Shown here one piece after another: positions 1 through 64,000 of a stretch of DNA of 64,000 bases (position 1 is the first letter of the stretch; every line of letters begins with the position of its first letter). A program made the translations under genes and the position numbers. The notes below the pieces were generated by a model that saw only the letters and a program-made list of their open reading frames with translations, made no database searches and was not told the origin of the DNA. Source of the stretch: a phage; the sequence record OZ346164.1. One strand, given 5' to 3'.

Positions 1-1224
1 CAGCAGAATATTCAATCTGATGGTGAAGCATTAAGAATCTACAGCAAGGCTCAGAATAATTCTTCTTACATTGTTGGTAAGAATACTGATAACACAAATA
101 AGTGGTTTATCGGTTGTGGTACTAATGGTTCTGGTACGGCATCATTCCATAACTACTTGACTGGTGCAAGAATTGATTTAGCTGACGAAATTCTTCTGTC
201 TAAATCTCTACAGATTACTGGACAGGTAAAACCTTCTGATTGGGGTAACTTGGATGCAAGGTACTTCACGCAGACAGCAGCTAACTCAAGATTCATGTTG
301 GCATCAAATACTGGTCAGTACACTGCTACAGACTGGAATGCTGTCCCTTGGGATGCTAAAACAGGGCTGTACAACATCATGAATGGTGGTGGTTCGCAGA
401 TGATTTTCCACATGTATCAAGCAGTTGGTTCATGTCGTTCTGCACAACTACGTTTTAACTACAAAAATGGTGGAATGTTTTACAGGTCGTCAAGGGATGG
501 TTTTGGTTTTGAAGCAGATTGGTCTAAGATTTATACAGAAGCACAGAAACCAACCCCTTCAGAGCTTGGTGCATACACTAAAGCTGAAACTGACCAGAAG
601 ATTGCACAGGCAGTAAGTGACTCTACAGACCTTAACAAAATCTATCCAGTGGGTATTGTGACGTGGTTTAACAGTAATGTTAACCCTAATACAGCACTGC
701 CTGGTCTAACTTGGACGTATCTGAACAATGGTGTTGGTAGAACTATCAGAATTGCAGCAGCAAACGGTTCAGATGTTGCTACAACTGGTGGTTCAGACTC
801 TGTGACGTTAGCTGTTGGGAACTTGCCTTCACACACTCACAGTTTTTCTGCGACTACCTCATCGTTTGACTACGGAACAAAAAACACTAACACGACTGGT
901 GCTCACACACACTCTGTAAGTGGCTCTACTTCATCTGCTGGTAACCACAACCATTCCATTTCGTGGATTGGTCAGAACTCTACACACTACTCTGGTGGTG
1001 GTGGTGGTAAAATCGGTACAGGTCCGGGTTACACTGATGCTGCTGGTGCGCACACCCACTCTGTAAGTGGTACTGCTGGTTCTGCTGGTAACCACGCTCA
1101 CAGTGTTGGTATTGGTGCTCACAGTCATACAGTTAGTGGTAACACTGGTGGTACAGGTTCTGGTTCCGCATTTAGTGTTACTAACCAGTTCTATAAGTTA
1201 ATGGCTTGGGTAAGAACTGCTTAA
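1..1224 (+). CDS. tail fiber protein, C-terminal part (5' end lies outside window)
   Basis: Reading frame open from nt 1; Gly/Ser/Thr-rich with repeated His boxes ([27 protein letters not shown]) as in T4-type distal tail fibers. Confidence 0.6.
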
Positions 1225-1303
1225 TCCCTTGTTGACTGATTGTTAAGATGGTGTTAATATTCTTTATGGGTATTCTCACCATCTTGGCTGATGAGGTGAT
1301 TAA

Positions 1304-1501
1304 ATGCCTACAATCCTAGCAATTCTTCTAAAAAATCTAGGTAGCTTCTTCTGGAAACTCATTTTATCCCTTCTAAGTGAATACATGATTGAGAAAGTGT
1401 TCTTTAAGCTTGCAAGATACCTTGCGAGTAAAACAGACACACCTATTGATGATGAGTTCGTAGATAACTTAGAAAAAGCTTTTAAGGGGGAGAATAAATG
1501 A
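1304..1501 (+). CDS. small hydrophobic protein
   Basis: 65 aa ORF with hydrophobic N-terminus, directly after tail fiber gene. Confidence 0.3.
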   Translation: MPTILAILLKNLGSFFWKLILSLLSEYMIEKVFFKLARYLASKTDTPIDDEFVDNLEKAFKGENK

Positions 1502-1869
1502 AGTGGCTAGAGGAAGCTTTTAAAAACAATATTGGTGCAATTGTTGTTGGTATTTTTAGTGTTATTGGGATGTATACCACTATGCAAGTTTCAAGTGGTA
1601 AGCAAGAAGTGTCTGTCACAACAAAGTTACAGCAGCTAGATAATTATTCCAAAAGTAACTATTCAGCTATTCGTGATTTACAGTCTGACATGAGACTGAT
1701 TCAGCTAGGGATGGAGAACCAGAAAGTTCAGTTAGAGAATGTTAAGGGTGAAAACGCAAAACTCACCAAAACTCTTGATAAATTCTCTGACAGTGTGAAC
1801 AATCTGGCTCAATCAGTATCAGCCCTCCAAGCTATTACTGAAAAGAACACAAAGAATACTGAAAAATAA
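1498..1869 (+). CDS. membrane-anchored coiled-coil protein
   Basis: One N-terminal TM segment then heptad-like helical region; followed by terminator. Confidence 0.35.
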   Translation: MKWLEEAFKNNIGAIVVGIFSVIGMYTTMQVSSGKQEVSVTTKLQQLDNYSKSNYSAIRDLQSDMRLIQLGMENQKVQLENVKGENAKLTKTLDKFSDSVNNLAQSVSALQAITEKNTKNTEK

Positions 1870-1876
1870 AGTTTAA

Positions 1877-1905
1877 GGCTCCTTTTTACGGGAGCCTTTT
1901 TTGTT
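1877..1905. terminator. bidirectional rho-independent terminator
   Basis: GGCTCC...GGAGCC hairpin followed by T-run, between convergent genes. Confidence 0.6.
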
Positions 1906-2805
1906 TTACTTACCTACTGACAAAGGTGCTTCAATCTTTCCTGCATGTTGGTAGTTGCTAATACCACCAATAAAATCACTTGCGGTAAGGTGTTTTAGGT
2001 CACTTAGTGTGTTAAGCTGCACACCAATCTCAAAAGTAGGTGCATGGAACTCTTTATTGTTCATCAGTTCATAAACCTGCTTCATATGGTTCTGATAAAT
2101 CTGAGTATCTCCAAAGACACCTATCAAGTATCGTGGAGTATACCCAGTCATCTTGCAAAGAACTTCCAGAATAAAGCCATAGGATGCAATGTTAAACGGA
2201 AGTCCTAAAAAGGTGTCTACAGAACGTTGATACCATTGTAAATCAACTTCACCCTCATTAGTAATGTAAATCTGAAACAGAACATGACAAGGTGCTAAAG
2301 CCATCGAGTTGGCTGCAATATCTGCTGCATTCCAAGCATTAACAAGCATGTAACGGTCTGTGATATCACCTTTCATCTTCGTTACTAAGGTCTCTAACTG
2401 GTCTACAACACAACCATTATGACCTTCAAAGTTTCTCCACTGAACCCCGTAGATTCTTCCACCTGCATCTTCTAACCAGTCTTGCTCAGAGGAATAGCTA
2501 GAGCTTAACCAGCGTTTAAAATCATCTGACCAGATAGTCCAACGTTCCCCATCATTTTCACCCCAAGTACGGTAACGGAGTTCACCAAGTTTATTCTCAC
2601 CGTTCAGGAACCATAAAGCTTCCCCAATAACTTGCCGTGTAAACACCTGTTTAGATGTTAAGAGTGGGAAACCAGTACGCATATCAAAACGAAATTTTGG
2701 TGGAGCAAAAGCAGAGATAACATCTCCAGTTCGTGTAGTACGCAGTTCACCAACTGATAAAACATGGTTCAGGATATTTTTGTAGCTTGTATCTGCTTGT
2801 GACAT
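1906..2805 (-). CDS. thyA: thymidylate synthase
   Basis: Active-site motif ALAPCHVLFQ and LGLPFNIASY conserved in ThyA family. Confidence 0.9.
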   Translation of the reverse strand: MSQADTSYKNILNHVLSVGELRTTRTGDVISAFAPPKFRFDMRTGFPLLTSKQVFTRQVIGEALWFLNGENKLGELRYRTWGENDGERWTIWSDDFKRWLSSSYSSEQDWLEDAGGRIYGVQWRNFEGHNGCVVDQLETLVTKMKGDITDRYMLVNAWNAADIAANSMALAPCHVLFQIYITNEGEVDLQWYQRSVDTFLGLPFNIASYGFILEVLCKMTGYTPRYLIGVFGDTQIYQNHMKQVYELMNNKEFHAPTFEIGVQLNTLSDLKHLTASDFIGGISNYQHAGKIEAPLSVGK

Positions 2806-2806
2806 A

Positions 2807-3352
2807 TTAAAAGTGCCCTTTTACTTGTGGAACATAAATTTCAAAGGTTGCTTTACCATCCTCTGATGGTTTTGACTGTACCTTTGTAAATACACGGTTA
2901 TCATACAGCTTCTCAAAGAAGTTTTCAAAAGGTAAATGCACAGTGGCCTCTTCAGTAACTTTATGGAAAACAGTATGGAACACCACACTAGCATATGGTA
3001 AAGCGTTGACAAGGATACCTGCACCACCAATTACAAAGATATCTTCATCAATAGAGCTATCAAGATACTTCAAAAATGCTCCAAATGACTCTTTACTGGC
3101 TTTAGCATACATTACATCATCTTTGCCAAAGTCTATGCCTAAGTATGGTACAGAATTTGTTAAGATGAGGTTTGCACGTTCTGGTAAAGGTTTACTACCC
3201 AGAGTCTTAAAAGTCTCATTACCCATGACTACTAAGTTATTTTTAGTGAGTCTCTTAAACTCTTGCATGTCCTGTTTATGTCGAGGCCACGGCATACCAG
3301 TCGGTGTACCAAATTCACCGTTTTCACCACTTGCAAATATTAGTTTAATCAT
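2807..3352 (-). CDS. folA: dihydrofolate reductase
   Basis: N-terminal MIKLIFA...GMPWP and VVMGNETFKTL motifs typical of DHFR; adjacent to thyA. Confidence 0.8.
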   Translation of the reverse strand: MIKLIFASGENGEFGTPTGMPWPRHKQDMQEFKRLTKNNLVVMGNETFKTLGSKPLPERANLILTNSVPYLGIDFGKDDVMYAKASKESFGAFLKYLDSSIDEDIFVIGGAGILVNALPYASVVFHTVFHKVTEEATVHLPFENFFEKLYDNRVFTKVQSKPSEDGKATFEIYVPQVKGHF

Positions 3353-3609
3353 TTTGTAAACCCTTTCTTAATGAACCAGTTGATGACACTCTTCACAAAT
3401 TTACTACGATGGTAGATAAAATGTGGAGAGGGTTGGTATGAACCATAAGCCCAGAAAGCGATAATTTCATTACACCCTGTGCATCGGGTACTTTCTTCAG
3501 CAATATGACCGTTGACTATTTCATTTACCTCACCTTGTAAGTCTGTACACCCACAATGTGGACAACGGATAGGTGTTCCATCAGACTCATAGCAGTGTTC
3601 AATTTTCAT
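3349..3609 (-). CDS. zinc-ribbon protein
   Basis: CPHCGC ... CTGCNE paired Cys motifs. Confidence 0.4.
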   Translation of the reverse strand: MKIEHCYESDGTPIRCPHCGCTDLQGEVNEIVNGHIAEESTRCTGCNEIIAFWAYGSYQPSPHFIYHRSKFVKSVINWFIKKGFTK

Positions 3610-4125
3610 CTATTTAACCTCAAAAACTGGCTCAAGAACCAATATAAAGTCTACACAGTCATCTTCTTCATCCAGAACACCATCAAAGTTCTTAGGAACG
3701 AAGTCGAAGAGGCTCATAACAAAACAGTCAGAAGTGACCCTGATAGTTCCTCCCATGTTCTCTACAGTTAACACTGTACGACTTTCTTTTACCTCCCTCA
3801 GAAGATTACCCACAAAGTCATCCAAGAAGTGCTTCATCAGTGACTTAAAACCTTTAGGGTAATCTGTACCAGAGTATGTTTCAATCTGGGGAACAAGCTT
3901 AACATTTATACTAGTCTTTGTTAAGAATGTATTAGAGAACATACTATCAGGTAACTTACAAACAGTCTTTCCAGTACCTTCATGTTCAATCTCAACAAAA
4001 CCAGCTTCATCGCCACATGTAACTATTTTAAAAGATGCTTCATTCTCATACTGTGAAGCCATAAACTTTTTAAGCATCACTTTAAGGAAGTCTGCATGAG
4101 CATCTTGTAAGAAGATATCAATCAT
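3610..4125 (-). CDS. hypothetical protein
   Basis: 171 aa ORF in minus-strand operon, no recognised motif. Confidence 0.4.
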   Translation of the reverse strand: MIDIFLQDAHADFLKVMLKKFMASQYENEASFKIVTCGDEAGFVEIEHEGTGKTVCKLPDSMFSNTFLTKTSINVKLVPQIETYSGTDYPKGFKSLMKHFLDDFVGNLLREVKESRTVLTVENMGGTIRVTSDCFVMSLFDFVPKNFDGVLDEEDDCVDFILVLEPVFEVK

Positions 4126-4138
4126 AGTTAATCACCTA

Positions 4139-4498
4139 TTATGGGAACAAGCACTTAATGTCATCGTTTTTGAAAACAAAACTTGTGTAGTTATGACCAT
4201 CAACATCCAGCCAAACAGCCTGAACATCTACACCATCAAGATTCTGGTAAAGTTCTTTGATGAAGTGGTCTTTCACAATCTGACTGCTAGTTGTTTCCAG
4301 CTTAATGTTCGAGATTGCTGAACCTACAGCCATATAGCCCATGACACGTTTCTTCTCAGTATGCTTAATCTTACCATCTTTGTAAGCCATAATGAGATTG
4401 GAAAGAATCTTTACACCATAATACTTTTCAAGGTGAGTAGGTACACCATAAAAGCCTAATGCGAAGTTTTCAGAGTGGATAATGTTTTCACGTTTCAT
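4139..4498 (-). CDS. hypothetical protein
   Basis: 119 aa ORF, tight spacing with neighbours. Confidence 0.4.
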   Translation of the reverse strand: MKRENIIHSENFALGFYGVPTHLEKYYGVKILSNLIMAYKDGKIKHTEKKRVMGYMAVGSAISNIKLETTSSQIVKDHFIKELYQNLDGVDVQAVWLDVDGHNYTSFVFKNDDIKCLFP

Positions 4499-4499
4499 A

Positions 4500-4829
4500 T
4501 TAATCTGCCAGCCTTAAATTAAAATTAACACCAAATTTTTCGCATACTTCCAACATATACTCAAGCGAGACATTACCAGTGAGGTGGACTATGTTGGATA
4601 CACGAGCTTGAGAGATACCACAAATTTTAGCAACTTGCTCTTGAGAAAGACCTCTGGATTTAATCTCTCTCTTAAAACGATGTGCAACGAAATCTCTCAT
4701 TTCGTCTACATCCATTGGACAAATATAACTCTCCATTTCAGCCTCTCTGTCAGCCTCCCAATCATCTTGTGGAGCATAAGGGTCAAAAACCTCATTCATC
4801 TTTCTTCTTCCGTTTGCGTGAAGTGTCAA
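4500..4829 (-). CDS. helix-turn-helix DNA-binding protein
   Basis: QEQVAKICGISQARVSNIV resembles XRE-type HTH. Confidence 0.5.
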   Translation of the reverse strand: MTLHANGRRKMNEVFDPYAPQDDWEADREAEMESYICPMDVDEMRDFVAHRFKREIKSRGLSQEQVAKICGISQARVSNIVHLTGNVSLEYMLEVCEKFGVNFNLRLAD

Positions 4830-5004
4830 TCAATGAATCTATGTTTGTAGCCCTAACCTTTTCACGTTCATCATTAAGATAATCGTCAAGAGCCTTTTCA
4901 ATCTGTGAATCATCTTGACAGATAACTGTAAAGACTGTAAAGCCATCTGTATCGTCAATTATCTTGCCATAACCACTTCTGGGATGTAACTTTTTAAGAG
5001 CCAT
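4792..5004 (-). CDS. hypothetical small protein
   Basis: 70 aa ORF overlapping upstream gene end; start uncertain. Confidence 0.25.
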   Translation of the reverse strand: MALKKLHPRSGYGKIIDDTDGFTVFTVICQDDSQIEKALDDYLNDEREKVRATNIDSLIDTSRKRKKKDE

Positions 5005-5005
5005 A

Positions 5006-5389
5006 TCAAATACCTGTGCAGCTTCTGTTTTCTAAGAAATACTCAACACCATACATAGCTTTTTGCATCAAATCCTCTTTAAACTGGATACGATGATTTA
5101 GCATAGCCTGTACATCAATATTATCAGGGTGCTTCTCTTTAATGTTTGCAGATTGCAAGAAATACTCTGCAAGAACACGATACTGATAGTCAGTTACTTT
5201 ATCAGTCATCTCTGTTAAAGACTCTTCAGAGATTGGTTTAAGTAACTCACCATTAGCCAGAGCAACACCTTTAACAATCTGACAAGTATCTTCTGGAACA
5301 CCTGATAAGTCCACATTTGGGAGTTCTGTTGCATTGACTGGTAAATTCATTGCCATAACCATTGCAGCAGCTAATAAAATCTTTTTCAT
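5006..5389 (-). CDS. secreted protein
   Basis: N-terminal signal peptide MKKILLAAAMVMAMNLPVNA. Confidence 0.45.
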   Translation of the reverse strand: MKKILLAAAMVMAMNLPVNATELPNVDLSGVPEDTCQIVKGVALANGELLKPISEESLTEMTDKVTDYQYRVLAEYFLQSANIKEKHPDNIDVQAMLNHRIQFKEDLMQKAMYGVEYFLENRSCTGI

Positions 5390-5822
5390 AATGACCTCAA
5401 AGTTATATTAAATTTTGTATTACATTGAGTATAAAAATAAGCTATAATACCTGACTTGTCAACAGATTTTATAGCTTATTTGGCAGATTTTTTATAAGGC
5501 TACTGCCATCCTTCCATACCAGACCACACCATGCCAAACCAGACTTCACATCACCTTACCGTGCAATACATTACTTAAAAACCCTCTTAAAAGGGTCTTA
5601 AGTGATGCTGGTGAGTACCCGTTGGTTTATGCTGCTCAGTATACTCACCAAATTTTCTATGTCAACAACTTTTTATATAAAAGTCCTGATAGCTATATGT
5701 GTTACAAAACAGAAGATTGTGAACAAGACACCCATTGCAAAGGATGTGTTCAAAAGCTTACTTGTGATGTAAGACAACACAAAGATAACTAATGCAAATA
5801 GTATGATTATGCTTAGCATAGT

Positions 5823-6926
5823 TTACTCATAATCCCTAATAACTAGCCCGACAGGGAACTGTAAAGAACCCTTACGAGTCATCTTCTGGAACTGAACCGT
5901 TAGAGGCTTCCCGATAAACTCTTCAGGATGCTCAGCAAGATACTGTTTCTTCTCATGAGTAGTCTTCCATGAGACATCTACAAAGACGTTAGGAAGAGTC
6001 TCTACAACGAACTTACCATGACCACGTTTATCAGTCTTTACACCAGTAACTTTAAACTCTTCAGTGTGCATCTTCTTGTGCTTAATCAAGAAGTATGAAC
6101 GGTGACCACACTCATAGAAAGATTCTTCAGAGATTGAACGGTACATTGCACCTTCAAACTTAGCTTCAACCCACTTATCATGAGCTTCATCAAATTCTTC
6201 CCAAGAATTTACACGACGAGACTTAACAGGAACAACTTTACAGCCATCTCTAAAGTCATTCAATGGTGAAGTCTCAATAATATCTCTACGCTCAGGCCAC
6301 GTCTTAGTGCTGTCACAGATATCGTACCAGTAAAACTTGAGTAAATGTCGGTCAGGATTGTCTTCATTTTTAATCATGGAGACAATATCTTCTAAGTCCC
6401 ACCCATGAGCATAAATCTCACCATCAAATTCATCAACATCTTTATGGAGCCTCAACATTGCCATAATGTCAGGTATTAGCTCAGTAGGAATTTTATAAAT
6501 AGTGTTCTCACGAGAATATGCTGTAAATACACTGCCAATACTCAAGTGTCTTGAAATTCTACAACGGACACCATCAAGTTTTGGTTGAGCATCAGCAGGG
6601 AACTTCAGATACTTTGCATGGCTAACCTTTGCAGCATCATGAGCAAGCTGTACACCTACCTTCTCAGTATTCTGTGCAGACTCTTTTGTGTAAGCATAAC
6701 CTTTGCGGTCTACTTGCTTTTTATACTTAGCAGCAACTTCAAAGAGAGCTTGCTGTTCAGCATTACGCTCATTCTTTTTACCGATGTTCTTAGGCTCTGC
6801 TGTGTACTCTTCAAACATCATCTTGCCATTTTCTTTACCATAGGTTGTAATAACTTTGTTACCTATAGCACCGCATGACCAGATGTTGAAGGAACCGTCT
6901 TTATTTTGTTTGTATAGTGTTGTCAT
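5823..6926 (-). CDS. ATP-dependent DNA ligase
   Basis: Adenylation motif I KLDGVRC and overall size of T7-type ligases. Confidence 0.8.
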   Translation of the reverse strand: MTTLYKQNKDGSFNIWSCGAIGNKVITTYGKENGKMMFEEYTAEPKNIGKKNERNAEQQALFEVAAKYKKQVDRKGYAYTKESAQNTEKVGVQLAHDAAKVSHAKYLKFPADAQPKLDGVRCRISRHLSIGSVFTAYSRENTIYKIPTELIPDIMAMLRLHKDVDEFDGEIYAHGWDLEDIVSMIKNEDNPDRHLLKFYWYDICDSTKTWPERRDIIETSPLNDFRDGCKVVPVKSRRVNSWEEFDEAHDKWVEAKFEGAMYRSISEESFYECGHRSYFLIKHKKMHTEEFKVTGVKTDKRGHGKFVVETLPNVFVDVSWKTTHEKKQYLAEHPEEFIGKPLTVQFQKMTRKGSLQFPVGLVIRDYE

Positions 6927-7228
6927 TTTCTCTTACCACCAATCTCTACGTCGATAACCTGAACATCACCAGCAACATCAAACTTATGAATGATGCTTTC
7001 CACAGTGTAAGTCCAACCATCAATGCGAACCAACTCACCTTCTCGTGGGACGATTGGATTACGTTGAGCTATGGTTGTAGTGGAGTGAACAACATCATAA
7101 CGATAGATATAGTTTACTAATACTTCCATCGTGAAAACCTCACTCAATAACCGTAGTATGTGATTGACCATTTTTGCCATAGCTATAAGATGTTGTTGTT
7201 TGAGAGTTTGGGCATCTGACAACAACAA
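6923..7228 (-). CDS. hypothetical protein (start uncertain)
   Basis: 101 aa ORF; 5' end overlaps lipoprotein gene so true start probably an internal Met. Confidence 0.3.
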   Translation of the reverse strand: MLLSDAQTLKQQHLIAMAKMVNHILRLLSEVFTMEVLVNYIYRYDVVHSTTTIAQRNPIVPREGELVRIDGWTYTVESIIHKFDVAGDVQVIDVEIGGKRK

Positions 7229-7397
7229 TATCTCTGCTTATAGCATCACCATTGAGTTTGTAGATTTTGCAGTCTTGCATCTCTGGAGGGAGGCTGTAAG
7301 AAGCATCTTTGTTTTCATAAGATGGGTTGCAGCCAGCCAGAAAAATTACTCCAAGTGCAACCATTGCTTTCACACAACTCTTAACCTTATTGTTCAC
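7140..7397 (-). CDS. lipoprotein
   Basis: Signal peptide with lipobox LAGC, small Cys-containing mature part. Confidence 0.5.
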   Translation of the reverse strand: MNNKVKSCVKAMVALGVIFLAGCNPSYENKDASYSLPPEMQDCKIYKLNGDAISRDIVVVRCPNSQTTTSYSYGKNGQSHTTVIE

Positions 7398-7529
7398 GAT
7401 AGTCTACCTCTCTGTATGTTTTTAAATAGTGAGTGATGAGTTCTGGTAATTCACTACGTTTAACGTTTGAACGAAGAAGTGTCCAGTCAAAACCCTTACC
7501 AACCCTTCCCCAGAGACTGTACATTTTCT

Positions 7530-7763
7530 TCATAGCAACTCCAGAATATCAATACGTTCGCCTTTGAGTACTCCAGTACGGTCTTTTGCAATCTTACCGT
7601 CAACGATAAGGATGTGTGTAGACCTTAAAGCGTCGTTGTTAAAGGTTTTTACGAACTTGCTAGGCATGACTACAATGGACATCTCCTGAATTAACTCTGG
7701 AGTGTAGCAGTTATCATGAAGTTGCTGAATAACGTCTGCAAGTGTCATTTTTGATGTCTCCAA
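7530..7763 (-). CDS. hypothetical protein
   Basis: 77 aa ORF. Confidence 0.3.
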   Translation of the reverse strand: METSKMTLADVIQQLHDNCYTPELIQEMSIVVMPSKFVKTFNNDALRSTHILIVDGKIAKDRTGVLKGERIDILELL

Positions 7764-7954
7764 TATTCAATATCTACAAGTTCTTGTGCAATGCTTTTCA
7801 GATTACCTTTCAAGAAAACCTTCTCAGAACCTGAAAGAGATGAATTGTCAATTAACCTGTTCATTCTCTCAAACAACTTCTGCTTACGATTTTTGATAGT
7901 CTCCTTTGAAGCACCTTTCATCATCGCTGCATGGGTTCTTCCACGATGGCTCAT
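7745..7954 (-). CDS. hypothetical basic protein
   Basis: 69 aa ORF, Lys/Arg-rich. Confidence 0.3.
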   Translation of the reverse strand: MSHRGRTHAAMMKGASKETIKNRKQKLFERMNRLIDNSSLSGSEKVFLKGNLKSIAQELVDIEYWRHQK

Positions 7955-8005
7955 AAGCCCTCCTATATAAGATATAGTATAAGGTACTCTTCCATGAGCA
8001 CCTTG

Positions 8006-8539
8006 TCAACTTAGTTTTGCAAACTCTCCGTGGAGTTTAATAGCAGCTTCACAGTAAGCTTTATGGGCTTCTTCAGGTGTGTCATGGTGACCTAAAAACA
8101 TCTTCTTACCTTTATAACTTATCTGTGCGACCCACTTACCAGACTTCTTCTTAAGACTTACACCCTTGTACCCAGATTTATTGGTGACCGGTTTACCTTT
8201 ATTCCAAGCACTTTGAAAATCATCTGCTTCCCTTAAGTTTACAATCCTGTTGTCAAGTGAGTCTCCGTTGATATGGTCAATGATACCTTTTGGCATCTTG
8301 CCATACACGTAAAGCCATGCGAGTCTGTGTGCTTTATGTGCTTTCTTGTCAAAATAGATACTAACCTGTTTATGACCACTTGAATCAGTCTGGATATTAC
8401 CTGCCACCTTTCCTGCATAATTACTGTTAAAAACACTAACAGCTCTTGATTTACCTTCTCTACGAAGCCAAGTAAAGACCCCTGTTTCGGGGTCATAGTG
8501 CAGCAGCTCCTTTAAACGTTTTTGTAAAATTAAATCCAT
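8006..8539 (-). CDS. HNH homing endonuclease with AP2 DNA-binding domain
   Basis: IDHINGDSLDNRIVNLR HNH_3-like motif and SGYKGVS...WVAQI AP2-like motif; paralog of 18378..18893 (shared YDPETGVFTW). Confidence 0.75.
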   Translation of the reverse strand: MDLILQKRLKELLHYDPETGVFTWLRREGKSRAVSVFNSNYAGKVAGNIQTDSSGHKQVSIYFDKKAHKAHRLAWLYVYGKMPKGIIDHINGDSLDNRIVNLREADDFQSAWNKGKPVTNKSGYKGVSLKKKSGKWVAQISYKGKKMFLGHHDTPEEAHKAYCEAAIKLHGEFAKLS

Positions 8540-8542
8540 TAA

Positions 8543-9097
8543 TCAATGTACCTCATACCAGCTCTTACCAACCTTTGCTGTACCAGTTACAAGTGTTTCT
8601 TTCCTCAAACCTAAGTTTTTTGAAGCTTGTCCATACATCCAGTCAGCAATTGCTTTCATATCATGTGTCATACCCTCTGGACATTCCCAACTATTTTCAT
8701 CGTGATATGCCAGAAGTAACCTTGCTCCGATAGCTGGTTTTCGAGCATTCAGTTTTGTCAGGCCATCTTCACAGGCTTTTCTTGCTGCTAGGTTGATGGC
8801 CTCATTCTGAATCTGTGCTTCCGAACTCATCAGGAGGTAGTTCAGTAGTTTATGTGGAGATTTGCACCATATCCATGCTCCAGCGACCCTGATATAACCA
8901 CCTTTAGCAATTGAAGAATTCTTCCCAAAAACCTCTTCCAGAGCCTTTTTAGACGCCTTAAAATCGGCTTCTAAGCTATCAAGTAACTTCTTAATCTTTG
9001 GCAGACGCATATAGTAAGTTTGTTTAGTCAATGCACCTTCTTCCGTAGATGATGCCTTGATAGTTTTTGCAAACTTCTCGTCTCCAGCCCCGAACAA
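8543..9097 (-). CDS. DNA polymerase (family A), exon 2
   Basis: Begins LFGAGDEKF (second half of motif B) and contains LLAYHDENSWE (motif C HDE). Confidence 0.7.
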   Translation of the reverse strand: MFGAGDEKFAKTIKASSTEEGALTKQTYYMRLPKIKKLLDSLEADFKASKKALEEVFGKNSSIAKGGYIRVAGAWIWCKSPHKLLNYLLMSSEAQIQNEAINLAARKACEDGLTKLNARKPAIGARLLLAYHDENSWECPEGMTHDMKAIADWMYGQASKNLGLRKETLVTGTAKVGKSWYEVH

Positions 9098-9326
9098 TAC
9101 ATCTGGTCAATACACTCGCAAGGTGTACCAGTTCTCTTATGAACTTCTCCGCATTTCTACGGAGTGTCGGACTATATCACGTAGCAGTGGTGCTACCGTT
9201 GCACTTGGGATGGTCATTAGCTTACCACCCTACTCTACTCAGTTCATACGTTAAGTATGCTTTTCGATAGTCTCTGAACGTTCCTCTTAAGAGGCTTCGC
9301 TGCTGATTACCATATCTTTACAGACT
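9098..9326 (-). other. group I-like intron in DNA polymerase gene
   Basis: Minus strand carries GTTCAGAGACTA (R-like) and GATATAGTCCG (S-like) core elements; splits motif B; no ORF. Confidence 0.6.
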
Positions 9327-11539
9327 TAGGCTTCCAGCAATTCACAACGTTTTACATGCGCCACTGACGCATAAATGCCATTTTTGGCTTTCTTACGACC
9401 TTTTGTAATCTCGTGGAGAAGTTCCTCATCCTGTGTCTCCCTACAACGAACAATGTCTTCTTCCTTGTTCAGACCAAAGTAAATACTATTCAGTGTATGT
9501 GCATCAGTACCTGTGTAGACTTCATAGAGGTCATTCTCAGCATCATAACGCAGATACTTGTCAGTTTCTGGGTTAAGATACTTGTCAAGATGCTTGCAGT
9601 AGTATCTACCATCATCTTGCTTAGTGAACTCAACTGACTCTTTACCCTCAGTTACCGCTTTAGTGAAGTCTTCATCACCCATAAAGTTACAAAGAAGAAC
9701 TAGCTGGGCTGAGTTTTGGTCTACAGAGACAACGTTAGTACCTTCTTCACAAATCCACACCTCCCTCATAGGTGCTCCATAGACAGCAGCACCAGACGGT
9801 ACGTTTACAATACCATATTGTGTCATACGTCCAGTTGAAGTACCAAACACCATTGCACCAGCACTAAGGCGACCATCAGGACGAATCTGGTTCAACCAAC
9901 CTTTTTCATCATCTTTTGAGTTCTCAATAGTTCTACGTCGGTGCATCAAAGTATAGTACTTAGCAATCTTCTGTCCAAGCTCACCTTCAATCGTATCATA
10001 AGATGATTCAGTAAGTTTTGGTGAAGTACGGATTAAGCAAGGCTCAAGCAAATCTGTGTATTTCTTCACAGACCAGTTATGCTCAATGTACTGGACACCT
10101 TCATGCTCAACATAGCTCAAACCACACCGCTCAACCATTTCCTGCCACTTAGGATGCTTTGTAATCATCTTTTTATTGTCTTTGAAACGACAAACTTTGA
10201 TAGGGCGACCATCTGAGTCTTTCTTGTAATTCCAGTCATCTGGAATCCAACCAACTGATTTCAAGTAGTCTTTAACAACTGCTACCTGAGTCATACGAGA
10301 AACTTCAAACTCAATTGGTGTATATGGTGCATCAATCAAACCTGTGTAGCGACTTGACTCAAGTTCAAAGTGGTTAACAACGTGGCTGTTATAGTACTTC
10401 ACAGTTTTGACTGTTTTTACTGGCTTCCAGTCTTTGCATTTCTTACCAATCTTTGCGTTCAACTCATTGCAAATTGCACGAGCATCCTTCATTGCTACAA
10501 AACCTTCCTTGTACTCTTCACCAGTTACAGAGTTGGTTGGTGTATAGCAATTCCTTTTTTCAATGTTAAAAATCTTTGTAGTTGGCTTACCAAATGGTTT
10601 GATTTCGTATGTCTGCATCTCACCATTACGTACCTGCTGACGATACTTTGTCTTAGGGTACTTGGTAATTCTTTTCAGTCCATCTGCATGACCAAATGTT
10701 TCAACATACTCATTCCAAGCTTTTGCAAACTCTTCTCCAGTGACTTTACCTTTGGTCTTAATAGTTGGAGGAAGATGTGGTTCAACCTCTGAAGCAAGCT
10801 CATTAGTCAACTTGTCAAGTTCCTTTACATGGAACTCCATAAGCTCTTTATCAGCTTTCCAACCATTAATAGCTTGTTGACTCATCCAGAAAGATGTTTC
10901 TTTAGCTCGCATGTAGGTTTCATAAGTGTCTATGCCACACTTCTTAAGCTTGAGATACTCATTATCAAGTGCCCGTTTAGTTTTGGCGTTAATACGGATA
11001 TCTTCTACAACACGAGTGAAGATTTCTGCATTCCACACACCCCAATGTTCAATCTCTGGTTTACGAACACCAACACGAGCACCCCATGCAGCCAAGCCAT
11101 GAGCACCTTTATAACCCTTTGGAGTTGGTCTATCCATCCACTGAACACGAGACTGGATAAGAGAATCCTGAAAGAAATTACTCCACGGCTTACACTTTGG
11201 ATTATCAAAGTTCCATAAATCCGGTGCAATGTGATTGAAAACCCACCAGTCATAACCTAGACCATTATGAATGCAAAGACGTTTTGCCTTTAACGCAAAC
11301 TCAACACCTTCACGTAAGCCACCCTTAATGTACTTGGTATACTTGTGACCGAGGATAGGCTCATCTGTAAAGACCCATACAGGCGGCTCTTTATCGTCAG
11401 ATTTATAGTCTGCGAAAGCCATTACGTGCACTTTAGTGAACTCAAGGAGTAAACCATCAGTTTCTGTATCACCAACTAAATGTAAGTTTTTAAAATCTAC
11501 GTTTTCCATTTTTACTCCCTCTAAAATCATTAACCTCAT
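9326..11539 (-). CDS. DNA polymerase (family A), exon 1 incl. 3'-5' exonuclease
   Basis: Exo I motif DTETDGL, motif A-like VSVDQNSAQLVLL, ends RKKAKNGIYA (first half of motif B); annotated stop probably lies in intron. Confidence 0.8.
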   Translation of the reverse strand: MRLMILEGVKMENVDFKNLHLVGDTETDGLLLEFTKVHVMAFADYKSDDKEPPVWVFTDEPILGHKYTKYIKGGLREGVEFALKAKRLCIHNGLGYDWWVFNHIAPDLWNFDNPKCKPWSNFFQDSLIQSRVQWMDRPTPKGYKGAHGLAAWGARVGVRKPEIEHWGVWNAEIFTRVVEDIRINAKTKRALDNEYLKLKKCGIDTYETYMRAKETSFWMSQQAINGWKADKELMEFHVKELDKLTNELASEVEPHLPPTIKTKGKVTGEEFAKAWNEYVETFGHADGLKRITKYPKTKYRQQVRNGEMQTYEIKPFGKPTTKIFNIEKRNCYTPTNSVTGEEYKEGFVAMKDARAICNELNAKIGKKCKDWKPVKTVKTVKYYNSHVVNHFELESSRYTGLIDAPYTPIEFEVSRMTQVAVVKDYLKSVGWIPDDWNYKKDSDGRPIKVCRFKDNKKMITKHPKWQEMVERCGLSYVEHEGVQYIEHNWSVKKYTDLLEPCLIRTSPKLTESSYDTIEGELGQKIAKYYTLMHRRRTIENSKDDEKGWLNQIRPDGRLSAGAMVFGTSTGRMTQYGIVNVPSGAAVYGAPMREVWICEEGTNVVSVDQNSAQLVLLCNFMGDEDFTKAVTEGKESVEFTKQDDGRYYCKHLDKYLNPETDKYLRYDAENDLYEVYTGTDAHTLNSIYFGLNKEEDIVRCRETQDEELLHEITKGRKKAKNGIYASVAHVKRCELLEA

Positions 11540-11569
11540 ACATTACTGCAAAAAATTATAAAAAGCAAG

Positions 11570-11598
11570 TTGACAATGCACTTGACAAGGTGTTAATC
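11570..11598 (+). promoter_or_regulatory. tandem TTGACA element (TTGACAATGCACTTGACAAGGTG)
   Basis: Two -35-like hexamers 6 bp apart; near-identical element at 56449. Confidence 0.4.
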
Positions 11599-11706
11599 TT
11601 TGCGAAGTGGGTTTTTACTTAAAAGGTTACTTAACAGTTTAACTATACAGATACTTTAAAACTCTTAAAAGATTATTTAATAGCTTTTAAAAAGCTTTAA
11701 AATATA

Positions 11707-11723
11707 ACGTATAGAATACGTTA
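11707..11723. promoter_or_regulatory. palindromic operator-like site
   Basis: Perfect 7-3-7 palindrome AACGTAT-AGA-ATACGTT in divergent intergenic region. Confidence 0.35.
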
Positions 11724-11766
11724 AGATAAAAGATTAAAACTTAATAGTTACTTAAAAGAGGCTTAC

Positions 11767-12189
11767 ATGCAGAAAATGTTTGTTCACCCAGACATAGCTG
11801 ACTTTGTTAGAGCTTTGCAGAAGTTGGAAGAACTTGACATTGCTGCTCAACGGGAATATGCTCACCATCACAGGAGAATGGTTGATATACAACATGAAAT
11901 AGAGTTGTCTGAAAACTATGAAGATGACTTAAAATGCTCTGTATTTGAGCATATGAAAGATGTTGCTACAGCTAGACGTAAAGCTAAAGACACAGTTGCT
12001 TTACTAGATTCTCTTAAAAAGAGGTTGCAAAGTGGTACAGACCTGTGTAATCTAGCGTCACTGATTAACGATGTTGAAACTTCTTGGGATAGGCACTATT
12101 ATCCACGTTCTGAAAAGACACTTGACTTTTCTTCATCAGAAAACTTAAAATGTTCTAGAAAGAAACTTAACCAACTGAGAGAGAAATAA
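11767..12189 (+). CDS. hypothetical protein
   Basis: 140 aa ORF, first gene after divergent promoter region. Confidence 0.4.
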   Translation: MQKMFVHPDIADFVRALQKLEELDIAAQREYAHHHRRMVDIQHEIELSENYEDDLKCSVFEHMKDVATARRKAKDTVALLDSLKKRLQSGTDLCNLASLINDVETSWDRHYYPRSEKTLDFSSSENLKCSRKKLNQLREK

Positions 12190-12190
12190 T

Positions 12191-12991
12191 ATGAATATCG
12201 ATGTAGAAAAGATGCTTGAAGAGAAAGGTATTGATGAAGCATTTTTAATCAATGCCGTAGAAAGCATGGCTATGATTCTTCGTGGCAACAACTACACAGA
12301 AAAGTTTATGCCTGCAAGCTATAACTTGCCTGAAGACAAGTCTGATAACGGTGCTTTTGCAGAACAGGTTAATATGATGTTGACAGACACTACACTTGCT
12401 CTGGCATCTATTGCGGTTGGTGTTGATGCACTTGCTGAGTTCATTTTTTATGAAATGCAAAAGAATGACTATATCAGGATGTCAGACGAAGATAAGGAAC
12501 TGTTGCTGACTAAGGACACTGATTTCATTATTGATACGCTTATCTCATCAACGAGTGCTGTTATGGCTGTTCTTGAGAAGCGTATGGAAGAGAAACTTTC
12601 ACGATATGAAAAACTTGATTGGGGCGTAGAAGAATTAAACCCACGAATCAAAGAGATTATCCAGCAAACTAAAGAGTCTTTGGAAGAAGCTGTTGAAAAT
12701 GACTCTGTAGCTGACATTGAACCACTTCAGGTGAAAGTTGCACTGATGATTCCAGCTATATCTACGATGATGAATATCGTTGCACTAATCCAACTGTCAC
12801 AGATGATGGGTGTGAGTATTGAGTTCATTGAGGAAATGACTGGTGGCGTTAGTATGCAAGCAATCAATGATGTTTTGGTGAACATTGGTGCTTCAATCAT
12901 TGAAGAGAAACTACGCATTAACTTCGGTGATGATTTTGTGAAGCAAATCTCAGCTATGGCTGAAAAAGAGTCTGCTGAGCAACTGCACTAA
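12191..12991 (+). CDS. hypothetical acidic protein
   Basis: 266 aa ORF, Glu/Asp-rich. Confidence 0.4.
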   Translation: MNIDVEKMLEEKGIDEAFLINAVESMAMILRGNNYTEKFMPASYNLPEDKSDNGAFAEQVNMMLTDTTLALASIAVGVDALAEFIFYEMQKNDYIRMSDEDKELLLTKDTDFIIDTLISSTSAVMAVLEKRMEEKLSRYEKLDWGVEELNPRIKEIIQQTKESLEEAVENDSVADIEPLQVKVALMIPAISTMMNIVALIQLSQMMGVSIEFIEEMTGGVSMQAINDVLVNIGASIIEEKLRINFGDDFVKQISAMAEKESAEQLH

Positions 12992-13052
12992 GTCTTTATA
13001 AATCTTACAAGCCTCCTTAGTTGGGGGCTTTTTAGTAATTAAGGGAGATAAA

Positions 13053-13796
13053 ATGAGTAATATTATCGCATTTACTGGAAAGGCACGTTCTGGAAAAGAC
13101 ACCTCATGTTCTATTGTGAAGAACATCTTAGAGGATGAGTATGGCTACAATGTTGCTGTAATGGCCTTTGCAGACAACCTTAAACTATCTGCATCAAAGA
13201 TATTTGACTTGACTTGGAATGACCTGTACGGTGAAACTAAAGAGACTCCGCAGGTATTTGACTTATCATATCATGAACTGATGTTTAAAGTTACGGAAGC
13301 TATGGAGTTCACCTTCAGGGATGAACGTTACCATATGGACTTCAAGCTTATGTCAGAGTTAACCGGACGATTAATCATGGAGCTTAAGAAGGTTGCTAAA
13401 CCGACTCTATTGACACGTCTGGGGTTTAGTAAAAAGTATAAATTCTCATCAAGACAAATTCAACAGATTTGGGGTACTGAAGTTGTCCGTAAAGTAATGG
13501 GCGACAAGTTCTGGTCTAAAGACCTTGAAAAAAGAATGGTTAGATTCCATGAAATGTGCTCACTTAGAAACCAATATGGTTTTGTCTTAATCAGTGATTT
13601 AAGATTTGACTCTGAAGCTGAATGGCTGAGTAGATTTGCACACCAAACTATTGAAGTAAAAAGAGACAATGTGGACAAAGTTTCATCACATGTTTCAGAA
13701 AATGGGATTTCTACAAAATATGAGCGTGACATTATTCATAATAATGGTACTCTTGCAGACCTTGAGAACAAGCTAAGAGCCATCATTAAAGTTTAA
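13053..13796 (+). CDS. deoxynucleoside monophosphate kinase
   Basis: N-terminal P-loop IAFTGKARSGKDT matches T4 gp1-type dNMP kinase start. Confidence 0.6.
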   Translation: MSNIIAFTGKARSGKDTSCSIVKNILEDEYGYNVAVMAFADNLKLSASKIFDLTWNDLYGETKETPQVFDLSYHELMFKVTEAMEFTFRDERYHMDFKLMSELTGRLIMELKKVAKPTLLTRLGFSKKYKFSSRQIQQIWGTEVVRKVMGDKFWSKDLEKRMVRFHEMCSLRNQYGFVLISDLRFDSEAEWLSRFAHQTIEVKRDNVDKVSSHVSENGISTKYERDIIHNNGTLADLENKLRAIIKV

Positions 13797-13804
13797 AAGA
13801 GAGA

Positions 13805-14005
13805 ATGAAGATGAGAGTAAAAGACAATTTTAAAGTTATTGACCACCGTTTAGTGGAACTCTCATCTCTTTCCAATGAGGTAATGATTGAACGTCTTAAG
13901 AGAGTTGAATCACGAAGGAAAGAGATTGCAGATGAAATTCATGAACTGGACAAGATTGAAAATGGATTGAAGGCAGAACTACAACGAAGAGGTGCTAATG
14001 TCTAA
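13805..14005 (+). CDS. hypothetical small protein
   Basis: 66 aa helical ORF. Confidence 0.3.
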   Translation: MKMRVKDNFKVIDHRLVELSSLSNEVMIERLKRVESRRKEIADEIHELDKIENGLKAELQRRGANV

Positions 14006-15983
14006 AGGTCGTAAATTGAAAGAGGCTGGTCAGTTTGTTGGTCATTGCGCATGTCCACGTTGTGGTTCATCAGATGCTGGTTCAATCTATCATCATGACG
14101 ATGATTCTTATTCAATGACTTGCTTTAGTTGTAACAAAGGTTTCCCAGAGTGGGATTTTGATAAAGGACAAATCGTGAGCACTTATTCTACTGGTTCAGA
14201 CAATAAAAACCGTACTTTCCGTGGAATGGATTTAGACGATGTAAAAGAAAACCTTGAAGCAATGGACTTAAAGGATAGGAAGATTCCTGCAAAAGTCCTT
14301 GAACGCTTAGGTATCAAGGTTGACATTGACAGTGACGGTGAAATTGATGCGCACTTCTATCCAACTTACAAACGTAATGAAGATGGTAAGCTAGAACATG
14401 TTGGCTACCGTGTTCGTCACCGTTACCCAGAAGACCATCCAAAAGAGCACCTACGTGGTAAGCTAAAAGACTTTTCTGGTGGTGTTGGAGACATTAAAGG
14501 TGAACTAGCAATGTTCGGTTCATGGATTGCTCCAGAAGGTGGTAACCGTCTATTCATCTGGGAAGGTGAGATGGAATGTGCGACAGCAATCTATATGACT
14601 TCTCTTGCGATTAAGGACAAGTCTCGTCGTAAGAATTACTGTCACGTATCTGTTCCATCAGGTGCAAACATTAAGTCTATCAAAGACAACTATCAGTACA
14701 TCACATCATTTGATGAGATTTACTTGTGCTTTGATAACGATGAAGCAGGTGCTAAAGCTACCAAAGAGGCTGCTGGTATCCTACCTATTGAGAAGGTTCG
14801 CTTATTCCAGTATCCAGAAGGCGTAAAAGACCTTAACGAGTGGTGGACAAAGTTCTATAAAGAGAAAGATACAGTTCTGGAAGGATTTAAGCAGCGTATC
14901 TACAATGCACCTCGTTACTGTCCTGCTGGTATCAAGAACTTTGCAGATGGTTTTGAGGCAATGAAGAATCGTGGTCAGATTCCATTGATTCCTTTCCCAG
15001 AATCTTTCGGAGATTTGAACAGGCTGACTTATGGTGGTTATGGTCTAGGTGAGATTACAACTATTGCAGCCCCATCTTCAGTAGGTAAGTCAGCTTACAC
15101 TCGTGAGATGATTTACTCAGCTTGGAAAGAAACTGATTATAATATCGGTGTAATTCCTGTAGAAGATACCTATGAAGAGTTGATGGAGATGCTCTGTGCA
15201 ATCCACTTAAGCAAGCAGATTTCTGAGATTCCTTATGATGAACGAGATTGGGATGAATTAAAGGGAGCACACGCCGAGCTTTCAAAAGGTCGTCGCATCA
15301 ATATCGTTGACCATCAAGGGGCAATTGACCAAGATAACCTGCTGGAGTTTGTTGACTATCTTGTTAATAGCTTAGACTGTAAGATTATCATTCTTGACCC
15401 TATTACGTTGGCTCTGTCACGTTCAGATACGGATGAAGAGGAAGTTTTATCTGAGCTATTGCGTCGTTGCAAACGCTACCAGTATGCACAGGTAAACGTC
15501 TGTCACGTTCGTAAGAGTGCAGGTGGTCAGAAAGCTAACTCTGAAGGTGGAGATATCTCTGAAGAGGACATTAAAGGTTCTGGTGCGTATTTCCAGATTT
15601 CCATGAACAACATTCTGTTAATGCGTAACAAGGTTGACCCAGACCCTGTTAAGAAAAACTTGACAAAAATTAAGTTAACTAAGTGTCGTCGTCATGGCAA
15701 GTCAACAGGTATTGCTGGTCATACTTGGTACAATCCAGACACAGGACGTCTTATCAAAGCTTCTGGATGTGGTGTTGACATTGATGGTGCAGCAGAAAAT
15801 ATTCGTCAACAGTTTGGTATTGGTGAAGCCGAAGACCATTATGACGACTCTTTGCCTCATTATGAGGATGAAGTGTTTGACCGTGAGACTGGTGAAGTCT
15901 ATACTGAAGAACAGCGTCAAAGCTCAACGATTCCACCTGTATTAAGTGAGGATGCAGATGACTGCCCGTTTGAAACTGAGTGA
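13992..15983 (+). CDS. DNA primase-helicase (T7 gp4-like)
   Basis: N-terminal Cys4 zinc motif CPRCG...CFSCN, central TOPRIM-like region, Walker A APSSVGKS. Confidence 0.85.
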   Translation: MLMSKGRKLKEAGQFVGHCACPRCGSSDAGSIYHHDDDSYSMTCFSCNKGFPEWDFDKGQIVSTYSTGSDNKNRTFRGMDLDDVKENLEAMDLKDRKIPAKVLERLGIKVDIDSDGEIDAHFYPTYKRNEDGKLEHVGYRVRHRYPEDHPKEHLRGKLKDFSGGVGDIKGELAMFGSWIAPEGGNRLFIWEGEMECATAIYMTSLAIKDKSRRKNYCHVSVPSGANIKSIKDNYQYITSFDEIYLCFDNDEAGAKATKEAAGILPIEKVRLFQYPEGVKDLNEWWTKFYKEKDTVLEGFKQRIYNAPRYCPAGIKNFADGFEAMKNRGQIPLIPFPESFGDLNRLTYGGYGLGEITTIAAPSSVGKSAYTREMIYSAWKETDYNIGVIPVEDTYEELMEMLCAIHLSKQISEIPYDERDWDELKGAHAELSKGRRINIVDHQGAIDQDNLLEFVDYLVNSLDCKIIILDPITLALSRSDTDEEEVLSELLRRCKRYQYAQVNVCHVRKSAGGQKANSEGGDISEEDIKGSGAYFQISMNNILLMRNKVDPDPVKKNLTKIKLTKCRRHGKSTGIAGHTWYNPDTGRLIKASGCGVDIDGAAENIRQQFGIGEAEDHYDDSLPHYEDEVFDRETGEVYTEEQRQSSTIPPVLSEDADDCPFETE

Positions 15984-16392
15984 TAGTTATAAAAGAGAGG
16001 GATTCATACCCTTCTTTCAAGAAAAAAGTTTAAATGAATTTCAGGAAGAGTGTTTGACAAAGATTGATAGGTTCTATAGAATGCTCTACATGAAATGTGA
16101 TGGAGGTGTTGAGGTAGAAGAAAAGTTCCATCATAGTATTATCACAGTCACTATTACTATACCTGAACATAATATTGGTTGGCTGTTTATAATGAAAGAA
16201 AATGTGTTTGAATATCAAGTATATCGGAGAATATCATGAAACACTCTAAAGCATTTGAAAAAGTTTTTGGGGATTCCTTAAAAGCCACTGCTGGAAAACC
16301 AGCAAAATACTATGAAGAGAAGCGTGTAAGAACTGGAAAAACTGCACGTAAAGCAGCTTCTAAAGATAAGCACAACTTCCAGTAATTAGTAT

Positions 16393-16421
16393 TTGACAAT
16401 AGAGTATCAACAAATTAGAAT
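16393..16421 (+). promoter_or_regulatory. sigma70-like promoter
   Basis: TTGACA, 17 bp spacer, TAGAAT. Confidence 0.5.
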
Positions 16422-16457
16422 TGGTACTCTTCATAAATTGAGATAGAGGTTTAAATA

Positions 16458-17315
16458 ATGTCTAAAGTTGTTAAAATGAAAGCTCCGGTAGAGAAGTACA
16501 ACGGTACTGAACGTCAAACTCTGCGTTACCTGCTGAAAGATGTCTGGTTTTATTACCTGAACACTTCACCACGTCCGGGAAAAGGTAAGTCTATTGATAA
16601 GAAATTCCCAGGAAAAGATTGTAACTACAGCGTATCAATTCTGGCAGAAGACGGTAACAAACTGTTTAAAGAGTTTACTAAGTCTAAGAAAAATCCAGAA
16701 GGCTGGGATAAAGTTACTACTGAAGCAGTTGATGCAGATGACTTCGAAGAGAAGTTTGGTTGTAAACCACCTTTTGAAGCAGACACTTACTACATCTTGA
16801 AAGTAAGTCGTGCAGCAGCTTATAAAGATGGTGCTGTATGGACAGCTAAACAGTCATTCCCTGTAATGCTGATTGAAGAAGTAAATGGTAAGCGTGTAGC
16901 TGTTAAGCAGCCGATGAAGAAAATCAAAGCTCAAGCATCTGATAAACATGAAGATGACAAGAACTATGATGTAATTCATCCAGATATTGCAGTTGGCAAC
17001 GGTTCTTTTGGTAGTGTGATTCTTTCTACTCACTTCTACACTTTTGAGAACAATGTTCTGACAAAACCTATTCAGGAACAGTTTATCATTGACACTCTTG
17101 TACCTTACACTGGTGGTAACGGTGCTAATGGTGAGCCTGAACTGGATGAAGATGAACTGGCTATGCTTGGTCTTGATGGTGTTGAAGATAACGGTGAAAT
17201 CACTGAAGAAGACGCAACAGACCATAAACCTTCGAATGCTTCTGATGATGGTGATGATGAAGATTTACCAGACCCAGATGACGAAGAAGATGAAGACTTC
17301 GATACAGAAGACTAA
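16458..17315 (+). CDS. single-stranded DNA-binding protein (putative)
   Basis: Position in replication module and strongly acidic C-terminal tail DDEEDEDFDTED as in T7 gp2.5-type SSB. Confidence 0.45.
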   Translation: MSKVVKMKAPVEKYNGTERQTLRYLLKDVWFYYLNTSPRPGKGKSIDKKFPGKDCNYSVSILAEDGNKLFKEFTKSKKNPEGWDKVTTEAVDADDFEEKFGCKPPFEADTYYILKVSRAAAYKDGAVWTAKQSFPVMLIEEVNGKRVAVKQPMKKIKAQASDKHEDDKNYDVIHPDIAVGNGSFGSVILSTHFYTFENNVLTKPIQEQFIIDTLVPYTGGNGANGEPELDEDELAMLGLDGVEDNGEITEEDATDHKPSNASDDGDDEDLPDPDDEEDEDFDTED

Positions 17316-17377
17316 TCTCTAAAAGTTACTTTAAAGCCCTGTACTTAGTATGGGGCTTTTTCATATGGAGAGCCATA

Positions 17378-18424
17378 ATGGAGAAGTACACATTAACAAA
17401 ACTTCCCGATTCAGTTACACATGTTTTTATTGACTCTGACAGTATTGCCTATAAAGGTGCTTGTGTAGTTGAGAAAGCAAAGTATAAATATGTCAATAAA
17501 CTCACAGCAGAAGAATCTGAACCATTTGATAATGCGAAAGATGCTGCAAGATGGTTAGCAGACCAGAGAATCCTTGTGGAAGAACTTGGCCTGACATTTG
17601 ATGAAGATGAATGGGAAAGACAGACTTGGAAAGAAGCTAAGAGTGAAAAAGAAGCTATCATGGCTACTCAACAGGTTCTTCAGGAATGGCTTAAGGTTGT
17701 TGGTAAAGAGAGAATTTGGGTAGGTTATCTAACAGAGAAAGGTGTGCATAAGCATAAAGACATTAAAGGTCTTGAGCACCAATATCAAGGTAACCGTAAA
17801 GATGCTGTCACACCAACACACTTAGTTGCTTGTCGTGAGTATCTTCTGTCAAGACCAGAGTTCAAACTAATTCTTGATGGATTTGAAGCCGATTCTATCG
17901 TTATTGCTAAAGCTGAAAAGATGGGTAAAAAGGCTGCCTTGATGAGTATTGATAAAGACCTTCGTCAAGCTGAAGGGACTTACTGCATTGATATGACCTA
18001 TGAAAAGTCACCTTTGATTTTCATTGCTGACAACAACGTAGGTGAAATTTGGGATTGCCCAATAAAATCGACACCAAAAGCTAAGAAGACAGTTGGGGTA
18101 GGTTTTAAATTTCTTTGTTACCAAGCTGTGGCTGGTGATAATGCTGATAATTATTTTGGTTTAAAGGGCGTTGGTAAGGCTACTGTAATGAAAGCACTTG
18201 AAGGTAAAACCACCTACAAAGAGTGTCTTGATGCAATTTATGAGCTTTATGCTAAGAAAGAGTCATACACTTATGTCTCGTGGGATGGTCAAACAATTAC
18301 CAGAACACCTTTAGAGTTAATGCAGCAACACTTTTTCTTAGCTTATCAGGAAAGAAACAAGAAAGACGATTTTACTTTTGATAAGTATGGGTGGACACCA
18401 AATGTTAACTCAACAAACTCTTAA
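17378..18424 (+). CDS. 5'-3' exonuclease / flap endonuclease
   Basis: N-terminal HVFIDSDSIAYKGA resembles FEN/T5 D15 nuclease catalytic region. Confidence 0.55.
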   Translation: MEKYTLTKLPDSVTHVFIDSDSIAYKGACVVEKAKYKYVNKLTAEESEPFDNAKDAARWLADQRILVEELGLTFDEDEWERQTWKEAKSEKEAIMATQQVLQEWLKVVGKERIWVGYLTEKGVHKHKDIKGLEHQYQGNRKDAVTPTHLVACREYLLSRPEFKLILDGFEADSIVIAKAEKMGKKAALMSIDKDLRQAEGTYCIDMTYEKSPLIFIADNNVGEIWDCPIKSTPKAKKTVGVGFKFLCYQAVAGDNADNYFGLKGVGKATVMKALEGKTTYKECLDAIYELYAKKESYTYVSWDGQTITRTPLELMQQHFFLAYQERNKKDDFTFDKYGWTPNVNSTNS

Positions 18425-18893
18425 AGAGTACCTACATTATGACCCCGAAACAGGGGTCTTTACTTGGATTAAGAAATCTGCTAGACACACAAAAATTGGC
18501 TCTGTTGCAGGTACAAACTTAAGAGGGTATACCAGAATTTATTTGTTTGGTAAGGGCTATTATGCACATACCCTAGCCGTTCTGTATATGGATGGATACC
18601 TACCTGAGTGTGTTGACCATAAAAATCATGTAACACTAGACAATCGCTGGGTAAATCTTAGGGCATGTACGTTATCAGAGAACCAATGTAATAGGTTGCT
18701 CAATAAGAACAATAAATCAGGTGTTAAAGGTGTGTACTACAAAAAACAGTATGGTAAGTGGTCTACACAGATAACTTTTAAGAAGAGGGTTTACTTCTTC
18801 GGCAACTATGACACTATTGATGAAGCAGCAGAGGTTGTAAATAGGGAACGTCAACGTTTACACAAAGAGTTTGCTAATAAAGGTGATGAATGA
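18378..18893 (+). CDS. HNH homing endonuclease with AP2 domain
   Basis: VDHKNHVTLDNRWVNLR and SGVKGVYY...KWSTQI motifs; overlaps 3' end of exonuclease gene. Confidence 0.75.
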   Translation: MISMGGHQMLTQQTLKEYLHYDPETGVFTWIKKSARHTKIGSVAGTNLRGYTRIYLFGKGYYAHTLAVLYMDGYLPECVDHKNHVTLDNRWVNLRACTLSENQCNRLLNKNNKSGVKGVYYKKQYGKWSTQITFKKRVYFFGNYDTIDEAAEVVNRERQRLHKEFANKGDE

Positions 18894-19390
18894 GAAAAAT
18901 AAAAGGTTTTGGCAATTGCCCTGAATATGGACATTGGGTTTCACTATGTGGTGAAGTTGACCCAGCAAAGCACTTTGGTTTTGTCTACCTAGTGTACTGC
19001 AAAAAGACTGGACAGTACTATTTGGGTAAAAAACAGCTTAACAGTGTGACCAAAAGAAAAGTTGCTGGGAAGACTCGGAAGAAGATAGTCACTAAGGAAA
19101 GTGATTGGATGACTTATGAGACTTCTTCTGAGTATATTAAAAAAGATATTGAAAGCTTTGGAAAAGAATTTTTTGACTTTTACATTATTCAGACCTACTA
19201 CACAAAAGGTGGCCTAGTCTATGGTGAAGCAAACCTTCAACATAAATTCGATGTAATGACAAAAAGGATTGACTCGAAGCTCAGACTCTTCTACAATGCC
19301 AATATTGCAGCAATTAAGTTTATTACTAAAGAAACTTATGAAGATGCTGAAAAAAGAATCCATAAGGTAATGAAAGCAAACTGTGCTTGA
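18890..19390 (+). CDS. GIY-YIG endonuclease-like protein
   Basis: GFVYLVYCKKTGQYYLGKK matches GIY...YIG motif spacing. Confidence 0.5.
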   Translation: MRKIKGFGNCPEYGHWVSLCGEVDPAKHFGFVYLVYCKKTGQYYLGKKQLNSVTKRKVAGKTRKKIVTKESDWMTYETSSEYIKKDIESFGKEFFDFYIIQTYYTKGGLVYGEANLQHKFDVMTKRIDSKLRLFYNANIAAIKFITKETYEDAEKRIHKVMKANCA

Positions 19391-19396
19391 TAACTA

Positions 19397-19642
19397 TTGA
19401 GAGAGAATAAAATGTTTAACAAAAGTAAAGCTGTGAGTCATGTAGCAAAGGTTGACAGCAAGATTGAAGAACTTGAGCGCATTCTTGCAAATGCCAGAGA
19501 GTCAATAATTAAAGAAGTTGAAGCTGTTGAATCTCAAATGCAACACCTAATGCTTAAACGTCAAGAGTTACGTGAGCATCTGGAATATATTGAAACACGA
19601 GAGCTAAAGGTTAACAGATTTTTAAGGAGTCCAAATGTTTAA
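19397..19642 (+). CDS. hypothetical small protein
   Basis: 81 aa ORF. Confidence 0.3.
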   Translation: MRENKMFNKSKAVSHVAKVDSKIEELERILANARESIIKEVEAVESQMQHLMLKRQELREHLEYIETRELKVNRFLRSPNV

Positions 19643-20390
19643 CTCAAGAGAAGCAGTAAAAAACTGGAATCTTCGTTGTGGAAACACTCAAAAGCAACCT
19701 TACAGTGATGAGTATTGGGAATCTTTAAAATCCCAGTCTCTGTGTATGCTTGAAGAAGCAAAAGAGCTTGTAAAAGCAATTGAAGAGAAAGACCCCATTG
19801 AGACACTGGATGCTCAGGCAGATTTGCAATATGTTCTTGATGGTCTGATTTATCTGTCACAACATGACCATAACGGTGCTATGAAAGCTGTTTGCCATAA
19901 TAATGACCTGAAATACACAGATAACTATGAAGAAGCTTTAAAACGTCTTGCAGATATTGAAAAGCGTACTGGTCAAGAGTGTATTATCAGAATGTCAGTA
20001 GTTGATGGTAAAGAGTGGTATGCAATTGTTCGTGCAGCAGATGGGAAGATTATGAAGCAATCAAATCTCCCTAAAGTACAGCTTGGTGAATACATTGTAG
20101 AACTTGAAAGCCAAGAACTTTTTGTGGTAGTATCTGAGACATGCGTTATCTGCAAAGGTATTGTATGTAGCTTAAAGGATTTGGGTGTAGATGGTTTTGT
20201 AGAAGTTAATCCAATTACCTCTAAAGCAGATAAAGATTTCTGTAAAGAGAATGGACTATGGATTGCAGATATTGTCTACTATGATGGTGAGCAGTTCCAT
20301 GTAACCTCATACCCGAAACTGAATTATGATGCTAATAACCTGAAGTGCTGGTTAAAAGGGGTTGGTTATAATGGATTCACAGAACATTAA
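19635..20390 (+). CDS. hypothetical protein
   Basis: 251 aa ORF. Confidence 0.4.
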   Translation: MFNSREAVKNWNLRCGNTQKQPYSDEYWESLKSQSLCMLEEAKELVKAIEEKDPIETLDAQADLQYVLDGLIYLSQHDHNGAMKAVCHNNDLKYTDNYEEALKRLADIEKRTGQECIIRMSVVDGKEWYAIVRAADGKIMKQSNLPKVQLGEYIVELESQELFVVVSETCVICKGIVCSLKDLGVDGFVEVNPITSKADKDFCKENGLWIADIVYYDGEQFHVTSYPKLNYDANNLKCWLKGVGYNGFTEH

Positions 20391-20694
20391 TAAAGAGGGT
20401 GTGGCTCAGAAGAGCCACTTCTCAAACTACAATATTTCTATGACGGTGTTTATGAATGACCCGTTACTAGAAAAATATGGTGAGACTCCAGATACACTTC
20501 TGGACAATGAACAAGTTTTAAAAGCAGTCCTGTACAAATATGGGATTGATATTGAGAAAGAGTATTCTTTTGAAATCTGCCAACACAGAAATACTTTTGG
20601 GAAAGTTGTAATGGCTCCACTCTTCATGGGTGTAGAAAGGACTGACTATGGTTGGTTATATCTAAAAAGAAACTTGGAGAAATACCGTGTCTAA
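20362..20694 (+). CDS. hypothetical protein
   Basis: 110 aa ORF. Confidence 0.3.
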   Translation: MVIMDSQNINKEGVAQKSHFSNYNISMTVFMNDPLLEKYGETPDTLLDNEQVLKAVLYKYGIDIEKEYSFEICQHRNTFGKVVMAPLFMGVERTDYGWLYLKRNLEKYRV

Positions 20695-21022
20695 AACAAA
20701 AAAGCTATCTTATGATGACATTATCTCAGGTGCTAAGTTAGGTGTTGACAGTATCGGACAAGATATCAAGCACGGAGACACAGTCATGTACTGTGATGAC
20801 CGAAGAGGAAGAAGTGCAATCTTGTTTGGAAGGATTGTTTGCAAGATGCGAGGTAATTACGTTGTTGCAGACATGGATGTGAACGTTACACAAAAACTTG
20901 AAACAATTATGGATGATAATACACCATCATGGTTCCTAAATTGTATGCACACCTCGTCAGTCACAAAAGTAAGTGATAAGTTTTACGATATGTGGCAGAA
21001 TGAGCAAATTTTCAAGATTTAA
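20687..21022 (+). CDS. hypothetical protein
   Basis: 111 aa ORF followed by terminator. Confidence 0.35.
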   Translation: MSKTKKLSYDDIISGAKLGVDSIGQDIKHGDTVMYCDDRRGRSAILFGRIVCKMRGNYVVADMDVNVTQKLETIMDDNTPSWFLNCMHTSSVTKVSDKFYDMWQNEQIFKI

Positions 21023-21025
21023 ACT

Positions 21026-21052
21026 ATGGAGCCTCTTCGGAGGCTCTTTTCA
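21026..21052 (+). terminator. rho-independent terminator
   Basis: GGAGCCTCTTCGGAGGCTC hairpin plus T-run. Confidence 0.6.
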
Positions 21053-21068
21053 TCTGTAGGATTCAAAA

Positions 21069-23303
21069 ATGATTAAGACAATTAAAAAATCAAACGGTAC
21101 AGTAGTAAGCTTTGACCCAGAAAGACTGAATAAGTGGGCATCATGGGCAGATAAACGTGGGATTATCTGGTCAGAAGTCACTATGGAAGCCATGAAACGT
21201 GTCTATGAGGGTTGCACTACAAAAGAGATGCACCAAGCCATGATTGATGTTTGTGTTGATAAACAAACTCAAGAGTACTCAGATATGGCTGGACGACTGC
21301 TTTTGGGTATTATCTACAAAGAAGCCTTTGGAGGCTTTACTAAGGTTCCTACGCTGGTTACCTTCGTTAAAAATATGGAGAGAGCAGGACTTTGGGAGAA
21401 GATGGACTATTCACAGGAAGAGCTTGAATATCTGCAAGGTTACATCGTACACTCAAAAGATATCTCTTACGGCTATGCAGTCTTGAAACAGTTCAGAGAC
21501 AAGTATGGTATCCGTGATATTAAAACTGGAAGACTTTTTGAGTCACCACAATTTATGTTTATGGGTATGGCTATGAAAGCCTTTGAGAAGCAACCAAAGC
21601 ACCGTAGACTGCAAGATGTTATCAAGCTGTACACTTACCTATCCGACCTGAAGATTAACGCTCCTACGCCTTATTTAAATGGTTTAAGAGCAACTAAATC
21701 AGGTTATGCGTCATGCTGTTTGATTAAGGCAAATGATACTGCTGAGTCTCTCGGTATTGCTGCAAAGGTTGCTTATGATATGACCACAAAGCAAGCTGGT
21801 ATTGGTATGCTGATGGAGACACGTACTATTGGTGATGGTATCCGTCAAAACACTATTGAGCACATGGGTAAACTACCTTATTACAAGCTTGTACGTTCAT
21901 CTGTAGAGGCAAACAAACAGAAGAGCCGTGGTGGTTCAGCTAATAACTTCTACACCGCTCTAGACCCGCAGATTGAAGACTTACTGCGTTTGAAGCACCC
22001 TACAACGGTTCCTTCTAAACGTATTAATGAGATGGACTACTCATTCGGCACAAACGATTATTTCTGGCAGTGTGTTCAGTATGATACAGATTGGTTGCTA
22101 TTCTCGTACAAAGATGCACCAAAACTCTATGACATGTTCTACACAGCATCTGCTGATGAGTTTGCTATGGCAGTTGGTCACGCAGTACACTCAGGAGTTA
22201 AGCACAGACGAGTTAAGGCTCGTGAAATTGCTAAGCTGTTTATTCAACAGCGTTATGCTACAGGACGTGTGTATCCATTCTTCACTAACAATGCAAACAC
22301 ACATACACCATTTAAAGAGCCTTTGAAGATGTCAAATCTTTGTATGGAAATTGTGTTGCCAGTGTATGGTTTTGAGAAAGAGACAGACCTTTACAGAGAC
22401 GATGCTGTGAAAGAGGATGGTGAGGTGGCTCTTTGCTTCCTAGCTAGTTTGGTTGCAGGGAGAATTTCAGAAGATGAATACGCTGACGTTGCTTATTATG
22501 CTCTTGCAATGGTTGACTCCGTTATTGACCTTATGGATTATCCGTATCCGTCGATGCGTAACCATGTTCAGAAGCGTCGTTCTGTTGGGATTGGCCTTAC
22601 AAATGTGGCTCATTACCTTGCGAAGAACTACGTGAACTACTCTTCACGAGCAGGTAAAACGAAACTTCATGAACTTGCAGAGATGCACTCTTACTATCTG
22701 CATGAAGCTTCTCTGAGACTTGCTAAAGAGCGTGGTGTTCCAGAGTACATGAAGTTCACTAAGTATCCTGAAGGCTGGGTTCCTCCAAAGACAGCTAACA
22801 AGAAGATTGATGAAAAGCATGATGCAAAACTACGATATGATTGGGATGACTTAGCACAACGTATCAAAGAAAATGGTGGAATCCGAAACTCTGTATTAGA
22901 AGCTTACATGCCTAATGAGAGTTCTTCACTAGCAACTAATACGACAAACGGCTTGTACCCAATTCGTGACTTTATTTTAACTAAAAAGTCTGCAACTGGT
23001 AACGTACTGTTTATTGTTCCAGATTATGAAGAGTTGAAGTATGTCTATGAAATTGCTTGGAATATTGACACCTTTGATATGATTGATTGTTATGCAATTG
23101 TTCAAAAGTTCACTGGTCAAGCTATCTCTTCAGACTTCTATGTTGACTATGCAAAGTCTAAGAAGGTATCATTGGCTCAAGCTCTGAAGTACATGATTTA
23201 TGCCAACTCGGTAGGTATGAAAACAATGTACTACCTTAACAGTCGCATTGGTGTAGGTAAATCTGCACTGCAAGATGCTTATTGCGAGGGTTGTGGTGTT
23301 TAG
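21069..23303 (+). CDS. nrdA: ribonucleotide reductase class Ia alpha subunit
   Basis: 744 aa, N-terminal ATP-cone-like region, C-terminal CEGC redox tail. Confidence 0.85.
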   Translation: MIKTIKKSNGTVVSFDPERLNKWASWADKRGIIWSEVTMEAMKRVYEGCTTKEMHQAMIDVCVDKQTQEYSDMAGRLLLGIIYKEAFGGFTKVPTLVTFVKNMERAGLWEKMDYSQEELEYLQGYIVHSKDISYGYAVLKQFRDKYGIRDIKTGRLFESPQFMFMGMAMKAFEKQPKHRRLQDVIKLYTYLSDLKINAPTPYLNGLRATKSGYASCCLIKANDTAESLGIAAKVAYDMTTKQAGIGMLMETRTIGDGIRQNTIEHMGKLPYYKLVRSSVEANKQKSRGGSANNFYTALDPQIEDLLRLKHPTTVPSKRINEMDYSFGTNDYFWQCVQYDTDWLLFSYKDAPKLYDMFYTASADEFAMAVGHAVHSGVKHRRVKAREIAKLFIQQRYATGRVYPFFTNNANTHTPFKEPLKMSNLCMEIVLPVYGFEKETDLYRDDAVKEDGEVALCFLASLVAGRISEDEYADVAYYALAMVDSVIDLMDYPYPSMRNHVQKRRSVGIGLTNVAHYLAKNYVNYSSRAGKTKLHELAEMHSYYLHEASLRLAKERGVPEYMKFTKYPEGWVPPKTANKKIDEKHDAKLRYDWDDLAQRIKENGGIRNSVLEAYMPNESSSLATNTTNGLYPIRDFILTKKSATGNVLFIVPDYEELKYVYEIAWNIDTFDMIDCYAIVQKFTGQAISSDFYVDYAKSKKVSLAQALKYMIYANSVGMKTMYYLNSRIGVGKSALQDAYCEGCGV

Positions 23304-23358
23304 TTTTAACAACTATGAGGGTCGTAAAAGACCCTCTAAAAATAACTTTGGAGAGACC

Positions 23359-23616
23359 ATGAAAGATTTAATAGAAAAACATGAGCGACCTATATACTTG
23401 CTCCACAAGCCTCGGAAAACGATGTACTATGTGAGTAGCACAGACATGATGATAAAACAAAATGATGACTCATGGGTTGCTGGTATCTCTTACATCTCTA
23501 CAGCAGATGGTAAAATCTATGCAAGACCTTATGAGATGTTTAACAAAGAAAATTGGGAAGTTTTAGACAGAAAACAAGCCTTAGAAATGATAAAGAAAGG
23601 AGAAATCACACTATGA
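23359..23616 (+). CDS. hypothetical small protein
   Basis: Internal Met with GGAGA upstream; lies between nrdA and nrdB. Confidence 0.3.
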   Translation: MKDLIEKHERPIYLLHKPRKTMYYVSSTDMMIKQNDDSWVAGISYISTADGKIYARPYEMFNKENWEVLDRKQALEMIKKGEITL

Positions 23617-24686
23617 TTAACCAGCACCCAATCTTTTTAGGTGGTGAGAGAAAAACTTTTGACTCACTTAATAAACACTACCCAAAAATCTTTGAGCTTT
23701 ATAAGCAACAAAAAGCACAAGACTGGTCAGAAGATGAGTTCCCTTTTGAACAATCACGTCTTGATTTTGAGAGTGTCCCAGCATCAATGTCAGGTGTAAT
23801 GCTTGAGATTCTTAAGTGGCAGTGGGAAGCAGATACCCAAGTTGCTAAGAGCTTGGCATTTGCCTTTGCACCATTTATCTCTGATGACATCTATGCAACT
23901 GCAATTATGAAGCAGTCTGAGATTGAAAACCTACATGCTCTTACTTACTCAGAGATTGTAAGGCAATGTATTAAAAACCCTGAAACAATCTTAGATGAGA
24001 TTAACCAGAATGTTGCTGTGCAAGACCGATTAAAAACTGTGAATCGTGTTCTTGAAGAATTACTGGATGAAGGTATAAACTATCGTCTGAATTATGTTCG
24101 TGATTCACTTCTGGACAAAGACCCTTTACACTTCCATAAAGTGATTCTGAAAGGGCTGTTTGCAGTGACTGCACTTGAAGGTATATCTTTTATGGCATCA
24201 TTTGCATGTACTTTTGCACTTGATGCTCAAGATAAATTTCAGGGTATTGCTCAAGCTGTCCAGAAAATTATGCTTGATGAAATCCTTCACACTAAAATTG
24301 ATATTGAAGTTTTAAAAGAAACTTTAAGAGATGATGAGTGGCAGAAAGCTTTTCAACAGATTCTTCCAGAGATTAAAGTAATCTTAGATGAAGTAGTTGA
24401 AAGTGAAGAGAAATGGTCGTATTATATCTTCTCCGAAGGACGTGCTGTAGTTGGCTTAAATACAAAGCTTCTTCATGAGTGGGTTTACTATAATGCTGCC
24501 CCACTGTATGATATGTTTGGCATTCCCAGAGATTTTGTAGCTCCTAAAGAACCACCTTTGAAGTACATGATTAAGAAGATGGAAATTGATAAAGAGCAGA
24601 ATGCTAATCAGGAGCAACAGAACGGTGCGTACCTATTGAATACTGTTGTAGATGATTTGAATAGTGGATTTTTAGAGGTTCCTTAA
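23613..24686 (+). CDS. nrdB: ribonucleotide reductase class Ia beta subunit
   Basis: Size and position after nrdA; start chosen at Met preceded by AAGGAG. Confidence 0.8.
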   Translation: MINQHPIFLGGERKTFDSLNKHYPKIFELYKQQKAQDWSEDEFPFEQSRLDFESVPASMSGVMLEILKWQWEADTQVAKSLAFAFAPFISDDIYATAIMKQSEIENLHALTYSEIVRQCIKNPETILDEINQNVAVQDRLKTVNRVLEELLDEGINYRLNYVRDSLLDKDPLHFHKVILKGLFAVTALEGISFMASFACTFALDAQDKFQGIAQAVQKIMLDEILHTKIDIEVLKETLRDDEWQKAFQQILPEIKVILDEVVESEEKWSYYIFSEGRAVVGLNTKLLHEWVYYNAAPLYDMFGIPRDFVAPKEPPLKYMIKKMEIDKEQNANQEQQNGAYLLNTVVDDLNSGFLEVP

Positions 24687-24928
24687 TGACTTATGTAATT
24701 TACTCCAAAACTGGATGCCCTCAGTGTGAGACTGCAAAGAATTTTGCAAAAGCTCGTGGTATTGACCATGTTGTGAGAATGTTAGGGCAGGATTATGAAC
24801 TGTCAGACCTGATGGATATTGCACAGATGCCAGTCCGTCAGATGCCATTCATCATGAAAACCGATGGACAAAACCTAAAACCTGTTGGGACGCTACAGAA
24901 TTTTATGGCAGAGGTGAATAATGCTTAA
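24686..24928 (+). CDS. glutaredoxin-like protein
   Basis: 80 aa with CPQC redox motif, adjacent to nrd genes. Confidence 0.6.
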   Translation: MTYVIYSKTGCPQCETAKNFAKARGIDHVVRMLGQDYELSDLMDIAQMPVRQMPFIMKTDGQNLKPVGTLQNFMAEVNNA

Positions 24929-25127
24929 ACGCATTTGGGAAGGTTTGGTTGTTGATGCACCAGCTATTGTGATTGGTATGCTTATTGTTAACCTATTTAC
25001 TGACTTTGAACAAGGTTCATTGTTTGGAGCCATGTTACTATGGGTTATCTTCGAAATATTAGAGATACAGCTAGGCATCACTGAAAAACTAAGAGAAATC
25101 TTTGCGAAGTTTTCTAAAAAGATTTAA
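24921..25127 (+). CDS. small membrane protein
   Basis: 68 aa, two hydrophobic segments. Confidence 0.3.
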   Translation: MLKRIWEGLVVDAPAIVIGMLIVNLFTDFEQGSLFGAMLLWVIFEILEIQLGITEKLREIFAKFSKKI

Positions 25128-25131
25128 AATG

Positions 25132-25158
25132 AAAGGGTCTCTTCGGAGACCTTTTTAG
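25132..25158 (+). terminator. rho-independent terminator
   Basis: AGGGTCTCTTCGGAGACCT hairpin plus T-run. Confidence 0.6.
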
Positions 25159-25175
25159 CATGTAAAGGGGCAATA

Positions 25176-26375
25176 ATGAACAAAGTACAGATTATTAAAA
25201 AGAATGGCTCACTTGAAGAACCTGATATCAAAAAAGTTTTAGCAGCAGTCACAAAGTCAGCTAACAGAGTTGGTTATAAAGAGCTTCCACCAGATGTTAC
25301 TCAAGCTCTTGAGTCAGCATTTATGAGGATTCTGGTAAAGTCCACTAAGCAGAATAATTTGCTAATTTCGGTAAATGATATTCACAGTATTGTTGAGGGT
25401 GCTTTGGCAGAAGTCAATCACGAGATTTATGAGTCTTACTCAACATATAGAAATTACCGTAAAGAGGTTGCTCAAAATTGGGATGAACTCTACCAGAAGA
25501 CCAAAGATACACTCTTCTTAGGCGACCGAGAAAACGCTAATTTTGACAGCAGTTTAATTTCTACAAAAGGCTCAATTATTCGTGGTTACCTGACTAAAGA
25601 AATCTTTAAACAGTACCATTTAACACCAGAGGAACTTGAAGCCATTGAAAAAGGATTTATCTATATCCATGATTTAAGAGACCTAATTTTTGGTGGTATC
25701 AACTGTTGCCTGTTTGACATTGGTAAAGTCCTGAAAGGTGGCTTTGAAATGTCTGGCATTGAATATTGTGAACCGAAGTCTGTGCTGTCAGCCTTACAGG
25801 TTATTGGTGATGTAGTTCTTTCAGCAACTGCACAGCAATTTGGTGGCTTTACTTTAGCAGAGATTGATAAGGTACTTGTACCGTATGCTAAGAAGTCTCT
25901 ACGTTACCATGCTGAAAAAGCAACAGCTTATGGTATTCCTAAAGAACATTACCACAACTATGTCATGGAGCAGCTACAGATTGAATTAACTCAAGGTTTT
26001 CAGTCTCTTGAAATGAAGCTCAATACTGTGCCTTGTAGCCGTGGTGATTTTGCATTCACAACTTTGACATTCGGGTTACTTGACTCAGATATGTCTAATG
26101 AAGATAACCGACTGCAATACATGATTGCGAGCACTCTCCTAGATGTTCGTATGAATGGACAAGGTAAGAGCAAGAAACCTGTTGTATTCCCTAAACTGGT
26201 TTATATTTATGACCAGAAGAGACACAATGAGAATATCTGTCAAGGCCACCTGTACAGTAAAGCTATTGAGTGTTGCTCTAAAGCTATGTATCCAGATTTC
26301 TTAAGTGTATCTGGACATGGTGCTGTAGCAGAGGCTTTTGAGCGTTCTGGCAAGGTAATTTCCCCGATGGGTTAA
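25176..26375 (+). CDS. nrdD: anaerobic ribonucleotide reductase, exon 1
   Basis: ATP-cone N-terminus; reading frame interrupted, resumes at 26678. Confidence 0.75.
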   Translation: MNKVQIIKKNGSLEEPDIKKVLAAVTKSANRVGYKELPPDVTQALESAFMRILVKSTKQNNLLISVNDIHSIVEGALAEVNHEIYESYSTYRNYRKEVAQNWDELYQKTKDTLFLGDRENANFDSSLISTKGSIIRGYLTKEIFKQYHLTPEELEAIEKGFIYIHDLRDLIFGGINCCLFDIGKVLKGGFEMSGIEYCEPKSVLSALQVIGDVVLSATAQQFGGFTLAEIDKVLVPYAKKSLRYHAEKATAYGIPKEHYHNYVMEQLQIELTQGFQSLEMKLNTVPCSRGDFAFTTLTFGLLDSDMSNEDNRLQYMIASTLLDVRMNGQGKSKKPVVFPKLVYIYDQKRHNENICQGHLYSKAIECCSKAMYPDFLSVSGHGAVAEAFERSGKVISPMG

Positions 26376-26677
26376 CAAGCTCTATAGCTCATCTAAAACG
26401 TGCCTAAACAGGGAAACTCTACAGATGTAGACAATCCTGTGCTAAATGATGTACGATGTAAGAAACTATACAACATAGGAGTCTTACATGCCAAATAACT
26501 TCGAATATGAGTTTGAATACATCTAAATGCCGAACGACTAACCGTGATGAATGTAGCGGTGTAGGGTCAAGCGACTCGAAATGGTACGCTACTTAGAAAT
26601 AAGTAGAAGATATAGTCTGGACTTACTGGCGACAGTAAGCAGCTTGAATAAAGCGGGGTAAGCTTAGCGAACTTACT
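26376..26677 (+). other. group I-like intron in nrdD
   Basis: About 300 nt without ORF, contains CAGGGAA/ATCCTGT (P4-like) and GACTAACC/AGATATAGTCT (P7 R/S-like) elements. Confidence 0.6.
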
Positions 26678-27636
26678 TGAACAACAAGTGTAGAGCATTT
26701 TTATCACCATACCATAACGAACATGGTGAAGAGTTTTATGTAGGTCGTGCTAACATTGGTGCTGTATCTTTGAACTTACCAATGATTTATCAGTACACCA
26801 AAGAGAATGGCTTAGATTTCTGGAAAGAGCTTGATAAGTACCTAGAAATGATTCGCAGCTTCCACAAGAAACGTTACGAAATGATTGCTAATATGCCAGC
26901 AAGTTCTAACCCTCTTGCATTCACACAGGGTGGTCTGTACAAAGGGAATAAGAAACCTACTGACAAGGTTGGCTGGGATATCGTGAAGTCCTTCACAGCT
27001 TCTTTTGGGGTTACTGCGCTTGATGAGCTATCTGTTCTTGCTGAAGGTAAACGACTCCATGAAGTTGGAAGCTGTAGTTTTGCATATGATGTTCTGGCAT
27101 ACATTAACATGAAAACTGAAGAGTTTAAGAACGAAGATGGCTTCTTGTATGCGGTATATGGCACTCCAGCAGAATCACTTTGTGGAACTCAGTTAAAACA
27201 GTTCAGAGATATGTTTGGCGTTATTAAAGGTGTCTCTGACAAGGAATACTTTACAAACAGTTTCCATATGAATGTTGCAGCAGACATCTCACCATTTGAG
27301 AAGCAGGACTTAGAAGAGCCATTCTTCCATATCTGTAGAGGTGGTAGAATCCAGTATGTAAGGGTAGCTAACCCAGAAAACTTAACAGCACTTAAAAGTT
27401 GTATTACAAGAGGGATGTTGAAAGGTTTCTATCAGGGGCTTAACTTTGACTTAGCAATCTGTGAACATTGTGGTAACAGACCAAAGGCTGATGTTGAAGA
27501 ATGTGAGGTTTGCCATTCACATGATATCTCTGTGATTAACAGGGTGTGCGGGTACTTGTCATTCACAAAAATTAAAGGTCAGTCTCGAATGAATGACGCT
27601 AAGATGGCAGAAATTAAGGATAGGGTTTCTATGTAA
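26678..27636 (+). CDS. nrdD: anaerobic ribonucleotide reductase, exon 2
   Basis: C-terminal glycyl-radical motif RVCGYLSF and Cys4 zinc site CEHCG...CEVCH. Confidence 0.8.
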
Positions 27637-27647
27637 AACTTGACAAG

Positions 27648-28034
27648 GTGGTGTGGGTCTTGATAGGCTTACATCACCTTTTTATTTGGAGTTACATTAT
27701 GGACTTGTGGCTTTATGTAGCAGTTTGTGGGATTGTATGTCTGATAATCTTATTTATTCTTGGAATAATGCGATTTAGAGACATCATACAGTCAGATTTT
27801 TTGCCTGAGTTTACCATGATAGTTGGAGTTATTACACTTTGTGTCTTGGCTGTGTTCTATTCATACAAAACTGTGATATGGATGGAGGCAAACAATTGTG
27901 TAAAAACTCATCAGCATCGTGAGGTTACTCATTCTGTGAGTGTACTTAGTGGTAGCACCACTATACTTGTCCCACAAACTTCTGTAGAGTATCTTTACAC
28001 ATGTGATAATGGTAAAACTATATGGTGGAATTAA
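27648..28034 (+). CDS. membrane protein
   Basis: 128 aa, several TM segments. Confidence 0.35.
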   Translation: MVWVLIGLHHLFIWSYIMDLWLYVAVCGIVCLIILFILGIMRFRDIIQSDFLPEFTMIVGVITLCVLAVFYSYKTVIWMEANNCVKTHQHREVTHSVSVLSGSTTILVPQTSVEYLYTCDNGKTIWWN

Positions 28035-28237
28035 CAATGACAACACTCTTAAAAGTATTGATACCCATACTACATATAGCAGTCTTCTTTTTTGGTGTTA
28101 GTGTTATGGTATGGGGATTTTCAGACCCACAATGGAGTTTCTCATATCATGGTCAGATGGATTTATGGTCATGCTTCAAACCATTTTTAGGGTTAGCTAT
28201 AGCATTCAGTGCATTACCAACTAAGGTGAAATTATGA
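28022..28237 (+). CDS. small membrane protein
   Basis: 71 aa, two TM segments. Confidence 0.3.
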   Translation: MVELTMTTLLKVLIPILHIAVFFFGVSVMVWGFSDPQWSFSYHGQMDLWSCFKPFLGLAIAFSALPTKVKL

Positions 28238-28629
28238 TTAAGTTGAACCAAAAACAGTTAGAGTGGCTTAAAGATTACGCCTCAGAGTGTGGCTCTTGCG
28301 AAAAGAATCACGTAAAATACTCAACATTCCATACAACCTTCACATTGTATATTGGCGACAACGTTCTAAGTGATTCCGTAGAAGATGGTGTACCGTTGCC
28401 TAATGAATTGCTTGACAAATTAGCTGTAGTCACTGGAACTTGGTCTGAAGAAGACGGTCATGAATTATCTGACAATGTTGTCTTCTACAGTCTTGAAAAT
28501 ATTATGAATCCAGAGTACATTATGCTAATGACTTGTGCACAAGATTGTGTGCCATTGCAAAACTTCATTAAAGAGCACTGTGAAGAATTTATTACTAAAC
28601 AGGTTCCCTGTCAGGTAGTGTTTGAATGA
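28234..28629 (+). CDS. hypothetical protein
   Basis: 131 aa ORF. Confidence 0.35.
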   Translation: MIKLNQKQLEWLKDYASECGSCEKNHVKYSTFHTTFTLYIGDNVLSDSVEDGVPLPNELLDKLAVVTGTWSEEDGHELSDNVVFYSLENIMNPEYIMLMTCAQDCVPLQNFIKEHCEEFITKQVPCQVVFE

Positions 28630-28688
28630 GTAAAACAATTCGAAGAAAAGGTTTAAAGAGCGATTAAATAAATTGGTGAGGTAACTAG

Positions 28689-29174
28689 ATGAATTACATG
28701 GAGATTAGACCATTCGATACATCTAATGGTGAAGGGGTTCGTGTAAGCCTCTTCGTAGCTGGTTGTAAGCATCACTGTGAAGGCTGCTTTAACAGGGAGT
28801 CTTGGAAGTTTAATGCTGGTAAAGTATTTACTTATGCAAACTTCTACGGCATCATTAAGTTAATGGATGATGATGCTGTCAGTGGGCTGTCAATACTTGG
28901 TGGAGAACCTCTGGATGATAGAAATATTCAAGAGGTTACCAACATATGCAAACGTATTAAAACCGTTTACCCAGAAAAATCTATCTGGCTCTGGACAGGT
29001 TTTCAGTTACACGAAAAAATTCACCTAGATGTGATGAAATATGTTGACGTGGTGATTGATGGTAAGTATGATTCATCTAAACCAACAGTTAAACCATATC
29101 GTGGTTCTGATAACCAAAACCTCTGGAGAAAAGAGTATGGATGGCAAGGCGATTGTCAATGGCGAGCAGAGTGA
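28689..29174 (+). CDS. nrdG: anaerobic ribonucleotide reductase activating protein
   Basis: Radical-SAM-like Cys cluster CKHHCEGC near N-terminus; follows nrdD. Confidence 0.7.
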   Translation: MNYMEIRPFDTSNGEGVRVSLFVAGCKHHCEGCFNRESWKFNAGKVFTYANFYGIIKLMDDDAVSGLSILGGEPLDDRNIQEVTNICKRIKTVYPEKSIWLWTGFQLHEKIHLDVMKYVDVVIDGKYDSSKPTVKPYRGSDNQNLWRKEYGWQGDCQWRAE

Positions 29175-29412
29175 TTATTCTGGCAAATGGACTTACGACA
29201 TCAACAAGTTAGATGCTTGGATGATTTATACGAGAGAAAAATTTGGTGCAAGTTCATTATGTGCTCTTGCAACGATGGTGAAGAACGTTACCTTTGACAT
29301 TCATGACTCAGATAAGTTTGGAGACTTCTACAGGATTCAAAACATCAGAGAAGGCATGACTCCAATTGGTATCACTGAAGAAGAACTTCATAAGTTCTGT
29401 ATTAAACTTTAA
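29137..29412 (+). CDS. hypothetical protein
   Basis: Start moved to internal Met with GGAG upstream to avoid nrdG overlap. Confidence 0.3.
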   Translation: MDGKAIVNGEQSDYSGKWTYDINKLDAWMIYTREKFGASSLCALATMVKNVTFDIHDSDKFGDFYRIQNIREGMTPIGITEEELHKFCIKL

Positions 29413-29693
29413 TGAGAGAGACTAAAATGGGAATTTTAGGTAATATGAAAGCTGGCTTCTTGAAGGCACTGGCAAAAGCAGCAGCAATCATTTCTATGAC
29501 TGGAAAGCAGGTTGGTGTAGATGCTTCAGCAGTTGCACAAGTTCTTACAAGCCAAATTGAACAGCAACCTTACATCTACGTAGGCCGTGGCAAAGGTGGT
29601 AAAAAACAAGCACATCGACCAACTGGTGCAGCAGCAATTAAACGTGCAGCTAAAAAAGCTCGTAACCGTAAACGTAATAAGAAGGCTAAATAA
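29412..29693 (+). CDS. hypothetical basic protein
   Basis: 93 aa, highly basic C-terminus. Confidence 0.35.
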   Translation: MRETKMGILGNMKAGFLKALAKAAAIISMTGKQVGVDASAVAQVLTSQIEQQPYIYVGRGKGGKKQAHRPTGAAAIKRAAKKARNRKRNKKAK

Positions 29694-29695
29694 TC

Positions 29696-30016
29696 ATGAG
29701 CAAAGTTTATAACACTCGCAAATTACAGATTTTCGTACTGTGCCAGTTTATGGCTAAAGAATACAACTTCTACTATTGCGGCACAGGTTTTATTAGCGAC
29801 GATGATGGTTCATACCTACCATTCAAAGAAGCTGTAAAACTCTTTAATGAAGAGAAAAGCTCTAAGAAAGATATTGAAAAGGTTAAGCTAACTTACAGTA
29901 AGAAAGATAAGAAGATTATCTGCCTAGATAACTTTGTAAAAGTTACTGGAGAAGCAAAAGAGTTTATGGATGAGAGTGAGATTTCATTCACAAGCATCTT
30001 GAAAGTAGCTCAGTAA
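29696..30016 (+). CDS. hypothetical protein
   Basis: 106 aa ORF followed by terminator. Confidence 0.35.
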   Translation: MSKVYNTRKLQIFVLCQFMAKEYNFYYCGTGFISDDDGSYLPFKEAVKLFNEEKSSKKDIEKVKLTYSKKDKKIICLDNFVKVTGEAKEFMDESEISFTSILKVAQ

Positions 30017-30027
30017 ACAGATACTAT

Positions 30028-30057
30028 AAGGGAACTGTAAAGGTTCCCTTTTTATTT
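30028..30057 (+). terminator. rho-independent terminator
   Basis: GGGAAC...GTTCCC hairpin plus T-run. Confidence 0.6.
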
Positions 30058-30180
30058 TGGAGATGATATGTATCTGTCAAACCTAAAACGTTCTGCTGCA
30101 ATGTCAGTGTTAAGACTTAGCTTTGAGGAACGTCAAGAGTTCATTGACTCCACCAATACGACCCCTCAAACTCCAATCAC

Positions 30181-30453
30181 ATGATTCTCTGGAATCGTGA
30201 AAGTACTCGTGAAAGAGTACTATTCCGTTATTACCCACACTACACTATAGATAACCTGTATGAATGTTTTGTTGTGAAGAACACCATTGCAGTGCTCAAT
30301 AAGCTTTGTAGATACACAGGTAGTCAATCCTTCACATTAGGCCACCACAAACCTGTTACAAAAGGTGGTGAACATCACTGTGCAAACTGGTTTATTCAGA
30401 CTAAAGCTGATAACCAGAAGCAAGGAGATAACCTTTTAAGTGCCCTAAGATGA
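30181..30453 (+). CDS. small HNH endonuclease
   Basis: GHHKPVTKGGEHHCANW...NQKQ matches HH..GG..N..N HNH pattern. Confidence 0.5.
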   Translation: MILWNRESTRERVLFRYYPHYTIDNLYECFVVKNTIAVLNKLCRYTGSQSFTLGHHKPVTKGGEHHCANWFIQTKADNQKQGDNLLSALR

Positions 30454-30573
30454 CCTATGAAGAGCAAGAGAGATATATCAAAAATAATATGCCAGATGTG
30501 CTTGACAACAACTATACAGATTTGGCAATATCTCTCCTGTTGAAGTTCGAGACAGTTTATAGGGCAACTTATA

Positions 30574-30852
30574 ATGGCTAAAGAAAAGTGGGAGATTTTA
30601 CCATTAGTCAGTGAAGGAGGTAATGGTTGTGAAATGTACATGATACGTGGTCATGTTCCAGAGCCAATTGCACTTGAGATGGTAAACAACTTTACAGATG
30701 GTTCTTACAAAGACTTAGGCGAACCAACTGTCAAGCAACAATGGGTTAAACCTGTACCAGACAGCACAGGTAACTGTAGTGTACTTTATCACGTTGTAGA
30801 CCCTGCAAAATGCAAATCTGCAATGGCAGTAACAAACGTAACTTTTGATTGA
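30574..30852 (+). CDS. hypothetical protein
   Basis: 92 aa ORF. Confidence 0.3.
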   Translation: MAKEKWEILPLVSEGGNGCEMYMIRGHVPEPIALEMVNNFTDGSYKDLGEPTVKQQWVKPVPDSTGNCSVLYHVVDPAKCKSAMAVTNVTFD

Positions 30853-31745
30853 GAGAGAAAACTATGAAAACTGTTATTGAAGCCGTCATCACCGCTCAAG
30901 AGAAATTCTTCCACACAGAAAAATTTAATATCATTCAATTCCCATCTGGAGAAATTGGTGGAAACTTCTCTGAAGATTTTGTTAAGTTTACTGAGCGTAA
31001 TGCCGGTAAGATTGATAATGTTATAATTACTGTACAGGGATATGACAAAGATACACTGTTTGCATTAGCTTTGGCTAAGGATGCCGTTGACAGTCTTGTT
31101 CCCCAGAAATCAGCGATGAAAACCGTTGTTTTCGGGTTCTTACCAAATGCTCGATATGACCGCCACATGTTCAAAGGTGATGCAGCAGCACTGAAAGTCT
31201 TTGCCAACCTAGTTAATGCAATGGGTTTTGATGCAGTATGTGCTCTTGACCCTCATAGTAATGTTGCAGAAAACTTATTTAAGTGCTTTCAAAGCATGAA
31301 GCAAAAAGATGTGGCAGTACACTTTGCAAGTGACCCACGCATTGATTTCTTGGTAGCCCCAGATGCAGGTGCAGCTAAGAAGACTGAAGATACCGCTAAA
31401 GAGGTGGATAAACCGTATATCACAATGTCTAAGGTGCGCAATCTTAAGACTGGAGAAATCACTGGTATGCGAATCCTAGACGATGTTGATTTGACCGATA
31501 AAACTGTCATGATTCTTGATGATATCTGTGATGGTGGTCGAACCTTCGTAGAGGCAGCTAAACACCTACGTGAAGCAGGTGCAAAACGTGTGGAACTCTA
31601 TGTAACTCATGGTATTTTCTCTAAAGGTGTTGAAAACTTACTTGACAACGGTATTGACCATATCTACACTACAAACACCTTAGGTGAAGCTAAAGACCGT
31701 GGCTTAACACATTACGCCCAAGTTACTGTAGCAACCATTGATTGA
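30849..31745 (+). CDS. ribose-phosphate pyrophosphokinase-like protein (candidate ADP-ribose pyrophosphate synthetase)
   Basis: PRTase motif ILDDICDGGRT and ALDPHS region typical of Prs family. Confidence 0.7.
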   Translation: MREKTMKTVIEAVITAQEKFFHTEKFNIIQFPSGEIGGNFSEDFVKFTERNAGKIDNVIITVQGYDKDTLFALALAKDAVDSLVPQKSAMKTVVFGFLPNARYDRHMFKGDAAALKVFANLVNAMGFDAVCALDPHSNVAENLFKCFQSMKQKDVAVHFASDPRIDFLVAPDAGAAKKTEDTAKEVDKPYITMSKVRNLKTGEITGMRILDDVDLTDKTVMILDDICDGGRTFVEAAKHLREAGAKRVELYVTHGIFSKGVENLLDNGIDHIYTTNTLGEAKDRGLTHYAQVTVATID

Positions 31746-31792
31746 AACTTTATATGGGCTTGAAAGCCCCACTTTGAGAGAGAGATTAAAAG

Positions 31793-33574
31793 ATGACTAA
31801 ATCACTTTACGCAGTACCAGCAGGTCTTAATGCAGATGCTTACAAGGCATCACATATATATCAGTATCCAGATGCTACGCAATATCTTATGTTGAACCTG
31901 ACACCACGTAGTGATAAATGGTTTAACAGCCCTTTGGCAATTGACGGTGTAGTGGCTTTTGGTATTCAACGTTTCGTTAAAGATTACTTGATAGACCACT
32001 GGAACGCCACTTTCTTTGAACGTGATAAAAAAGAAGCCATTGATGAAATCTTAGAAGTCATGAATGGTGTTCTGGGTAAAGATGCTATCGGTCGAGAGCA
32101 CTGGGAAGCACTTCACGACTTAGGTTATCTACCAGTTGAAGTATACGCTGTAGAAGAAGGTACAGTTGTCCCTATGCGCGTCCCAATGATTGTCTTCCAG
32201 AACACTGTTTCAGGCTTCCATTGGGTAGCGGGGTATCTGGAAGATGCTTTCTCTGCTGAGATTTGGAAGGCTTGTACCATTGCAACTATTGCATTGCACT
32301 ACAAACGTATCTGTAAGAAGTGGGCTGACCTTACTTGTGACAACGACTTGCATTTGCCTTATCAGTGCCATGACTTTGCTATGCGTGGTATGTCCGGCTT
32401 TACTGATGACGCATTTAACGCTGTAGGCCACTTAACCAGCTTTAAAGGAACTGATAGCTTCCCTGCTGTGTATACGGCTAAACGAATCTATGGACAGTCC
32501 TACCCAATCTCTGATATTGGTAGCTCTGTACCAGCCACTGAGCACTCTGTAATGTGTGCAAACATTGCTTGGGAAGGTGGTAATGAGTTGATTGAAGAAG
32601 AAAGACGCTTTAAAGGTGAGTTACAAACCTTCCGTCGTTTCTTAACAGAAACTTACCCAACTGGTATTGCAAGTGTTGTTTCAGACACTTATAACTTCTG
32701 GAGAACTGTGTCAGAAATTTTACCAGCACTTCGTAAAGAAATTATGGAACGTGATGGCAAACTGGTAATTCGTCCTGACTCTGGAGACCCTGTACATATT
32801 GTCACAGGTTATAAAGCAATCCACTTAGAATGTGCTAAAAAGGCTTATTACGAGCACCTAAGCAAGCTGGAAGCCAGTGACACAATGTTGAATGCTGTTC
32901 TGAACATGAAGCTTGAAAATATCAACTATGGTATTGCTGGATGGCTACTGTCAGAAGGCTACGAAATGGTTGTTGACAGAGAAGACTTTGAAGTTGCTGA
33001 TACAGTGATGTTGAAAAATGCTTATATGGTTGGTTCTGCAAACGTTGTAACACGTCCTGTAGCTGAGATTGATGGAGCTATTAAGACACTGTACAACATC
33101 TTCGGAGGGACTATTAACTCTAAAGGGTTTAAGGTACTGGATGAGCACATCGGCCTTATCTATGGTGACTCTATCACGCTGGAACGTGCAAACGAAATCC
33201 TGAAGCGTCTGTATGAAATGGGTTTTGCAAGCTCTAACGTAGTGTTTGGTGTAGGCTCTTACACTTACCAGTACATGACTCGTGACACCTTTGCATTTGC
33301 TGTCAAAGCAACTCTTGCAAGCATTGGTGGTAAAGAGATTATGCTTGCAAAAGACCCTAAAACAGATAGTGGTGTTAAGAAATCTGCCTTTGGTGGTGTA
33401 GCACCTATGTGGGATGGTGATAAGCTGAAAGCTGTAGATGGCTATGGATTCCAGAGTTTTGCAGATGTACTTGACCACCAAGCTTGTGCTTTACGTTTAG
33501 TCTTTAGCGACTCTGAGCAGTTCGGTTATACAACTCTTGGAGATATTCGAAATAATATTGACAAGCAGCTTTAA
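31793..33574 (+). CDS. nicotinamide phosphoribosyltransferase-like protein
   Basis: N-terminal NADAYKASHIYQYP resembles NAMPT/NadV signature. Confidence 0.7.
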   Translation: MTKSLYAVPAGLNADAYKASHIYQYPDATQYLMLNLTPRSDKWFNSPLAIDGVVAFGIQRFVKDYLIDHWNATFFERDKKEAIDEILEVMNGVLGKDAIGREHWEALHDLGYLPVEVYAVEEGTVVPMRVPMIVFQNTVSGFHWVAGYLEDAFSAEIWKACTIATIALHYKRICKKWADLTCDNDLHLPYQCHDFAMRGMSGFTDDAFNAVGHLTSFKGTDSFPAVYTAKRIYGQSYPISDIGSSVPATEHSVMCANIAWEGGNELIEEERRFKGELQTFRRFLTETYPTGIASVVSDTYNFWRTVSEILPALRKEIMERDGKLVIRPDSGDPVHIVTGYKAIHLECAKKAYYEHLSKLEASDTMLNAVLNMKLENINYGIAGWLLSEGYEMVVDREDFEVADTVMLKNAYMVGSANVVTRPVAEIDGAIKTLYNIFGGTINSKGFKVLDEHIGLIYGDSITLERANEILKRLYEMGFASSNVVFGVGSYTYQYMTRDTFAFAVKATLASIGGKEIMLAKDPKTDSGVKKSAFGGVAPMWDGDKLKAVDGYGFQSFADVLDHQACALRLVFSDSEQFGYTTLGDIRNNIDKQL

Positions 33575-33587
33575 AAGTATATGATAA

Positions 33588-33612
33588 GAGGCTCCTACGG
33601 GAGCCTTTTTAA
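33588..33612 (+). terminator. rho-independent terminator
   Basis: GGCTCCTACGGGAGCC hairpin plus T-run. Confidence 0.6.
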
Positions 33613-33627
33613 TTTCTGGAGAAGACT

Positions 33628-33963
33628 ATGAAAATCAAAGAAATGAACATCAACATTGTCTTAGAAGAACGTTGGGAGAACATCAAGAAGCCTGAAGATG
33701 GTAAAAAGTTCCTTAACAAAATTTTAGTAGCAGCTAAAGAAGAACTGACTGGCAAGATTGCAGCAGCAATCACAATAAAAATCTGTGTAAAAGGTCTTCC
33801 ACAACATCACCAATTTGCACTTGACGAGTTTAAAGAAAGCTTCTACAATCCAAACAAACAGATGCTTGAAAGTAACTTTGCAGTGTCTACAAGTATCGTC
33901 CATGACAGAAGCTTTATCCTTTACAAGAATATGAGAGGTGAGTCATGCAAGCATATTGGATAG
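33628..33963 (+). CDS. hypothetical protein
   Basis: 111 aa ORF. Confidence 0.35.
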   Translation: MKIKEMNINIVLEERWENIKKPEDGKKFLNKILVAAKEELTGKIAAAITIKICVKGLPQHHQFALDEFKESFYNPNKQMLESNFAVSTSIVHDRSFILYKNMRGESCKHIG

Positions 33964-34121
33964 AAATTTTACTGTCACTTGGTAGTGTAGCAGTATTTGT
34001 TTACCTTCTTTGCAAGTACTATGCAGAGCACAAGAAGTGTGATTACTGCAACGGGGAAGGGTACACAAGAGCAGGCTGTTGCCCTATGTGTGGTGGTTCT
34101 GGTAAAATGTTTAATAAGTAA
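33945..34121 (+). CDS. small membrane-anchored zinc-finger protein (not in ORF track)
   Basis: 58 aa: hydrophobic N-terminus then two CxxCxGxG repeats (CDYCNGEG, CPMCGGSG). Confidence 0.3.
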   Translation: MQAYWIEILLSLGSVAVFVYLLCKYYAEHKKCDYCNGEGYTRAGCCPMCGGSGKMFNK

Positions 34122-34149
34122 TTTAACAGTAAACTAAGAGGAAAGTATT

Positions 34150-36516
34150 ATGCGCATGGTAAATGACCACGCAGAAGTGATTAAGAGTTCAACTTCTTTA
34201 GAGACGTCTCAAGCACAGATTACAATGACACCTGAGATGTTCAGCCTTTTGAGTTCTGGTGTATACACCTTTAAAGAAAGGGCAGTGATTCGCGAACTGT
34301 CATGTAACGCAGTAGATGCTCAGAAAGAAGCTGGAAAAGAGAACATCCCATTCCATGTGCATTTACCTACTCGTTTTGAGCCTTACTTCGAAGTTCGTGA
34401 TTTTGGAACTGGATTGACTCATGATAAAGTTATGAGTTTGTACCTAAACTATGGAGCTTCTACGAAGAATGACTCTAATGACTACATTGGTGCAATGGGT
34501 ATCGGCTCAAAGTCACCATTTGCAATTGCTCAGTCATTCACAGTATCTAGCTATGTTGACGGTGTTGTTAATAAATACTCTGTTTATCTTGAGAATGGTA
34601 TCCCTCAAGTAACTAAGCTGACAACTAACCCAACAAAAGAACCTAATGGTTTGGCTGTACGTGTGGCAGTTGCTGACCACCGTATCTCAAAGTTCTTTGA
34701 AGAAGCTGGAAATGTGTACTCATACTTCACTGTAAAACCAGAAAGTAATATTGAGTACGACGATGTATTAGCAGATATGAACGTCATTGCCCGTGAAGAA
34801 GGTGTTTATGATGCCATGATTCATAAGCAAAGCTGGCGTTCTAGTGGTAACAGGACAGAGTTTAATGTGGTGATGGGTAATATTGCCTATCCAGTGAACA
34901 TGGAAGCATTACTTGGTGATGATTTCTTCAAAGTCTTGCCAGAGTTTTTCCGTAGGAGCGTAGACCTTGTAAACATCTACATGCCTATTGGTTCAGTTGC
35001 TATAGCAGCTTCTCGTGAAGCATTGCAGATGAATGATACGACAAAAAATGTTATCATCGAGGCTACCAAAAAGATAACTGAAGCAATTACAAAGGATGTT
35101 ATCAAGAAAGTTAATAGTCAACCTACACTTATGGATGCTGCACAGGCTTATGCTGAGTTACGTTTGAACTCACGAGAGATGTTTAATGCTGTGTGTCCAA
35201 AGCTAGAGTGGGGAGGCGTTAAGCTTGATTCTCTGGAAGAAGAATTACTAAACATTCGTCGTGGAATTATCTACGCAGAAGACGGCTCAGTCATTTATGA
35301 ACGTGACGGCAAAGGTAATATTAAGGTTGATAGGAATGGGAACAATATCCCTAAAGTAGATTATCTTTATGACCCAGTTGCTTATGTCAAGTTCAACTCT
35401 TTAGAGAGTAAGATTCGTGCAACATCACTTTCCTACACTCAAGAGGCAAGTATGTTCAATATCTTTGGCGCAATGCGTAAAAGCCAAATTGAACAGTTTT
35501 TGTTTGTTATAAATGACCGTCGAAATAAAAACGGTACTGAGAAGACTGTAGGACGCAACCAAATCTTGCGTGGTGCATGTCGAGACTATGCCAGTGAATC
35601 AAGTCTGTTTCACAGATACAATGGTATTGTCTTTGTATTCTCTACAGAGAAAGAGCTAGACGACTTAATCAATCTGCACAAACTTGATAAAAGCTTGTTA
35701 AAGATTGTGAAGATGTCTGATAAGGAACATCATTATCAGCGTAAAGAAGCTGTAAGAGGCGTTGTAAAACTTTGGAAAGCTGTTCCAGCAGAAGGTGTAG
35801 CTTCCTATAAAGAGGTTTCAGAGGACTTTGATACAATTGAAGAACCTCAGCTTTACATTAAGGCAGTCGGTGACACAGTTGATGGTGAATGTTTTTGCTC
35901 ATCTCCAGAAGATGTAGCTAAGTCAGTTGCTAATGTTACAGGTAAGACAGTCTATGTTTTCCGAAAAGCAAATTGGAAAAAGATACCAGAAGACTGGATT
36001 GAAGTAGATGAGAAACTCTTGAACGACAGCTTAACTGATGTTCATTGGATTAATCATAACAGGTATATGACACGTATCTATATGAATGGTGTCCTCGACC
36101 TTACAAGCAGTTGGATTATTGCCAGAAACTTTACGTTCAATAACAGGAAGATTTCTCGTGGCTATTGTTATTCACGGGATACAAACAAAACTATCTTCTT
36201 AGAAGGTAATGAAGATGCTGTAGAGGCAATGTTTGGTAAAATCCAATACGTTGCTGCGCCTTTTGCATACACTTACACTATTAGTGTGTTGCAAGATTTA
36301 AAAAGCTGTCTTGATAATGATACAAAGCTGTACAAGAAAATTAAGAAAGCTGGTGACCGTATGGTCATCAAGGTGACAAACTACCTTTCAAAAAGAAAAC
36401 AAGAAAACTTCTTGCTTTCTCATTTAGATTGGAATAAAGTGTCACCCATCGAAGTGAGTAAGTTCTTAGGCTTTGATGTGAAGTGTGTTCCAGAAGGGAC
36501 TACAATTTACGATTAA
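34150..36516 (+). CDS. rIIA: rIIA-like protein
   Basis: 788 aa; N-terminal ATPase-like region (NAVDA, DFGTGL, GIGSK motifs); followed by rIIB-sized gene. Confidence 0.7.
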   Translation: MRMVNDHAEVIKSSTSLETSQAQITMTPEMFSLLSSGVYTFKERAVIRELSCNAVDAQKEAGKENIPFHVHLPTRFEPYFEVRDFGTGLTHDKVMSLYLNYGASTKNDSNDYIGAMGIGSKSPFAIAQSFTVSSYVDGVVNKYSVYLENGIPQVTKLTTNPTKEPNGLAVRVAVADHRISKFFEEAGNVYSYFTVKPESNIEYDDVLADMNVIAREEGVYDAMIHKQSWRSSGNRTEFNVVMGNIAYPVNMEALLGDDFFKVLPEFFRRSVDLVNIYMPIGSVAIAASREALQMNDTTKNVIIEATKKITEAITKDVIKKVNSQPTLMDAAQAYAELRLNSREMFNAVCPKLEWGGVKLDSLEEELLNIRRGIIYAEDGSVIYERDGKGNIKVDRNGNNIPKVDYLYDPVAYVKFNSLESKIRATSLSYTQEASMFNIFGAMRKSQIEQFLFVINDRRNKNGTEKTVGRNQILRGACRDYASESSLFHRYNGIVFVFSTEKELDDLINLHKLDKSLLKIVKMSDKEHHYQRKEAVRGVVKLWKAVPAEGVASYKEVSEDFDTIEEPQLYIKAVGDTVDGECFCSSPEDVAKSVANVTGKTVYVFRKANWKKIPEDWIEVDEKLLNDSLTDVHWINHNRYMTRIYMNGVLDLTSSWIIARNFTFNNRKISRGYCYSRDTNKTIFLEGNEDAVEAMFGKIQYVAAPFAYTYTISVLQDLKSCLDNDTKLYKKIKKAGDRMVIKVTNYLSKRKQENFLLSHLDWNKVSPIEVSKFLGFDVKCVPEGTTIYD

Positions 36517-36521
36517 AGTGT

Positions 36522-36551
36522 TTGACAAGGGGCTTCAAAGCCCCTTAGAAT
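36522..36551 (+). promoter_or_regulatory. sigma70-like promoter with hairpin in spacer
   Basis: TTGACA, 18 bp spacer forming AGGGGCTTCAAAGCCCCT hairpin, TAGAAT. Confidence 0.45.
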
Positions 36552-36595
36552 AGCCTTACAAAATGATTTATTAACTAACAAGAGAGAGTAATAAG

Positions 36596-37705
36596 ATGAC
36601 TACTAAAACTAAAGCACAGATTGACGCAGAAATTTACGAACTGGTTAAAGAAGGTAAGCTGACTAAAACAGCTATTGCACAGAAGTTCAATACTTCAACC
36701 CGTTCAGTTGGTCGTGCTGTAGAGCGTCATGAAGCAACCTTAAAAGGTAAGAAGAAGGTGACTTCTACACCAGCTAAGAAGACCCTAAAGCAAGTTGCTA
36801 AGTCAGTTAAAAAGAAAGCTGGCAAACCAGTTGAAAAGGCCGTTAAAGATGCTGTACAGAAAGCCCCAGTAAATAAACTGCATGAAGCTATGCAGAAAGA
36901 TGACAAGATTGAGTACATGATTACTGGTGACTCTGTAATTATGACTTACGGTTCAGAATCTGAAATTGTTGAGTCTACTCATCCGAACTATCAAGAAATT
37001 GTAGTCCATGTTGTGAAAGGTGAGTTCAAGAAAGCATTTGAACTAATGAACATTCGTAAGTCTATCGAAAACTTCACTCAGGGTGCTATCACAATCAAAG
37101 GCGATAAGCTCTTCTACGGTGCTGTTGAGATGCGTTCTACTCTGGTTGACCGTATTCTTCACATGATGAAGACTGGAGATAAGGGTTTTGAACGCCTTGT
37201 GATGTTCTTCGAAAAACTGATGGAAAACCCATCTAAAGATTCTGTAGAACAACTTTGGGGATTCGTATCTCACCTTGATGTTGAAATTGATGAAGAAGGC
37301 TACATCATTGGTTGGAAGAAAGTCTCTACTCATGAAGGCAAGCTGGTTGACTCCCACACCTACAGAGTACCTAATGATTTGGGTAACATTGTAGAAATGC
37401 CACGTTGGATGGTTGATAATAACCGTAACGTGACTTGCTCTCAGGGTCTTCACGTTGGTGCTTGGGATTATGTTCGTTGCTTCTCAGGTGATACAATCCT
37501 GAAGGTTCGTGTCCATCCACGAGATGTTGTATCTGTTCCAACTGATTACAACGATATGAAGATGCGTTCGTCTCGTTATGAAGTTGCAGCAATCGTTGAT
37601 AATCAACGTAAAGTGCTGAAAGAATGGGATGGCAAGACTGAAGCTTTGCATGTCATCGTTGGCACTGCTGGTGAACTAATCTCCCAACGTAAACGTGAAA
37701 TCTAA
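36596..37705 (+). CDS. rIIB: rIIB-like protein
   Basis: 369 aa immediately downstream of rIIA-like gene; assignment by synteny. Confidence 0.55.
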   Translation: MTTKTKAQIDAEIYELVKEGKLTKTAIAQKFNTSTRSVGRAVERHEATLKGKKKVTSTPAKKTLKQVAKSVKKKAGKPVEKAVKDAVQKAPVNKLHEAMQKDDKIEYMITGDSVIMTYGSESEIVESTHPNYQEIVVHVVKGEFKKAFELMNIRKSIENFTQGAITIKGDKLFYGAVEMRSTLVDRILHMMKTGDKGFERLVMFFEKLMENPSKDSVEQLWGFVSHLDVEIDEEGYIIGWKKVSTHEGKLVDSHTYRVPNDLGNIVEMPRWMVDNNRNVTCSQGLHVGAWDYVRCFSGDTILKVRVHPRDVVSVPTDYNDMKMRSSRYEVAAIVDNQRKVLKEWDGKTEALHVIVGTAGELISQRKREI

Positions 37706-37719
37706 TAAGTAATTTCTTA

Positions 37720-37748
37720 AAAGGCTGCTTCGGCGGCCTTTTTTATTT
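37720..37748 (+). terminator. rho-independent terminator
   Basis: GC-rich hairpin AAGGCTGCTTCGGCGGCCTT plus T-run. Confidence 0.55.
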
Positions 37749-37805
37749 GTATTTTGTGCAGAGTGCTGTATAATTGTTGTCACGATAAACTAAACAGGAG
37801 AACCA

Positions 37806-38354
37806 ATGAAGAAATTGATTCTAGGTTTGTGCTTAATGTTTACAGCACACTTATCTTATGCAGTTGACTGCCCAGAGCTATCAATTAGCCAAAAAGTAAA
37901 CATGTTAAAAGCTTACCAGTATGGTGAGAATAACATGGGTAAAGGTTGGGGTATCACTCTAGCTGCTATAGCCTTACAAGAGTCAGAGTTAGGTCTGAAG
38001 GTAGAGAATAAAAAGACACATGACTATGGTATTTTCCAGAATCACTTGAAGACTGTTGTAAAGCGTAACAAAATCAGTCCTAATGTGGCTAAAAAGAAAC
38101 TCTTAAAAGATTTTGATTATGCTGCGAAGGAAACGCACAAAGAACTTGAGTTTTGGACAAAGGTGCATGGTCAGCCAAAGTCAAAGAAGGCTTTACAAAA
38201 AGTTTTAGCATCTTATAATGCTGGGTATTCGTACAGAATCCCTAAAGCTAAGAAATATTCTCAAGATGTCTATAACAATATGAAAGTAATTGCTCAATGT
38301 GAATTTGCAACAAACATTTCTAAGGTAAACCATGAAAAAATTAAGAAAGTCTGA
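37806..38354 (+). CDS. secreted protein, possible lytic transglycosylase
   Basis: Signal peptide; LQESELG...DYGIFQ resembles SLT catalytic region. Confidence 0.35.
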   Translation: MKKLILGLCLMFTAHLSYAVDCPELSISQKVNMLKAYQYGENNMGKGWGITLAAIALQESELGLKVENKKTHDYGIFQNHLKTVVKRNKISPNVAKKKLLKDFDYAAKETHKELEFWTKVHGQPKSKKALQKVLASYNAGYSYRIPKAKKYSQDVYNNMKVIAQCEFATNISKVNHEKIKKV

Positions 38355-39027
38355 TGAAGTACTGTGTCATGCTTATGACTTACATCCTCATGAGTTGGGT
38401 CTTGATTCCTGTGTATGGACTCCAGAACAGTGTAGAGACTTTGAAGACACCGCAAGAGAAGTTGTATGTTCACTTGAAGAGTTCCACACATCAGAACCAA
38501 TTGTGAACGTTGTGGACAAAGAGACTGGGCAATCCATAGGTGTAAAACGTGATAGCTTAGTCATAGTCAACAAAGACCTTGTAGAGAAAGGTAATCTTAT
38601 CTTAGCAGATATTGATGGAGTTCTTACAAATTTTAATCACGAAGATTGTTCAACGGAATTGACTGATGGTTCATTTTCACAGTACACTAATCTTCTTGAT
38701 TCTGTAAGAGCAAAACCAACGTATGTTTTCAATATCATTGATGCAATTGCTAATCATGCTGCCGTTGGACTCTTGACAGCGAGAGGCGAATCTCAGAGAA
38801 TACCCACTGAGATGTTTTTAAGGCATAACACAGAGCATAACTACATGCTTTTTATGCGTGGTTTTGGTACTAACTCTATAAGTGCAGAAAGTTTGAAAGT
38901 GAGGATGATTCAGTCTTGCATTCTGCCTTACTTTAATATAGTATGTTTTATAGAAGATACAGAGAAGAATGTGCAGAAGGTGAACAGAATCCTTCCACAC
39001 ATCAAAACCATGTTAGTTAAACATTGA
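38332..39027 (+). CDS. hypothetical protein
   Basis: 231 aa ORF. Confidence 0.35.
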   Translation: MKKLRKSDEVLCHAYDLHPHELGLDSCVWTPEQCRDFEDTAREVVCSLEEFHTSEPIVNVVDKETGQSIGVKRDSLVIVNKDLVEKGNLILADIDGVLTNFNHEDCSTELTDGSFSQYTNLLDSVRAKPTYVFNIIDAIANHAAVGLLTARGESQRIPTEMFLRHNTEHNYMLFMRGFGTNSISAESLKVRMIQSCILPYFNIVCFIEDTEKNVQKVNRILPHIKTMLVKH

Positions 39028-39037
39028 GAGAAAACTT

Positions 39038-39502
39038 ATGAACAATATCATTACGGTAGCACTGGACGTTACGGCAAACAAATCTGAAGTAGTTCGTAAC
39101 ATTATCAAGAGCAACTTTGAGGGTAAAATCTTCCGTGCTGTCAATGTAAAAGCAGACGGCAACATCCGAGAGTATCGTGCTCTTTTGAATGTTAAGAAAC
39201 ACGTAAAAGGTTCTGGTTCAACGACAGCACACAAAGAAAACCTGATGACCATCTATGATATGGGGATGGCTTCAGAATTAGGTGCTGAAGGTATCGTTAA
39301 AGAAGGTGCTCCGTATCGCTCTTTCAATCTGGAAACTGCTCTCATGCTTTCCTTTACAAGTGGTTCTAAAACAACTACTTATCTCTTTACTGATGCTGCA
39401 ACGGTATCTGCTATCAAGGATAGCACTGTCAAAGCTGGGGTAGCTGCTGCTGCAAAAGCTTCTTCGATGGCTGCAAATGTCCTTGCTAAAGTCCTCGGTT
39501 AA
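39038..39502 (+). CDS. hypothetical protein
   Basis: 154 aa ORF followed by terminator. Confidence 0.4.
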   Translation: MNNIITVALDVTANKSEVVRNIIKSNFEGKIFRAVNVKADGNIREYRALLNVKKHVKGSGSTTAHKENLMTIYDMGMASELGAEGIVKEGAPYRSFNLETALMLSFTSGSKTTTYLFTDAATVSAIKDSTVKAGVAAAAKASSMAANVLAKVLG

Positions 39503-39513
39503 GGTTAAGATAC

Positions 39514-39537
39514 AGGCTCCTTCGGGAGCCTTTTTCA
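39514..39537 (+). terminator. rho-independent terminator
   Basis: GGCTCCTTCGGGAGCC hairpin plus T-run. Confidence 0.6.
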
Positions 39538-39554
39538 TTTCAGGAGATTGTTAA

Positions 39555-39902
39555 ATGACATTTAAAGAGTTCTGTCAAGCTACTTTCATAATTGTTTTCT
39601 TAGTTGGGGCAGGTGTCTGGGGAGGATACTCTTACAGAGACTACCAAGTTGCTGAAGCTGAGTTAAGCAATGAGAAACTAATAAGTGTTGCTAAAGATGC
39701 TTATCAGGAAGGTTTAGCCACACTCAGCACCAATTACAAAAATGATTTGAAAGATGTGCTTGCTAAGAATAAGCATACAAAAGAGGTACTAACATATGAA
39801 AAAACTAAGCCAGAGTTTTATAATGTTTGTGTTACTGATAATTATGTCAGGGTGTTCAACCAACAAAGTGAACAGTACATTCAAAAACTCCCAAGTAAGT
39901 GA
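39555..39902 (+). CDS. inner-membrane spanin (Rz-like)
   Basis: N-terminal TM anchor then helical periplasmic domain; lipoprotein gene overlaps its 3' end in another frame. Confidence 0.5.
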   Translation: MTFKEFCQATFIIVFLVGAGVWGGYSYRDYQVAEAELSNEKLISVAKDAYQEGLATLSTNYKNDLKDVLAKNKHTKEVLTYEKTKPEFYNVCVTDNYVRVFNQQSEQYIQKLPSK

Positions 39903-40065
39903 GAGTGACAAGTACACTCAAGATGAGTCAAGATTCACTGTCAAAGGTAATACCGGTAGTGATGTGGCAGCAGCCCTTGAGTTTTACCGTGATGGATTCT
40001 ACCAGTGTACAATCAAAGCTAATAACCTTATTGATATGATTTTATTAGGAAACAAACAGCAATGA
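39796..40065 (+). CDS. outer-membrane lipoprotein spanin (Rz1-like)
   Basis: Lipobox IMSGC signal; ORF starts inside preceding gene in a different frame. Confidence 0.5.
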   Translation: MKKLSQSFIMFVLLIIMSGCSTNKVNSTFKNSQVSESDKYTQDESRFTVKGNTGSDVAAALEFYRDGFYQCTIKANNLIDMILLGNKQQ

Positions 40066-40331
40066 CAGAGAATGAAGATACTTTTTACGTAGAAGGTTAC
40101 TTACTGTTACCACGACCAAAAGAAACTTATATGCGGGTTGATTTCTCACCAACCATTATGGATAACGTGATGTGTCATATCTTTATGCAAGGTGTCACAG
40201 CACAGCTTAAGCACGTTGATAAAGAGTGCAAAATAAAGGTTGACACTCATCCAGAAATCAAAGAGAATCACTACACATGGTTCTTACCAGACTCTAAAGA
40301 AATCTTAGCAGTTCTTAAAACGAGGAAGTAA
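40062..40331 (+). CDS. hypothetical protein
   Basis: 89 aa ORF. Confidence 0.3.
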   Translation: MTENEDTFYVEGYLLLPRPKETYMRVDFSPTIMDNVMCHIFMQGVTAQLKHVDKECKIKVDTHPEIKENHYTWFLPDSKEILAVLKTRK

Positions 40332-40333
40332 CT

Positions 40334-40660
40334 ATGCAGATTAATGGAAGAGATTTTGTAGCCGTTTACTACGAGAAAGATAAAGAGGTTGGTGTAGCAC
40401 AAGTAACTTACGGCAATGGTAAGTGGCTATATGGAACAATCGCAGTAGTAGGAACAAGAAGTGATACAAAAACTTTTAAAGATTGTGTTGACCTTCTTGA
40501 AGAATCCATCCACAATCATTGGTGTCTGATATGGATGACTGACAATGAAGTGATGGAACGTTTCAAAAAGATTGATATCAACATAGACAGCATTGAGCAT
40601 GTTGACTTGTATGAACTGACTGAGAAGGTAAATTATGAAAGTAATTCTAGCCAGAGATAA
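40334..40660 (+). CDS. hypothetical protein
   Basis: 108 aa ORF. Confidence 0.3.
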   Translation: MQINGRDFVAVYYEKDKEVGVAQVTYGNGKWLYGTIAVVGTRSDTKTFKDCVDLLEESIHNHWCLIWMTDNEVMERFKKIDINIDSIEHVDLYELTEKVNYESNSSQR

Positions 40661-40862
40661 AAAGACACGGAAAATTATCCGGTCAGCAGTATTTATTGGA
40701 AGAAATGAAGTGATTCCTTTTACAGCAAATGATGTGATAGTCTACAGGAAAAAATTAGCATTCAGTTATTGCTTACGTGGCTTTATCTCCCAGCCATTAG
40801 AAGATTTTAAAAATCGTTGTGGTAAAGGCATCATCATTCAAGAGGCAATTATTCATGGCTGA
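40635..40862 (+). CDS. hypothetical protein
   Basis: 75 aa ORF. Confidence 0.3.
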   Translation: MKVILARDKKTRKIIRSAVFIGRNEVIPFTANDVIVYRKKLAFSYCLRGFISQPLEDFKNRCGKGIIIQEAIIHG

Positions 40863-41055
40863 CTTCTGTAAAGATTGTTCTATCGAAATGTTCGGACGTG
40901 ATACAGGTGACTTAAAAGGTCTTATCACTGAAGATGACTTTAAAGCTGGTTATGCAATGCCAGTAATCTGTGAAGGTTGTGGGTGCATCTGGGTAGACCA
41001 CGAAGGGCAGCGTGTAAAACCTTCAGAAGATAAAGAATCTTGGGAGAGATGTTAA
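40819..41055 (+). CDS. Cys-rich small protein
   Basis: CKDC ... CEGCGC motifs. Confidence 0.3.
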   Translation: MVKASSFKRQLFMADFCKDCSIEMFGRDTGDLKGLITEDDFKAGYAMPVICEGCGCIWVDHEGQRVKPSEDKESWERC

Positions 41056-41841
41056 ATGGGTATTGTAAAAATCATCAATGGCGATATCTTTGCCGCATTT
41101 GATAAAGGTAAGTTTGACATTATTGGTCACGGTTGCAACTGTATGAATTTAATGGGTGCAGGTATCGCTGACAAGATTTCTAAACTTTACCCAAAAGCAT
41201 ATGAGACAGATACAGAAGTCTATCTATATGCAGGTGGCATAGGTCACAAACCCTGTGAAAATTTACTGGGTAATTTCTCTGTAGCACGTTTAAAACAAGG
41301 TCGTATAGCTAACCTTTACACTCAGCTTAAGACTGGTAAAGATGCCCGATACAGTGCTTTAGAGTCATCTTTGAAGCAACTTAACAGATACTGTGAAGTT
41401 AATCAGTTGAAGAAAGTTGGTTTACCTATGATTGGTGCAGGTATCGGTGGACTTGACCCTCAAGCCGTCACAGTTATCATCAATCAGGTGATGAAGAGCG
41501 TAGATGTTTATCTATATGTCTATGAAGGAGAGATGTACCATAAGTTACTCTCAGGTTGGAAGAACTACTGTGAACCAGAATACTTTGCAGGTGTAGCAGT
41601 GTTCACAGATAACGCAGTTACCCTCTTCAGACGAAGAAAAGGTAAGATACATCAAAGTAACCCTCCGGTTGAAAAGATGTCTCTAAGTAACGCTCTAGTT
41701 ACCCACCTGTCAAAGAGCAATCACAGAATTGCTGTAACATTTGGTAGTGATGCAGAAGCTTATATCTATGCAAGAACTGATGAGGATATTGAGGCAATCT
41801 TCTCTTCACCAGAAGTTACCTTCTTAGACGCAAAGAACTAA
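41056..41841 (+). CDS. macro-domain-like protein
   Basis: N-terminal INGDIF...GHGCNCMNLMGAGIA resembles macro (ADP-ribose binding) fold signature. Confidence 0.4.
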   Translation: MGIVKIINGDIFAAFDKGKFDIIGHGCNCMNLMGAGIADKISKLYPKAYETDTEVYLYAGGIGHKPCENLLGNFSVARLKQGRIANLYTQLKTGKDARYSALESSLKQLNRYCEVNQLKKVGLPMIGAGIGGLDPQAVTVIINQVMKSVDVYLYVYEGEMYHKLLSGWKNYCEPEYFAGVAVFTDNAVTLFRRRKGKIHQSNPPVEKMSLSNALVTHLSKSNHRIAVTFGSDAEAYIYARTDEDIEAIFSSPEVTFLDAKN

Positions 41842-41910
41842 GAAACTCTGTAGGATATTCACAATAGACTAAGCCTTTCTTATCTGGTAAATTTTTCAGG
41901 TAAGGAGGGC

Positions 41911-42093
41911 TTTTTCATTTCAGATTTGTGCAGGTAGAGTTCTGTAGAGAAATCTATAGAGAAAATTTTGAACTCCAAAGAGAAAATTCATTCTCAAACT
42001 GTGCAGGTAATCTCCAAAGAGCTTTTTCATTTTCAAAACGTGCAGACCCCGCTCAGGTCGGGCAAGAAAAATCATTTTAGAATTGTGCAGGTA
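41911..42093 (+). repeat. four direct repeats TTTTCATTTT-N-TGTGCAGGTA
   Basis: Copies at about 41911, 41983, 42022 and 42066, each ending in (T)GTGCAG(GTA). Confidence 0.6.
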
Positions 42094-42107
42094 GGTTTTT
42101 ATAGACA

Positions 42108-42150
42108 GCCAGCCCAACCCCTCTCCCCCTCTTACTCCCCCTCTCCCCAA
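42108..42150. repeat. C-rich tract (G-rich on minus strand)
   Basis: CCAGCCCAACCCCTCTCCCCCTCTTACTCCCCCTCTCCCC; five or more G-runs on complement. Confidence 0.6.
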
Positions 42151-42269
42151 AAGTCAAGAGAAAAATTTGTAGCGGATTGAAAAATAATTCTTGATTTGCG
42201 TTCTGTTTTGTGGTAGTCGTGCGCACCCGTTTCATTACAGTTTTGCCAAAAATATTTTTAAAATTTTTA

Positions 42270-42364
42270 TTGACTCTTTGAACGTGGTTATCTAATATTT
42301 GCATCAACGGAGAGGGAATAACCTTCCCCACTAAATAACTAACCTTAAACTAGGAGACTCTAAA
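42270..42364 (+). promoter_or_regulatory. type-A cassette: promoter + hairpin leader + RBS
   Basis: TTGACT-17-TAATAT then GAGAGGGAATAACCTTCCCC hairpin, ACTAAAT, TAAACTAGGAGA, ATG. Confidence 0.55.
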
Positions 42365-42745
42365 ATGGCATATCGTGCACCTAAATTCATCAATAAAGAC
42401 AACTTTCGCAACGCACTGGAGAAGGCACTTGATGAGAATTTCAAAGGTAACGTTATCGTTGTTCACTCGTTCAATTTCAAGTATGATATCAACGGGAACA
42501 AAATCAACCACTACACTGCAACCATGCTAGATGGTACACTATCAAGTGAAAAAGCCGTACTGAATGCACTAGCAGGACGCGGAAAAGTATTAGTAAGATG
42601 TGATAAGAGACGTTATCAAGGCGGCGCATATGGTTACGACGATGCTATTTATCATCTTGAAAATATGGGCTATCAAGTAGAAAAAGCTGGGGTATCACAA
42701 ATCATCGGTAGTGATGGCTACGTGACAATCTTCAAAATTAAATAA
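42365..42745 (+). CDS. small early-type protein
   Basis: 126 aa, behind type-A cassette. Confidence 0.5.
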   Translation: MAYRAPKFINKDNFRNALEKALDENFKGNVIVVHSFNFKYDINGNKINHYTATMLDGTLSSEKAVLNALAGRGKVLVRCDKRRYQGGAYGYDDAIYHLENMGYQVEKAGVSQIIGSDGYVTIFKIK

Positions 42746-42833
42746 AAAGTACTTTACAAGGGGCTTATAGTTCGATAAAGTAAGCCCCAGATAAAGAGCT
42801 TTACCACTAAATCCTAAATTGGAGAACTTAAAA
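42746..42833 (+). repeat. type-B cassette: GC hairpin + conserved leader + RBS
   Basis: AAAGTACTTTACAAGGGGCTTATAGTTCGATAAAGTAAGCCCCAGATAAAGAGCTTTACCACTAAATCC...GGAGA. Confidence 0.55.
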
Positions 42834-43124
42834 ATGGCTACTATCAAAAACGTTGTAATTCCTGCAAAAACTCGTGATGACGCTCGCATTATGGCTAAAA
42901 AGTTAGGCGGGAAAGTGGTTGACAACGGAAAACAATCTGCTGTAAGATGGGGCGTGAAGACTGATAGACAGTTGAAGTTAAAAAATTCACCAATAAACCT
43001 TTTTACATGTGTAAACACTATCGGGAAGACAAATGTATACACGAAAAAGGCATATATTAGACGCGTAGCCTTAACATCCCCCATTCGTACAATGAGAGGT
43101 TATGCAAAACTGAAAATTAACTGA
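42834..43124 (+). CDS. small early-type protein
   Basis: Start placed at conserved ATG after cassette RBS rather than track start 42819. Confidence 0.5.
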   Translation: MATIKNVVIPAKTRDDARIMAKKLGGKVVDNGKQSAVRWGVKTDRQLKLKNSPINLFTCVNTIGKTNVYTKKAYIRRVALTSPIRTMRGYAKLKIN

Positions 43125-43212
43125 TAAAGTACTTTACAGGGGGCTTAAAAGTTGGTATCTTAAGCCCCAGATAAAGAGCTTTACCACTAAATCCTAAACT
43201 GGAGATTCAAAA
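43125..43212 (+). repeat. type-B cassette
   Basis: Near-identical copy of 42746..42833. Confidence 0.55.
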
Positions 43213-43725
43213 ATGAAAACTGTAGACGCTACCTTTGAAGTTGTAAAAGAAAAATTCACCATTATCTATGAAGCGGTAAATTGCTACGAAGCAAGCCATA
43301 ACCTTGATAATTGGAAGTTTACAGATGACCATCAAGGCGGCGTGACTGTTAAAAATCCTAACTATCAGCATAATGCATTTAAATATGCAATCCCTTTGCA
43401 TTACAGCCTTAAACAGCTTTCAAGTGACTATGCAAAACAAGGCCGGGAAAATCCATCGAAAGAGGCTTACACCAGCTTACAGAAAGAACTAGAAAGAGAT
43501 TTAGAGGCTTCAGAATACAACCTTGCCGCGAAAGTTGTGGATGCAAACGGTAACACGGTTTTAGAAAGTTTTTATCTTGGTTATGCTTTCGATTGGTGCT
43601 ATCGTGACGGCGATGATTTAGAGGATAGACTAAAAGAAGAGGTGAACAATTCAGACGCAGAAACTGAAGTATTAGAACGTTTGGAATCGTTGAAAGACTC
43701 AGTGATGAATATCTTTAAGAACTAA
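43213..43725 (+). CDS. small early-type protein
   Basis: 170 aa behind type-B cassette. Confidence 0.5.
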   Translation: MKTVDATFEVVKEKFTIIYEAVNCYEASHNLDNWKFTDDHQGGVTVKNPNYQHNAFKYAIPLHYSLKQLSSDYAKQGRENPSKEAYTSLQKELERDLEASEYNLAAKVVDANGNTVLESFYLGYAFDWCYRDGDDLEDRLKEEVNNSDAETEVLERLESLKDSVMNIFKN

Positions 43726-43817
43726 ATAGCTTTCTTTACACGGGGTTATCAAGCTGGTAGGATAGCCCCAGATAAAGAGATTTATCAAATAAAGCCCTTA
43801 AACTAGGAGATTCTAAA
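43726..43817 (+). repeat. type-B cassette (variant)
   Basis: GGGGTTATCAAGCTGGTAGGATAGCCCC hairpin then conserved leader. Confidence 0.5.
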
Positions 43818-44114
43818 ATGAAATTATCAAATCAAGTGCGTGAAAATCTGAGCAAATTACTCAACAAAATTGATTTCATTGAAACATCAAGGAATAGTCA
43901 TGATGTTATGGAATGGTTACACGGCAAAATAAAAGGCCGTCGTGTAGTGATTTGCTTATGGAATAGTTGCAGGGAATATAAAAAACCTGTATTGCAAGTT
44001 AATATTTATGATGATACTTTTAAAAGTCCTGTAAAGTCTAAAAGCGATTTATTAGAATCCTATGAGATAACTGTAAATGGCAAAGTATCACGTAAAGAGG
44101 AAACACCATGTTAA
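43818..44114 (+). CDS. small early-type protein
   Basis: 98 aa. Confidence 0.45.
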   Translation: MKLSNQVRENLSKLLNKIDFIETSRNSHDVMEWLHGKIKGRRVVICLWNSCREYKKPVLQVNIYDDTFKSPVKSKSDLLESYEITVNGKVSRKEETPC

Positions 44115-44440
44115 TGACTGGTATCACTGCAATCATTGCCATTTTCGCGCTATATAAGGCATATAAAGCCTATAATCTAGCAAATAAGGCAATCACACAG
44201 CAGGTCAGCAATAACCTTGTAGAGAGCTTTCTAGGGCGTCTCAGTGATGAGCAAATAAAGCGGCTAGAGATGAGCTTCAGATACAAAGCGAAAACCTATC
44301 AGATAAGTGACATCTTCAAAGATGATTTTCAGTTAATCGATGATTATAATTCACTAATAAATGCTTTAAATATCAGTGACTTAAAAGACTACTACGCTGT
44401 AATTGTTCAAGAATTGAGCAAACGAAAACAAAACTGTTGA
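44108..44440 (+). CDS. small membrane protein
   Basis: 110 aa, N-terminal TM helix; overlaps previous gene end. Confidence 0.4.
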   Translation: MLMTGITAIIAIFALYKAYKAYNLANKAITQQVSNNLVESFLGRLSDEQIKRLEMSFRYKAKTYQISDIFKDDFQLIDDYNSLINALNISDLKDYYAVIVQELSKRKQNC

Positions 44441-44530
44441 CACTGGTTTTTAGATAGATTAAATTACACATCAACGGGGAGGGAATGACCTTCCCCACTA
44501 AATAAAGTCCTTAAACTAGGAGATTCTAAA
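44436..44530 (+). promoter_or_regulatory. type-A cassette
   Basis: TTGACA-17-TAAATT then GGGGAGGGAATGACCTTCCCC hairpin leader and AGGAG. Confidence 0.55.
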
Positions 44531-44803
44531 ATGTATACTACTAACAACGGTCGCACTTTAAATGTCACACTACGTCACTATGTAGATGGTGTCATGCACT
44601 TTGAAGACTTACAAGCTGAGCAACATATCTTAGATTGGCAAGTAGCAGGACTCCAAAAAACTGCTACGGGATACGGTAAAAAGATTCCAACCAGTTGGAA
44701 AGTACACTACGAAGGACGTTTGCGCAGAATTTATCAGGATGTGCAAAGCAATAGCGCATCGAGTTACATTATAGTAAAAGGCAAAAAACTGCATTTAATG
44801 TAA
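44531..44803 (+). CDS. small early-type protein
   Basis: 90 aa. Confidence 0.45.
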   Translation: MYTTNNGRTLNVTLRHYVDGVMHFEDLQAEQHILDWQVAGLQKTATGYGKKIPTSWKVHYEGRLRRIYQDVQSNSASSYIIVKGKKLHLM

Positions 44804-44889
44804 AGTACTTTACATGGGGCTTGGAAGTTGATATCTTAAGCCCCAGATAAAGAGCTTTACCACTCAATCCTAAATTGGAGAACTTAAAA
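44804..44889 (+). repeat. type-B cassette
   Basis: GGGGCTTGGAAGTTGATATCTTAAGCCCC hairpin then conserved leader. Confidence 0.55.
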
Positions 44890-45294
44890 ATGGCTATTAA
44901 TAACCGTGAATTATCAATGTTAAAAGCACGTTTGACCGTTAATCGAATCAACATTATGACATCATCAGCGCCTGATGAGACATTGCACAACATTATCGGA
45001 AAGATTCAAAGCGTTATTTTAGACGTTGAAAACGTAAAAAGTTCATTGGCTGACGTTGCAGCAGGTATCACGCTAGACGGTGCGCAATATGAAATGTCCG
45101 ACATGTTAGGCAAATCAAAGGTAATGAATAAAGAGCTTGATTTAAAGATGTTCCGATTTGCTGTTAAAGTATGGCTATCCGTCGAGTATGACGCTAATTT
45201 TGCAATCGCTGATTTCTTTGCCACTTGGTTACAACGTAATTTGACAAATCACGATTTTCGTGATGTCTGTGATGCAATTTATGCAGAACTCTAA
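44890..45294 (+). CDS. small early-type protein
   Basis: Start at conserved ATG (MAINNREL) rather than track start 44875. Confidence 0.5.
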   Translation: MAINNRELSMLKARLTVNRINIMTSSAPDETLHNIIGKIQSVILDVENVKSSLADVAAGITLDGAQYEMSDMLGKSKVMNKELDLKMFRFAVKVWLSVEYDANFAIADFFATWLQRNLTNHDFRDVCDAIYAEL

Positions 45295-45303
45295 AAAATT
45301 TTG

Positions 45304-45395
45304 TTGACACTGGTTTTTAGATAGATTAAATTACACATCAACGGGGAGGGAATGACCTTCCCCACTAAATAAAGTCCTAAACTGGAGATTCTAAA
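45304..45395 (+). promoter_or_regulatory. type-A cassette
   Basis: Identical to 44436..44530 over about 85 nt. Confidence 0.55.
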
Positions 45396-45599
45396 ATGGC
45401 TATTATTAACGGTTTAACCATTGAAACTACACACATCAAAGATATCAAAGTTGGCGATATAGTCCTTTCCCACGGCGTAGAAAAAACTGTCACTGCAAAG
45501 GATATCAAAGAGGATTCTTTCATGGGTAGGACTCTTTTCGGTGATTCTTATTGCTTAGGTTACCTTGCAGTTTTAAAAGTTGTCAAAAATAACAAATAA
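45396..45599 (+). CDS. small early-type protein
   Basis: 67 aa. Confidence 0.45.
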   Translation: MAIINGLTIETTHIKDIKVGDIVLSHGVEKTVTAKDIKEDSFMGRTLFGDSYCLGYLAVLKVVKNNK

Positions 45600-45683
45600 A
45601 GTACTTTACATGGGGCTTATAGTTCGATAAAGTAAGCCCCAGATAAAGAGCTTTACACAATCCTTAAACTAGGAGATTAAAAA
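45600..45683 (+). repeat. type-B cassette
   Basis: GGGGCTTATAGTTCGATAAAGTAAGCCCC hairpin. Confidence 0.55.
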
Positions 45684-45932
45684 ATGATGAATTATTTCAA
45701 TATCCCTGATACCTGCCGACTGTTGACACGAGAAGAAAACTTGGGTAAACCTTTTCTTTACCACATGCCAGATAACACACCAAAAACTTATAGTTACAAT
45801 GTCAACCGTTTTACCGCATACGCTGCAAAGAACGGTTATAAGTTGGTCACTCAAAAAGTAATGCTGGTTACAATCGCTGACGAGGTTCCTACGGTTGCAG
45901 TTAAACTAATTTTCTCAAAGAAAGTTAAATAA
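45684..45932 (+). CDS. small early-type protein
   Basis: 82 aa. Confidence 0.45.
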   Translation: MMNYFNIPDTCRLLTREENLGKPFLYHMPDNTPKTYSYNVNRFTAYAAKNGYKLVTQKVMLVTIADEVPTVAVKLIFSKKVK

Positions 45933-46016
45933 AGTACTTTACAAGGGGCTTATAGTTCGATAAAGTAAGCCCCAGATAAAGAGCTTTACACAATCCTTAA
46001 ACTAGGAGATTCAAAA
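45933..46016 (+). repeat. type-B cassette
   Basis: Identical hairpin and leader to 45600..45683. Confidence 0.55.
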
Positions 46017-46559
46017 ATGAAATGCTATCACGGAACTACTCAAGAAAATTTCCTCAACCTGATTAATAACGGTGATAAACCATCAGGCGCATGGAATTGT
46101 TCGGATATGGACGGCAATTTTTACGTGTATCCAGAAAATAAAATCTATGGCGACGATGAGGAAGAAATAGCATCAGAGGGCATTCAGCAAGCTCTAGGCA
46201 ATGCCACTATCACCGCAGCTTTTCAGATGAAGACTCAAAATATTGTTATCTTAGAACTCGATATTCCAGAGGATGAGCTAAATGATGATTATTCTTGTGA
46301 TAATATGTCGAGTGTAGCAAGTTTTACAGAGTACTTTGATGTAAATTGGATTAAAAAGGTCTATACAACAGAGTTTAACGCTATGTATTCACCTTTTTGT
46401 CTTCCTTCATTGGATAACCCAAATTTAAACTATCTTGATGAGCCTCTGGAGCTTCTTGCTAAAAGTGTCCAACAGTCGGACAGTATTCAGGTTTTTTGTG
46501 ACATCATGGACACACTAACGGGAAACATCGCAGAAGAGGATTTAAAGAGCTTTTTCTAA
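46017..46559 (+). CDS. small early-type protein
   Basis: 180 aa acidic protein. Confidence 0.45.
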   Translation: MKCYHGTTQENFLNLINNGDKPSGAWNCSDMDGNFYVYPENKIYGDDEEEIASEGIQQALGNATITAAFQMKTQNIVILELDIPEDELNDDYSCDNMSSVASFTEYFDVNWIKKVYTTEFNAMYSPFCLPSLDNPNLNYLDEPLELLAKSVQQSDSIQVFCDIMDTLTGNIAEEDLKSFF

Positions 46560-46591
46560 AAACCTATGCAATCGCCTTATAAACACTGATT

Positions 46592-46612
46592 AGCCCCTCA
46601 CAGGGGCTTTTA
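46592..46612 (+). terminator. terminator-like hairpin
   Basis: AGCCCCTCACAGGGGCT followed by TTT. Confidence 0.4.
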
Positions 46613-46625
46613 AGAGGCTTAAATC

Positions 46626-46859
46626 ATGCTTACAACCGTTTATCTTATCCTTTCTATTTGTAATGGTCATTCATGTGATTTTAAAGGGCTTGATGAGTTT
46701 ACAGGAAGTAAAGAAAATGCTGTTCAGGTCTGTCAGATAGCAAGGCAAGACTACCCCGCCAGTGATGACATACAATGTTACTTTAAGACAGAAGATGAAG
46801 ATGGTATCTATTTCGATAGTGTAGACGGTCAATATGAAATAATTATAGAAAAAGACTAG
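46626..46859 (+). CDS. small Cys-containing protein
   Basis: 77 aa. Confidence 0.4.
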   Translation: MLTTVYLILSICNGHSCDFKGLDEFTGSKENAVQVCQIARQDYPASDDIQCYFKTEDEDGIYFDSVDGQYEIIIEKD

Positions 46860-46948
46860 ACAAGCCTGATAAAAATCTGTAAATTACTAATCAACGGGGA
46901 GGGAATGACCTTCCCCACTAAACAAAATCCTAAACTGGAGATTCAAAA
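46857..46948 (+). promoter_or_regulatory. type-A cassette
   Basis: TAGACA-17-TAAATT then GGGGAGGGAATGACCTTCCCC hairpin leader. Confidence 0.5.
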
Positions 46949-47290
46949 ATGGCTTATGTAACCGTAATTACCGATAAAGCTGGCGCATCTTGGTCAACTC
47001 AGGTTAGTGATAAGATGTCGCCTATGCAGTGCCTAAAATACTTTGAACAGTGGAACAAAGGCGAGGACACAAGCCCCTTTCACGTAATGCAGATTATTCA
47101 TGTAGACAATGAAGGGAAGAAAACAACCCTGAATAGTGAGTACTACGCAAGCCGTTTTGAAACGAGAAGTAAAGCAATGAAGCTCTTACGTGAGGCCGGA
47201 TATGGTCACATTGCCGCGATAATCTGGGATGACCTTCTAAAAAGTCAACGTATCAGCTATGTAAAGCCTGAAAAAATATTCATCAGTTAA
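46949..47290 (+). CDS. small early-type protein
   Basis: 113 aa. Confidence 0.45.
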   Translation: MAYVTVITDKAGASWSTQVSDKMSPMQCLKYFEQWNKGEDTSPFHVMQIIHVDNEGKKTTLNSEYYASRFETRSKAMKLLREAGYGHIAAIIWDDLLKSQRISYVKPEKIFIS

Positions 47291-47419
47291 TCAATAACTT
47301 ACAAAAAACTTTTAAAAAAGTGTTGACAATACCCCTTGACATTGGTAACTTTGTTCGAGGGGGTTTATCTAAAAGGGATTCACTTAAAAGATTCTTTATA
47401 GATAAGCTTAAAAAATTGC

Positions 47420-47509
47420 TTGCAATCAGCTATCAAAACAAGTAAATTACTAATCAACGGGAGGGATGACCTCCCCACTAAATAAAATCCTTAAACTAGG
47501 AGAGTCAAA
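47420..47509 (+). promoter_or_regulatory. type-A cassette
   Basis: TTGCAA-17-TAAATT then GGGAGGGATGACCTCCCC hairpin leader. Confidence 0.5.
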
Positions 47510-48040
47510 ATGAACAAGTTTAAAGCTATCAACTTCATTCGTTCAAATGCTGTAATGTCAAAACCTGTAAAAGACACATACGAATTTCGCTGCAATGGGG
47601 TACACTTTGCAACCATCACTAAGTCAGAAAACGGGGCTTATTACGTACATCGTCGTAATGTTGCAACCGTTGTAGTCTCTCACTTTATGCAAGCTGTAGC
47701 GGAGTTATTACCGTTATTCTTAGAGATTTATCTAGGTGAGTGTAAAAACGTTCGTAACCACGTTAAAAACCTTTTAAACGGTTATAAAATGGCTTATGAA
47801 CGTTCTATCAAGTCCTTGAACAAGTTCTATAAAGCCCCTGTAAATACTGTTTCAATGGCTTACAGTGTAAGCGGTGAGTTGGTTAGCCTCTTCGAAGTAG
47901 AAGAAATTGAACTATATGACTCACGTCCTAGCGGTTACTCTAAGACACTGGGAGAAGGATTATCTTTCAATATCAAGAACTTAGAAAAAACTTTAAAAGA
48001 TATTGAAAAAGATATTGACGAAACAATAAAAAGTCTGTAA
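47510..48040 (+). CDS. small early-type protein
   Basis: 176 aa. Confidence 0.45.
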   Translation: MNKFKAINFIRSNAVMSKPVKDTYEFRCNGVHFATITKSENGAYYVHRRNVATVVVSHFMQAVAELLPLFLEIYLGECKNVRNHVKNLLNGYKMAYERSIKSLNKFYKAPVNTVSMAYSVSGELVSLFEVEEIELYDSRPSGYSKTLGEGLSFNIKNLEKTLKDIEKDIDETIKSL

Positions 48041-48108
48041 ATTACTAATCAACGGGGAGGGAATGACCTTCCCCACTAAATAAAACCCTTAAACTAGGAG
48101 ATTCAAAA
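48014..48108 (+). promoter_or_regulatory. type-A cassette
   Basis: TTGACG-17-TAAATT (inside end of previous gene) then hairpin leader. Confidence 0.5.
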
Positions 48109-48357
48109 ATGGCAACTATCCGCGCTACTGTTAACGAGTTCGGTTTTTCCTCTCTGGATGTTAAATTTGACATTGTAGGCACTGATAACGCCTTTGAAAT
48201 GGTGAAAGGTCTTATCAGTCAGACCATCAAAGGCTATAATCCTTCTAATGAGTTCTGGGAGGAAACAAAACAGGAAGTTCTTAAAGAGGGTTATTCTTTT
48301 CACTATTGGGGTGAAAAAATTGTCTCCCTGTACTACGACAAAGAAGGCACTAACTAA
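48109..48357 (+). CDS. small early-type protein
   Basis: 82 aa, last gene of array. Confidence 0.45.
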   Translation: MATIRATVNEFGFSSLDVKFDIVGTDNAFEMVKGLISQTIKGYNPSNEFWEETKQEVLKEGYSFHYWGEKIVSLYYDKEGTN

Positions 48358-48395
48358 TCCACGCAGCGGGGCTAAATAGCCCCAGATACCTTTAC

Positions 48396-48423
48396 AGCCC
48401 CTTTCCCATAGGGGCTTTTTTAC
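48396..48423 (+). terminator. rho-independent terminator
   Basis: AGCCCCTTTCCCATAGGGGCT hairpin plus T-run; ends small-gene array. Confidence 0.6.
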
Positions 48424-48425
48424 GT

Positions 48426-49398
48426 CTATCCAATCCTCATACAACCCCTTTCCCTTTCCTTTCCAGAATCTTATCAGACCTTAAAAAGCAATAACTTTAC
48501 AGCCTTTTACTAAGTCAATTAATTGGCCTTATTAATAAGCCCTTAAACATAAGCCAATAACCCCAGAAAGGGGGCAACCCATTTAAACGCCATATAAAGC
48601 CCTATAACGGCCTTTTTAACCTAACTTAAGGGATTGCATTACCTCACCCTTAAAAGCCCTTTATAAAGCTTCACAGAGCCTTAAAAGAATCTTATAAGGG
48701 TGTGTTAAGACTTTTGAAGATTTGTTAAGAGCTTGAGAGAGTTGTTAAGAAATTGTTAAGGATATTTTAAAATTTTGCAAAGTACTTGTAAGGGAGCTGT
48801 TAAGGGCTACCAAGCAGATATACATCTTCTACAGATATTTTTCAGTTCCTTCAAAGACCCTAAAAAATGACTTGATAGTCCTATTTTATAAAAATTTTAA
48901 GATTCTGAATAATTACCTAGACAGTCTTTTAAAAATACAGGTAATAACAGGCTTATAAGATACCTTGTTAGTACCGTGTTAGACCTTGTGAGATAAGGTC
49001 TGTAAAGATATTCCTGTTAAGTTTGTTAAAACAGTCTATATAGAGGCTTAGTAATACCTAGTGAACACCTATAGAGGGTATCATAGCTAACCTAGAGATT
49101 AAGAGGTGTATAGGAGCTTCTAAGAGGGTATAGAGAGATGGTTAAGGTGATTGTATAGGTTGTTAAGAAGGCTTGTTAGAGGGCTTGTTAGAAGGGTTAT
49201 ACAGAGGGCTATTAAGACCACTAGATAGTTACTAAGATACTATATAGTACTATATAACTATATAGAGAGTAAGATTAAGAGGGTTGTTAAGAAGGATAGA
49301 TATTTTGTTCACATATGCTGGTGACCCAGAGGTTGGGACAACCGATGGAATTTTATAAAAATTAAAAAGCCCCCAATTAAGGAGGCTCTTAAGATATT
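48426..49398. repeat. about 1 kb non-coding region with dense short direct repeats
   Basis: No ORF of 60 aa or more on either strand; many copies of CCTTAAAAG-like, TGTTAAGA-like and TATAGAG-like units. Confidence 0.7.
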
Positions 49399-50004
49399 TT
49401 AAATCAGACTTTCTAAAACTGTTTTTAGTGATGACTTGGTTGTCTGATAAAAATGAGTGAATCCGTTGTTGTTATCGAATATCTGCATCATAACAGCATC
49501 TCCCTTGATTGGGTACACTCGGATATCATAGTGAAACCCATTAAAGACAGCAGAACCATTACAGAATACACTAAAATCACTTGCTGAGATATACTCTTCA
49601 TGACCTGTGATTTTTATACAGACACCTTTACTCGGTCTCTTAGGGTTGATATCTTCCATAATAGACATACTCTGTCCACCAAGAGATACCATAGTGACCA
49701 CTTTACGGTTCTTCTGTCTGAAGTACATTTTAACCTTCTGCAAGGTGTCTTCATAGAACGGATAAGACTTCTCTACAAAGATTCCTTCAAGTGGCTCTTT
49801 ACCGTTTACAATACCTCTGGTATGGCGTACTGAGAAGATAAGTTGCTCTAGCAGGTCAAGGCTTTCTTCGGATAGTGCTTCCCGAATATCGCTCCAGTCA
49901 AGTACTAGGTAGTTACCTTCAACTTCTTTTAAGTTATCTTTTTCCATAGCTATCACACCATTATCGTAAAACTTGGTAGGCTGGTACTGCAAACTTGTTG
50001 CCAT
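49399..50004 (-). CDS. hypothetical protein
   Basis: 201 aa ORF. Confidence 0.4.
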   Translation of the reverse strand: MATSLQYQPTKFYDNGVIAMEKDNLKEVEGNYLVLDWSDIREALSEESLDLLEQLIFSVRHTRGIVNGKEPLEGIFVEKSYPFYEDTLQKVKMYFRQKNRKVVTMVSLGGQSMSIMEDINPKRPSKGVCIKITGHEEYISASDFSVFCNGSAVFNGFHYDIRVYPIKGDAVMMQIFDNNNGFTHFYQTTKSSLKTVLESLI

Positions 50005-50425
50005 TGTTCTTAATAAGGTCTTCTTCTGTTACTAAGAATGTAATCCCACATAAGTGCGTATAGTGGCTATCATACTCAAATATTTTAAGTAAGTATTTAC
50101 CATCATGATAAACAGATTCTACTACACCTTTTGCAACAATCTTTCCAGTCTTGAAATCTTTAAGAGGGTATGTATTACCGACTCTAGGGACTGTTTTCAT
50201 CTCAGGCTCTTTTAGCTTATCACCAGCTTCTACATCACCTAGCAAGTGAGAACTTTCAAAAGCTACATATTGCATATAAGCCTCTGAGCATTCCCAGATA
50301 AAACAATGTACAAGAGCCTTAGCAGCATGTCTTGAACAATTCAACTTATCACAAATCTCTTTGTACATTTCATCTTTAGTTGAGTTGTCAAGCATTGCTT
50401 TTTGAACGACTTCTTTAATTTTCAT
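49961..50425 (-). CDS. hypothetical protein
   Basis: 154 aa ORF. Confidence 0.4.
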   Translation of the reverse strand: MKIKEVVQKAMLDNSTKDEMYKEICDKLNCSRHAAKALVHCFIWECSEAYMQYVAFESSHLLGDVEAGDKLKEPEMKTVPRVGNTYPLKDFKTGKIVAKGVVESVYHDGKYLLKIFEYDSHYTHLCGITFLVTEEDLIKNNGNKFAVPAYQVLR

Positions 50426-50477
50426 TTCGCTACCTTCTAAGTTTCTACAAAGGGGCTATCAAGTAACCCCTAAGTTA

Positions 50478-50702
50478 TTACTCAGACTTTTCAGTCTTCT
50501 TGTCGGATTTCTTACTAGTCTTCTTCTCAGCTTTCTGTTCAGGCTCCTTCTCAGAAGTTGCCTTAATAACCATATCAAGAAGCTCTGATAAGTCACTCTT
50601 CAGCAAAGTAACAGGCTGCTCGTTGTAGAAGTTTTTGTCAAGATAAACTTTGAACTCTTCTATAGAAGGAAATCCAAAAATTGGTACAGGTGTCTTAATC
50701 AT
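50478..50702 (-). CDS. hypothetical small protein
   Basis: 74 aa, Lys-rich C-terminus. Confidence 0.3.
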   Translation of the reverse strand: MIKTPVPIFGFPSIEEFKVYLDKNFYNEQPVTLLKSDLSELLDMVIKATSEKEPEQKAEKKTSKKSDKKTEKSE

Positions 50703-50778
50703 TGTTTAGTCTCTCCATAGGCATCTTTTAAGATTGCCTTGTTAATCATTTCAGCGATTGCAAAACGAACACATACAG

Positions 50779-51312
50779 CTATAATTGTAGGTTGCATTCT
50801 TTACTTACCTCTTCAAGTTTAACTTCAGAGTCCTTAAGTCGTTTCTTATGAACTCTGAATCTTAGTAGTGAGATTATGATACCAGCTAAAGGAACAGCAT
50901 ACAAGTACCAAACATCATATACCTTTGCAGTAATCTGTGTAATAGTCAAGTCTTGAGCTATGTAGCTGATTGCTGATACGGCTAGTAATGTTGCTAAGAA
51001 GAAAACCAGTATCATGGCAATATTCAGACAACCTCTGGCATGGTATTCATGCTTAATGCACTTATTCTTCTCTTCAACAACACTGTTGTAGTCATTTGTA
51101 AAGTCTCTGTAGAAAGCTTTCAAGTATTCTTGAGTGTAGCCTTCAAAGCAACCTGTACCGTACCAGTAATCACCACCAAAATGTGCTATGATACCGGTAT
51201 CTCCATTTGGTTTTGTTACTCTTAGGGAGACATGATGACCAGTCTTCTGGTAATCTATTTTGTATCTTTCTTCGTAAATCATTTCCCAACCCCTCTCAAT
51301 CGTTTGTTCCAT
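50779..51312 (-). CDS. membrane protein
   Basis: 177 aa with two C-terminal TM segments. Confidence 0.4.
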   Translation of the reverse strand: MEQTIERGWEMIYEERYKIDYQKTGHHVSLRVTKPNGDTGIIAHFGGDYWYGTGCFEGYTQEYLKAFYRDFTNDYNSVVEEKNKCIKHEYHARGCLNIAMILVFFLATLLAVSAISYIAQDLTITQITAKVYDVWYLYAVPLAGIIISLLRFRVHKKRLKDSEVKLEEVSKECNLQL

Positions 51313-51497
51313 TCAAGGTCAACAAATCTTTGCAGAACTTTCCCTCTAGGTGTTACGCCTTTTAAATCTGCATCATAGCAATGGTAAAAATCGCCTTCAG
51401 CGTACTTACCATAGCATTTTCTGATATTCTGGCTTCTGCGATACTGTTCTAACAGGGAAAGTTTGTAGTAATCTTCAACTGTAGTTAACTTTTTCAT
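51279..51497 (-). CDS. hypothetical small protein
   Basis: 72 aa. Confidence 0.3.
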   Translation of the reverse strand: MKKLTTVEDYYKLSLLEQYRRSQNIRKCYGKYAEGDFYHCYDADLKGVTPRGKVLQRFVDLEWNKRLRGVGK

Positions 51498-51580
51498 TCT
51501 TTTACCATGTCTCTTCTCTAGAAACTAAAAAGGGAACTACCTCTCGATAGCTCCCATCATAATCAGTTTTGTATACTCGG

Positions 51581-52162
51581 TCAAGAGTATTTTTTAGGCA
51601 GTAATGCACTGCGCTTGTTACTCTCTTCACTCAATAGTGCAATGAAATCATCACTTTTACCTTTCCACGGGCTGAATGAAGGGATGTGTTCACGGATAGC
51701 ATCAATCACTGTTTTAAGTGCTGTGTTCTTCATCCACCAATCAGAATCTGCTGATGCTACCACGTAGTATCCACCATCATCAGTTAAAATTGGCTCTGAA
51801 ATACATGGTGAAATCAAAGTGGTGATGATTGAACCATTGTTCATGTAATATGTGCGCTTAATAACCTTTTCAAGAAGCTTGTGAAGGTCACCAAACAGTG
51901 TTACAAGTTCTTTGTGGTCGATGTCTTTTTCTAGGCTTGCTCGGTACTTCAATAGTGCAGCATCAACCTCTCTGTCATTAAACTTGAAGTACTGGACTTC
52001 ATCAACAAGGCAGACACTAATGTTATTAACATTCATAGTCAACTTGCAAACTTTTGCAGGGGAATTGATACTCGGTTGAAAAAGTGCAACACACCCTTCA
52101 ATGTTTCCAAAATGTTGGACTAATGTTACTTGTGGAATGATATCCTGTTGCTCTTCGGACAT
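51581..52162 (-). CDS. hypothetical protein
   Basis: 193 aa ORF. Confidence 0.4.
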   Translation of the reverse strand: MSEEQQDIIPQVTLVQHFGNIEGCVALFQPSINSPAKVCKLTMNVNNISVCLVDEVQYFKFNDREVDAALLKYRASLEKDIDHKELVTLFGDLHKLLEKVIKRTYYMNNGSIITTLISPCISEPILTDDGGYYVVASADSDWWMKNTALKTVIDAIREHIPSFSPWKGKSDDFIALLSEESNKRSALLPKKYS

Positions 52163-52506
52163 TACAGTTTCCTCATTAAATACTTTTTAAGTTGTGTGTT
52201 AGGTTTCTCAAAAACTTCTATAGAAGATATCTTGACAGCTTCACCACGCATACCTGTATGTTTGAATATGTAATACTCTAACATCCCTATGTACTTTGCT
52301 GGTAAGTCATATTTGACATACACCGTCACAGAATCTTCAAACTCAACAACCTTTGTACCATCTTTGTAGTTGAACTCTTTAGGATGGTTGTAGTTGTCTA
52401 TATCGTACATTAAAAAGAGTCTTTTACGTTGTAAGTCAAGCTTATTTGTTAAAGACTCTTTGATATCTGAGAAGTTTTTGTACACTGTGACATGGAGCTT
52501 ACTCAT
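52162..52506 (-). CDS. hypothetical protein
   Basis: 114 aa ORF. Confidence 0.35.
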   Translation of the reverse strand: MSKLHVTVYKNFSDIKESLTNKLDLQRKRLFLMYDIDNYNHPKEFNYKDGTKVVEFEDSVTVYVKYDLPAKYIGMLEYYIFKHTGMRGEAVKISSIEVFEKPNTQLKKYLMRKL

Positions 52507-52792
52507 CGTTAAACTCTCTGACGAAGAAATAGTTGACTTTATTATTACCTACCATAAGGTCAAAGCAGGTATTTTCAAAAGGCTTGTTGTAGGCATCGTA
52601 TGCAGTGTACGTATCAGCTACTTGTTTAGTGTTGAGCTTTTTACTTGATGGGTTTAAGAGGCCACCATACAGCTTCTTGATAGCCTCTTCTACAACAGAC
52701 CAGATGATTTCGTCAGTAATTTCTTCGTACAGGTCAAGTTCACGCTCTAGTGAGAAGTCACAAATAGGGAAAACAACCTGTACTTTACTCAT
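52499..52792 (-). CDS. hypothetical protein
   Basis: 97 aa ORF. Confidence 0.35.
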   Translation of the reverse strand: MSKVQVVFPICDFSLERELDLYEEITDEIIWSVVEEAIKKLYGGLLNPSSKKLNTKQVADTYTAYDAYNKPFENTCFDLMVGNNKVNYFFVREFNDE

Positions 52793-53181
52793 TAACGAAT
52801 AACCTGTGAGACTTGAATTGCTTCAGTTACAGACAAATCACCAACTTTCTCTTCTTTGATAAAAGTGAAGGTGAGTTCAACAGGCTCTTGCTCTTCTTGC
52901 TCAACTGGAATACCGTTAAGCTCATCACGGATTGATTGAGTTGTCCAATCTTCCCCACCATCTGGATAATGGATTGCATAAAGTGGGAACTCCATGTCAT
53001 ACCAACCAAATACAGGGCAGCCATCTGCATCATCTCGCATCCTACGTAGTGTGCTACCTGAGCCTGTAAAACGAAGGCTGATATTACCATTACACTCAAA
53101 AATTACTGCATCAGCAAGACCAGCGTCTTCACGGCCATCATGGCCAAAAGTGTCAACTTTTACTTGAATCTCTTTATTCAT
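52792..53181 (-). CDS. hypothetical protein
   Basis: 129 aa ORF. Confidence 0.35.
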   Translation of the reverse strand: MNKEIQVKVDTFGHDGREDAGLADAVIFECNGNISLRFTGSGSTLRRMRDDADGCPVFGWYDMEFPLYAIHYPDGGEDWTTQSIRDELNGIPVEQEEQEPVELTFTFIKEEKVGDLSVTEAIQVSQVIR

Positions 53182-53572
53182 AGAAACCTCTCTCTGCTTG
53201 TTCGATTTTTGCTCTTAAAGCTTCGCAATGTTGTAAATGATAGTTAGCTTCTTGTTCATGTGTTGCTAACTGCCTTTCCAGAACAGTTTTATAATAACTT
53301 GCAAGTTGCTCTTTTGTCAATGGGTGCTCTGAAATAATATCAAGTCCACTTTCACCGAGAGGGTTGAATTGTCCATGTTCGTTGACATTGTAAGTCTCAA
53401 ACTTGAACAGGCCATTGTTCACAGACTCAATAGGTGACAGTTCAACAAGCTCTACAGTAAACCGTGTATATACCTTGTCACCTCTTGAAACCACATTGTT
53501 CCCGACAATGCGTACAAGCGAGCCATTACGAGTGTACTTAAAAGTCCCAAAGTCACTAGCCCAAAGTTTCAT
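53174..53572 (-). CDS. hypothetical protein
   Basis: 132 aa ORF. Confidence 0.35.
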   Translation of the reverse strand: MKLWASDFGTFKYTRNGSLVRIVGNNVVSRGDKVYTRFTVELVELSPIESVNNGLFKFETYNVNEHGQFNPLGESGLDIISEHPLTKEQLASYYKTVLERQLATHEQEANYHLQHCEALRAKIEQAERGFYE

Positions 53573-53587
53573 AGTTTTCTCCTTAGA

Positions 53588-53613
53588 AAATAAAAAAGGC
53601 TCCCGAAGGAGCC
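53588..53613 (-). terminator. rho-independent terminator (minus strand)
   Basis: GGCTCCTTCGGGAGCC hairpin followed by T-run on minus strand, after lysozyme gene. Confidence 0.55.
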
Positions 53614-53623
53614 TATGAAGATA

Positions 53624-54088
53624 TTACTTTGGGTATACACTGTCAAGATAAATGTCAGCTTCCATTCTACGTCTGTTTTTCAGTCCGTTTGAAGTGACCT
53701 TCTTACCTTTGACTGTAACCTTGTTCCACCACTGCATAGCTTCTGCACAACCCACCTTATTACCAGCATTGTGGCGCTTGATAAATGTGGAATCCTGCAT
53801 AGCTGTGATACCAATGTTGTATGTTTCACTTACAAGTGCGTCAAACTCATTCTGAGAAGTTGGAACATTGACGGCTTTGTTCACTGCTGCAACAAACTTT
53901 TCAACATCTGCGAGAAGATACTGTTCAGCTTGTTCAGCGGTAATCTTCATACCCATCTTAACAGGTTTTCCGTCAATACGGATTGTCCCATACCCGATTG
54001 TTGGGATTCCGGCAGAATCTTCGTAAGCCTCTAACTTCAGACCTTCAAAGAACTTAATAGCTTCTAAACCTTTTCTTGAGAGTTGCAT
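53624..54088 (-). CDS. endolysin, T4-type lysozyme
   Basis: EGLKLEAYEDSAGIPTIGYG carries Glu/Asp/Thr catalytic arrangement of T4 lysozyme family. Confidence 0.8.
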   Translation of the reverse strand: MQLSRKGLEAIKFFEGLKLEAYEDSAGIPTIGYGTIRIDGKPVKMGMKITAEQAEQYLLADVEKFVAAVNKAVNVPTSQNEFDALVSETYNIGITAMQDSTFIKRHNAGNKVGCAEAMQWWNKVTVKGKKVTSNGLKNRRRMEADIYLDSVYPK

Positions 54089-54972
54089 TATGCCTCCCCT
54101 GCTGGATTAACTGTAACTGTTGCTGCATTAGATGTTACAGAGCCACCTGCGCCAGTAACTACACAGGTGTAGCTTCCTGAATCAGCAGCGGTTGCTCCTT
54201 CTTTGGTGTAGGTTGCAGTAGTTGCATCGAGGATGTCTTCCTCATCTTTCTTCCACTGATAACCTGTTGCACCTGTTGCCACAACATTCAACGTTAAGGT
54301 CTCACCTTCATTGATTTCTTGATTGGTTGGCTGTTGAGTGATGACAGGAAGTGCATTCACAGTCACTGTTGCTGCATCTGAGGTAACACTTGTTCCACCC
54401 TCTCCAGATACAACACAAGTGTATGAACCAGCATCAGAAGGTGCTACTGACTGTTTTGTGTAAGTTGCAGAATTGGCACTAGGGATGTCCTCACCATCCT
54501 TCTTCCACTGATATCCAGTGGCGTTAGTTGCTAGAATGCTTAGAGTAAGTGTGCCACCCTCATTGACTGTTTGACCTGTCGGTTGCTGAGTAATTGCTGG
54601 TGGCTTAATAGCATCCTTCAACTTAGCATTCAACATTGAGAACGGCTTAACTCTTGCCAACCATTCACAGTAAATTGTGTCAACATCTTTACCATTGATG
54701 ATTGCATACTGCAAATCCATGAAGAAATCAGCAGTTCTCATCTGTGCACCAACACTGTAAAGCAATTCATCACTAAATGGAACTTTGTAGTCTGGTTTGT
54801 AGTCAAACTTCTCAACTTCTGCAATATCAGCTTCAGGCCAATATGAACTATAGGTAAGTGGTAAAATAGCCTCTTGATATGTTCTAAAATCATACCTCTT
54901 ACCAGCCTTTACATTTGCAATGAAACCCTTCACAAACTCTTTGAAGTCTGGGTAAGTCTTTGCTTTAATCAT
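54088..54972 (-). CDS. protein with two tandem Ig-like domains
   Basis: Two repeats of ITQQPT..EG.TLTL...ATGYQWKKD...SGSYTCVV..G; N-terminal domain paralogous to next gene. Confidence 0.5.
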   Translation of the reverse strand: MIKAKTYPDFKEFVKGFIANVKAGKRYDFRTYQEAILPLTYSSYWPEADIAEVEKFDYKPDYKVPFSDELLYSVGAQMRTADFFMDLQYAIINGKDVDTIYCEWLARVKPFSMLNAKLKDAIKPPAITQQPTGQTVNEGGTLTLSILATNATGYQWKKDGEDIPSANSATYTKQSVAPSDAGSYTCVVSGEGGTSVTSDAATVTVNALPVITQQPTNQEINEGETLTLNVVATGATGYQWKKDEEDILDATTATYTKEGATAADSGSYTCVVTGAGGSVTSNAATVTVNPAGEA

Positions 54973-55340
54973 TTCTTTTTAGCCTCTAAATGTGCGTTTA
55001 GTCTAAAATAACCTTTGTGATGCGGAGATACATCACCAACAACAATACCTTTAACCTTATAGCCTTTACCAATTACATACTGGATATCCATAAGGAATCT
55101 TCCAAGTCCAACAATATGGAACATTGGATATAATAGGTTCTCAGAATCTGGAATATTGATTTCAGGTTTGTAGGTGCATTGTTCGATTGTTGGTGTAATA
55201 TCTTCTTCAGGCCATTTGCTGAGTCTCCATGTCAAAGGTGTTGGGATAACATCATTAAGGTTGTACCTTTCACCATTTTGCACGGAATTGATATAGGATT
55301 GTAGGAAGCAATAAAAGTCTTTTGCACTCTTAGCTTTCAT
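54969..55340 (-). CDS. hypothetical protein (paralog of N-terminus of 54088..54972)
   Basis: Shared pattern KAK..Y.F...Y...V..G.RY...WPE.DI...YKP...LY...F.MD.QY.I..GK. Confidence 0.4.
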   Translation of the reverse strand: MKAKSAKDFYCFLQSYINSVQNGERYNLNDVIPTPLTWRLSKWPEEDITPTIEQCTYKPEINIPDSENLLYPMFHIVGLGRFLMDIQYVIGKGYKVKGIVVGDVSPHHKGYFRLNAHLEAKKK

Positions 55341-55387
55341 TAAATATCCTTATAAATAGTTAAAGGGGCATCAGCCCCTATTCACAC

Positions 55388-55978
55388 TTAAGCTTTGGTC
55401 TTAAGTAGGTTCTTAAGTTTTTTAAGATTCATACTCTCATCAAACTTAAAACCAAATCCATTGACATAATCAATGAACTCGGATTTCTTACTAAGTGACA
55501 ATGCGTAACTCATATCAAAGTTCTTACTTGTTTCTGCGTCTGGACTAGAGTTCACATCAAATGAAATTTCTGTAGGCTCTTGCTTACTTTTTCTCATATT
55601 ATCAACCAACAAACATGTATAGTTTGCTGGATAGAAGTTTACACTACCATCAACGTAGCTGTACTTATTATTATGGATAAGGTTGGAAAATACCTTAAGG
55701 AATGTTTCTGAGTCGTGGCAAACAAGTTTGAATTGGCTGCTCTCTCCAAGCGCAACTAATGAGTACGGACTTTCACTATCAAAGTCATAATTTAGATTCG
55801 ATGCCGTCACTGTTACACGCATCAAGTTATTAGCAATAGTCTTCTGTTTAAAAGAATTTTGAACATAGTGAAGACCTCTATCACACTGATTGACTAGCTC
55901 TTTAAGCAGGTCATTTGCATATGGTGAATTAATTGATACAGAGCCATCACTATTGTAATTAAAACTTACTGTTAACAT
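55388..55978 (-). CDS. hypothetical protein
   Basis: 196 aa ORF. Confidence 0.4.
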   Translation of the reverse strand: MLTVSFNYNSDGSVSINSPYANDLLKELVNQCDRGLHYVQNSFKQKTIANNLMRVTVTASNLNYDFDSESPYSLVALGESSQFKLVCHDSETFLKVFSNLIHNNKYSYVDGSVNFYPANYTCLLVDNMRKSKQEPTEISFDVNSSPDAETSKNFDMSYALSLSKKSEFIDYVNGFGFKFDESMNLKKLKNLLKTKA

Positions 55979-56205
55979 TTTTCAGTTCTCCTGCGATTTA
56001 TAATTTTGCTGCAATAGAGAAACGAAGTAAACTCACTGGAAGAAACTACTAAGTGTTGTTCACTAGATTGAGCCATTGCCCTGAAATACATTCCAGTCAA
56101 AGCATCATAGTGACTATTCTTTCCAATTGAGGTTATATAGCCATGACTCTTTGCAGTTTGATATAAATCTATAATATCTGCGATTTCTAATTGGGAACTA
56201 CACAT
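55972..56205 (-). CDS. hypothetical small protein
   Basis: 77 aa. Confidence 0.3.
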   Translation of the reverse strand: MCSSQLEIADIIDLYQTAKSHGYITSIGKNSHYDALTGMYFRAMAQSSEQHLVVSSSEFTSFLYCSKIINRRRTEKC

Positions 56206-56369
56206 AGATAATCCTCTTGTCTTCTGTAATTTTGAAAGAACAGGTACAGACCAATTTCAGAGGATGAATAGTAGAGTAACTCTACCCTTTTTGATTCCTT
56301 ACAGTGATTGGTATTTTTACCTTTCTTCGGGTTGTTTGATTTTCTCATTAAGTCTCCTTTGTAGAACAA
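56187..56369 (-). CDS. hypothetical small basic protein
   Basis: 60 aa, first gene of minus-strand operon. Confidence 0.25.
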   Translation of the reverse strand: MFYKGDLMRKSNNPKKGKNTNHCKESKRVELLYYSSSEIGLYLFFQNYRRQEDYLCVVPN

Positions 56370-56448
56370 GGCAGACCTACAGCTTTAAGTAAGATGGTAC
56401 AGTAATCCATACAACAAGTCAAGAACTATTGCAAGTTAAAAAAGTTGT

Positions 56449-56477
56449 TGACAAAGTACTTGACAAGGTGTAGGCTT
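56449..56477 (+). promoter_or_regulatory. tandem TTGACA element (TTGACAAAGTACTTGACAAGGTG)
   Basis: Near-identical to element at 11570; divergent intergenic region. Confidence 0.4.
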
Positions 56478-56597
56478 ATAAATACTTAGAAGATAACTTA
56501 AAAGGTTCCTCTAAAAAGGCTATTTAAACAGATATCTTTCTGGATATCTATCTTTTATCTTAAAAGCCTTTTAAGAGGTCTTATAAGAGGCATACCA

Positions 56598-56969
56598 ATG
56601 AAAAACAGAACAAACAAAGGCCAGTTTAAAAAAGGCCAGTCTGGAAACCCATCTGGAAGACCAAAAGGCTCTCGTAACAAAAGTTCACTCGTAAAAGCTC
56701 AACTGACCATTGATAATTCTGCTGAGTTCGCTGCAAAGCTGTTTGAGGCGATTGTTACAAGGGACGCGGCTAAGCTTGCAGAGTTCGGGTTAAACACAGA
56801 TGACGTAACCATCAAGAGTATGATTGAGGTCGGTAAAACTATCTTTACTCACTCAGCAGGTGAGATGAAAGCACTTGCAGCAGACACTAAGAAGACTCCT
56901 GATAATGGTGGTCAACAACAGACAGATAACAAACCAACGTTCTCTGCTGTAGCGACTCTCAAAAAATAA
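56598..56969 (+). CDS. hypothetical protein with basic N-terminus
   Basis: 123 aa; KGQSGNPSGRPKGSRNK motif. Confidence 0.4.
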   Translation: MKNRTNKGQFKKGQSGNPSGRPKGSRNKSSLVKAQLTIDNSAEFAAKLFEAIVTRDAAKLAEFGLNTDDVTIKSMIEVGKTIFTHSAGEMKALAADTKKTPDNGGQQQTDNKPTFSAVATLKK

Positions 56970-57050
56970 TCTTAAAAGATGTTGACAGACTCTACAAAGT
57001 TGCTCTAAAGTCTGTCACATCAAACAACAAATGAGAGAAGAGAGTAAAAT

Positions 57051-58466
57051 ATGAGCGAGTTATTTAAACATGCGCACCTTCATGCAGGTCGAACTGAAAA
57101 TGGTGCTGTAAACCATACTTCATCAATGTCTGCTCTGGTAGACTTCTACAAAGCCGCTGGCTCAAGCCGTAGCAATGTAGAAGTCTTACCAGACCTGTTC
57201 TACAAAGCTTTGCGTGAGGATGTTGATGTTGCAGTTCGTATTTTACTGCATATGCGAGATGTACGAGAGGGTATGGGTGAGCGTAAAGCCTTCCGAACTG
57301 TTTTACTTCAAGCAATTGAAGATAAGGTTTTAGAACCTACACAGGTTCTTCGCATTATGGATAAGATTGCAGAACTTGGTCGTTTTGATGACTTCAAAAT
57401 CTTCGTAGGTACTCGTTTTGAGACAGATGCCTTCAAACATTTAGAAGCAGCATTACTAGACCCTGCAACAGCAGGTTTGGCAGCTAAGTGGTTACCACGA
57501 GTCAAACCACGTCATAAGCAGTTTGTAAAACGTTTCTGCAAGTTTGCCAACTTGAGTGAGAAAGAGTACCGCACACTGTTGTCTGCACTATCTGATACAG
57601 TTGAGCAAAAAATCTCTGCTAATGAGTTTGGTAAGATTGACTACAGTAAGATTCCTTCACTTGCTGCTGCACGTTACCAAAAACTGTTTAACCGTAAAGA
57701 TGGAGAGCGTTACAAAGCTTACATCGAGTCCTTATCAAAAGGTGAGACTAAGATTAACGCTGGTGCTGTTTACCCATACGATGTGATTAAATCTGTCAAG
57801 TATGGTAATGCAGATGTTGCTAATGAGCAGTGGAAAGCACTACCAAACTGGATGGCAGAAGGTGAAAACATCTTGTGTATGTCTGATGTATCAAGTTCAA
57901 TGTCTTGGGTGAATTTTGGCTCCATTACTGCTCTGGATATTGGTGTATCACTTGCCTTGTATGTAGCAGAACGCAATACAGGTTGCTTTAAGAATGAGTT
58001 AATGGTTTATTCAACAAACCCTCACTTCATCGAACTGAGTGGTGATTTACGAAACCGTCATCGTCAGGTGATGCGACACGTTGAATATGGCTCAACTAAC
58101 TTACAAGCAGCTTTTGACCGCATTCTTGAAACAGGTAAAAGAAACAACTTGACTCAGAAAGATATGCCAAGTAAGCTTATCATCTTCTCCGATATGGAGT
58201 TCAATCAGGTTGATGGAGCTAACGGTCGTACAAACTTTGAAGCAATTCAGAGTAAGTACAAAAAAGCTGGATATGAGATGCCACAACTGGTATTCTGGTA
58301 CTTAGCAAACCGTAATGGTACTTGCGAAGTATCTGTTAAGGATAACGGTGTAGCAATGTTATCAGGGTTCTCTCCAGCCACTTTAAAAGCTCTGCTTGGT
58401 GGTGAGAAGTTTGACCCAATCAGTGTAATGCTCAAAGCAGTAATGATTGACCGTTATATCTGGTAA
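57051..58466 (+). CDS. von Willebrand factor A domain protein
   Basis: MIDAS-like DVSSSMS motif in C-terminal half; 471 aa. Confidence 0.5.
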   Translation: MSELFKHAHLHAGRTENGAVNHTSSMSALVDFYKAAGSSRSNVEVLPDLFYKALREDVDVAVRILLHMRDVREGMGERKAFRTVLLQAIEDKVLEPTQVLRIMDKIAELGRFDDFKIFVGTRFETDAFKHLEAALLDPATAGLAAKWLPRVKPRHKQFVKRFCKFANLSEKEYRTLLSALSDTVEQKISANEFGKIDYSKIPSLAAARYQKLFNRKDGERYKAYIESLSKGETKINAGAVYPYDVIKSVKYGNADVANEQWKALPNWMAEGENILCMSDVSSSMSWVNFGSITALDIGVSLALYVAERNTGCFKNELMVYSTNPHFIELSGDLRNRHRQVMRHVEYGSTNLQAAFDRILETGKRNNLTQKDMPSKLIIFSDMEFNQVDGANGRTNFEAIQSKYKKAGYEMPQLVFWYLANRNGTCEVSVKDNGVAMLSGFSPATLKALLGGEKFDPISVMLKAVMIDRYIW

Positions 58467-58484
58467 AAAGTTTTAAAAAGGGTA

Positions 58485-58513
58485 TTGACAATGTGTTTAA
58501 TACCCTTTAATAT
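58485..58513 (+). promoter_or_regulatory. sigma70-like promoter upstream of tRNA cluster
   Basis: TTGACA-17-TAATAT, flanked by AAGGGTATT/AATACCCTT inverted repeat. Confidence 0.5.
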
Positions 58514-58630
58514 GTTCTACATAGTAGCGAAATGAGAGCTTTTCTAAGATACTGAAAAATATTTTAAAAAAGTTCTTGACAATCACTAAAAAATAATGTT
58601 AAAGTGGTTACATAGAGTTTGAAAAGTTTA

Positions 58631-58708
58631 TCTCTGTTTAGCTCAGCTTGGTAGAGCGTTCCGTTTGGGGCGGTAAGGCCGGAGGTTCAAGTCCTCCAAC
58701 AGAGACCA
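58631..58708 (+). tRNA. tRNA-Pro (anticodon UGG)
   Basis: 7 bp acceptor, D stem GCTC/GAGC, loop TTTGGGG, T arm GGAGG-TTCAAGT-CCTCC. Confidence 0.75.
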
Positions 58709-58715
58709 AATTAAT

Positions 58716-58793
58716 GTTCCAGTAGACAAAATGGTATAGTCACCACTCTTTCAAAGTGGATATCTGAGGGTTCAAATCCCTTCTGGAACGCCA
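58716..58793 (+). tRNA. tRNA-Glu (anticodon UUC)
   Basis: Acceptor GTTCCAG/CTGGAAC, anticodon stem CCACT/AGTGG, loop CTTTCAA, encoded CCA. Confidence 0.75.
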
Positions 58794-58883
58794 GTTTTGA
58801 CAGAAGACCAATTACAGCAAACTTAATCTACTCATCTGAAAGTTAATCGGACAAAGAAGATATTTGGTCTGGTCATTAAGAAT

Positions 58884-58960
58884 TGCGGGTATAGAGAAAG
58901 GGCGTCTCACATGTCTCATTAGCATGGTATCGGCAGGTTCGACTCCTGCACCCGCCTCCA
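58884..58960 (+). tRNA. tRNA with anticodon CAU (Met or Ile2), 1-72 mismatch
   Basis: Loop CTCATTA, T arm GCAGG-TTCGACT-CCTGC, acceptor pairs 2-7 only. Confidence 0.6.
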
Positions 58961-59042
58961 AATTTACAGAAGACCGTTTACAGCAATATTTATTAAATTT
59001 TTAGCGGAAAAATTGAAAGATACGGTCTGGTAATACTAAATA

Positions 59043-59120
59043 TGGTTAGGAAGCACATAAGGTATGTGCGGTCGCCTGTTAAGCGAATGGCACAGGGTTC
59101 GAATCCCTGACTAACCGCAA
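59043..59120 (+). tRNA. tRNA-Asn (anticodon GUU)
   Basis: D stem GCAC/GTGC, loop CTGTTAA, T arm CAGGG-TTCGAAT-CCCTG. Confidence 0.7.
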
Positions 59121-59128
59121 AATTAAAT

Positions 59129-59216
59129 GTGTCGTTATCCCGTAGATGGTAGCGGTGGGGACTGTAAATCCCTTGTCATTGAGACTCGGTAGGTTCGACT
59201 CCTACACGGCACACCA
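59129..59216 (+). tRNA. tRNA-Tyr (anticodon GUA), long variable arm
   Basis: Acceptor GTGTCGT/ACGGCAC, loop CTGTAAA, about 15 nt variable arm, encoded CCA. Confidence 0.75.
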
Positions 59217-59221
59217 ATAAA

Positions 59222-59298
59222 GGCTATGTAGTTTAACTGGAGAAAATACTCCCCTGTCACGGGAGATGATGTGAGTTCAAGTCTCATCGTAGCCGCCA
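59222..59298 (+). tRNA. tRNA-Asp (anticodon GUC)
   Basis: Acceptor GGCTATG/CGTAGCC, stem CTCCC/GGGAG, loop CTGTCAC, encoded CCA. Confidence 0.75.
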
Positions 59299-59499
59299 AT
59301 TTTGAGAGGGCTATTTAGCCCCTCCCTTAAAGAGTTCTTACGAGTATTCTTTAAAGGAGCAGAAGACCAAATACAGCAAGAATGTATGATATTTTCAAGC
59401 CAATTCAATTTTGAAAAATTTAAAACTTGGTCTGGCTCAACAAATTTACAGAAGACCGTTTACAGCAAAACTTAAACAATCTATTTCTCGGTAAAGAAA

Positions 59500-59540
59500 A
59501 GGCGAAGGTTCGATTCCTTCACTCGGCAGAGGTCGAGTTG
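59500..59540 (+). ncRNA. tRNA-like T-arm plus acceptor minihelix (not a full tRNA)
   Basis: GAAGG-TTCGATT-CCTTC T-arm-like hairpin directly followed by ACTCGGC-AGAG-GTCGAGT hairpin and D-loop-like GTTGGTGTAATGGTAG. Confidence 0.4.
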
Positions 59541-59730
59541 GTGTAATGGTAGCACTTAAGATGATAAACAACGGTCTGGTAATTATCTTTGCAGTAGCTT
59601 ATGTGGCTAATTATGTCGTCCCATGAGTGCCGATGAATTTCCTTAGCATGATTCTAGATTAGCTTAATAGGAAATGACTCTACAGACCCTTTAGCAAGGT
59701 CTGCGTAGGTTACTGCAAAGATGATTTAAT

Positions 59731-59806
59731 GGAAGTGTAGCAGAATGGTGATGCGGCAGACTTTTAATCTGACAGGCGATGGGTTCGAATCCCTCCACTT
59801 CTACCA
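59731..59806 (+). tRNA. tRNA-Lys (anticodon UUU)
   Basis: Acceptor GGAAGTG/CACTTCT, loop CTTTTAA, TTCGAAT T-loop, encoded CCA. Confidence 0.65.
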
Positions 59807-59811
59807 AAAAT

Positions 59812-59888
59812 GGTTCAGTCGCAGATAAGGTAATGCAAGGGTTTCATAAGCCCTATGAATGTGGGTTCGATTCCCATCTGAACCTCCA
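59812..59888 (+). tRNA. tRNA-Met (anticodon CAU)
   Basis: Acceptor GGTTCAG/CTGAACC, stem AGGGT/GCCCT, loop TTCATAA, encoded CCA. Confidence 0.7.
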
Positions 59889-59890
59889 AT

Positions 59891-59966
59891 GCTGTGAAAG
59901 CACATATGGATGTGCATTCGGCTGATAACCGAAAGGCAGAAGGTTCGAATCCTTCTCACAGTACCA
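59891..59966 (+). tRNA. tRNA-Ile (anticodon GAU)
   Basis: Stem TTCGG/CCGAA, loop CTGATAA, T arm GAAGG-TTCGAAT-CCTTC, encoded CCA. Confidence 0.75.
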
Positions 59967-59982
59967 ATTTCAATAAAGTTGT

Positions 59983-60010
59983 TGACATTAAGATGTGACT
60001 ACTTTATAGT
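59983..60010 (+). promoter_or_regulatory. sigma70-like internal promoter in tRNA cluster
   Basis: TTGACA, 16-17 bp spacer, TATAGT. Confidence 0.5.
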
Positions 60011-60214
60011 AACCTTAGTTTTCGTTGCGTAGCGTCTATTTTGCAAATTTAAAATAAATGCAAACGACAATGTTTTTCTGGCAGTAGCTTGATAGGCTAA
60101 ACACCAGTGAGGTCTTCCAATCCCTCATCAAAGAATTTGGCGTACTCGCCCACGGTATGATTAATAAGGTGGGCATCTTTAAGGGCTTTCTAATAGAGTC
60201 TTTAAAGATAATTA

Positions 60215-60296
60215 CGGGGCGTATCTCAGCGGTCTTCTAAACCGCCGTTAACCGAGTAAGTGGAGTATGCGGGTTCGAGTCCTGCCGCCTCGACCA
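60215..60296 (+). tRNA. atypical tRNA-like gene, possible anticodon UCU (Arg)
   Basis: Good T arm and acceptor (CGGGGCG/CGCCTCG, CCA encoded) and GCGGT-CTTCTAA-ACCGC anticodon-like hairpin, but D-arm spacing non-canonical. Confidence 0.35.
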
Positions 60297-60439
60297 ATTT
60301 AGTTAGCAGATTACTTAGACGACCTAAGCGGGTCTTCCTGTAGGGAGGTGGTCTGTATCTCATGTTTTCCAGAACATGTAAATAATCTGAGAAGGGGCTT
60401 TACAGTGTTGAGATAATACGGTAAGCTTCGAATTATAGT

Positions 60440-60522
60440 ATGGGACGATGTTAAGACTCTAAGGCATGAGCAACGGCCTCCAAAACCGTTTCAAAGGGGT
60501 TCAACTCCTCCGTCCCATGCCA
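60440..60522 (+). tRNA. tRNA-Trp (anticodon CCA), enlarged D region
   Basis: Acceptor ATGGGAC/GTCCCAT, loop CTCCAAA, TTCAACT T-loop, CCA encoded; about 7 extra nt in D region. Confidence 0.5.
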
Positions 60523-60535
60523 AAGTCTTATTAGG

Positions 60536-60623
60536 GGTAGGTAGCGGCTAATGGCAGCCAAACAGTCTTGAAAACTGTTGCCACTGTAGAGATACGGTGA
60601 GGGTTCGACTCCTTTACTTACCG
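60536..60623 (+). tRNA. tRNA-Ser (anticodon UGA), long variable arm
   Basis: Acceptor GGTAGGT/ACTTACC, stem ACAGT/ACTGT, loop CTTGAAA, about 20 nt variable arm. Confidence 0.7.
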
Positions 60624-60881
60624 CCTAATAAGATTTTAAAGCCAAGCTTCATTCGGATGTCGCTTTGGTATCCCTCGTGTATTGTCGTACACACTGATAA
60701 AACACCTAGTAGGTGTCACGGAGAAGAGATAATATCAAGCTCTCCAAAGGTTCTAGTCACCGGATTAAACAAGACTATGCAAAGACCTTTTTAGGTCTTT
60801 TTAGAGGGCTTCTAAGGTTATTACAGCTTGTTGTGGAACCTTGTTGCTTAGGTTCTTAGAAGTTCTCTAAAAAGATTTAAT

Positions 60882-60958
60882 GCACCTATAGCCCAACTGG
60901 TAGAGGCAGCAGACTTAGAATCTGCTCAGTGTGAGTTCGAATCTCTCTAGGTGTACCA
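60882..60958 (+). tRNA. tRNA with Leu anticodon UAG but short variable arm
   Basis: Stem GCAGA/TCTGC, loop CTTAGAA, discriminator A, CCA encoded; only 5 nt variable loop. Confidence 0.55.
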
Positions 60959-60965
60959 AATTAAT

Positions 60966-61041
60966 GCAGGTGTAGCAAAATGGTTATGCGGCTGACCCTT
61001 AATCAGTAAGACGATGGGTTCAATTCCCTCCACCTGTACCA
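60966..61041 (+). tRNA. tRNA-Lys (anticodon CUU), tentative
   Basis: Acceptor GCAGGTG/CACCTGT, loop CCCTTAA (C at position 33), CCA encoded. Confidence 0.5.
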
Positions 61042-61047
61042 AACAAT

Positions 61048-61123
61048 GGGGTCATAGTTTATATGGTTAAAATTCGAGTTTTGCAAACTTGGGAACTGAG
61101 TTCAATTCTCAGTGACTCCACCA
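61048..61123 (+). tRNA. tRNA-Ala (anticodon UGC)
   Basis: Acceptor GGGGTCA/TGACTCC, loop TTTGCAA, T arm CTGAG-TTCAATT-CTCAG, CCA encoded. Confidence 0.7.
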
Positions 61124-61129
61124 ATTAGT

Positions 61130-61204
61130 GCATCCATAGTTTAAACGGGAAAATTACAGTCTTCCAAACTGAGGTTGAGGGTTCGATTCCCTCTGGATGC
61201 TCCA
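61130..61204 (+). tRNA. tRNA-Gly (anticodon UCC)
   Basis: Perfect acceptor GCATCCA/TGGATGC, loop CTTCCAA, T arm GAGGG-TTCGATT-CCCTC. Confidence 0.8.
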
Positions 61205-61211
61205 AATTAAT

Positions 61212-61287
61212 GCTCCTATCGTATAATTGGTTATTACGGTTGCCTTGTAAGCAACTTATCAGGGTTCGAGTCCTTGTGGGAGCACCA
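61212..61287 (+). tRNA. tRNA-Thr (anticodon UGU)
   Basis: Stem GTTGC/GCAAC, loop CTTGTAA, TTCGAGT T-loop, CCA encoded. Confidence 0.8.
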
Positions 61288-61290
61288 ATT

Positions 61291-61380
61291 CAGAGGTCAA
61301 GTGAAAGACCGCTTTGAGTCAACTGAAGACCGTAACAAATTCCACGAAGTTGAGTTAGCGGCACAACTTCAGACCTCTTT
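61291..61380 (+). ncRNA. long structured hairpin element between tRNAs
   Basis: CAGAGGTC ... GACCTCTT closing stem around about 75 nt containing GAAGACCG motifs; no T-loop. Confidence 0.35.
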
Positions 61381-61383
61381 CAT

Positions 61384-61458
61384 ACTCGCTTAGTTTATAT
61401 GGTAAAACATCACCCTTACAAGATGAAGAAAAAGGTTCAAGTCCTTTAGTGAGTACCA
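61384..61458 (+). tRNA. tRNA-Val (anticodon UAC)
   Basis: D stem GTTT/AAAC, loop CTTACAA, T arm AAAGG-TTCAAGT-CCTTT, CCA encoded. Confidence 0.7.
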
Positions 61459-61459
61459 T

Positions 61460-61537
61460 GTTCCAGTATCCCAATTGGCAGAGGATGCAAGCTCAAACCT
61501 TGTATTAGTGACGGTTCGAATCCGTCTTGGAACACCA
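61460..61537 (+). tRNA. tRNA with Leu anticodon CAA but short variable arm
   Basis: Stem GCAAG/CTTGT, loop CTCAAAC, T arm GACGG-TTCGAAT-CCGTC, discriminator A, CCA encoded. Confidence 0.55.
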
Positions 61538-61542
61538 ATTTT

Positions 61543-61618
61543 GCAGGATTAGTTCAAATGGATAGAGCAACAGTCTACGAAGCTGCTAATAGGGGTTCGA
61601 ATCCCTTATCCTGCGCCA
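61543..61618 (+). tRNA. tRNA-Arg (anticodon ACG)
   Basis: Perfect acceptor GCAGGAT/ATCCTGC, D stem GTTC/GAGC, loop CTACGAA, CCA encoded. Confidence 0.8.
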
Positions 61619-61637
61619 ATTTAAAGAGGCTATTTAG

Positions 61638-62195
61638 ATGAGATATTTGAAGTATGCTTCATGGATTTTCTTAGCTTTGTTAGAGCCATTTGCAGCAATC
61701 TTAGCAGTTATCTTAGCACCTTTTGTAGTTCCATTCTACAGTGAGAAGAAAGGGCACTTACCTTTCGGGTTCAGATGGATGGAGACATATGACAACCCAA
61801 TTGATGGTGATGAAGGTCACGTTAAAAGATGGGCTAATATTAGATGGATTGGTAAACTAGGTGTCTACATGCAAAGAGTCGGATGGCTCTGGAGAAACAA
61901 AGCTTATAACTTCTCTTACCATGTATTAGGAAGAGATGTAAGAGATGTTACTAAGTGGAAAGGTAATATCAACGTAAGTTCTGACCCCGAAGATAATCAG
62001 ACAGGTTATCTCCTAATGTGGAACAGTAATGCTTGGGGATTATTCGCTTTTATCCCATCAATTAAAATCTTTGGTAAACAATTTTACTGGAGAATTTATA
62101 TTGGATGGAAACTAAAAAGTGTTGTCCCAGAAGAAAGAGCATTCTCAAGGGAAAGAGTTATGTTGGCATTCTTTATTCATCCACTGAGAAAGTAA
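61638..62195 (+). CDS. membrane protein encoded inside tRNA cluster
   Basis: 185 aa, hydrophobic N-terminus, Trp-rich. Confidence 0.45.
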   Translation: MRYLKYASWIFLALLEPFAAILAVILAPFVVPFYSEKKGHLPFGFRWMETYDNPIDGDEGHVKRWANIRWIGKLGVYMQRVGWLWRNKAYNFSYHVLGRDVRDVTKWKGNINVSSDPEDNQTGYLLMWNSNAWGLFAFIPSIKIFGKQFYWRIYIGWKLKSVVPEERAFSRERVMLAFFIHPLRK

Positions 62196-62203
62196 AGATT
62201 TAA

Positions 62204-62279
62204 AGGGGATTAGTTTACAAGGTTAAAACCTCGGTCTTTGAAATCGAAGAAGTTGGTTCAATTCCAACATCCCCCGCCA
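62204..62279 (+). tRNA. tRNA-Gln (anticodon UUG)
   Basis: D stem GTTT/AAAC, stem TCGGT/ATCGA, loop CTTTGAA, T arm GTTGG-TTCAATT-CCAAC. Confidence 0.7.
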
Positions 62280-62281
62280 AT

Positions 62282-62360
62282 GCTCCATTACTCCAATTGG
62301 CAGAGAGGCCAGACTTAAAATCTGTGTTATGTATCGGTTCGAATCCGATATGGAGTACCA
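62282..62360 (+). tRNA. tRNA with Leu anticodon UAA but short variable arm
   Basis: Loop CTTAAAA, T arm ATCGG-TTCGAAT-CCGAT, discriminator A, CCA encoded. Confidence 0.5.
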
Positions 62361-62365
62361 AATTT

Positions 62366-62441
62366 AGCGGTATAGCATAACTGGCAATGCAGCAGCCTCT
62401 GAAGCTGTCCTATTAAGGTTCAAATCCTTATGCCGCTGCCA
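62366..62441 (+). tRNA. tRNA-Gln (anticodon CUG)
   Basis: D stem GCAT/ATGC, stem GCAGC/GCTGT, loop CTCTGAA, T arm TAAGG-TTCAAAT-CCTTA. Confidence 0.65.
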
Positions 62442-62472
62442 CTTCTAAGGATTCTTGCGAGAGTCCTTAAAT

Positions 62473-62548
62473 GTGGCCTTATCATAAACGGTAATGACCC
62501 ATGCTGTGAACATGGTCTATACGGGTTCAAATCCCGTAGGTCACCCCA
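62473..62548 (+). tRNA. tRNA-His (anticodon GUG)
   Basis: D stem TCAT/ATGA, stem CCATG/CATGG, loop CTGTGAA, T arm ACGGG-TTCAAAT-CCCGT. Confidence 0.8.
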
Positions 62549-62553
62549 ATTTA

Positions 62554-62630
62554 TAGTCCAAGTAGCTTATATGGTTAAAGCGCGTGTCTGAAAAACATGA
62601 GAAGAGAGTTCAAATCCCACTGGACTACCA
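62554..62630 (+). tRNA. tRNA-Phe (anticodon GAA)
   Basis: Acceptor TAGTCCA/TGGACTA, stem CGTGT/ACATG, loop CTGAAAA; T stem weak. Confidence 0.6.
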
Positions 62631-62646
62631 ATTTCAAAGGTGCTTA

Positions 62647-63381
62647 ATGAAAGAGATGACAGAACAAGGTAAGGAGATTTTTAATCTCTTAAAAACTGGT
62701 AAAGGGTTCTCTAACCCGCTTATTACTGGTGCAGCAGTTCTCGGTGGAACCGTAGCTGCCTCTACATCACTTGTAAGCTCTATTAGTTCTGTAACAGACC
62801 CTACAATGAAGGAGAAGCTTGTTGCTGCTGGACTTACAACAGTCCTTCTAAACAGCTTTACAACAAGCCTGACAAGCACTACAGCAACCACTAAGACCCT
62901 AACAGACTATGGTCAAAAGTCTATTGATGAGTTTTCATCACGTATGCAGGTAGCAAAGGGATACTCCAATGTTATGGGTGCAGCAGGAGAACAAGTTGGT
63001 TGTACACCATTCAGTGGTATTATGGGTGTTGCTACAGAATATGGTCAAAAAGCTATTGATACGATTAACAGTACACTAGAGAGTGTTAATGGTGTGTTAA
63101 GTGACTTACAAGATGCTATTGATAAGGGTCTTGATACTGTTTCTGATTTAGCTAATCAGGCTGTTAGTAAGATTAATGAAGGTATTTCAAAGATTACAGC
63201 TTATGCAGATGAAGTTGTGCAGATGATTGAAGAAGAAGCTGCCCTTATTGCAGAGTACCTTAAAACGAATATCAATGGGTTCTTAGCAGGTATCTTACCA
63301 GACTGGTTTGATGATGCTTGTAAAACTGGTGTAATCGACACTATTGCAACACCAGAAATGAAGAACGCATTGCAGAAATAA
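62647..63381 (+). CDS. hypothetical protein encoded inside tRNA cluster
   Basis: Start moved to Met after tRNA-Phe (track start 62584 overlaps the tRNA); Ser/Thr/Ala-rich helical protein. Confidence 0.45.
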   Translation: MKEMTEQGKEIFNLLKTGKGFSNPLITGAAVLGGTVAASTSLVSSISSVTDPTMKEKLVAAGLTTVLLNSFTTSLTSTTATTKTLTDYGQKSIDEFSSRMQVAKGYSNVMGAAGEQVGCTPFSGIMGVATEYGQKAIDTINSTLESVNGVLSDLQDAIDKGLDTVSDLANQAVSKINEGISKITAYADEVVQMIEEEAALIAEYLKTNINGFLAGILPDWFDDACKTGVIDTIATPEMKNALQK

Positions 63382-63382
63382 T

Positions 63383-63475
63383 GGAAGATTAACCCTAAAA
63401 GGTAAGGGAGCAGTTTGCTAAACTGCCAGTAGCTGAGAAATCGGTGTACCAGTTCAAGTCTGGTATCTTCCTCCA
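63383..63475 (+). tRNA. tRNA-Ser (anticodon GCU), long variable arm
   Basis: Perfect acceptor GGAAGAT/ATCTTCC, stem GCAGT/ACTGC, loop TTGCTAA, long extra arm. Confidence 0.75.
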
Positions 63476-63480
63476 ATTTT

Positions 63481-63555
63481 GAATCCGTGACAGAAATGGA
63501 TATGTGCCTGTCTGCAAAACAGGTTTATAAGGGTTCAAGTCCCTTCGGATTCTCC
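63481..63555 (+). tRNA. tRNA-Cys (anticodon GCA)
   Basis: Perfect acceptor GAATCCG/CGGATTC, stem CCTGT/ACAGG, loop CTGCAAA, CCA encoded. Confidence 0.8.
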
Positions 63556-63593
63556 AAGTTATTTTACTCTCTCTCAATTAAAATAATAATAAT

Positions 63594-63658
63594 GCCCTGC
63601 TATAAGTATTCTTCCTTTCGCTACCGAAGAGTATTTTTAGACAGGGCTTTTTTACAGA
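63594..63658 (+). terminator. rho-independent terminator closing tRNA cluster
   Basis: Long GCCCTG...CAGGGC hairpin followed by TTTTTT. Confidence 0.55.
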
Positions 63659-63778
63659 GTTATACTTTATAAGAAGGCTTATACAGTATGTCTCTGACGT
63701 ACATTGTGGTTTCTCCTTGACGGTCTCTGTGCCGTCTTTTTTAAGGAGAAACATGGTTAATTATTTGGAGAAAACATA

Positions 63779-63979
63779 ATGAGTGAGACCGTTTATAAAG
63801 AACTTTATGAAGCTAACAAAAAGCTAGAATTTATGCAGAACACTATCATGGCAATTGCAGATAGATTATCTGTAGCAACAGGTATTGATATCAAAGAAGC
63901 CTCTATGGATGCACTTCTTGATGCTGTTGATGCAAAGTTCGAAGTTAAGAAAGAAGAGACTGCTACAGACTCTGAATAA
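63779..63979 (+). CDS. hypothetical small acidic protein
   Basis: 66 aa ORF with AGGAGA-like RBS region upstream. Confidence 0.35.
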   Translation: MSETVYKELYEANKKLEFMQNTIMAIADRLSVATGIDIKEASMDALLDAVDAKFEVKKEETATDSE

Positions 63980-64000
63980 TTCTATTTGCGGAGGTGCTTA

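Follow-up and report, generated by a model that had tools for sequence, protein, structure and literature searches.

Three leucine tRNAs with short variable loops in the tRNA gene cluster of a Felix O1-like phage

Three genes in the tRNA cluster of a phage (sequence record OZ346164.1) combine leucine anticodons with a variable region of only a few nucleotides. This raises the question whether the encoded tRNAs possess the identity implied by their anticodons, and whether they serve the phage in translation. The window, i.e. the whole analysed stretch of 64,000 nucleotides (64 kb), belongs to Felixounavirus and shows 95-97% identity to Felix O1 relatives. The following features were located:

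58632..63556, + strand: cluster of 25 tRNA genes, all on one strand (ARAGORN)
59129-59216, + strand: long-arm tRNA-Tyr, arm of 15 nt (ARAGORN, parse)
60536-60625 and 63383-63475, + strand: two long-arm tRNA-Ser genes, arms of 20 and 21 nt (ARAGORN, parse)
60882..60958, + strand: tRNA-Leu(UAG), type I, 77 nt (ARAGORN; Rfam, 57.3 bits; arm-by-arm parse)
61460..61537, + strand: tRNA-Leu(CAA), type I, 78 nt (ARAGORN; Rfam, 44.0 bits; arm-by-arm parse)
62282..62360, + strand: tRNA-Leu(UAA), type I, 79 nt (ARAGORN; Rfam, 47.5 bits; arm-by-arm parse)

The ARAGORN coordinates of the three tRNA-Leu are exactly those proposed in a first-pass annotation made from the sequence alone, and Rfam agrees. All three were recognized by the Rfam model RF00005 (gathering score of 29) with the bit scores given above and E-values of 9e-11 to 4e-7; therefore, the calls lie far beyond chance. 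The anticodon register, for which a check had been proposed, was identical in the ARAGORN and Rfam/Infernal calls, and no alternative register appeared. The anticodon loops CTTAGAA (UAG), CTCAAAC (CAA) and CTTAAAA (UAA), the discriminator A73 and the encoded CCA, all reported before, were found again in the three genes by ARAGORN and the parse. According to the parse, the variable region comprises 5 nt in Leu(UAG) (TCAGT), 6 nt in Leu(CAA) (ATTAGT) and 7 nt in Leu(UAA) (GTTATGT), while that of Leu(CAA) has 5 nt if U26-A44 is paired as drawn by ARAGORN. The short variable loop described in the first-pass annotation is thus real, but its length of 5-8 nt has to be corrected to 5-7 nt. None of the three forms the stem-loop of more than about 10 nt that characterizes the variable arm of class II tRNAs. 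The long arms noted for the tRNA-Ser and tRNA-Tyr of the same cluster were recovered with the lengths listed above.

In Leu(UAG), the acceptor stem GCACCTA/TAGGTGT with G1-U72 is followed by U8 and A9, a D stem of 3 bp (GCC/GGC) with the D loop CAACTGGTAGA, the anticodon arm GCAGA-CTTAGAA-TCTGC with A37 instead of G37, a variable loop ending in U48 and the T arm GTGAG-TTCGAAT-CTCTC, the stem of which contains a U50-U64 mismatch. Leu(CAA) comprises the acceptor stem GTTCCAG/TTGGAAC with a G7-U66 wobble, U8 and A9, the D stem TCC/GGA with the D loop CAATTGGCAGA, the anticodon arm GCAAG-CTCAAAC-CTTGT with a C at position 38, and the T arm GACGG-TTCGAAT-CCGTC. The same D loop, CAATTGGCAGA, on the D stem CTC/GAG is present in Leu(UAA), together with the acceptor stem GCTCCAT/ATGGAGT (G1-U72), U8 and A9, the anticodon arm CCAGA-CTTAAAA-TCTGT, a variable region with U48 and the T arm ATCGG-TTCGAAT-CCGAT. 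In this tRNA A36A37A38 is present and the anticodon stem contains a C27-U43 mismatch.

The first-pass annotation had found no other Leu-reading tRNA, and this was borne out. A further long- or short-arm tRNA-Leu was detected neither by ARAGORN on the whole 64 kb, nor by Rfam at E<=1 over positions 58000-64000, nor by the relaxed, intron and mitochondrial modes of ARAGORN over 59300-60900. Two extra tRNA-like elements were considered as missed tRNA-Leu and rejected, since their anticodon-like triplets, UCU and CCA, are not leucine anticodons.

For E. coli LeuRS, the essential elements are A73, A15-U48, G18G19, A20a and the tertiary pairs between D and T loop (reviewed in PMC9976931; listed in PMC6614811). 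Anticodon and long arm are not essential, and variants without both arms are active (PMC9976931). This published identity set is complete in all three phage tRNA-Leu. They comprise both A14 and A15 (D loop CAAYTGG...) as well as U8 and U48, and G18G19 and A20a lie in a D loop of 11 nt carried by a D stem of 3 bp, in the same length and register as in five E. coli tRNA-Leu genes. The T loop is TTCGAAT throughout, keeping the partners U54-A58, U55 and C56, and at 13:22 a C and an A oppose each other as a mismatch. Within the phage cluster, this leucine-type D arm is found in these three tRNAs only. Determinants of other synthetases are absent: none of the three has G3-U70 (Ala), and none combines a long arm with G73 (Ser) or with U35 (Tyr). 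For SerRS, both G73 and the long arm are needed, and for TyrRS U35 is needed (PMC9976931). Since the identity set is retained and the arm is dispensable for LeuRS, the three genes are most likely functional and charged by the host LeuRS. Charging may nevertheless be less efficient without the arm, because E. coli LeuRS contacts 47f-47i in the crystal structure (PMC6614811).

A comparison with leuZ, leuW, leuX, leuU and leuT of E. coli K-12 showed the same A73, 3-bp D stem, 11-nt D loop, A14, A15, G18G19, A20a and U48. The D loop reads RAATYGGTAGA in these genes and CAAYTGGYAGA in the phage. The anticodons UAA, UAG and CAA also occur among the E. coli tRNA-Leu, and G1-U72 is common to leuZ, leuU and the phage Leu(UAG) and Leu(UAA). 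The differences are the variable arm (13-15 nt compared to 5-7 nt in the phage), position 9 (G in E. coli, A in the phage), the T loop (TTCGAAT in the phage, compared to TTCGAGT in leuX and TTCAAGT in the other four E. coli genes) and position 37 (G37 in leuW, A37 in phage Leu(UAG)).

While it is correct in general that bacterial tRNA-Leu have a long arm, as the first-pass annotation stated, exceptions are published and widespread. In 2019, a tRNA-Leu(CAA) of type I was described for Streptomyces coelicolor (Nucleic Acids Res, PMC6614811). A bacterial LeuRS charges it with leucine, U8-A14 being important (PMC6614811), and its 5-nt variable loop ACAGC fits NCAGY, as does TCAGT of phage Leu(UAG). 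In contrast to the phage genes, it is chromosomal and has C48 where the phage combines U48 with A15, and for the S. coelicolor LeuRS A73 is no identity element (PMC6614811). E. coli LeuRS failed on this tRNA, the only natural type I tRNA-Leu of bacterial origin that was assayed, and the authors state that this enzyme charges only type II (PMC6614811). If functional, the phage tRNAs must, unlike that of S. coelicolor, work with the LeuRS of E. coli or Salmonella. As a conjecture, the failure may be explained by the lack of the A15-U48 element in the S. coelicolor tRNA (C48). As cited in PMC9976931, an engineered E. coli tRNA-Leu without variable and anticodon arms was charged and edited by E. 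coli LeuRS, provided that A73 and the tertiary contacts between D and T loop were intact (Larkin et al. 2002). By that account, the arm-less molecule was artificial and studied in vitro, whereas the phage tRNA-Leu are natural genes. The tRNA-Leu of animal mitochondria are also natural, lack a long arm and have A73 and A14 as determinants (PMC9976931). However, they are organellar, often structurally floppy and without sequence relationship to the phage class, and they have a dedicated mitochondrial LeuRS, whose contacts include the anticodon stem.

Outside the variable region, the phage tRNA-Leu showed identities of 0.71-0.82 to their best matches in the short-arm class, compared to 0.49-0.62 to host type II tRNA-Leu, and Leu(UAG) is almost identical to the consensus of the viral short class. 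All three have the features of a type I tRNA-Leu, i.e. a leucine anticodon, a variable loop of about 5 nt, a 3-bp D stem, A15-U48 and A73. Among 69 sampled viral tRNA-Leu(UAA) genes, a sample limited to those with the T arm GGTTCRANTCC and the anticodon UAA, about 20% were short-armed, while 52 (about 75%) had a long arm and three further genes had 11 nt. This estimate is based on one pattern scan spanning both spacings and on the first 80 matches listed; separate viral scans, one for the type I form of tRNA-Leu and one for its type II form, gave at least 120 matches each. Accordingly, the description as unusual phage tRNA-Leu holds in comparison with the textbook form, E. coli and T5, but not with regard to viral tRNA-Leu(UAA), about one fifth of which are short. 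Short-arm tRNA-Leu were also found in Bxz1-like mycobacteriophages, Vequintavirinae and tRNA arrays, and several unrelated cultured phage families carry them. The short-arm tRNA-Leu is therefore no peculiarity of Felix O1 and is common in phages. In a scan of bacterial genomes, which addresses presence and context among the matches listed and not frequency, many Actinomycetota carried a solitary chromosomal tRNA-Leu(UAA) of the short form, with the same architecture as the phage genes.

The core signature was nearly equal in viral short and long-arm tRNA-Leu, while other type I tRNAs differed. Thus, 145 distinct viral short tRNA-Leu showed fractions of 1.00 for A73, 0.90 for A14, 0.90 for A15, 0.88 for U48 and 0.96 for an unpaired 13:22, compared to 1.00, 0.95, 0.90, 0.88 and 0.97 in 153 viral long-arm tRNA-Leu and 0.59, 0.86, 0.50, 0.40 and 0.20 in 867 other type I tRNAs. 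Covariation was determined for 70 distinct sequences of the broad viral short class, including the three of this phage. Here, 93.7% of the cells were paired compared to 59.3% in shuffled alignments, and the covariation score was 0.895, which none of 500 shuffles reached; it was 0.208 in shuffled alignments and 0.10-0.17 when the alignment was slid. The 3-bp D stem was paired to 99%, whereas 13:22 was paired in only 4.3% (unpaired in 67 of the 70 members), and 15:48 was A-U in 61, G-C in four, G-U in one and unpaired in four sequences. At viral loci with a short tRNA-Leu, the long arm was kept by 31 of 32 tRNA-Ser and 16 of 19 tRNA-Tyr, as predicted if arm loss is restricted to tRNAs whose synthetase can do without the arm.

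Within Felixounavirus, Leu(UAA) was represented by one identical sequence in all 23 Felix-like loci containing it, and Leu(CAA) by only three variants in 22 Felix-like loci. Covariation inside the genus is consequently uninformative, and with so little variation selection is not directly demonstrable at this level. Leu(UAG) is the minority allele of its slot. In one relative, this slot was labelled 'tRNA-OTHER' by one annotation pipeline; that relative probably carries the other allele. GenBank records already label these genes as tRNA-Leu.

Altogether, the three genes most likely encode functional type I leucine tRNAs that are transcribed, processed, charged by the host LeuRS and used to supply codons of the phage. 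After infection of E. coli or Salmonella, the cluster would be transcribed by the host RNA polymerase and the transcript processed by host enzymes. The host LeuRS would then attach leucine to the three tRNAs, presumably by reading A73 and the shape of elbow and core (A14, A15-U48, G18G19/A20a, U54-A58/U55/C56). The phage Ser and Tyr tRNAs would keep their arms, because SerRS and bacterial TyrRS depend on them. Based on the anticodons, Leu(UAA) should decode UUA and UUG, Leu(CAA) UUG, and Leu(UAG) CUA and CUG and probably also CUU. The set would thereby supply codons that are far more frequent in the AT-rich phage than in its host. In the codon-usage analysis of 42 ORFs of the 64-kb stretch, the GC content was 38.9% and the leucine codon fractions were 0.237 for UUA, 0.149 for UUG, 0.277 for CUU, 0.057 for CUC, 0.114 for CUA and 0.167 for CUG. 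The main host tRNA-Leu reads CUG. Due to A37 in Leu(UAG), C38 in Leu(CAA) and the mismatch in two stems, the decoding properties may differ from those of the host tRNAs. Promoter-like sites were present upstream of tRNA genes:

58485..58605, + strand: two promoter-like sites whose -35 hexamer is a perfect TTGACA, directly upstream of the first tRNA gene
59982-60010: third promoter-like site (11/12 matches), ahead of the block in which the Leu genes lie

These sites may play a role in transcription. In total, the region has no more promoter-like sites than expected from shuffled sequence.

Two alternatives would deprive the genes of a role in leucine supply. The tRNAs could have an identity other than that implied by the anticodon, as the first-pass annotation had considered, and be charged with another amino acid or remain uncharged, causing recoding or stalling at leucine codons. 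The failure of E. coli LeuRS on the Streptomyces tRNA (PMC6614811), the missing arm that marks class II and the 'tRNA-OTHER' label of the UAG slot in one relative would fit this. Yet every positive LeuRS element is present, as is a leucine-type D arm, and the determinants for Ala (G3-U70), Ser and Tyr are absent. Anticodon-dependent synthetases do not read UAG, CAA or UAA, and long-arm viral tRNA-Leu have the same core signature. Moreover, recoding of all UUR and CUN would be lethal given about 950 such codons in the 42 ORFs. A changed identity is highly improbable. It is likewise highly improbable that the genes are decaying, non-functional relics, i.e. pseudogenes that recombination left behind in a cluster with many homing endonucleases. 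Aberrant tRNA-like relics do occur in the same cluster (59486-59575, 60215-60296 and 60440-60522), HNH endonuclease genes lie between the tRNAs in the clusters of relatives, and two of the three tRNA-Leu have one stem mismatch. Against this stand the full cloverleaves, which encode CCA and reach 44-57 bits with Rfam, sequences that are the same or nearly so across 22-23 related genomes, membership in a class with very strong compensatory covariation, and the fact that these three genes are the only Leu decoders of the phage.

A further possibility adds to functional leucine supply instead of contradicting it. The long arm could have been shed because it offers a handle or cleavage site to defence nucleases, toxins or the phage-induced turnover of host tRNAs, leaving the phage with a nuclease-proof leucine supply; only Leu could do so, since SerRS and TyrRS need the arm. 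Such cleavage is known for tRNA-Tyr of E. coli, which is cut inside the variable arm by Retron-Eco7 (PtuAB) and Septu, whereas the tRNA-Tyr of T5 resists both through its distinctive variable loop (PMC13096335). Changes that make phage tRNAs resistant to anticodon nucleases are also known (see PMC10264068). The enrichment of the short form among viral Leu(UAA) (about 20%), in tRNA arrays and in several unrelated cultured phage families, all of them mobile contexts, and the anticodon loop of Leu(UAG), which likewise differs from the host (A37 compared to G37), point in the same direction. However, no bacterial nuclease aimed at the variable arm of tRNA-Leu was found in the literature. The bacterial Schlafen studied, considered as a class II-targeting nuclease like the human ones, was rejected, since its published cleavage concerns type I anticodon stems with no class II preference. 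In addition, solitary short tRNA-Leu(UAA) occur in chromosomes of Actinomycetota, where evasion of defence is no obvious driver, and the long arm is kept in T5 and in 52 of the 69 viral tRNA-Leu(UAA) sampled (about 75%). Arm loss as an adaptation to defence is thus rather unlikely. The same restraint applies to a wider speculation, namely that the short-arm tRNA-Leu form a distinct lineage spreading horizontally among phages, tRNA arrays and Actinomycetota, with arm loss selected by nucleases, toxins or tRNA turnover, a nuclease-proof set in Felix O1-like phages and an E. coli LeuRS that ignores the arm and, in contrast to the published statement, naturally charges type I; we regard this combination as doubtful.

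If phages of the Felix O1 type rely on the three short tRNA-Leu in E. coli or Salmonella, they would provide a natural and easily tested counter-example, and also a minimal natural substrate for recognition and editing by LeuRS. The genes of this phage already had an annotation as tRNA-Leu, and their behaviour is well predicted by existing identity rules. The broader occurrence of the short form, in about a fifth of viral tRNA-Leu(UAA) genes as well as in tRNA arrays and many Actinomycetota, appears to be under-described; no prior description for phages, and no experiment on the three tRNAs, was found in the literature covered, which excludes most subscription journals. The class is relevant to the annotation of tRNAs, since a long arm is what isotype models expect, and it bears on the debate whether phage tRNAs serve codon supply or the evasion of defence.

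In T5, the single tRNA-Leu is a normal type II gene of 85 nt, and T5 was therefore ruled out as a second coliphage with a short tRNA-Leu. The tRNA-Leu of T4 is likewise a long-arm form. The tRNA-Tyr of T5 resembles the genes described here as a phage tRNA of a class II isotype with a variable region unlike that of the host, encoded in a cluster interspersed with homing endonucleases. It differs in that the long arm is kept with an altered sequence and that resistance is demonstrated, while a resistance of the tRNA-Leu described here would be hypothetical.

The earlier assumption that the cluster covers all 20 amino acids did not hold, since a tRNA-Trp was called by no standard tool or database record. 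The aberrant element at 60440-60522, which has a 9-nt loop containing CCA, was assigned to Trp only in the mitochondrial model of ARAGORN. The gene order of the cluster is syntenic with that of the annotated Felix O1 cluster.

With ARAGORN applied to the full 64-kb window, 25 tRNA genes were found at 58632-63556, exclusively on the + strand. The three genes with leucine anticodons were called at exactly the coordinates proposed in the first-pass annotation, and the Rfam tRNA model (gathering score 29) detected the same intervals:

60882-60958, + strand: tRNA-Leu(UAG), 77 nt, ARAGORN and Rfam tRNA model (57.3 bits)
61460-61537, + strand: tRNA-Leu(CAA), 78 nt, ARAGORN and Rfam tRNA model (44.0 bits)
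62282-62360, + strand: tRNA-Leu(UAA), 79 nt, ARAGORN and Rfam tRNA model (47.5 bits)

The ARAGORN cloverleaves and an arm-by-arm parse of the 25 tRNAs confirmed the anticodon loops noted before, CTTAGAA for Leu(UAG), CTCAAAC for Leu(CAA) and CTTAAAA for Leu(UAA), as well as the discriminator A73 and the encoded CCA in all three. According to the parse, the variable regions comprise 5 nt in Leu(UAG) (TCAGT), 6 nt in Leu(CAA) (ATTAGT) and 7 nt in Leu(UAA) (GTTATGT), so that the shortness reported in the first reading holds, while its range of 5-8 nt has to be corrected to 5-7 nt. The proposed contrast to the long arms of Ser and Tyr was borne out (5-7 nt vs 15-21 nt), with 15 nt for Tyr and 20 and 21 nt for the two Ser; the remaining 19 cluster tRNAs showed 4-6 nt. 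A canonical long-arm tRNA-Leu could have been missed at first sight, but neither ARAGORN, Rfam at permissive thresholds nor relaxed ARAGORN revealed a fourth tRNA-Leu in the window.

The five E. coli K-12 tRNA-Leu isoacceptor genes (leuZ, leuW, leuX, leuU and leuT) were parsed side by side with the phage genes. In the host tRNAs, the D stem has 3 bp, the D loop (RAATYGGTAGA) 11 nt and the variable arm 13-15 nt with U as the last nucleotide, and the discriminator is A73. The window tRNAs likewise combine a D stem of 3 bp with an 11-nt D loop (CAAYTGGYAGA, in the host register) and with A73, whereas their variable loop, which also ends in U, is short. G1-U72 is common to two of the three and to leuZ and leuU. 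None of the other cluster tRNAs has a Leu-type D arm. The leucine-charging enzyme LeuRS of E. coli requires neither the anticodon nor the long variable arm, and truncated tRNA-Leu lacking both are still substrates (PMC9976931; PMC6614811); the published positive LeuRS elements were all found in the three window tRNAs. SerRS relies mainly on the size of the long arm, and the tRNA-Tyr of bacteria belongs to the long-arm tRNAs (PMC9976931), which explains why the Ser and Tyr tRNAs of the phage retain their arms. The alternative that the identity of the three tRNAs differs from that implied by the anticodon is not supported, since determinants for other synthetases are missing: they contain no G3-U70, no G73 and no anticodon of an anticodon-dependent synthetase.

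The window has a GC content of 38.9%, and the leucine codons of its 42 long ORFs are UUA (23.7%), UUG (14.9%), CUU (27.7%), CUC (5.7%), CUA (11.4%) and CUG (16.7%). In E. coli, CUG accounts for about half of the leucine codons, CUA is the rarest and the CAG isoacceptor is the dominant tRNA-Leu. Accordingly, the set UAA, CAA and UAG covers the codons over-used by the phage relative to the host. Compared to host leuW with G37, the window Leu(UAG) carries A37 and thus lacks the site of m1G37, while C38 in Leu(CAA) means that the A36A37A38 motif is missing. Three promoter-like sites with a perfect TTGACA hexamer head tRNA blocks on the + strand (58485, 58576 and 59982), but represent weak evidence, since the total of such sites in the region is not above the shuffled expectation.

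Most probably the mechanism is an ordinary one, in which the cluster would be transcribed and processed by the host, the three tRNA-Leu would be charged by host LeuRS via A73 and the elbow/core, and the charged tRNAs would supplement the decoding of UUR and CUN codons. E. coli LeuRS (EcLeuRS) failed to charge the type I (short variable loop) tRNA-Leu(CAA) of Streptomyces, and the authors stated that the enzyme charges only type II, i.e. long-arm, tRNA-Leu (PMC6614811). The variable loop of this tRNA is A44 C45 A46 G47 C48 (PMC6614811) and thus comprises C48 instead of U48; we conjecture that it may not be charged since it lacks the A15-U48 (Levitt) pair needed by EcLeuRS. According to studies in E. 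coli, the position of residue 47n also contributes, and contacts to 47f-47i are seen in the crystal structure (PMC6614811), so that charging of the phage tRNAs could be less efficient than that of host tRNA-Leu.

Over its full length, the window region is 95-97% identical to Felixounavirus genomes, including Escherichia phage JLBYU32, heid, Salmonella phage Felix O1 and about 370 others. Since three tRNA-Leu are annotated at homologous positions in these records, the window genes are not new; their architecture, unlike the genes themselves, has apparently not been remarked on before. The Leu(UAA) sequence is identical across 23 Felixounavirus loci, and Leu(CAA) occurs in three variants. In the Leu(CAA) of one Felix-like contig, A73 is replaced by G73. 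The Leu(UAG) slot is occupied by two unrelated short alleles (60882-60958 vs 4009-4086 in the retrieved locus L001, and L384-L404). The allele of the window (GCACCTATAGCCC...) was found in 4 loci, while Felix O1 and most relatives carry the other, which is 78 nt long (GGGAGATTGACGG...) and has a D stem that pairs poorly. Two such alleles point to cassette replacement in this cluster, among whose genes HNH homing endonucleases are interspersed.

The spread of the short form was determined by scanning IMG/VR for anticodon loops of tRNA(UAA) that lie at the type I distance from a canonical T arm. At least 120 loci matched; among the matches listed, ARAGORN called 100 short (<=80 nt) tRNA-Leu(UAA), accompanied nearby by 14 short Leu(CAA) and 18 short Leu(UAG). 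For an unbiased sample, a single viral scan covered both spacings. Among the matches listed, 69 tRNA-Leu(UAA) were confirmed by ARAGORN, comprising 14 (20%) with a 5-nt loop, 52 with >=12 nt and 3 with 11 nt. At viral loci with short Leu, Ser was long in 31 of 32 and Tyr in 16 of 19 cases. Cultured phages with short Leu come from unrelated groups, while T5 has a single ordinary 85-nt tRNA-Leu:

Enterobacter phage vB_ExiM_F2M1E (Vequintavirinae): short Leu(UAG), 78 nt
Pseudomonas phage PHB09: short Leu(UAA), 78 nt
Mycobacterium phage Cali (Bxz1-like): short Leu(CAG), 76 nt, Leu(GAG), 75 nt, and Leu(CAA), 74 nt, beside an 84-nt Ser

In bacterial and archaeal genomes, at least 120 loci were obtained, and 81 of the 120 among the matches listed contain a short tRNA-Leu(UAA). 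Most of these stand alone on large chromosomal contigs from Actinomycetota (Nocardia, Arthrobacter, Gordonia, Mycobacterium, Streptomyces, Microbacterium, Corynebacterium, Bifidobacterium and others). This fits the only bacterial case published so far, in Streptomyces coelicolor, whose tRNA-Leu(CAA) is of type I (PMC6614811). Such solitary genes are common in Actinomycetota (within loci L263-L382) and share a near-invariant D arm TA-GCCCAATYGGCAGAGGCA and a variable loop NCAGT. Six bacterial short tRNA-Leu(UAA) among the matches listed sit in arrays of 25-31 tRNAs. These arrays (L276, L288, L299, L303, L335 and L364), from Acidobacteriota, Nostoc and Planctomycetota MAGs, contain mostly short Leu; in four of them every Leu gene is short, while L335 and L364 additionally have long Leu.

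In its core signature, the viral short tRNA-Leu resembles viral long-arm tRNA-Leu and clearly differs from other type I tRNAs.

Fractions of sequences with core features
Viral short tRNA-Leu (145 distinct): A73 1.00, A14 0.90, A15 0.90, U48 0.88, 13:22 unpaired 0.96
Viral long-arm tRNA-Leu (n=153): A73 1.00, A14 0.95, A15 0.90, U48 0.88, 13:22 unpaired 0.97
Bacterial short tRNA-Leu (n=80): A73 0.97, A14 0.96, A15 0.95, U48 0.91, 13:22 unpaired 0.94
Other type I tRNAs (n=867): A73 0.59, A14 0.86, A15 0.50, U48 0.40, 13:22 unpaired 0.20

For covariation, the three window genes and 68 viral short tRNA-Leu were aligned with MAFFT without a structural model. The consensus is GCnCnnG TA GCCCAAnTGGCAGAGGCA nnnGA CTTAAAA TCnnT nnAGT GTGGG TTCGAAT CCCAC ... 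A, which the window Leu(UAG) nearly equals. Cloverleaf pairing was found in 93.7% of cells compared to 59.3% after shuffling, in an alignment that was not fitted to structure, yet whose members were selected by ARAGORN, which presupposes a cloverleaf. The covariation score of 0.895 exceeds those of shuffled alignments (0.208; 0 of 500 reach it) and of slid partners (0.10-0.17). The D stem is 99% paired with compensatory changes at all three pairs, 13:22 is paired in only 4.3% of the sequences, 15:48 is A-U in 61 and G-C in 4, and G-U is the most frequent 1:72 pair (36 of 70). The short tRNA-Leu thus form a coherent class under selection. Outside the variable region, the window tRNAs matched the viral and bacterial short-arm sets with medians of 0.55-0.67 (best matches 0.71-0.82), compared to 0.49-0.62 for E. 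coli type II tRNA-Leu and medians of 0.51-0.58 for viral long-arm tRNA-Leu. This closer match is moderate evidence, the molecules being short, that the window genes did not arise from a host-like gene by a recent, local loss of the arm.

The loss of the arm could be adaptive, if the arm were a liability and armless tRNA-Leu were immune to nuclease attack of the variable-arm kind. By analogy, Retron-Eco7 and Septu cut E. coli tRNA-Tyr within the variable arm, and the T5 tRNA-Tyr escapes cleavage through its distinctive variable loop (PMC13096335). Nonetheless, this explanation is unlikely: no nuclease known to attack the tRNA-Leu arm was found in the literature searched, the bacterial Schlafen characterised so far cleaves anticodon stems of type I tRNAs, and in many Actinomycetota the ordinary chromosomal tRNA-Leu(UAA) has the short form too. 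The other explanation is the neutral one, according to which the arm, dispensable for LeuRS, was lost and the short form then spread with mobile elements. Type I tRNA-Leu is already known in animal mitochondria and S. coelicolor. For phages, no description of short-arm tRNA-Leu was found in the literature searched for it, yet it makes up about one fifth of the sampled viral tRNA-Leu(UAA) and deserves specialist attention. If functional, the three window tRNAs must work with an enterobacterial LeuRS, which makes a clean and cheap experiment possible.

Some further elements were observed in the cluster. A complete encoded CCA is missing from only two of the 25 tRNAs, tRNA-Asn (59044-59118) and tRNA-Ser(UGA) (60536-60625), whose ARAGORN calls terminate in ...GC and ...GCC and which therefore would need completion by the host CCA-adding enzyme. 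A tRNA-like element at 60215-60296 (+), with 31.7 bits in the Rfam tRNA model (threshold 29) and without an ARAGORN call, comprises a 7-bp acceptor stem with G3-U70, A73, CCA, a normal T arm and a perfect anticodon arm GCGGT-CTTCTAA-ACCGC with the anticodon UCU (Arg AGA). The D arm is absent (about 5 nt instead), the variable region has about 20 nt, and the identity across 13 related loci is 88-100%. It may represent either a relic or an aberrant tRNA-Arg(UCU), and an alanine determinant (G3-U70) is odd in a molecule with an Arg anticodon.

In a second tRNA-like element, at 60440-60522 (+), the acceptor stem is extended and the anticodon-type loop, CCTCCAAAA, has 9 nt and contains CCA. It was called as Trp(cca) by the mitochondrial mode of ARAGORN only, reached 23 bits (under threshold) in the Rfam tRNA-Sec model and is 96.7-100% identical across 21 related loci. 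Since the phage has no standard tRNA-Trp, it may be the Trp decoder; it may also be a frameshift-prone tRNA or a non-tRNA structure. The earlier statement that the cluster covers all 20 amino acids is true only if this element is counted.

The stretch 59486-59575 (+) resembles circularly permuted tRNA pieces in the order T arm GAAGG-TTCGATT-CCTTC, acceptor 3' strand and A, GAG, the matching acceptor 5' strand GTCGAGT, TG and D arm (GTGTAATGGTAGCAC). Parts are kept in 17 related loci, and the stretch may represent a scar left by recombination or a tRNA-like RNA in permuted form. Between tRNA genes, the spacer motif CAGAAGACC(R)NTTACAGCAA ... GGTCTGG is repeated, which may act as a hairpin in processing or regulation or serve as a homing endonuclease target:

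about 58796-58880: spacer motif copy
about 58960-59030: spacer motif copy
about 59360-59440: spacer motif copy
about 59450-59570: spacer motif copy
about 61320-61380: spacer motif copy

Amid the tRNAs, 61638-62195 (+) encodes a predicted membrane protein of 185 aa, termed 'phage conserved protein' in Felix O1. Relatives with 58-62% protein identity occur on large myovirus contigs of 121-180 kb, and the gene shows about 70% DNA identity in T4-like Escherichia/Klebsiella phages (JS98, VR5, Klebsiella jumbo-like), which indicates that it travels independently of the tRNA cluster.
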